DNA of 64,000 nucleotides, from assembly GCA_053919585.1 (NCBI GenBank), contig CM132814.1. One strand, written 5' to 3'. The stretch comes from Euprymna scolopes (Eukaryota). How positions within the stretch are numbered: the first letter of the stretch is position 1; the number at the start of each line of letters is the position of its first letter. The position numbers and the translations under genes are program-made. The notes beneath the pieces were generated by a model. It worked only from the letters and a program-made list of their open reading frames with translations, was not told the DNA's origin and made no database searches. Below are positions 1 through 64,000 of this stretch, in pieces.

Positions 1-13584: not shown

Positions 13585-13745
13585 TTTTCTTACGTTCCTG
13601 ATTTTTTAAATAAAGATTGATTATTCGTATTATTTGGAATCTTCGAACTGCTGATCTCATCTTGAGTATCATTTGCACATTCTTCTGGTGCATCCTGTCG
13701 AACTCGGGATGATATTACTTTTACAATTGATTTTTCCAAGTACTT
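13585..13745 (-). mobile_element. Internally deleted P1 copy
   Basis: Reverse complement aligns to 14082-14115 and 14235-14370; HHR core deleted. Confidence 0.65.
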
Positions 13746-14081
13746 TACTTGCAGACCTTCCTGAAGATTAAAGGTTCAATTTCTAGTGTGGGCGACCGAA
13801 AAATACAATTGCGAATTACTTGGGGCCTCTACTTAGTCATGGCATGATATGAGTGCAATATAGTAAACCTTACATCTAGAATTCGTATTCCTATTTTTCT
13901 TAAACTCCATTACATGAGTTTTATTCTAGAAAATGTCTGGAAATTAACGCTTAACTTAAAGGGGGGTAGAAAGCGAATTAAAATTTAATGATTGGTTTTT
14001 CTGAATTTTTTAAATGAGGATTGGTTATTCTATTATTTGGATTCATTTGTTCTCATCGGACCCGTGGCACAGTAGTTAGAG

Positions 14082-14385
14082 TACTTGGAAAAGCAATAGT
14101 GAAAGTAATATTCTCTTAAAGGTACAGTTCTTGCGAATTATTTAAGACCTATATCCAGTCATGGCTGATGGAACAAAAGCATACTACCCCCGTTAAGTAA
14201 ATAAAGGGTTTCGTTCGAAATTCCGTCCAAATTTCCGAGTTCGACAGAAACATTCCAGAGTTTGACAAAATGCACCTGAAAAAGATCAGAGGTTACATCG
14301 ACCGAAACGTTATGAAAATCACATTCAGGATGAGAACAGTAGTCCGATGAATCCAAATAATATGAATTTTTTACAGGAAATTAAA
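14082..14385 (+). mobile_element. P1 PLE-terminal repeat copy with degenerate HHR at 14273-14314
   Basis: CAC-CTGAAAA-A-GATC...GACC-GAAACGTT-ATG preceded by 2-3 units like CCGAGTTCGACA. Confidence 0.7.
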
Positions 14386-14388
14386 ATA

Positions 14389-15050
14389 CTAGCTATATAT
14401 ACCCGGCGTTGTCAGTAAAAATAAATATTGCTAGGTGAAGGGTTTAGTCACATACTGTTTAAGATACACCGAATTTCCTAACTTGTTACGATTTTCTTTC
14501 AAGTGAACCACATAGTGGATTTATAGAAGCATAAAATGCATCCATGTTTATCTATGAAAATTAAACGGAGAAATAACTCAAGGGAAATAACTCTATATAG
14601 CTTAAATAAATAAACTCACTTCCGTTTTTCAAACACAACTGATGTCGGCTAAAAATAATGAAAATTAAATTAAATTAAAAAAAATTAAATTTAAAAATAA
14701 TACACAAATCAGCTTAAAATAATATTTATAAATAGAAGAATTAAAACAATTCTATTACTAATAGCCATTAATAGCATGGATCTTATCATTAAAATAGAAT
14801 TTCTTTAAATAGTATAGAAATCATGCTGGGGTCAAAGTCCGTTTTCAGAATGAACAATAACTTGTGAAACTGTATATTATGCACAGTATAATCAACTTGT
14901 TGTTTGTTTTTCAACAATGAACGGAACGCAACATAATTTATTTTAATAATGTACATATTTTTTTCTTTTTAAATCTCTCGATACAGCTTTGAAAATGCAA
15001 GGGCGAAACCGATCAGCTAACCCTCTCCTTTATTTTTCTTTACTATATAT
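14389..15050 (-). mobile_element. Possible non-autonomous Helitron
   Basis: CTAG next to a CCCGGCGTTG half-hairpin at the left end; other boundary uncertain. Confidence 0.3.
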
Positions 15051-15165
15051 ATTTTTTTTTTAGTTTTTAAAACGTGTTTTACGTATTTTACTTTTAATCA
15101 TGAATGATAAAATTCTTCCTTTCACGATTTCAATATTTAAATTCTGTACCCCTCCACGAAATCAT

Positions 15166-15227
<62 letters not shown>

Positions 15228-15360
15228 GTTGTGACCAAATCAAACGTAAATGTTGTATTGTTGCTGAATCAAACGTATGTTACGTTGTTGAATTTATTAT
15301 ATAATGGGGTGCTAACATGGCGTACAGCAATATGTACTTGTGACGGAGGGCTTATTTAAA

Positions 15361-15680
15361 TGTGTGTACGTGTCATTGTCACTAATGTCTAGTGTGACTC
15401 TTCACTATCTGGATCCAAGTTCTATTTGTGCCCTATTTGAGTTTTTCCAATATTATGATCGTCTAAATGTTCATATGCGTGTGTGTGTGTGTTTGTGTGT
15501 GTGTGTATATAAATATATAAGTTCCTTACTAATTCTTAATGTTGTATTGTTGGGTTTGTGTGTGTACGTTTCATTGTTACTAATGTCTATACTGGCTTTC
15601 ACTATCTGGACCCAAGTTCTATTTGTGAGCTATTTGAGGTCTTTCCAATGCTATGATCGTCTAAATGTTCATATGTGGGT
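15361..15680 (+). repeat. Direct repeat pair (15361-15480 and 15559-15678) separated by (GT)n-rich sequence
   Basis: Shared CACTATCTGGA.CCAAGTTCTATTTGTG...ATGATCGTCTAAATGTTCATATG. Confidence 0.8.
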
Positions 15681-15863
15681 GTGTATGTGTGTGTATGTGT
15701 TTGTTTGTATCATACATGTATCAGACTTTAGTAGAGTGTATTCCAATTCCTGTTGTGGTTGTTCATTTTAATCTGAAACCATAAAATTGGTCAGTCAACT
15801 CATAAGGTGTATAGCAATTTACGACAATTTAAAATGTCTGGAGAACGCCAAAAGTCTGCAAAC

Positions 15864-16266
15864 TTATTTAAGGGACCTCGTTAACTATTTTTGTTTGTCT
15901 GATACACTTATTTTAAAATATCTGTTTTCATTTTCACGCTAAAGATGTAAATAAATATTTTTGTTTGTCCGTCACACTTAATTTTAAAGAACGGTTTTTG
16001 TTCAATTACCATTCGTATTTTTAATAGTATGTTAGTTTGTCTGTCATTCTTTATTTTAGTAACTATTTTCGTTTGTCATGCTTTAGATGTAAATAACTAC
16101 TTTTGTGTGTATATGTAGTTTATTTTTAATGACTGGGTTTCTTTGTCTGTCACTCTTACGCTTCAAATAACTATGTTTGGTTTTATTTCATTGCCAAGTT
16201 TTCAGACGGCCATTTTGTTTGTCACTTTTAAAGTTTAATTAACTCATTTTTGTCAATCACGCCTAA

Positions 16267-16268
<2 letters not shown>
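15864..16268 (-). repeat. ~400-bp duplicate of 7612-8016
   Basis: Colinear and near-identical by direct comparison. Confidence 0.9.
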
Positions 16269-16331
<63 letters not shown>

Positions 16332-16918
16332 TATACATGTATCCGACATACCTTATTTTTACTGCGTCGTTGATCTTGGTCCATCTGGAAAATCACCTTT
16401 TCTTGGAGGGGAAGCTGGAAAACTCTTGGGGAAAATGCATTTCACTCCAAAAACGATGGTTAGTTTTATATTAGTTTTTATTTCACTTTCCAGGTGTTGA
16501 ACGAAGATGAATGGAAAGTGAGTTATTTTGCTTGTGGTTAATTCTATTAGTCTCCATTTTTTAGACACGTCATCTCCTTCCAAAGTGAGGGAAGACAACT
16601 GTTAACCCGACCGCTCTTCTCTCTGTCCAAATTCCAACTTCGACTCTATGTCCAGCTAACATGATCACGTGGTCAAAACCACGTCTTTCTGGTTCGCTAT
16701 TTTTAGAGCTTCTGGTGAAACTTGTTCATTTTATAGTTCAATAATGTTTTGACAACTTTTATCAAAACATCTTCATATCTAACCTCTTGTTTATCTCGTC
16801 AGTAAGATATATAGATAGTTGATATGGAAAGATATCTAGATTCATAGATATATCGATAATGCACATAGATGTATAGATAGATCGACTACAAATAATTTCT
16901 TGCGTTCCCAACTACATA

Positions 16919-16949
<31 letters not shown>

Positions 16950-17648
16950 TATATAAATACAACTAATTATATAAATGCAACTTTGTCTGTGCGTGAGTTC
17001 GTTCATTATAGATTTCGAAACGGCTGAACAGATTTTCTTTAAATTTTACGGAACTTTAGTGTATAAGTCTTGGAGTAATCTTAGTTAAGTATAATTACAG
17101 ATAGTCGATATATCGAAACCGTTATTTAAAATTATCTATCATCGATAGTCAGTTTTTTCCATGTCGCCGTTCAGCAACAATGATAGAACAACGGGCCGTG
17201 AAAATTCTACTGTGGGTAAGTTGATAGCGTGTTTTTTTTTGTTTTGTTTTTTTGTTTTTTTTTGCATGACGTGATCTATAGGTTCAAACTCTGTACGTAA
17301 ATTTCTTTTTTTTTTTTCATTAACTTCAAAGAATTTTATAAGACTTAAAAATTTATGTTTTTTGAGGACCTTTTTCGCATGACGTGGTCTGATGGTTCAA
17401 GCCACATACCCAAATATCGTTATTTTTCTTTTTCGTTAATTAGAAAAAAATGTATATAAAATAATTTTATGAAAGAAGCAGGTTCTCTAGGGTGCAATGT
17501 ACAATAATATATATTTTGGACTAAGTTACTGCATGGAGGCATGTGAAACCGCCTCCCAGGCGATTTTATGGATTTGATGACAAAAAATATAGGAGTGTGA
17601 AATATTCGTTGATTATCATTTAATCCCGGGCAACTTTGGGTCTCCATG

Positions 17649-17652
<4 letters not shown>
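16950..17652 (+). mobile_element. Non-autonomous Helitron (local family Y)
   Basis: Ends in a CCCGGGCAACTTTGGG hairpin plus CTAA; homologous to 34390-35016. Confidence 0.7.
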
Positions 17653-17704
<52 letters not shown>

Positions 17705-17709
<5 letters not shown>

Positions 17710-18350
17710 TCCTATAAATTCGTTTTTCTTTTGTGTGTATTAAACTGCTCCTTTCTATTTATTTAAAACGAAAATACCACTAGCAAAAGATCTATCTAAT
17801 TTGCATATTCTTTTAAAAATTCATTTTAATTAATTCCCTATTAGTGTCTTCGGTTTTCTAATGAGATAATCATGTTTAGTTCACTATTATGTGTAATTAT
17901 ATTCATGCAGATATCCTACATGATTTATACTTGCATAATATTTGCGTAAAAAGTTTATAGTAAACACAAAATTATTTCCATATATATTTATGTATACGTA
18001 TATATTTTTGCTGCACAAATTTTGCCTACCAAACTCCTCCTAGAGTTGTTGGTCTACAGAAATGAAACTTCATATATAAGGTATTTGAATTCATGCAAAA
18101 CTTTATATTTGGGTTTTAGTCCGGAAAAATCGGTTCAAAAGTGAGAAAATTTTAAAAATGAAATTTGCCAGGTGAAGGTCGAACGCCGGCATTACGAATG
18201 CATAACGTAGTTGTTATTGGTTAATGTTTTAATTTTTAGCCTTGCAGCAAACATACTTTCATAGCCCAGTCATTTACGGCAGAGGCAAAATAAATCGTGA
18301 GCTGAACGTTTTGGTTTTGATTCTCGGTGGTGACGCATGAGTCTTTTTTT
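17705..18350 (+). mobile_element. Helitron-like repeat (local family X)
   Basis: 17705-18000 is the reverse complement homolog of 48975-49316; downstream part resembles internal repeats of family A Helitrons. Confidence 0.55.
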
Positions 18351-18408
18351 TATATACTTTTTAACTCATTACTATATATTGCATCCAATCTATCCACCTG
18401 TCTATATA

Positions 18409-18587
18409 TCTATCTATCTATCTATCTCTATAAAAGTGAAAATGTCTGTCTTTTCTCTAAGGTAGTTAAGGAAGACTATTATATAGAAAGGCATTACTTT
18501 ACATATTCACACTTTTTAATAAATACATATGCACATAACCTTATGAACAGTACATAGGGCCCGAGCAAAGCCGGGCGGAACTGCTAG
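18409..18587 (+). mobile_element. Short non-autonomous Helitron
   Basis: TCTAT...TATAAAAGTGAA start; CCCGAGCAAAGCCGGG hairpin plus CTAG. Confidence 0.65.
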
Positions 18588-18591
18588 TCTA

Positions 18592-18665
<74 letters not shown>

Positions 18666-19539
18666 TGAACGTGTCTGTGTGTCTGTGTACATTTCCCTAC
18701 GAAATAACTCTGTCAATTTTTAGTCTACAGACTCGAAATTTGATATACAGGGCACTGAGATTTGGAAAAATCGATGTGATCGGGTTTTGGCCATAAATTT
18801 GGCGATTAACAGGTCAAAGTTCAACGATTTGACCTTGGAGAACTCTACTAAACTCCTCCGACAATTTTGGGTCTAAAAACTTTACATTTTAGATATAGGT
18901 TCCTTGGACATGGATCTAACTTAATAACTTGATTTGAGCCCAAAACAATAAATGTTAAGGGGACATAATAGGGGTCAAAGTTAAAAAAAAATGACCTCTG
19001 CGGTGTCTACCAAATTACTCAGATAATGTCTGGTCTAAACATTTGAAATTGTACATAAAGAGTATTCGGAGATAGGGCAAGCTTTTTCATCGGTTTCGGT
19101 CGAACATTTTTAGTTACCAATATATAAATGCATGTATGTATGTATGTATGTTTGCATGTCTGCTTAAAACTTTCGACAGAGGCGACGGATTTTACCAAGC
19201 TCAGTATCGTTTTAAAGTTCGACCTTTCATACGACAAATATCGAAAAATTGGCTAAAAACATTAATATCTTCACCTTCAACTGGTCACTTTTCTACAGGG
19301 GGGGGGTCACTTTTTTCTCTGATATTTTTAAAACTCATCCTCTCTTTTGATTGTCTAGCCTTAATTTTAAAAATTGGCAATTCCACTTTACCGGTAGTCG
19401 TAACAGCATATACGTCGGGTTTTTTCCCCCAGTTCTTTTCCTCCTTCGCGATACGGGTTCGAGCCTGCCTTCTTACTACCATTTGTTTTTCTCCATAGAC
19501 ACATCCAAACACCCGGGCAACGCCGGGCTGAAATGCTAG
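18588..19539 (+). mobile_element. Non-autonomous Helitron (local family A)
   Basis: 5' TC, hairpin CCCGGGCAACGCCGGG at 19512-19527, 3' CTAG followed by T; four more copies in the window. Confidence 0.85.
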
Positions 19540-19599
19540 TATATATATAAAGCTGCAAATTTGTCAGGAGGTCAGTGAGACTTTAGCTGACTAAATAAA

Positions 19600-20370
19600 A
19601 CACTCCTTATAACATCTTTATCAGAGAAGAAACGTAACAGGCCTATCTCTGCGCTATCGTTATTTTATGACAGCTGATTTGATCCCCCTGATCTAATCAA
19701 AACTAAACGAAAATTTTATGAACAAAGTTTCTTTCCTAGAACTGTGTAAGAGTATCTTGTGTAGGAGACGGGGAGTCTCGTCGTGGGCGACGAAGCGTTT
19801 CACTGAAGAACCACGGCAACACACAGCGAACCAACAAACAATGACAGCCACGGCGCGAAGGTAACTAACAAAGCTCAGCTGACTGCACGAATAGAAACGG
19901 AACCCAACGGTCACTAACGGAACCCAACGGTCACTGTACTGATCGCCACGAACGTCAGAACCCGACTGCCTCGCACCTCCAATGGACCGATTTTTATTCC
20001 TCAAGATGGCCTAGCTAATTTGCATCCCCGCGAGATCTCGCGCGATCCTGCGAGATTCCGTCTCTAATAAAAGCAGGCAGGCGCCATCTTGAAACTCTTT
20101 CTTCCGCTGCCCCGACCACAGGATCAGCCACCACCCCGCACGCCAGGCACACACGGACCCTCTTGCGCCGAGGGCTACGGTTAGTCTCACAAACTGTTCG
20201 TCTATGGCAGACAATACTGCGGGGTTATTTCCCAGATGAGTTCGACATGATCGTTTTCAAGTTCAATATAAACAAGCTCTTGTTGAGGGGTACTCGTAAT
20301 CAAATCCTACCCAATTTACCCCATTAGCCATCATCATTGTGATGTGTAACCCTTAATCTCCAGTTGCCTC
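19600..20370 (+). mobile_element. Old LINE 3' fragment split by a solo LTR
   Basis: Joining the flanks restores KFYEQSFFPRTVRLWQTILRGYFPDEFDMIVFKFNINKLL. Confidence 0.7.
19745..20191. mobile_element. Solo LTR, 447 bp
   Basis: TGT...ACA termini, perfect AACTG duplication at 19740-19744 and 20192-20196. Confidence 0.85.
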
Positions 20371-20393
20371 TACGTTTTTTGTTTTGTTTTTGT

Positions 20394-20922
20394 TTTTTAC
20401 ATGGTAGTCACCACTTATCAAGGTCCGGAAGCCACTCGGGGATAAAGGTTATTGCGTATACAGTAATCAATGGGATAATATCATAGTGATCGTTAGTAAT
20501 GGAGATTTGATAAAGTGCCTTACTTAAGGTGGCGGTTTATCAGGAATTTGTTTATGTTGGACTTGAAGACATCCAAGTTGTAGTCAGGTGGGAAACAGGC
20601 AAACGGAAGAGACTTCCACAGGCGTGCACTTCTAAGAAGAAAGCTTTGTTCATGGAGTCTACGTTTTGATTTAGCACAGATAAAGAATGGGGAAAATTAT
20701 TGACAGTGGTTTCAGCTAGACCAATGGTTTTTCGTGAAAGATTGGCGATGGGGGGGGGGCTAGAGATTGGAGCTCAGACGAACACCTGCCATGGAAATAA
20801 CGAATAAACAAAGACAGGCTCGCAACGTCTCTTCTGTGGGAGAGAGGTTGCAAGGAAGAGAAAAGGACATCCCCCACAAAGCCTCGAAGTCTATTTTGTA
20901 CTCTGTCAAGGCAGGATAGGCA
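20394..20922 (-). mobile_element. LINE family B 3' fragment
   Basis: Highly similar to 49352-49840; encodes LQPLSHRRDVASLSLF on the minus strand. Confidence 0.85.
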
Positions 20923-21149
20923 AGATAGTTTTAGTAAGTGGTGAAACTCTAATAAAAAAGAGAAGTGAAAGAAAGAAACAACATGAAAGAAAGAACCTTT
21001 TGGTGAAATTCAGTTGTAAATTATTCTTTTCTAGAAGTTGAAGGTTCAATCCCCAGTGCCGGCGACACTAAAAAATACGATTGCAAATTATTTTTCCACA
21101 AGCGCCGGCGGATGCTCAGCGAATAATCGGCGAATGCTCAGTGGATGGC

Positions 21150-21517
21150 AGCGATCAGGTTTTGGTATTGTGGACGTTCATGTTGGTGATGTTCTCGACG
21201 TACGACCAAACGAAGTAGTCCAACAGTATCAGGTTGTGAACAGGGATGGGAGCAGTGAGAGAAAGGTACAAAGTGGTAGCACTCCTTCTGAAGACAAGTC
21301 TGGGTCTCTTTGAACTTGTACAGCGGCCACCACCGATCTCGCTCGTTAAACATTGTGTCACTTTCAGACATAATAGAAGGCTCCTATCGGTCTTAGGATT
21401 TGTACACAACTGGCCAACTAGTAGATGGTCTGCAACAAAAAAGAAAACCGGTTTTAATCAAACGGAAATGGAATCAGGTCGTCTTTTCAACGCTGAACGT
21501 TTTATCGTTCAATCCTG
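21150..21517 (-). mobile_element. Deleted maT-like Tc1/mariner fragment with one TIR
   Basis: LLDYFVWSYVE motif; TIR ends at a TA; homologous to 45532-46370. Confidence 0.75.
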
Positions 21518-21549
21518 TATGGTATAGTATCGCTAGAGAATCGTAGCGA

Positions 21550-21836
21550 CCTTTTACGCTACTTTTGTTAGATTCATTCACGATATAATGAAAAATCTCG
21601 TCTGTAGCGTAATATCTTAAGACGGTTGTAGTCTGAAGATACAGATTCTGGATTCCGACCAAGGCACTTCCTTCATAATCAGTTTTGGTTGAAGTATTTG
21701 CATGCGAATAAATCCTTTTATCTGGATTAAAATCGTGATTTGGCATCCACAAATGATCGGGTGTGTTTCGTTTGCTATTATTCTTCGAGCGGCCAGAAGT
21801 CGTAAACATGAACTTCCTTTTAAGTGCAAGTCTCAA
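21550..21836 (-). pseudogene. Possible piggyBac-like transposase N-terminal fragment
   Basis: LRYYATDEIFHYIVNESN resembles the piggyBac F..F.TDE....IV.ETN segment. Confidence 0.4.
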
Positions 21837-22356
21837 CGGGAGGAATTAAAGGAAAAGACGTTCTGCGTAATACGTCGACCATTGCATGTCGCCATTTCTA
21901 ACCGGGAGCGTTGCGTTCATCGCGTCCAATAACTGATCAGTCGATTAACAAGTCAACAACAAACAGCAAAATAATCTCAAAAGTAAAGAAAGTACGATTT
22001 GTTTTTCCGTCCGTCTTGTTGTATAATTCGTGCTATAATTATTGATGGGACGATTCGAATATTTTTCCGGTTCTGATACAATTATCGATATTTTTTTAAA
22101 TTCCCGATCTCGATACAATTACCGACTCTGATTCCGATTCTTTTTTTAAATTTCACAATATTTAGCTGTAAACTTGTTCTTTTATTTCGGGTTACCGTAA
22201 AAAAATCGCATGTAATAACTGCATATATTTTCGCATATGTAAAACTACATTTGTAGGGGTCGATCTACAGACTTTAATTGCTTATAGTTTAAATCAATAA
22301 ATATTTATCATTTTATCATTCAGTTGGACATTAATATTTCAACAAAACAAAAAAAA

Positions 22357-22793
22357 CAAGCCGAGCATGTAAGGTCCTTCTCCACGAGTCAGCGATTTTG
22401 AGGCAATTTTACCCCTATAGTGGTCTTTAGGGCGGCAACTAGAATTATCACGGAAAATCTGTTCTGGCAAAAATTTACTTTCACCATGATTAATTTTTGT
22501 GCAAAATTTAAACAAAAAATCCAAAGCGTTGTTATAGAGAAATGTGCGAACAAATGAACGGACAAATGATTTGGCGGCAATTTTACCTCTATAATGCCAT
22601 CTTAAGAGGTGGGGAATATGAGTTATACCGAAAAATTCGTTCTGGCAAAAATTGCTTTCACCATGACTAATGTTTGCGAGGAATTTCAAAAAATTCCAAA
22701 GCTTGGTTATTGAGAAAAGTGCGAACAAACGGACAGACAAACAGACGAACGGAAGTGAATTATTAGGTCCAATACTTCCTTTGTCGGGGGACC
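22357..22793 (-). mobile_element. HINE/DINE-1-like Helentron-associated element
   Basis: T-run flanks, GGTCC/GGACC subterminal repeats, (GTCT/GTTC)-like microsatellite, two ~175-bp internal units, terminal small stem-loop. Confidence 0.65.
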
Positions 22794-23035
22794 AAAAGCG
22801 ATTAAAATAATCGTTTCGGAAAAAGAGGCTGGGTTTATAAATTAACGGGACCATTTTTTCTTGTTGATGATTTACTAAAAAGAGATTGCTCTCAGCTCCC
22901 CGTCGATCTCTGACAAAGTTCAGATCGATTTTCGTATAAGATCGCCACATCTCAACAGTCAGTCCTCCAGTTTTTTCATTTTTAATATTTATTAACTATC
23001 CCTTACCTTACCTGACAAAAAAACATAAACACAGC

Positions 23036-24048
23036 TATATATATATAAAACATTTATTTAGAGAGTACGTAGATTAAATATCTAAAAAAACTATAAGGAT
23101 ATAAAAGGCATATTGATATGTATATATAATCTTTGATATCAAAGTTTAATTTGATAAATTAGCGATAAAATCACTTTCAGATTGCATTCAAATATTTATG
23201 AAACGTGCACAGAGATGCAATACTGCGGCAATGCGACACGAGTTGGAGCTTGGTTTTAAAAAAGTGGGACCTCTCCAACAACTAACGCCTGAGAATCCCT
23301 CGTTTAAACTCAAATACCGCTCNNNNNNNNNNNNNNNNNNNNNNNNNNNNNNNNNNNNNNNNNNNNNNNNNNNNNNNNNNNNNNNNNNNNNNNNNNNNNN
23401 NNNNNNNNNNNNNNNNNNNNNNNNNNNNNNNNNNNNNNNNNNNNNNNNNNNNNNNNNNNNNNNNNNNNNNNNNNTAGAAAGTACGTAAATTAAATATCTC
23501 AAAAATTATTAAGGATTTAAAAAGCATATTGATATGTATATAATCTTTGATATTAAAGTTTAATTTGATAGATTAGCGTTAAAATCACTTTCATTTAACA
23601 TATATAGAATCTTTTCATCAGCCCGTCAGTCTCTTAAACTGGTTATAAAAAGAAAAAAGTATAATTTGCATTAAGAATAAAATAATAAATAAGATTATAA
23701 AGTATAGGGACCGTTTTTATGGCATTTAACCCGGTTAAGAATGTTTTAAGGGGTCAAAAATAGGTCAAAATTGAAAAAATCGTTAAACATTTTGTACATT
23801 CATCTTAGTTTATTTTTAATTTTTAATCAGTTTATATGCGTGTCACGTTGGTACAGTGGTAACGTAACCAGCTTTGAATGCTACAGTTTTGCTTTCAGTT
23901 TCGATTCTAGCTGATGGCACTCACGTATTTTTTTATTTATGAAATCACGACTCTTTTAATAATATATATGAAATCTGGACAAATTAAAATATTATATTAA
24001 GCGTATTTCACAACCCGGCGAATCCGGGCAAAGCCGCCCCCTACCAGT
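23036..24048 (+). mobile_element. Probable Helitron-like element with an internal ~120-bp direct repeat (23058-23179 and 23475-23593)
   Basis: CCCGGCGAATCCGGG hairpin near the end, CCAG instead of CTAG; spans a gap. Confidence 0.4.
23840..23920 (+). pseudogene. tRNA-derived sequence (SINE head or tRNA pseudogene)
   Basis: A-box-like TGGTACAGTGG, B-box-like GTTTCGATTC, ends GTGTCA/TGGCAC can pair. Confidence 0.45.
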
Positions 24049-24957
24049 AATCAATATAATATTATGACATTTAATATAACATCAGAAATTTAAGATGTGT
24101 GGATGACATTGTCTCATGTTGAATAGCACCAAATCAAAGGTGTTACATATCGGAAACATTTAATGGACGATGAGACATTTATATAAACGGCGTATACGGC
24201 GACAACGTTGTTCCTAAAAGGAATATACATGTGAGAGTAGAGATATTCATTATTGATGATGGGATACCGTTAACACTTTGGAAGGTGGGGTGTCATACGA
24301 AGTTCATTTTACAAGACGAATCACATAACACATACCTTTTCGGTTGAAATTATGACGAATGAAGACGCACAAATAAGATGATTATATTTATTATTCCAGC
24401 TGGATGACATGATCAGGGATTCAATTTCCTTGCAGAATTACATTGTCTTGTCTCCCTTTTCTGGTTCGCTTTCAAAATTAATTCGGCCGATTCAGCTCTT
24501 CTCTCTCCCGAGTCTCCTAACTGTGACTCCCAGCTGTGTCTCTCAACTCTGACTGATTTTGAACCGTCTTAACTGAATATTTCGAATCTCTTGTTTTCTG
24601 ATGTCAAAATGTGCATAGACATGTGATTCTCCTCACGTGGATTTACATATTACATATGCCTCCACACGTTTTCGGCAAAACAAAGAAAATTTCTCCATTT
24701 ACATTGTCCGATTCTACTTGCTCTAACTTTGCTAATTGTATATTTTTAACACAATGGACACTGCTCTACATTCCTAGGATTGCATTTGCGATATGTATAC
24801 CTTTCAACTCTTCAATACTGAGTTCTATCCTATCCTTTTCCTTATAATAAATATTATTTTCAGTCCTATTTACTAATGGTTTAATAGTTTCTCTCCCATT
24901 CCATGTACAGCACTCATCGCAGACTCGAAAGACCAAATTGCTACAATTAGACAACAG

Positions 24958-25660
24958 CGGCGGATGAAAGTGAAAAGAAAGTGCTGCAACTAAATGCTAA
25001 GAAGACAGAAGGAATGGTTATCTAAAAAGAAAAAAAACGATGAAGTACCGAAATGCAATATCAAATGTAAAGGTGAGATTACCAGACAGGTGGATACATT
25101 CAAGTGTCTGGGTTGTACTATTACATCTGATGATAAGAATGACGCGGAAATCAAGACAAGAATCTCAATGGTAAAATCCGCCTTCCACAGCATGGACTGC
25201 ATCTTTAAAAAAACTGAAACATAAAACTGAACACACATATCAGAATCTTAAACACGTGTTGGATAGTAACGAAGGCGACTGAAAGTCTTTTGAAAGATAT
25301 GGTTTTTAAGGAGAATTCTACGAACCTTATTGGCAGAAATGAAAACAAACGAAGAAGTCATGTGGAAGGGAAAATACAGCAGATCACTAATCAATACGAT
25401 CTACGCCAGACAGTTTAAGCTCTTCGGTCATTTAGTGCGGGAGGACAGCTTGGAAATAAAGCTGGATGTTAGGAAAGATCGCTGGCAAAGAGAGCAGAGG
25501 AAGACGACGAACAAAGTCCACTGATAGTCTCAACATGGTTACTGGAAACACAACTATAGATCTTATAAGAAAGACCGAATGCAGAAAGAACAGGAGAGCC
25601 ATGATCATCGATGTTTGAAATAATAGACTTGATATCTGAAGAAAAAGCAAAAAAAGAAAA
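24958..25660 (+). mobile_element. RTE-clade LINE 3' fragment
   Basis: QVDTFKCLGCTITSDDKNDAEIKTRISMVKSAF, TNEEV and RQFKLFGHLVR motifs. Confidence 0.8.
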
Positions 25661-25908
25661 CTGTGTAGCACAGTATTACCTTCTAAGTATTTATTAGAAC
25701 TAATAAATGTATCCAATTTGTTCATTTTCATATTCGAAATACAGTGGACATTATTTTCATAGAAATATTAATAAACTCATATTTGCTGCATGGTATTTGA
25801 TTTTTCTGTAAAAAAAATGCGCTATCCAGAAAAATATCATCTTTATTTATTTTACATATTTGTTCATTAAATATATTTCTCATTCCATGAAATTTCTACG
25901 GGTCCTAC

Positions 25909-25947
<39 letters not shown>

Positions 25948-25950
25948 CAA

Positions 25951-26293
25951 CTAGTGGACCTGTGGAAATTCCACAGCAGACTCTTTCATATGTAATATAT
26001 TGATGTTGGCATTCTGTGAATGTTCAGCGTAAATGGAGACGGCCTGATATTATTGTAGCTCTTTTGTTAAAACTGCAAAAGTGTTTCTTTAAGCTAAGTA
26101 TTAATCTGAGCTAGCATTGTCGCCCGGCATAGCGCGGTCGTAAAATACGGCTGTTAAATATGATATTTTCATTCATGCAGATTTTGTATATAATATTCTA
26201 GTCAATTTTATATTGATTCTTATATAATAAAAATAAAAAAGATATGTTCATATGATTTGGGTGCATCAGCTTGAATCAAAGCCAAAACTAATG

Positions 26294-26339
<46 letters not shown>

Positions 26340-26578
26340 TTAATTCCTTCAACCGAAACCTAAAATTATGAAGAATTCTTGGTAAAATTATTTATTAAAC
26401 AAATAGATAACTTCAGTACGACCGAAACCGAAACCAAAACTTGTGAAATAATTATTATAGTAGAATTATTCATTACAAGAAACGGAATGTCATAACAATT
26501 AAATAACAGTCACCCAGAAGAAAAAAGATTTAAGCGTGAAACACAAAATAACACACACGCTATTGTATTAATATATAG

Positions 26579-26579
<1 letters not shown>
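25951..26579 (-). mobile_element. Non-autonomous Helitron (local family Z) inside an (AAT)n tract
   Basis: A|TC start, CTGTGGAATTTCCACAG hairpin, CTAG|T end; termini shared with 44698-45256. Confidence 0.8.
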
Positions 26580-26640
<61 letters not shown>

Positions 26641-26779
26641 TGCAGAACCAATGAAAAGGAGAAACTGGAATCAAAGCGAAGATTAAAACTATAAAACCGA
26701 CGGCAATAATGAGAAACCCCCTCGAAAGACTTTGAACACTATCCAGTGTTTGATTTTTTTTTCAACATTTAAAATAAAA

Positions 26780-29144
26780 GGGTGATCTGGGCTATTTTTA
26801 TTTTTTGTTGTTTGAAGCTATTATCACCTGTGCTAAATTAGGCATTGTGGAGTCGGAAATTTTAAATGATTTTTTATTAAATATGGTACTGCATCTATGT
26901 GGTTGCTTTTTTTTTTTAATTTTCTACAATCTTAAAAATTATTTTAGTATATTTGTTTTGACATTTGAGCTGAAGTGGAGTAAAACCAAATATTTTAATT
27001 TTACCTACGACGAGTGCGGAGTTTGGTTTATTATGATTATTGCATTGGGCCGAGCTTTGTAAGTAAAGCAGTTGTTTATTACAGTTATTATTCAGTGGAA
27101 TAGATTGTTTTCTGGAATCCGATTTATTTTTAGTCGTGATATGCGTTATTATTGATGTTAGACGGCTAATAACTGGGTCGTTGTGGTTATATTGTATTTT
27201 TTCATTATACCCTGAATTTGTAAGGCGTTATTGAAGAAGGTTGAGTCTTGGTTGAAAGTTGACTGCAGAAATTAAAGACATTCTTCTAGAGATAGAAGGT
27301 ACTATGGATTATATAATAAAATTAGGGTGATTAGAAAACTTGCGGACAATGAAAAGATTAGGGTTTAGTGTGATATCAAGAAAATTAAAAGTTTTTGTCC
27401 AGTTCAATAGTTATAGATAGCCCAAAATTGTTTAAAAAAAAAACTATGTAATTTCCTAATAGTATTATTATATTCCCTTGGTCAAGCTCTAGTAGCGAAT
27501 AGAGCATCATCTCTATAAAGACCACCTTGGATGTGTTTTAAATGATGTTTAAGTTCTTTCAAAATGTAAAAGCCTACTAAGTTCGTTACCTCTGCAGAAT
27601 CTGAAGATCCCACTATGATATCAAAGTTATTGGGGTTGTCTTTTCATGTCCAAAGTTTATTCTTGATGTGGACCTTATTTAATAGGATATGAGAAATGGA
27701 CTAGAAACAGTTGTTGTTGTTGTGGTTTATAAAATTGAGGATATGTTTATGTTTTAGGGCAAGAACCCAGTTAATTACAGATCTGAGTTTTGCCAAAGGG
27801 AGGCTAAATTTTTACTCTAATCGAGGGGATAATTTTAAGATTTTTCCTATTTACTGAACCTAAGCTAGAATTAAATGGGCAAATCAATCTAATAGATGTA
27901 TTATCGTAAAATTAGTTTTATGGTGCTTAAGGGTAAATCTAGGTGTGTCTGGTGGCAGTACTTTTGTAGCATTATGGATATTCGTAGATATCATCCTCTA
28001 GGTTTATGTGATCTAGAATATTTTGTTGAACTATTTTATAAAATTTGTGGAGCTCTTTATAAATGAGTTTTTATATGTTGGATAGTAGAGCTTATGATAA
28101 TTTGTTTCTTATCGGCGGGGAGAATAAATACTTATTTTTCTTTACTTTTACCGCAAAGCTGTTAATTTTTCTAGTAATTAGATTGGAGTGGTATTTTTGT
28201 TTTTTAAATTTGATATTCTTTACTAAATTTAGCATAGTGTTTTCGAGCTCATCTAGGTTTTAATTCCATGGAAATTAGCTGCTATCATTTAAATCTCCTT
28301 TTGTTCTCAGTAAGAGTTAATAGGAAGATCATTACTTAAAGATTGAAAAACAGAAGACTTATGTGATTTATAATAATTGGTGGAGTTCAAATCACAAGAG
28401 TAAACCTTCAATTAAAGGCTTGAACAAATTGAAAACTGTTTAGAAGGAATAGGAATTATTTTTGCAGAGAGTGGGATGTATTCCTTGTTGAACATATCTG
28501 GAGAGGATAAAAAGGCCTAACTCACAAGGAATAATTTCAATTGAACAAAAAGGGTAATATTCAGTTCACAAGTGTAAACTCAAGTTGAATATAAATATTA
28601 TAGAAATAAAAACTAGATATAAAAGATCAATAAATACAAAAAGGAGATAAAGTTAAAATATAATAGAAAAATTTTATCGGAAATCAATTCAAATTTTCAA
28701 GAAATCATTAAAAACCTGTAAAGAAGTTATACAGAATTTTTAATTATCCGACAAGGTAGACGAATAAAACGGAAAGACCTTATTTCGCGGAGTTTCGAAA
28801 AATCCTATTCTTCTAATCAGACGAAAGAGTTTTGCAAAATACACGATAAATTTTGCAGGTTAATGCATTAACAGAAACTACAAATACGAATTGAATCATA
28901 TTTGCATTAAAAAGTTTTAACAGTTAGTGAAAGTTTATAAAGATTCAAGCAGGAACAAAGAAAAAGTAGAAGTATAAAAAGATATGGTGAAAATCTAGAA
29001 TTTATCTTGTCTGGTGGAGTATCCAGCTTCATATTATTACTTGAGGTAACATCACTTGGAGAAGGTACACCATTCCTCGTAAAGGAAAATGTGAGCAAGC
29101 CATAGTGAGGAGATCTTATTTAGGCCAATTTGTTTAACTTCCCA

Positions 29145-29147
<3 letters not shown>
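26780..29147 (-). mobile_element. Decayed Penelope-like element with RT pseudogene
   Basis: Minus-strand PADK, RLICP, FDIIVGSSDSAEVTNLVG, GLYRDDAL (27502-27526), NFLDITL, SNHP, NALTNSGY. Confidence 0.85.
28783..28826 (-). ncRNA. Degenerate HHR motif upstream of the PLE ORF
   Basis: TTTCGT-CTGATTA-GAAGAAT(AGG)ATTTTTC-GAAA-CTCC-GCGAAA; G8 mutated. Confidence 0.5.
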
Positions 29148-29204
<57 letters not shown>

Positions 29205-29367
29205 AAAATTACAATTAAATTTACCAAAATGATCCAAGATCGTAAAATTAAAGTAAATTATCAATATTAAAGAATTAATCTTTATAAAATTATCTCAGCC
29301 AGATATAAAAGCTCGATCAAACCAAATAGGAAATAGAGCTTATAATATGATCAAACAGTTAATAAAT

Positions 29368-30514
29368 ACAGGTGTTTGAACTGAGTCAGGTGTGAAATGG
29401 AGCCTGTTGAATGTCGAGCAGTGATCCGGTTCTTTTGTATTTGAAAGGACGCACACTACAAGAGACTTTTAATGAAATGAAAGAAACTTATGGTGATAAT
29501 GCTCCATCATATGACCTTGTAAAACGCTGGCATCGTGAATTTAACCATGGCCGGAAGTCTGTCGAAACAGCTCCCAGACCTGGTCGCCCCCCCCCTTCTG
29601 CTATTGATGAGGCATCTGTCCGTCAAGTTGAGGCTGCCATTTTGGAAGATCGGCGCATTACTATTCGCCAAATAGCCAAAGATGTCAAGATTAGTACAGG
29701 GTCCGTGGAAACTATCATTCATTACCATTTGCATATGCATAAGGCGTCTGCCAGATGGATTCCCAGGTTGTTCACACCATTCCAGAAGCGAGAACGCGTC
29801 GGGTGCTCGAGGATGAATTTGGAGATGTGCCAAGAAGATGAGTCAAAGTTTTTCAAAAGATTGATTACACAGGATGAAACCTGGGTCCATCACTAAAAGC
29901 CCAGTCAATACAGTGGAAGCACTTGGACTCATCAACTCCAAAGAAGGCAAGGGTGCAGCCCTCCGCTGGCAAGGTCATGCTCACAATCTTCTGGGACCAG
30001 GACGGAGTAGTGATGGCAGATTTCCTGGCAAAGGGTGCCACAATTACAGGAGGCTATTATGCTTCACTTTTAAGGAAATTAAGGGAAGCTATCAAAATCA
30101 AGAGGCGGGGCAAGATCAGCAAAGGTACCCTCCTCCTGCAGGACAACGCTCCGGTCCACAACTCGAATGTCGCTAGATCAGAAGCACGAGCGTGTGGTTA
30201 TAAAATCCTCCCCCATCTTCCCTACTCTCCTGACCTTGCACCCTCTGACTTTCACCTCTTCCCAGCCATGAAGTTGTTTTTGAAAGGTAAGCGTTTCCCA
30301 GATGATGCAGCCTTGATTTCTGAAGTCACGTCGTGGTTGGAGGACCAACCTGGGGTGTTCTACAAAAACTGTCTCCAGAGCTGCATCAAACGATGGGAGA
30401 AATGCATAACTCTGGGTGGTTCCTATGTAGAGAAAGACTAATAACTGTACCAAGTTTCGTTGCTCTACTGTTATGGGAAGTGGGTCAGGGGCATTACTTA
30501 TTGCACGCCCCTCG
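29368..30514 (+). mobile_element. Mariner (DD34D) element, 5' TIR missing
   Basis: 3' TIR ...GCACGCCCCTCG followed by TA; transposase pseudogene inside. Confidence 0.9.
29397..30441 (+). pseudogene. Mariner transposase with frameshift and small deletion
   Basis: WIPRL, ITQDETWVHH, LLQDNAPVH, YSPDLAPSDFHLF. Confidence 0.92.
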
Positions 30515-31939
30515 TAAATCAAATATTATAACGTAAAAGATGGTCACACACATTTTGAAGACACTTATGTTCGAATAAAATTTAAATGAGAAATTTGAAA
30601 ACTTTGAAGTGTCAGATAAATGATAAAATCATTTTTTTATTTACTTTTTTTGATATTTTCATTTAATCTCTAAAAAGATGGAATAATAAACTTTAAAATA
30701 TTTATTATTATGATGTATTTTATTTTTCGTGAATACTCGGATTTTATTTAAGCGATATGTACTAGGAGTGACACCGATACCGTAGTAAAAATCCGAATTT
30801 ATTTGGTATTTAAGCTGGAATGATCAACAAAATACAAAATGTTAAAGAAAAATATTTTCTTGTGGTAAATTTTGACATTATTTTGCAACTTTCTTCAAAT
30901 GCCATTTTGTACACTTCNNNNNNNNNNNNNNNNNNNNNNNNNNNNNNNNNNNNNNNNNNNNNNNNNNNNNNNNNNNNNNNNNNNNNNNNNNNNNNNNNNN
31001 NNNNNNNNNNNNNNNNNNNNNNNNNNNNNNNNNNNNNNNNNNNNNNNNNNNNNNNNNNNNNNNNNNNNNNNNNNNNNNNNNNNNNNNNNNNNNNNNNNNN
31101 NNNNNNNNNNNNNNNNNNNNNNNNNNNNNNNNNNNNNNNNNNNNNNNNNNNNNNNNNNNNNNNNNNNNNNNNNNNNNNNNNNNNNNNNNNNNNNNNNNNN
31201 NNNNNNNNNNNNNNNNNNNNNNNNNNNNNNNNNNNNNNNNNNNNNNNNNNNNNNNNNNNNNNNNNNNNNNNNNNNNNNNNNNNNNAGTTTATTGGTTTTG
31301 TTCAGAACGCGTGTTTCCATTTAAGTTTTTATAACAATGGAATTGAGATGAACTTTAAATATGGCGTTCATCATGCCTGTCTATTTGTATCATTGGCATT
31401 CAGCCAACTACTAATACCAAAGATGTCTGACTTTTGACGACGGTTTAATGATAAAGATAAAACTCAATGTTGCTCATTCTATAGACTGACACCACATGAC
31501 AATATCAGCTGTTTTCTGAAAATGAATTCCGCTGGGCGTTTTGCAGTTCAATGCTNNNNNNNNNNNNNNNNNNNNNNNNNNNNNNNNNNNNNNNNNNNNN
31601 NNNNNNNNNNNNNNNNNNNNNNNNNNNNNNNNNNNNNNNNNNNNNNNNNNNNNNNNNNNNNNNNNNNNNNNNNNNNNNNNNNNNNNNNNNNNNNGATTGT
31701 GTGGCTGAATCTATTCAATTTGCAGTATTTGTTGAAGGTTGTGTGTTAGAATGTGCGTTTATTTCTAAAAGAAAATGCCTAGCAATATAACAAATGATAT
31801 GATGAATTCGGTTGAAATGGCGGCGTAAGAATATAAAAAAGAGATTTGTAAGATATGGAAGGTGAAAAGAAAATAATAGATGTTTTAGGAACGATGAGAA
31901 TTGTTTTGTTTTTTTCAAGTGAACGTGAGGGAGAGAGGA

Positions 31940-33301
31940 TGGGGGTAATAAAGGGGAAAATAAAATAAAAATCAAAGATTAAAATAATCAAAGAAAAAAA
32001 CAAATAAAGTTAAAAAGGAAGGGAGACAAAAAAAAACAAAGTAAAATAAAAGCAGAAAGAAATGAAAGAATGGATGAATGGAAGAATTAGCGAATGAGAG
32101 AATAAAAGAATGAAAAAAATGAAGAACGAAAGCATAAAAATAAAAAATAAAATAAACAAGAAAGATTGAAATAAAAACGTCATAAAAGTGTAAACAAAGG
32201 TAAAAAAAAAAGTCAAATATAAAGGTCGGATGCAATTGCGTTGGTGATGAAGATGTAGAACACTTGCGATCTTTACAAGAAAGACTTGAGATGTTTTGCG
32301 AAGGATTGCGGCAATTGTTACTGCGACAAATGTTACGCTACGCACGCAAATGACCCGATGACCCCATGCACGAATGTGACCCCGTTAAAGGTCCGTGATG
32401 AAATTGTCAAAGGCAAGGAGCAGTTCCCCACACTCGGAAACAAAATGACGTCATTTGAAGAAGAAGTGAATGAATTAACAGAAAATCTTTTGCAATTTGT
32501 TGAATGATTCAAATCGGACTGCGCGATAAAACGTGTGCAAATCTGGTGGGAATAAGAATCGATTTGTGAAAAGGTCGAGAGAGAAAAAGGGAAAAATAAA
32601 GCTTGAAAGAAGAATGAGAAAAACTAAAAGAAAAATGAAAGAAAAGTAAAATAAAAAAAAAGATAGAATGGAATAAAAATGAAAAAAGAAAAACAAAGAA
32701 GGAAAATAAGAAATAAAGAAAGAAAGGAAAAGTGAAAAGGCAATAAAATAAAGAGAAAAAATTCATAAAAACGAAATAAAAAAGAGGAAAAATAAAGAAA
32801 AGTAAATAAGAAATTAACAAAATAAAAAAGAAGGTAAGAAATAAAGAAAAAGAAAGAAAAGAAAAAAGAAATATAATAGAAAAAGTAAGAAAGGAAAATA
32901 AAAGTAAAAGAATAAAGGCAGGAAAAAAAGAAGGTAAAAAACAAAAGGAAAAGAAATAAAAGGAAAAAAGTAAGAAAGCCATAAAAAATGAAAATAGAAA
33001 GTAAGAAATATATAAGGAAAAGAAAAATAAGAAAGAAGGAAGAAAATGAAAAATAAAAAAGACAGAAACAAAGAAAATAGGAAATTAAGAAAGAAATAAA
33101 GAAGGGAAAAAGAAAGGCAAAATAAATAAAGAATAAAGAAAGGAAAATGGAAATAAGAAAGAGACAAAAGAAAACAGAGAATAAGGAAGTAAAAAAGAAA
33201 GAACAAAAGAAAGACAGAAAAAAGTAAATAAGAAAGAAATATGGAAGAGAAAAATAGACGTCTTCAGAATGAAGGCTAAAAGAAAGAATGAACGTGTGCG
33301 A
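31940..33301. repeat. Purine-rich (A/G) low-complexity tract surrounding a unique island
   Basis: Irregular AAAG/AAAAT runs. Confidence 0.85.
32255..32560 (+). pseudogene. TRIM-like B-box plus coiled-coil fragment, frameshifted
   Basis: Across frames: CDLYKKDL.MFC.KDCGNCYCDKCYATH...HEC followed by a heptad-like E/K/L-rich stretch. Confidence 0.5.
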
Positions 33302-33659
33302 NNNNNNNNNNNNNNNNNNNNNNNNNNNNNNNNNNNNNNNNNNNNNNNNNNNNNNNNNNNNNNNNNNNNNNNNNNNNNNNNNNNNNNNNNNNNNNNNNNN
33401 NNNNNNNNNNNNNNNNNNNNNNNNNNNNNNNNNNNNNNNNNNNNNNNNNNNNNNNNNNNNNNNNNNNNNNNNNNNNNNNNNNNNNNNNNNNNNNNNNNNN
33501 NNNNNCATTATTGAATTTGAGGACTTTTTTTTATGTCCTCAATTTCAATAATTTCAAGAACAAAGAATTAATAAAACATATTAAAAAACACTTTAAGAAG
33601 AGTTAAAAACATATTTAATTTTCAAAAAGGAAACCCAAATTAAATAAATTATCCTTAAT

Positions 33660-33705
33660 CCGCAGAATTTCGAAAGAAATACTTTCTTTCTCATCAGAGG
33701 GCAGG
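33660..33705 (-). ncRNA. Minimal HHR-like motif
   Basis: CTGATGA-GAAAGAAA(GTA)TTTCTTTC-GAAA-TTC; perfect 8-bp stem II, poor stem I. Confidence 0.55.
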
Positions 33706-34151
33706 AATTGGCAAAATGCCGAATCGGATTTTACTTGCAAAGTATTTAATGAAACTACAAGTAAACCTCAGAGCTTAGTTGGTAAAAGTTTTAAAAAATA
33801 GTGCAACAGAAAGAATGGGGTGGGGAAGAAAAATGATTTCACGTGAATGGATGGTCCAGAAAAGAGTAGAATATCCAATAACGGTAAAATCCTAAACAAG
33901 TTGGTAAACGTCCGGTATCCTGAAGTAAAAATCCAAAGGAATCGCGTTACTTGAAGATATTTCTATGCCATCCAAAAGGCAGAATTCCGTGAAATAATAA
34001 CCAAATGGGTACAAGGAAAAAGATTAAGTTCAAAAAATTATTATAAAGGACCCAATATATTATTAAAAGAAAGATAAATCGTGCGTAGAATGAAGAAATG
34101 GAGATATTTAAGACGCTTCTACCAAGGCCGACTTTTTGTAATTCTTATTTC

Positions 34152-34184
<33 letters not shown>

Positions 34185-34188
<4 letters not shown>

Positions 34189-34299
34189 ACTGTCAACACG
34201 ACGGTTCTAGGTTCAATCCTTGGCTTGGGAGAGATGCTAGTCTAGCGGAACTGATGAGTTGTGATACAACGAAACAGGACTGTATGTCGATGACTACAA
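34185..34299 (+). mobile_element. tRNA-like (B-box) SINE fragment carrying a type I hammerhead ribozyme
   Basis: GGTTCAATCC at 34210-34219 followed by an HHR; (TA)n on both sides. Confidence 0.7.
34238..34296 (+). ncRNA. Type I hammerhead ribozyme
   Basis: Core CTGATGA 34251-34257, stem II GTTGT/ACAAC, GAAA, stem III ACAG/CTGT, GUA site at 34284, stem I TAGTC/GACTA plus CGGAA/TGTCG (one mismatch). Confidence 0.8.
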
Positions 34300-34389
34300 A
34301 TATATATATATGTGTGCGTGCGTATGTGTATGTGTGTGTCTGTGTCTGTGTATGTGTACTGCATTAGATTATGCTATTAATATTCCATA

Positions 34390-35016
34390 CTAGCAGGGAG
34401 ACCCAACGTTTCCCCGGACTGAATGATGATCAACGAATATTTCACACTCCTATATTTTTATTGTCATCGAAATCCGTGAAATCGCCCGTGAGGAAGCTTC
34501 ACATGCCTCTATGCAGTAACTTAGTCCAAAAATACATGTTATTCTACATTGCACTCTACAGAACCTACTGTTTCTTTTATAAAATTTACGTGCGGGAGTT
34601 GAATCTATAGACCACTTAATTAAAAAAAAAAAACATAGATTTTCAAATCTTATCAAATTATTTGCAGTTAATGAAAAAATTAAGAAATTTACGTGTGGAG
34701 TTTGAACCTACAGACCACGTCATGGAAAAAATATAAAAGAACATGCCATCAACTTATCCACAGTAAAATTTTCATAACCCGTTATTCTATCATTGTTGCT
34801 AAAGGCGACATAGAAAAAATGGCTTTACCGATGATAGATAAATTAAGATAACGGTTTCAATTATCGATTATCGGTAATTATCGGGTGTATTCTGAAACAA
34901 AACTTTACTAAGATCACTCCCAGACTTATGCACTAAAGTTCTGTAAATTTTAAAGAAAATCTGTTCAGCCGTTTCGGAGTCTATAAGGAACGAACTTACA
35001 CACAGAGACAAAGTTG
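34390..35016 (-). mobile_element. Helitron family Y copy, 5'-clipped
   Basis: Reverse complement of 16975-17652; CTAG terminus at 34390. Confidence 0.75.
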
Positions 35017-35299
35017 TTAGATTATGCTATTAATATTCCATAAGGTATGTTTCCCTGAATCCCCGCTCTCTTATTAACATGTTTCTTGTTTTGACCCTTC
35101 CCTTTCCCCTTCTATTAATAGTTTATTTATGTTCACCACCACCCCACGTCTCTCTCTCCCTCTCTTTCTAACTATGCCCTAATAACTCTTTCCCTCCCTC
35201 CTTGACTTCCCCCTTTTTTTCCTTTTTTCTTTTCCCTTCTTTGTTCTGCCTTCACTTTCAATGTCTGGAGTTTATATGTCACACAACTTCTCTAAATGT

Positions 35300-35770
35300 T
35301 AACATGTTTTATTTTTTAAACAAAGAGTTTGCTTCTTTCATTTAAGAAACGGACTCCTTCAGTGGAAGACAAATTTTATTAAGTCGCCTGACGAGGACTT
35401 GTGGTCTTAGCCGACCATCTGTCCTTAACATGAGCATGTCCAGCGTCGCAACTATGTAAATTTGTTTCTATCAATAAAAAATATATCTTTCTCTTCTTGG
35501 TATAACTTGGAATATAAACTCTCTCATTGTTGAGCACTCTTCACCGTTAGTTCATTAGGCATGGAATAAATAAACTTCCACACATCTCTGAAGAACATCT
35601 CGACCACCAATAATTGGAATTACCTTCTGGTTCTTACAATGAAAACAGAGGAACTACTTGGACGAATGAAATGGAAAGCAAAGTTTTTTTTCTGAATAAG
35701 CCTGATAAGAAAAAACGATTACAGTAAAGATTTCTTCGGATTTAGGTACTAGAACACTGCACCTCGTAAG
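35300..35770 (+). mobile_element. PLE 5' remnant with degenerate HHR and ORF start
   Basis: From 35561 ME*INFHTSLKNI...EELLGRMKWKAKFF...FGFR; upstream CTGACGA-GGAC...GTCC at 35388. Confidence 0.7.
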
Positions 35771-35941
35771 GAAGGAAGTAATAGAGTTATATTAGAAGAT
35801 CGCTATAATTAGAATCTGCATAAACAGAGTTTTAATTAGTAAAAATGACTAATGGACCCCAAAAGCTAGGCGGGCTGTTTTGATGTGTCCATGGGAGTCT
35901 AAACTCAGCGTCCGCTAGTGGATCTTTCATCTTCTATAATA

Positions 35942-36851
35942 CTAGCATTTCAGCCCGGCGTTGCCCGGGTGTTTGGAGGTGTATGTTGAGCAAAAAAAAA
36001 AAGAAAATAAATTTAAAAAAAATGGTTGTAGAAAGGCAGGCTGTAACCCGCACAGCGAAGGGGGAAAACAACGGAAAAAAACTGACGTCTTTGCTGTTAC
36101 GACCACCGCCAAGCCGGGAGTGACTTATATTTAAATTAATCCTAGACAATCGAAAGAAGAGGATGACTTTCAGAAATATCGGCGGAAAAAGCGACCCCCT
36201 GTAGAAAAGTGTCCAGTTGAAGGTGAAAATAAAAATATTTTTAGCCAATTTTTCGATATTTGTCGTCTGAAAGGTCGAACTTCAACACGATACAGATCTT
36301 GGTAACATCCTCCGCCTCTGTCGGAAGTTTTAGGCAGAAATGCAAACATACATACATACATTTATATATTGATAACTAAAAATGTTCGACCCCAAATCGA
36401 TTAAAAATTTTGCCCTATCTCTGAATACTGTTTATGTCAAATTTCAAATGTTTAGACCAGAAATTGTCTGAGTAATTTGGTAGAGACCACTGAGGTCAAT
36501 TTTTTTAACTTTGACCCCTATTATGTCCCCTTAACATTTATTGTTTTGGGCTCAAATCAAGTTATTAAGTTAGATCCATGTCTAAGGCACCTATATCTAA
36601 AATTTCAAGTGTTTATACCCAAAATAGTCGGAGAACTTTGGTAGAGTTCTCAAAGGTCAAATCGTTGAACTTTGGCCCCTTAACAGCCCAATTTCTTGCC
36701 TAAAACTAATTACAAAGATTTTTCCAAATTTCAGTGCCCTGTATATCAAATTTCGAGTCTGTAGACTTAAAACTGACAGAGTTATTGCGTAGGGAAAAGT
36801 ACACAGACACCCACACACAGACACACACGTTCACTTTTATAGATATATAGA
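35942..36851 (-). mobile_element. Helitron family A, complete
   Basis: A|TC...hairpin...CTAG|T with no target duplication. Confidence 0.88.
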
Positions 36852-37576
36852 TAACTAAGATATTGAAGTAGAGACCATCGGCCTTTGCAAGTAGTGTGGC
36901 CATATGAACATTAAAATCTTCAACACCCGAAAACGTAAAAAAAAAAAAAAATCATTGTTAGAGAATTTTAACGAATTAACTTTAAAGTTGATATTACTCT
37001 AATATTAAAGCAGTGCATTTTCTAGACGTAACATTTAAATTGAACAAAAGACCTTACTATGGAAAAGACAATGCTAATCCATTATACGTTTAAATCGGTG
37101 TTTAAACAAAATCTATTTGCAAAAGAAATCTTCGACTCTCATGAAATTTTTATAATAAAACCATAAAAATAAAGTATATTGATGAGAATGTTTCGGTCAG
37201 TTAGTTACTAGTAAATAGAGATCGCTTCAGGCGATACAGCTTATACAAAAATTGAGTCAGTAATGAAAAAATCTCATGTATTCAGCGTGATACGAAATTA
37301 TTATCAGGAATTAATATTACATGCATAAAAAATAAAGAATTAAAAGAAATAGAATAAAAATAAATTAAAATTAAAATAAGAATACGAAGGGTAAGAAGAC
37401 AAAAAAGATGGTTAGGTTAGGGTTAGGGTTAATTTTTATATTAAAATAGAGGGGTTGGAGCAAATATATATAAAACTAAAAAATTAAAAATAAAAATTAA
37501 ATAATTAATATTAACTAAACGTTAAAAGAAATCAAATAAAACAAACTAACAAGGATGGTAATATCGAGGATGATTA

Positions 37577-38425
37577 AGGAAATGGCAGAAACACTAGAGG
37601 AAGACTTCCAATCTGCAGTGCAATAGGGAAAAATAGATGATCACATTCAATGCTGTCAAAACTAAGCTTGTTTCCTTCAATAATTACAAGAAACCTTCTC
37701 AGCCTCTAATAGCTATGGCCAAACATACATTACCTGAAAGTACTTCTTTCAAACTCCTCGGCTTAGCGTTCACATGAAACGTGAGTTGGAACAGATACAT
37801 GAGAACATTGCCATGGTCGCTGCGAGGAAGGTGGGCTCCCTCCATTGTGCTAGAAACTTACTTACGCCTGAAAGTATCCTGTACCTCTACAAGAACACCA
37901 CTCGTCCATATATAGATTATTGTTGTCACATTTGGACCGGTGCATCTGCTACGGGTCTCTCGCTCCTGGACAGGATTCAAAAGAGAGTCGCCAACCTGAT
38001 AGGTCCTGAACTGTCATATAAGCTTCAGTCTCTGTCCCATCGACGAAATGTTTCATCCCTTTGTCTATTCTACAAGTATTTTAATGATTGATGCTCTGAG
38101 GAACTACAAAATTTATACCCCCTGGACGTAAATACTCCCGACAAACCCGACAAGCAGCAAAATCCCACCCCTACACAGTTGAGATCCCTAGATGTAAGAA
38201 AGCCTTCTACTCTAATAGTTTCTTCCTCAGAACTGCTAGACTTTAGAACTCCATTCCGGGTTCCTGCTTTCCCAACTGTACTAACATGCAGAAGTTCAAA
38301 TGTAATGTGAACAAATATTTTGCTGCTCAACTCCCTACATAGGATCCCTGCAACATTTCCATGATAGTACACCCCTTCATTAAAGTGATGCTGTGCCTTG
38401 TTTGGAGTGAAAACTGAATTCTTAA
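37577..38425 (+). mobile_element. LINE family A 3' fragment
   Basis: Colinear with 12690-13530; YCCHIW...LSHRRNVSSLCLFYKYF. Confidence 0.9.
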
Positions 38426-40284
38426 AACATTTATTTAAAAGTATATTTTTAAAAGAATTTAAGTTACTTAAACCAAATTATATGACATTACAGACTTAAT
38501 GTATATTAAGTTTATGTTATATAAAAGTACATAGCATTTATTATTCAAATTTTTTATATGCCTGGTAAGTACCATGGATTAAAATAAAGCCAATTATTGA
38601 AGTTGTGAAATTAGAAGTTATGGTTCAAGCGCTTTTATATAATAGAAAACCCCTATCAATTTAATCAATGTCGGCGTTTTATCGTAATATGTATGTGGTT
38701 GCGTAGCTCATTGACGGCGAAACAAACATATTTGCAGTTTATAATAATCTAAGTACTACACAAAACTCAATATATATACATATATGAAAAAGAGAGATAG
38801 ACAATGGTCATCAATTTACAAGTGTTTCGGTGTAATCACAGATAATCAGTGTGGATAAACATTACAAAGCTTGAATCCACAGCAACATTGCATGGAGTCG
38901 GATACTTCCTTCGAATATGTGATGTATTTAAATAAATAATTTTAATATTTTTTTATGGTTGTTTTAAGCGATCATGAATACTATAAAGACAATCTTACAA
39001 TATTCAATTCTTAAGTGTTCTTAAGTGTTTTCTTTTTGTAAGAGTTTACTCGCTTACATGATTTTGGAACACTTTTACACTTTTAGGGACGCATATCGTT
39101 ATATTTATTTATATATATAATGTATATCCACGTACACGTGTTTCACTGTATCTACAGATCATTAGCGTGGCTGACAATGACAAGGCTCCACCTCACCTGA
39201 ACATTTTGGATAGTAGTAGACGGTAGCGGTGCGATACACTCTTAAAACTATAGAGGATGGCAAAATATACTTTGAAATAAAACAAATAATATGCGTATTT
39301 ATATTTTCACATTTAAAATTAGAAATATTTATATAAGATGGTTTAATAGATTTTTGATCGCAAGTATACATATATTCACAGTATTTCTTATTTATGTTTG
39401 ATTAAAGAGTTAAAAAGGCGAATTTGTTGAATTTGTTCATACGCTACCTTTCGTGTCCGCCATAGCGTGAAACGCCTCAGGCAAACCACGTATACATTCA
39501 TACGGATAGCCGACGCACTGAGTAACATTTTACACGCCGTCCGTCATTTTCAATCCATGCACTTTACTCTTCCCCGCCCTCTTTACTGCCTGCAATACGA
39601 CATAATCGCACAAATGCAGGGGTTTGCCGGGCAAAAGTGGATAATTGTGAATATGATTTGCGATACGTTGCCATTAGTCAAGTGTAGCCTATGGTTGCCT
39701 TAAACTGCCACCCACTCAGTGCCCGATTGTCCAGCTCCTGTGCGACAGGAAAGCACGAATATAACGGACTCTGAAACTGGACACTCGAATACACTTTATC
39801 ACTAAGGGAATTTGGATAACCGAGGAGGTTATCCGGCTTTTACCATAGTGATCATTGATCAATTAGGAAAATGGAAGGGTTTTTGGAGGAGGGCAGTGGG
39901 TGATGATGGACGGTTAGTTGTTCTGAAGCGGAAAATAACAAGAAAAGAGTGATAGCTAGAGGAATTATGAAGAAGGAAAAGATGGGAGAAATTAATAAAG
40001 GCTAATGGTCAGAAAAGAAGCTATCTAGATTTAATTAAATAATATTACAAATAAAGAATATTTAAATAGAAGGAATGAAAATGTAAGAAAGTGTATGGAA
40101 GACAAAGATGAAATTTTGGAAGAAAGAGAATCAGAAAATCTAGAAAAAGAGAGGAAGATGCTAAAGGAGAAAAAGAGTAACAGAAAACAAAACTACTTTA
40201 AAAATGGAAAAAATATGCGATTATTTGCGTTATTCGGACTATCTTAATAATAACTGATAATAATAATAAACCAAGAAATAATGA

Positions 40285-40422
40285 TGGTTATGTTTCTGAA
40301 TTTTGTTAGATGAGTCTTGATAATTCGGATTATATAAATTATTAAAACGACTGTTCACACTTTGCGTGTTATTCAAACAAAGTTTTACCCGATTTAACCT
40401 TCAAGCTTCTTCACATCTATCC
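40285..40422 (-). mobile_element. P1 copy (degenerate HHR and tail) abutting the satellite
   Basis: Reverse complement aligns to 14265-14385 and 13585-13700. Confidence 0.55.
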
Positions 40423-42182
40423 TGTCGAACTCGGTAAATTTTTGTCGAATTCGGTAATCTTTTTGTCGAACTCGGTAATCTTTTTGTCGAACCCGGTAAT
40501 CTTTTTGTCGAACCCGGTAATCTTTTTGTCGAACTCGGTAAATTTTTGTCGAACTCGGTAATCTTTTTGTCGAATTCGGTAATCTTTTTGTCGAATTCGG
40601 TAATCTTTTTGTCGAACCCGGTAATCTTTTTGTCGAACCCGGTAATCTTTTTGTCGAACTCGGTAAATTTTTGTCGAACTCGGTAAATTTTTGTCGAACT
40701 CGGTAATCTTTTTGTTGAACTCGGTAATCTTTTTGTCGAACTCGGTAAATTTTTGTCGAACTCGGTAAATTTTTGTCGAACTCGGTAAATTTTTGTCGAA
40801 CTCGGTAATCTTTTTGTCGAACTCGGTAAATTTTTGTCGAACTCGGTAAATTTTTGTCGAACTCGGTAAATTTTTGTCGAACTCGGTAAATTTTTGTCGA
40901 ATTCGGTAATCTTTTTGTCGAACTCGGTAAATTTTTGTCGAACTCGGTAAATTTTTGTCGAACTCGGTAAATTTTTGTCGAAATCGGTAATCTTTTTGTC
41001 AAACTCGGTAAATTTTTGTCGAACTCGGTAAATTTTTGTCGAATTCGGTAATTTTTTGTCGAACTCGGTAAATTTTTGTCGAACTCGGTAAATTTTTGTC
41101 GAACTCGGTAAATTTTTGTCGAACTCGGTAATCTTTTTGTCGAACTCGGTAAATTTTTGTCGAACTCGGTAATCTTTTTGTCGAACTCGGTAAATTTTTG
41201 TCGAACTCGGTAATCTTTTTGTCGAACTCGGTAAATTTTTGTCGAACTCGGTAAATTTTTGTCGAACTCGGTAATCTTTTTGTCGAACTCGGTAAATTTT
41301 TGTCGAATTCGGTAAATTTTTGTCGAACTCGGTAAATTTTTGTCGAACTCGGTAATCTTTTCGTCGAACTCGGTAAATTTTTGTCGAACTCGGTAAATTT
41401 TTGTCGAATTCGGTAATTTTTTGTCGAAATCGGTAAATTTTTGTCGAACTCGGTAAATTTTTGTCGAACTCGGTAATCTTTTTGTTGAACTCGGTAATCT
41501 TTTTGTCGAACTCGGTAAATTTTTGTCGAACTCGGTAAATTTTTGTCGAACTCGGTAAATTTTTGTCGAACTCGGTAATCTTTTTGTCGAACTCGGTAAA
41601 TTTTTGTCGAACTCGGTAAATTTTTGTCGAACTCGGTAAATTTTTGTCGAATTCGGTAATCTTTTTGTCGAACTCGGTAAATTTTTGTCGAACTCGGTAA
41701 ATTTTTGTCGAACTCGGTAAATTTTTGTCGAACTCGGTAAATTTTTGTCGAAATCGGTAATCTTTTTGTCAAACTCGGTAAATTTTTGTCGAACTCGGTA
41801 AATTTTTGTCGAATTCGGTAATTTTTTGTCGAAATCGGTAAATTTTTGTCGAACTCGGTAAATTTTTGTCGAACTCGGTAAATTTTTGTCGAACTCGGTA
41901 ATCTTTTTGTCGAACTCGGTAAATTTTTGTCGAACTCGGTAATCTTTTTGTCGAACTCGGTAATCTTTTTGTCGAACTCGGTAATCTTTTTGTCGAACTC
42001 GGTAAATTTCTGTCGAACTCGGTAAATTTTTGTCGAACTCGGTAATCTTTTTGTCGAACTCGGTAAATTTTTGTCGAACTCGGTAATCTTTTTGTCGAAC
42101 TCGGTAATCTTTTTGTCGAATTCGGTAAATTTTTGACGAACTTGGTCATTTTTTGTCGATCTTGGTGATCTTTTTTCCTAAC
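40423..42182. repeat. 20/21-bp tandem satellite (TGTCGAACTCGGTAAATTTT / TGTCGAACTCGGTAATCTTTT), roughly 85 units
   Basis: Direct reading; runs into a gap at 42183. Confidence 0.97.
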
Positions 42183-42488
42183 NNNNNNNNNNNNNNNNNN
42201 NNNNNNNNNNNNNNNNNNNNNNNNNNNNNNNNNNNNNNNNNNNNNNNNNNNNNNNNNNNNNNNNNNNNNNNNNNNNNNNNNNNNNNNNNNNNNNNNNNNN
42301 NNNNNNNNNNNNNNNNNNNNNNNNNNNNNNNNNNACTGTCTAGAATGACACACCATAGAAAAAGGAACACTGCGGACAGACATTAAGCATGAACGTTTTT
42401 TACTAATAAGCATAAGATTTAATTACAATTCGTTAATTGTTACATTTTCTCCGTTTCGGTTTACTCTCCCACTTACGTCATTTTTAGT

Positions 42489-44083
42489 AATTATGTAGTA
42501 GCACTTATTATTTCCTACTTTCACTCACCCAGTCATTGCCGGAGCTATTATTTCATCGTCTATGCTTATCGTATTATACCGTGATTTTTTTTTTTTTTCG
42601 CTGTTACCTGCTACCAACACTTATGCAAACCTCATTACCTCTCTAACTACTGAACGCTAAGTTTTATTCGACTTTTTTGTTCAGGCTTCGTAATTACTTT
42701 TGTTTCTTTCTTTTTTTTTTTTGGAGGGGGGGGGTATCTCTTTTGATCAGGCTTCGTAATTACTTTTTTTTTCTTTTTCTTTTCATCTTTTTTATGAGGG
42801 GCTTGGAACAGTAGTTGATTTCACTTTCCAGCATAGTTATACAGACATTGGAACGTGCTAAAATAATAACAGCATATTTGTTAGCTCTTACAGATTTTCA
42901 CATAACATTTTCATACACTACCACATAGTTACATTTAATTTTTGCATTATAGTTACCAAATAGGATGATCCATATAATGCACAGCCACTACTATATACGG
43001 TTACATCCGTATTCTACATACGTACAAGATGCTCCGGCTTTGAACAATACACCACATTGGTCATGCCTGCCTTTTAGCAACGGTAACGGTCAGTGACTGC
43101 TAGTTGTTAAGACATCGAGTACCCGACAGTGATCAACAGTACCTATCCCCTGATAAGAAAACCAAATGACAGTATACGAATATTGAAGACAGGCCATTTC
43201 ACGTCATAGCAGTTTAATGGGATCAACACTGATCATGATCGATAGTGACCAATAATGACCAAATGCAAGTAACCGCCTATAAACGCCAATGATCACCAAT
43301 GCTCGCCATTGAAGACAGACAATTTTATTTGGCAGCAGTCCAATTGAGTCGGATACTGGTCATGGTAAGATAGCCTGTATCCACCAGAAAACGCAAGTAA
43401 CAGCCTCGAAACAGCACTAACAACCAGTAAGCATCAGTGCTCGCCACAGGTTTCTAGTGGATGTCAGTGCCTTACAATGCCCGACAGTTTAAGACAGACG
43501 GTTTCAGTTCAGAGCAAGTTACTGGAGGTCGACACTGATTATTCCCGCCAGTAACTGCCAGTACCGACAAGTAATCACCTCAAACCAACAATAAACGCCA
43601 GTTTAAGACTTCCGCTACCTGCCACCGACGGACAATAGCCGACAGTGCAAGCTATATGATTTAATTTCAATTCCTGTTATTTCACAAGGCTGAAAAAAGT
43701 AGTTTGATAAGTTTTAGGGGAGTCCAGATATATAAAGCATAATCTGAAGGGATCTTAAGAAGAAATTGTATTTCAGGGAATCTTGTTGAATTGCTGTCTA
43801 ATGACTATGGGTTGAATTCAATTAGAATCTAATATATTTCAATTTTTAAGAGGACGATGTACCCATATTTCAAACAAAAGTAATTACGAAGCCTGAACAA
43901 AAAAGTCGAATAAAACTTAGCGTTCAGTAGTTAGAGAGGTAATGAGGTCTGCATAAGTGTTGGTAGCAGGTAAGAGCGAAAAAAAAATTACGGTATAATA
44001 CGATAAGCATAGACGATGAAATAATAGCTCCGGCAATGACTGGGTGAGTGAAAGTAGGAAATAATAAGTGCTACTACATAATT
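42489..44083. repeat. Near-perfect ~215-bp inverted repeat (42489-42705 and 43872-44083) with a 1.17-kb spacer
   Basis: Arms differ at about 3 substitutions and one T-run length. Confidence 0.9.
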
Positions 44084-44612
44084 TCCCCTAAATTCCCCCT
44101 TAAAATGCTCGAAACTGACTTAAAATGTGGGAAATATTTATTAATTCATCTTCAAAAGTTACTGAAAAAATTCATAAAAATCGAATGCATGTGCATTTTA
44201 ATGGGGGGGGGGAGGGGCTCCATCCCCTTTTTAGCCTCTTTGCGTGTAATTTGATTAAACTAATTATAGCCGACATTTAAATCCTTTACACCTGCTACTT
44301 TCCAAAAATTTATAAGATTGGTGTATTAAATTAGAAGTACATTCTGTACTTACAAAGATATAAACATATAATTCTACCTAACTTTATATATAGTTAGAGT
44401 AAAACACTGATATCAAAAATACAATTTAAAATGTCGTTTTGTTGTCTAATATCATAACTTCAATAAACAAGATACGTTATTCGTCATTTACGTGTTTTTG
44501 TGTATGGAGGAGGGGCGTAAGCCTAGAATCCTTTATGTTGGATATCATTGTGACAGAATATCTATTTTACTCTTGTATTAGCATGTCAGGACAACGCTGA
44601 GTAATCTGGTTG

Positions 44613-44697
<85 letters not shown>

Positions 44698-44698
<1 letters not shown>

Positions 44699-45105
44699 CT
44701 ATATATTAATACGATAGCGCGCGTGTTCTTTTGTGTGTCACGCTTTCCGGCAAATTTCATTGGTTGAGATTTAATTTCGGAATACACATTAGTTCCGGAA
44801 TACACATTTACGAACGCTCCAGGCGGGATTCGATTAGCGTGTTCTCACCACTGTATTTGTTTTTAATTCTATAAAATTTAGAGTTTTATCTTTCTGGTAA
44901 ATGCAAAAGTTGTTAAGAAATAGTTGATTTTAAGTTATTCCGTAGTAAAAAAAAAAAACGATAACACAAATCACTTAGCCGGCGGACGCTATAAGTTTTC
45001 TTTGGACAAAAATTGATGCATCACTGCAGTTCTATATTTTGTAATAATACTTACAGCAGTTATTTGTTTATTTTTTATTTTTATTTTTTTTACATTTTTT
45101 TATTG

Positions 45106-45146
<41 letters not shown>

Positions 45147-45255
45147 CTTTTGCAGTTTTAATAAGAGCTACAAGACGTTTCCATTTACGCTGAATACCAA
45201 CATCAATATATTACATATGAAAGGGTCCGCTGTAGAATTTCCACAGGTCCCGCTA

Positions 45256-45256
<1 letters not shown>
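44698..45256 (+). mobile_element. Helitron family Z inside a (TAT)n tract
   Basis: A|TCTATATATTAATAC start, hairpin, CTAG|T end. Confidence 0.8.
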
Positions 45257-45310
<54 letters not shown>

Positions 45311-45531
45311 GAAAAATAAAAGAATTAGATTTTGGAAAATATGGATTTTTAGGCAGGAATTTAACTCAGAACTAAAATAAACAAAGTCGATTTGTGAATT
45401 TTCGGATCAGTTGTGGAATTTGATAAGAAATAAACATATTTTGGCTTACGTGAGAGATCACCTGTGTATGTGCTTGGACCTGTGGTTGAGGTTTTGCTGG
45501 CATTTCGGTTAAATATCACTGTGACTAAATA

Positions 45532-46370
45532 CAGGATGGACTGATAAATTTGTCACCCTAAAGAAAAAAAAAACATTACAGCTTTATTTCAAAACTATTG
45601 TTGAAAAAAATCAATTCAGATAACTTATGGAGTAGAGTTGATATCTATTTAATGTAGCTTCGCTCACCGCCTCGATACGGGTACGGAACTGGGAACATGC
45701 CTTTTCTACAATACTCGGCTCATGGTGGCCATCAGGTTAGCTTTGGTGTTATAGGAGGTCATGTTGGTGATGTTCTTCACGTATGATCAAACGAAGAAGT
45801 CCAGCGGGTTCAGTTCGGGGAATGAAGGGGCAGTGAGAGAAAGGTGCAAAGCTGTAGCACTCCTTCTGAAGCCAAGCCTGGGTCTCTTTGGACTTGTGTA
45901 CCGGTGCCGAGTCCTGTGGCCACATCTAAGGTCTGCCGGCGGCCACCTGATTGCACCAGAAGATCGCCATACTCTTCAGCACATCCAGGTACACTTTGGT
46001 GTTGACTTTCAAGCCAACTCCGAAGATATGAGGTGACATGACCGTTGTCGAAAACTTTGTTTTCATCACCCTGGGCACACCCTCGAGCGTTGGACCGTCC
46101 GAATTTGCATTTTGAGGGTGCTGGCAATGGTTCTGTTGTCATAAATTGGATCGATAGAGAGCATGAGTTGTACAGCGGCGCATCTTCGATTTCGCTCGAT
46201 GAACATTGTGTCACTTTCAGACATGATAGAAGGCACCTATCGCTCTTGAGGTTTGTACACAACTGGTGAACTAATAGATGGTCTGTAACAAAAAAGAAAA
46301 CCGTTTTTTATTAAACGGAAATGGAATAATGTTGTCTTTTCTAGGGCGACAATTTTATCGTTCCACTCCG
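45532..46370 (-). mobile_element. Non-autonomous maT-like (about DD37D) Tc1/mariner derivative
   Basis: Imperfect ~33-bp TIRs, TA on both sides, QDSAPVH...LNPLDFFV remnant. Confidence 0.8.
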
Positions 46371-47163
46371 TATCTGCTTTACTTTTGTATACAATGATAA
46401 ACATACTGACCAACTGAGAGAGGGCTTCTTGCTATCTGCTCCTCTACTCTCACTGTCTCTACACGCTCTCTCTCACTGTTTATGTAGTTTATATTGTTGT
46501 TGCGATACTAAGTGAGGGTGAGGGCATTTCCTGTTGTTGGGCTTCGGACAGACTGGTCAGATTAAAATGACGGATTGGAATTAATGAAATCTTCCGGTCA
46601 TCGCCAGAAAGTCAATGGCCAAAAGCGATTAACGACAAATTATTTATCTACGTTCAACATATTTGACACTAGATTGAATTTATATTCAATGCGAATCAAT
46701 AAACGCATTCTAGATTTTTCGGTTTTCTTTATGTTGCGTTCCTTTCTCTTTTTTTTTTTTTTTCCTTTTTCAATTACTTTCTTACTTTACTTTTTCTTTC
46801 TTTTTATTTTTTTCTTTCTTTATTTCTTTCTATGTTTCTTTCTTTCTTTTTCTGATTTATGTCTTTACTTATTTCCTTTCCCTTTTCTTCTACTATCTTA
46901 CTTCACTCCTTTCAGTTTTGTCATTTTTCTTTATTTCTTTTTATTTTTTGCTTTTACTTATTTCTTTTCTTTTTTTATATTTTCTGCTTTTACTTATTTC
47001 TTTTCTTTTTTTTCTTTCGTTTTTATTTTTGTTGTCTTCCTTCCTTCCTTTTTTTTCGTTTTGATGGGATTTTTGTTTGATCTACAATTTATTGCTCATT
47101 CAGTCTTGTAACTATGAGCTTAGTTAATGTAATATCTTAATTTTTCCTTAGTTTTATAATTTA

Positions 47164-48071
47164 CTAGCATTTCAGTCCGGCGTTGCCCGGGTGTTTGGAG
47201 GTGTATGTTGAGCAAAAAAAAAAGGTGGTAGTAGGAAGGCAGGCTCGAGCCCGTACCGCAACGGAGGAAAAGAACGGGAAATAACCTGACGTCTTTGCTG
47301 TTACGACCACCGCTAAACCAGTAGTGACGTAGGTTAAAATTAAGGCTAGACAATCGAAAGGAGAGGATGACTATCAAAAATATCGGCGAAAAAAGCGACC
47401 CCCCCCCTGTAGAAAGGGCCCAGTTGAAGGTGAAGATATTAATGTTTTTAGCCAATTTTTCGATATTTGTCGTCTGAAAGGTCGAACTTCAAGATGATAC
47501 TGATCTCGTAAAAATCCATCGCCTCTATGGACAGTTTTAAGCAGACATAAAAGCATACATGCATACATTTATATATTAGTAACTAAAAATTTTCGACCCA
47601 AACCGATTAAAAAGCTTGCCATATCTCTGAATACCCTTTATGTAAAATTTCAAATGTTTAAACCAGAAATTGTCTTTAGTAATTTGGTAGAGACCGCATA
47701 GGTCAATTTTTTTAAACTTTGATCCCTATTATGTCCTCTTAACATTCATTGGTCCAGGCTCAAATCAAGTTATTAAGTTAGATCTATGTCCAAAGAACCT
47801 ATATCTAAAATTTCAAGTGTGTAGACCCCAAATTGTCGGAGGAGATTGGTAGAGTTCGTTGAACTTATACCCCTTCATCGCCACATTTCTGGCCGAAAAC
47901 CGATCACATAGATTTTCCCAAATGTCAGTACCCTGTATATCAAATTTCGAGTCTGTAGACTAAAAATTGACAGATTTATTGCGTAGGGAAATGTACACAG
48001 ACACACAGACAGACAGATAGACACACAAACACACAGACACGTTCAGTTTTATAGATATATAGATAGATAGA
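47164..48071 (-). mobile_element. Helitron family A, tandem unit 1 (full length)
   Basis: Colinear with 35942-36851. Confidence 0.88.
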
Positions 48072-48515
48072 CTAGCATTTCGGTCCGGCGTTGTCTGGGT
48101 GTTTGGAGGTGTATGCTGAGCAAAAAAAAAGGCCAATTTTTTTTAAATTTGGCCCCTATTATGACCCCTTAACATTTATTGTTTTGGGCTCAGATTGAGT
48201 TATCAAGTTAGATCCATGTCCAAGGTACCTATATCTAAAATTTTAATTGTTTAGACCAAAAATTGTCGGAGGGGTTTGGTAGAGTTTTCAAAGGTCTATT
48301 CGTTGAACTTTGACCCCTTCATAGCCAAATTTCTGGCCGAAAACCGATCACATAGATTTTCCCAAATCTCAGTACCCTGTATATCAAATTTCTATTCTGT
48401 AGACTGAAAATTAACAGAGTTATTGTGAAGGAAAATGTACACAGATACACAGACAGTCAGACAGACACACACACACACACACACACAGATACGTTCACTT
48501 TTATAGATATATAGA
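48072..48515 (-). mobile_element. Helitron family A, tandem unit 2 (internally deleted)
   Basis: Both termini present, about 480 bp missing. Confidence 0.85.
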
Positions 48516-48840
48516 CTAGCATTTCGGGCCGGCGTTGCCCGTGTGTTTAGAGGTGTATGCTGAGCAAAAAAGAAAAAAAACGGTAATCTTTTTAACTTGT
48601 ACCCCTATTATGACCCCTTATAATTTATTGATTTGGGCTCAAATAAAGTTATATCCATGTCCAAGGAACCTATATCTAAAATTTCAATTGTTAAGACAAA
48701 AAAATTGTCCGAGGAGTTTGGTAGAGTTTAATCTTAATCGCCAAATTTCTGGCCGAAAACGAATCACATCGATTTTCCCAAACTTCAGTGCCCTGTATAT
48801 CAAATTTCTAGTCTGTAGACTAAAAATTGACAGAGTTATT
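48516..48840 (-). mobile_element. Helitron family A, tandem unit 3 (same deletion, runs into gap)
   Basis: CTAG terminus and hairpin; colinear with unit 2. Confidence 0.8.
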
Positions 48841-48974
48841 NNNNNNNNNNNNNNNNNNNNNNNNNNNNNNNNNNNNNNNNNNNNNNNNNNNNNNNNNNNN
48901 NNNNNNNNNNNNNNNNNNNNNNNNNNNNNNNNNNNNNNNNNNNNNNNNNNNNNNNNNNNNNNNNNNNNNNNNNN

Positions 48975-49316
48975 CACGTATACATAAATATATATGGAAA
49001 CAATTTTGTGTTTACTGTAAGCTTTTTACGCAAATATTATGCAAGTATAAATCATGTACAATGTCTGCATGAATATAATTACACGTAATAGTTAACTAAA
49101 ATTGATTATCCCATAAGGAAACCGAAAAAACTAATAGGGAATTAATTAAAATGAATGTTTAAAAGAATATGCAAATTAGCTAGATCTTTTGCTAGTGAAT
49201 GCATTTCCACAACCTATATATAAGAAAATTGTATTTTCTTTTTAAATAAATAAAAAAGAGGGTTTTTAATATGAATATCAATGCACACAAAAGAAAAACG
49301 AATTTTTTGGAGTATA
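48975..49316 (-). mobile_element. Family X 5' segment
   Basis: Reverse complement homolog of 17705-18000. Confidence 0.7.
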
Positions 49317-49351
49317 GATGTATTTTCTTTTTAAATAAATAGAAAAGAGGT

Positions 49352-50197
49352 TTTTTTACAAGGTGGTCAGCACTTATCAAGGGCCGGAAGCCACTCAGGG
49401 ATAAGGGTTATTGCATGTACAGTACGTTAGTGTAGAGATTTATTAAAAGGGGGCGGATCATTAGGTATTTGTTTACGTTGGACTTGAAGACATCCAGGTT
49501 GTAGTCAGGTAAGAAGCAGGCAGACGGAACAGAGTTCTACAGGCGTGAAGTTCTAAGAAAGAAGCTTTGTTCATGGAATCTACGTTTTGATTAAGGCACA
49601 GATCAAGAGTGGGGAAAATTTTTGACAGTGGTTTCAGCTAGACAGGTGTTTTTCATAAAAGATTGGCGAAGGGGGACCAGAGAATAGTGCTCAGACGATC
49701 ACCTGCCATAGAAATAACAATAAAACAAAGATAGGCTCGCAACGTCTCTTTTGTGGGAGAGAGGTTGCAGGGAAAACAACATGGCATCCCCTACTAAGTC
49801 ACGAAGTCTATTTTGTACTCTGTCAAGGCAGGATAGGCTGTTTTTAGCAGCTCCTGTCCAGATATGGCAGCAGTATTCCATCCTTGGACGTACTTGGCTT
49901 TTATATAGATAGAGAATTGCATCAGTAGTTAGATATCTTCTGGAGCGGTAGAAGGATCCCACCATCTTTCCAGCGACCTTGGCAACAGACTTGATGTACG
50001 TGTTTCCATTTCAGATCAGGAGTAAAGGTCCAGCCGAGAAGCTTGTCAAAAACATGGGGATTCTCCTAGCTGAGAGCTATCCATTTCCATTGATACCAGA
50101 CGGGGATCAGAACGTTGATTAGGTAAGGATAGGAGTTAGGTTTTAGATGCATTAAAGGTAACCAGCCACGGCTTCCCCCACTGAACCACGCGCTCGA
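49352..50197 (-). mobile_element. LINE family B 3' fragment
   Basis: LYLYKSQVRPRMEYCCHIW...LSHKRDVASLSLFY. Confidence 0.9.
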
Positions 50198-50467
50198 GAG
50201 AATTAATATAAACACAAAAGAAAAACGGATTCATAGGAGTATATATATCCATAGATTTTATTGTATTATTTTATATTAATATTACGAAGCTACAAGTGAT
50301 TCAAACTGCTCAATTGGGATTGTAGATATATCCTGAATCAGCAGGAAAACTATATTTTACACAATAGTTACACAATAAACGTTTTTATTGGGGTATATAA
50401 ATATCCCGTTGGATTAATCATATTTGGGACACCCAGGTGGATAATGCAGGGTCAGAAATGATGAACG

Positions 50468-50554
50468 CTGATTTCGATGACAATAAAAGTATGGGCGGTT
50501 GGAATATTTGTTGATACGTATTCAACCCCAGACAACGTCAGGTCTCCCTACTTG
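50468..50554 (+). mobile_element. Helitron family Y 3'-end fragment
   Basis: Similar to 17570-17652. Confidence 0.55.
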
Positions 50555-51107
50555 TATCAAATATTTCCATTTGGCAAATGGGAGGGAGTAAAATGCACTG
50601 TTATACAAATATCCTAAAATAGCGCACCTGCTATTTTGCAAAGTCAAACAAAATATTATATAAAATCTACATTATCCAAGTCAAAGTGATCGCAGGGGGG
50701 GTAACTCATGATCAAAATGAAATTGCACTTTTTAGCAAATATCTAAAAATTGTCACATTAGATTTTTTTCTCACAAATCCAACAAACACGATGTTTAATG
50801 CTTGTTTATATAATTTAAATAGTGATGATCACAAGGCGACATAATTAATGTTTGCCTTATTTTCATTCCAATTATTATAAATAAAGTAGGTTATTAAAAG
50901 TCCTTTGGGAGAATGTAAGATTCTGTTTTCATTAAAGATCTACTGCATTATATTATCAAACTCGATTATTGAAATTTGGAAAAGCTCGTCTCCAGAGAAT
51001 GGCCCATTAAGTATCCTAAAGGCAGGACTTTCTTCGTGAAATTTCAATATAGTCATCTTCGAAACGCCTAAGACGACCGGCTTGAAAAGGTAGAGAGAGA
51101 TTCCCTA

Positions 51108-51162
<55 letters not shown>

Positions 51163-51472
51163 ATCTCCCTGTCTTTTTCACTGTCGTAAATTGATCAAAA
51201 CACTTAATGAACTGCCTCCTGCAAGGCATTCTGGTCAATTACTCAACAACTAATAACCGCGTAGATCACTTTACTCTCAAGGTAATTGTCGAGAGTAGAC
51301 GATAAGTGAATGTTTAATGAGGTTGAAATGATCTGACTTACAAGAAATTCTGGCCTGGCTAGATCAACCCCAGCCCGCCGACAAGAACAATGGCTGACGG
51401 AGAACTTTCCTGACTTGTTCACTTGATGACGACAGACAATGATTCTTGTGCATATTTGTGCATGCTGCGCAT

Positions 51473-51553
<81 letters not shown>

Positions 51554-51688
51554 TTAGTTCTCATTTTCTTTCGCTCCCTGGCTTAACACCTCTGTCTCTC
51601 TTTTCCTCCCCCTTTATTTCGCTCTCTCTCTTATCTTCTTTCTCTCCCTGTTTTACTCCGTTTCTTTCTTTTTTCTCTCTCTGTCTCT

Positions 51689-51722
<34 letters not shown>

Positions 51723-51823
51723 TGCTCGCTCTTTTTTCTCTTTACTTTTATCTATGTCTCTCTGTCTTTTGTTACTTTTATCTTTTCTCCATCTTTTTCC
51801 TACCACTTTTTTTCTTCTCTCTC

Positions 51824-64000: not shown

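What the first reader, a model, noticed from the sequence alone, without database searches (positions are those of the whole stretch)
40285..42182. Satellite amplified from the unit immediately upstream of a hammerhead in a dispersed PLE-terminal family
Seen: the array begins ATCCTGTCGAACTCGG (40419-40434), identical to 13692-13707. Its left flank aligns to P1 copies at 13585-13745, 14082-14385 and 6100-6720. The 14082 copy carries 2-3 degenerate units just before CTGAA.A...GAAACGTT, and the 6100 copy about two. Here that unit is expanded about 85-fold while the adjacent HHR is decayed. Inference: a satellite born inside a PLE terminus, by slippage or repeated reverse-transcriptase template jumping.
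Basis: partly seen in the sequence, partly recalled or inferred. Interest (0 to 1): 0.72.

Follow-up and report, generated by a model that had tools for sequence, protein, structure and literature searches.

The report
Minisatellite grown inside a SINE copy
A 1.7-kb run of about 86 copies of a 20/21-base unit has grown out of a two-unit internal repeat of one old copy of a very abundant short retroelement, and the same growth has happened at dozens of other copies in this genome, so it is an ordinary transposon-seeded minisatellite.

Summary
Window 40423-42166 is a head-to-tail array of 86 units of 20 or 21 bp. It runs into a stretch of N. Its left flank (40290-40422) is the tail of a dispersed repeat family.

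The interpretation needs correcting in four ways.
- The family is a roughly 373-bp non-coding, SINE-like element with at least 27,000 copies. It has box A/B-like motifs at the head, two tandem 21-bp units, then a minimal hammerhead-like motif. No Penelope-like element (PLE) terminus was shown, although half of the copies carry a PLE-like inverted 5' arm.
- Rfam models do not recognise the hammerhead. It only fits the published "min-HHR" description.
- The array is not a one-off. At least 31 other loci hold arrays of ten or more units, and at least 43 more hold three or more. All six that I could read sit at the same place in the element.
- Growth happened in place, long after insertion. Each locus has its own unit variants. 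A 19-unit block is duplicated 770 bp along the array. The units are 92% alike, but the flank is only 79% like its subfamily consensus. Reverse-transcriptase (RT) template jumping is not needed to explain this.

The scan has already noted this SINE family (s1-244842, s1-279844) and another SINE-derived minisatellite (s1-275137) on other DNA of this genome. This is a known kind of thing, of modest interest.

The parts
40423..42166 (-). Array of 86 units. The core is CCGAGTTCGACA when read on the minus strand. There are 54 units of 20 bp and 31 of 21 bp, in 14 variants. The units become degenerate towards 42166-42182.
   Evidence: TRF; core matches; unit typing
40290..42182 (-). The whole SINE remnant that holds the array: tail, array and degenerate last units. 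The head and body are not visible, being either inside the N run or lost.
40290..40422 (-). Tail of the SINE-like element (element positions about 240-373), from just after the last unit core to the element's 3' end (..TTCAGAAACAT). It is 79% identical to the older subfamily's consensus.
40382..40414 (-). Decayed copy of the hammerhead-like motif. The family has CTGAAGA, one extra A, GGTCG..CGACC, then GAAAC. Here the first C, the G of GAAA and the helix II pairing are mutated.
   Evidence: alignment; coordinates
42183..42334 (.). Run of 152 N directly after the degenerate end of the array. It was neither filled nor looked up. No SINE body is found to its right, up to 43000.
14072..14367 (+). 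Ordinary copy of the same element (89% over 237 bp), with two units at 14233-14267 and the motif at 14276-14311. Part of the head region is deleted.
13998..14046 (-). Inverted partial tail (element positions 321-370), 26 bp 5' of the 14072 copy. This is the PLE-like inverted arm.
13592..13707 (-). Inverted partial tail arm reaching the last unit core (13696-13707). It holds the 16-mer shared with 40419-40434. It lies 5' of the fragment at 13759-13843 (+).
6166..6716 (+). Diverged copy of the element, split by about 290 bp of foreign sequence (6356-6644) inside the loop of the motif's helix II.

Best explanation
One old copy of a very abundant, roughly 373-bp non-coding SINE-like retroelement lies on the minus strand here. 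The element normally carries two adjacent 21-bp units (core CCGAGTTCGACA) just 5' of a minimal hammerhead-like motif. Two adjacent near-identical units can mispair, either during replication or between sister chromatids. That first gave three units and then, by repeated unequal exchange of single units and of multi-unit blocks, about 86. The process ran in place, long after the element had inserted, and it has run independently at dozens of other copies of the same family. What is shown: the origin of the unit, the position of the array within the element, the recurrence at other loci, the block duplication, and the age gap between array and flank. What is inferred: the molecular process itself (slipped-strand mispairing followed by unequal exchange or gene conversion). 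No function is implied.
For: Unit origin and register. The family consensus has two units followed by the CTGAAGA..GAAACGTT motif. In the window and in six other array loci, the array sits between the element's body and the last unit plus tail. The tail is present in 7 of 7, and the body in 4 of the 6 others, with a short partial body in a fifth (L094).

Recurrence.
- A 200-bp piece of the array finds full-length matches of 79-87% at 31 other loci.
- A three-unit pattern has 1,184 matches and 0 in the control, at 43 or more further loci in the first 100 rows.
- The six arrays I read have 30-52 units each.

Independence of the loci. The dominant unit variants are specific to each locus. The window shares no variant with the other six, and the outer flanks are unrelated. 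The exact 20-bp-period dimer occurs almost only here, in 50 of 52 matches.

Growth in place after insertion.
- A run of about 19 units with the same rare variants in nearly the same order recurs 38 units (770 bp) later. 200-bp pieces of the array are 98-99% alike.
- The units match 92%, but the tail is only 79% like its subfamily consensus. In L091 the figures are 97% against 85%.

Normal state of the element. Of 83 unit clusters in 249 kb, 42 have one unit, 39 have two, one has three, and one is this array.

Age of the insertion. A contig of another organism label covers 39500-40465 with about 7% differences, so the element and its first units predate that split.

Precedent. 23% of human mini- and macrosatellites derive from transposable elements and expand locally (PMC3389668).
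Against: The right-hand junction cannot be seen, because the array ends in an N run, so it is not shown that this copy ever had a body or head. Only six of the other arrays could be read; the rest are known only by coordinates and alignment length. Many dispersed loci carry an exact three-unit form. Some changes in unit number may therefore have happened in source copies and spread by retrotransposition rather than in place. Homogeneity could also come from gene conversion without net growth. No population or long-read data show that the array length varies today.
Confidence: 0.85

Rival explanations
1. The array was made at the moment of retrotransposition. The reverse transcriptase (possibly of a Penelope-like element) repeatedly jumped back on the two-unit template, so the element arrived already expanded.
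For: The family shows PLE-like insertion scars: an inverted tail arm in 15 of 29 copies. PLE copies are known for partial tandem and inverted arrangements (PMC4209133, discussion). Exact three-unit forms occur at many dispersed loci.
Against: The units are far more alike (92%, with blocks at 98-99%) than the flank is to its consensus (79%). If all units dated from insertion, they should be about 60-65% alike. A 38-unit-period block duplication is not a unit-by-unit stutter. Each locus has its own variants. Ordinary copies almost never have more than two units.
Confidence: 0.07
2. A composite element with a pre-expanded internal repeat block (as in the human SVA element, SINE-VNTR-Alu) spread by transposition, so the arrays at different loci are copies of one expanded master.
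For: Arrays at L094, L095 and L096 share the ancestral unit form and a few variants. Three-unit copies are dispersed.
Against: The shared variants are the ancestral form or single CpG-type changes. Unit numbers (30-86), dominant variants and periods (20 against 21) differ by locus. The window's variants are found nowhere else.
Confidence: 0.05
3. The array is a selected functional element, for example a protein-binding or regulatory repeat, or a source of processed RNA linked to the ribozyme.
For: There is none directly. The same 12-nt core is kept in all arrays.
Against: The neighbouring motif is dead here. The units hold no ribozyme. The open reading frames through the array are only periodic artefacts. 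No run on record as RNA held the stretch. Arrays vary freely in length and spacer sequence.
Confidence: 0.03

Closest known systems
Transposable-element-derived minisatellites / VNTRs (for example Alu-, LTR- and SVA-derived tandem repeats in human; PMC3389668, and the review PMC6947457)
   Same: A short internal piece of a dispersed element is amplified head to tail inside individual copies. The same piece is hit at many loci, the rest of the element flanks the array, and growth is by local duplication.
   Different: Here the host element is a cephalopod-type SINE-like element with a hammerhead-like tail, and the seed is a two-unit repeat already present in the element's consensus. The share of copies affected was not measured genome-wide.
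Minimal hammerhead motifs (min-HHR) in the terminal repeats of Penelope-like elements (Cervera and de la Pena 2014, PMC4209133)
   Same: The family's motif has the CUGANGA box, one unpaired base before helix II, a helix II of 5-6 bp, GAAA, a short palindromic stand-in for helix III (ACGU), and a short helix I. Copies often lie in opposite orientation 100-700 bp apart.
   Different: Helix II is shorter than the 7-8 bp described there. Rfam models do not score the motif. Cleavage is untested. No coding PLE carrying the motif was found. The array units themselves hold no ribozyme.
Non-LTR retrozymes, tandem repeats derived from PLE termini (bioRxiv 10.64898/2026.07.22.740005)
   Same: Both are tandem repeats born from sequence next to a PLE-type hammerhead, with unequal crossover invoked as the mechanism.
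   Different: Retrozyme units are hundreds of bases long and each contains a hammerhead. Here the unit is 20-21 bp and lies outside the motif.
Another SINE-derived minisatellite in this same genome (scan note s1-275137)
   Same: About 77 copies of a 24-base piece of one old SINE copy. It was judged an ordinary transposon-derived minisatellite.
   Different: It involves a different piece (the head) and possibly a different SINE family. I did not check it.

Membership tests
Transposon-derived minisatellite | Head-to-tail units of about 10-100 bp | tested here: met
   Period 20/21, 85 copies, 92% matches
Transposon-derived minisatellite | The unit is homologous to an internal segment of a dispersed element | tested here: met
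   The unit equals the first of the two 21-bp units in the element consensus. The older subfamily has the very spacer seen in most arrays.
Transposon-derived minisatellite | The array is flanked in register by the remaining parts of the element | tested here: met
   Tail present in 7 of 7 loci; full body in 4 of the 6 other loci and a short partial body in one more. The window's body side is hidden by N.
Satellite DNA in the strict sense | Very long arrays (tens of kb or more) at few, often heterochromatic, sites | tested here: not met
   Arrays of 0.6-3.4 kb are scattered over most large contigs
Hammerhead ribozyme, type I (Rfam RF00163 and related models) | Scores above the family's covariance-model threshold | tested here: not met
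   No hit in the window or in 20 loci at the gathering score. No hit at E up to 10 on a near-consensus copy.
Minimal hammerhead of PLE terminal repeats (PMC4209133) | CUGANGA, a bulged base, helix II, GAAA, a palindromic mini helix III, a short helix I | tested here: met
   All are present in the consensus. The 52-nt segment's lowest-energy fold is helix I plus helix II with an open core. A core-plus-helix-II descriptor is expected 0.13 times per 64 kb. The 36-mer has 27,406 near matches.
Minimal hammerhead of PLE terminal repeats (PMC4209133) | Self-cleavage, usually as a dimer | not testable with these tools
   Needs an in vitro transcription and cleavage assay
Penelope-like element terminus | Forms the terminal repeat of an element that encodes RT and a GIY-YIG nuclease | not tested
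Only the inverted-arm scar was measured (15 of 29).
SINE | Head derived from a small RNA, with an internal Pol III promoter | tested here: inconclusive
   Box A-like and box B-like motifs are present. ARAGORN finds no tRNA in 29 loci, and Rfam finds none on a near-consensus copy.
SINE | Short, non-coding, very high copy number | tested here: met
   About 373 bp. 7,271 first-look candidates. 27,406 motif matches.
Ceph-SINE superfamily | Ceph domain; two signature strings are quoted in PMC5786205 | tested here: not met
   Neither string is in the element. This is a weak test, because the full domain sequence was not at hand.
Non-LTR retrozyme | Every tandem unit holds a type I hammerhead | tested here: not met
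   The units are 20-21 bp and lie outside the motif

The most novel reading that the evidence does not exclude
The 21-bp unit may be an intrinsic expansion hot spot tied to the biology of a Penelope-dependent SINE. It could be a site where the element's RNA or the partner's reverse transcriptase pairs or stalls. In that case this one family would seed a genome-wide set of minisatellites at far above the background rate, with some steps made during retrotransposition, as the dispersed exact three-unit copies hint.
Probability: 0.12. Interest if true: 0.55.

Novelty: new member of a known kind. Interest (0 to 1): 0.3.

Why it matters
The case shows in one locus, and with internal controls, how a pre-existing two-unit repeat inside a mobile element becomes a kilobase-scale minisatellite. 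It also shows that the same seed has fired many times in a large cephalopod-type genome. That is useful for repeat annotation, since these arrays should be masked as derived from the SINE. It is also useful as a set of natural replicates for measuring how the first steps of tandem-repeat growth depend on unit number. It does not change what is known about how satellites arise. The more unusual object is the host element, a SINE-like family with a Penelope-type hammerhead tail, which this scan has already reported elsewhere.

Tried and rejected
- Rfam on the window at gathering scores: no hammerhead and no tRNA.
- Rfam on 20 family loci at gathering scores: no hammerhead and no tRNA, only two 5S-like hits.
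- Rfam on a near-consensus copy at E up to 10: no hammerhead and no tRNA.
- ARAGORN on 29 loci: no tRNA.
- Folding 111 nt of the tail as a monomer: no better than shuffles, z = 0.11.
- Thirty locus slots were wasted on the array itself. Only six other arrays were read as a result.
- A search for a shared origin of the arrays through common outer flanks found none.
- Ceph-SINE membership was rejected on two signature strings.
- Literature searches for a described cephalopod satellite of this unit, or for a described Penelope-mobilised SINE, found nothing specific.
- The public runs are low-coverage contigs. They could not show array length or transcription.

Full report
WHAT IS THERE

Window 40423-42166 is a clean tandem array. 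TRF reports period 20 (with multiples 61 and 81), 85.3 copies and 92% matches. The 12-nt core occurs 86 times in the window, where chance would give 0.13. Typing the units gives 86 cores in 14 variants. Two dominate, one of 20 bp and one of 21 bp, differing only in the A/T-rich spacer. The last two units are degenerate, and the sequence then runs into 152 N (42183-42334). The window holds eight such N runs of 128-368 bp.

THE FAMILY

- The flank finds 39 other genomic places at 74-79% identity.
- The copy at 14082-14400 finds thousands of places: 7,271 first-look candidates, the best at 88-90% over about 237 bp.
- Aligning 30 copies extends the element on both sides. From head to 3' end, one near-consensus copy measures about 373 bp.

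The element's parts, in order, are:
- a head with box A-like and box B-like motifs;
- a body;
- two clear tandem 21-bp units with the core CCGAGTTCGACA, preceded by degenerate ones;
- a CTGAAGA box, one extra A, a 5-6 bp stem and GAAACGTT;
- about 90 more bases ending in ..TTCAGAAACGT.

The 36-nt motif alone has 27,406 matches at up to 3 mismatches in the 5.9-Gb assembly, and none in the reversed control.

The array reads on the strand opposite to the element. The tail therefore lies to its left (40290-40422), and the head should lie to its right. Nothing SINE-like is seen there beyond the N run.

IS IT A PENELOPE-LIKE ELEMENT (PLE) TERMINUS WITH A HAMMERHEAD?

No Rfam model recognises a hammerhead. 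This holds for the window, for 20 family loci at gathering scores, and for a near-consensus copy at E up to 10. ARAGORN finds no tRNA in 29 loci. A 111-nt fold of the tail is no better than shuffles.

The motif does match, feature by feature, the minimal hammerhead that Cervera and de la Pena described in PLE terminal repeats (PMC4209133):
- the CUGANGA box;
- an unpaired base at the 5' end of helix II;
- GAAA;
- a tiny palindromic stand-in for helix III (ACGU);
- a short helix I.

The isolated 52 nt fold, at minimum energy, into exactly helix I plus helix II with both core strands open. A descriptor of core plus helix II is expected only 0.13 times per 64 kb.

In 15 of 29 copies, an inverted partial tail sits within 100 bp 5' of the head. 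That scar is typical of PLE insertions and not of LINE-driven SINEs. The window shows it twice, at 13592-13707 and at 13998-14046.

So "PLE-type, hammerhead-like" is a fair description, but membership is not proven. No coding partner was examined and cleavage is untested. Two earlier notes of this scan reached the same reading on other DNA of this genome.

The element lacks two signature strings of the Ceph-SINE domain.

WHERE THE ARRAY COMES FROM

The array unit is the element's first 21-bp unit. The older subfamily, to which the window's tail is closest (79% against 72%), has the spacer GAAAGATTC. This is the spacer seen in most arrays elsewhere.

At the left junction, the last core is followed by the element's normal continuation into the motif. 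The motif is dead here: the first C of the box, the G of GAAA and the stem are all mutated.

IT IS NOT A ONE-OFF

The exact 20-bp-period dimer is private to this locus, with 50 of 52 matches. The unit family is not private.
- A 200-bp piece of the array aligns over its full length, at 79-87%, to 31 other loci on many contigs. Some of these span 1-8 kb.
- A three-unit pattern of one spacer variant has 1,184 matches at 43 or more further loci in the first hundred rows alone.

- They hold 30-52 units of 21 bp.
- All six have the element's last unit and tail on one side. Four have the body on the other side. A fifth has a short part of it. The sixth looks 5'-truncated, with an inverted arm.
- Their outer flanks are unrelated. 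Their dominant unit variants are locus-specific, and the window's variants occur in none of them.

In ordinary copies the unit number is one or two. Of 83 clusters in 249 kb, 42 have one unit, 39 have two, one has three, and one is this array.

HOW IT GREW

Three observations place the growth in situ and after insertion.
- A run of about 19 units carrying the same rare variants in almost the same order recurs 38 units (770 bp) further on. 200-bp pieces of the array are 98-99% identical to each other. This is the mark of unequal exchange of large blocks, not of unit-by-unit stutter.
- The units are 92% alike, but the adjoining tail is only 79% like its consensus. Units all made at insertion should by now be only about 60-65% alike. 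The same gap holds in L091 (97% against 85%).
- A contig from a differently labelled organism covers 39500-40465 with about 7% differences and ends in the first units. The element was therefore already there before that split.

The molecular steps are inferred from general knowledge of minisatellites (PMC3389668). These are mispairing of the two adjacent units, followed by unequal sister-chromatid exchange or gene conversion.

RT template jumping cannot be excluded for the very first extra unit. The dispersed exact three-unit copies suggest that some unit gains occurred in source copies. Template jumping does not explain the array as it stands.

SURROUNDINGS

The open reading frames through the array are periodic artefacts. 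No run on record as RNA held the stretch. A LINE-like RT C-terminal fragment lies at 37774-38091. Nothing suggests a gene or a function for the array.

VERDICT

The object is a transposon-seeded minisatellite, a well-known kind of thing, and it recurs many times from one SINE-like family. The host family is the more interesting object, and this scan has already noted it. Another SINE-derived minisatellite has also been noted in this genome.

Noticed in passing
window 34251-34274 (+) and 33668-33697 (-): Two clean CTGATGA, stem, GAAA motifs (helix II of 5 and 8 bp) were picked up by my core-plus-helix-II descriptor, against 0.13 expected by chance. Rfam gives no hit at the gathering score.
   Followed up: partly
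L039:2028-2144 (+) and L006:1-108 (-): 5S rRNA-like sequences (58 and 44 bits) lie next to copies of the SINE family. They could be 5S pseudogenes or a 5S-headed SINE.
   Followed up: no
window 6356-6644: About 290 bp of foreign sequence is inserted into the helix II loop of the hammerhead-like motif of an old SINE copy (6166-6716).
   Followed up: no
window 5027-5154, 23323-23474, 30918-31285, 31556-31694, 33302-33505, 42183-42334, 48841-48974, 56647-56942: There are eight N runs of 128-368 bp within 64 kb. Their varied lengths look more like masking than fixed-size scaffold gaps. None was filled.
   Followed up: no
window 37774-38091 (+): A 105-aa open reading frame resembles, from memory only, the conserved C-terminal region of non-LTR retrotransposon reverse transcriptases. 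It is probably a LINE fragment.
   Followed up: no
G000:C25:86082501-86090527 and G000:C28:96880523-96887268: Arrays of the same 21-bp unit recur at spacings of about 1.8 kb and about 2.9 kb. This suggests that a segment containing the array was itself tandemly duplicated. It is known only from coordinates.
   Followed up: no
window 47700-48840 and 55573-56637: There are other tandem arrays in the window: a 444-bp unit with 2.7 copies, and a 19-bp A/T-rich unit with 56 copies.
   Followed up: no
L060, minus strand, about 1967 from the reverse end: An ordinary young-subfamily SINE copy has three units instead of two. It is a one-step intermediate.
   Followed up: partly
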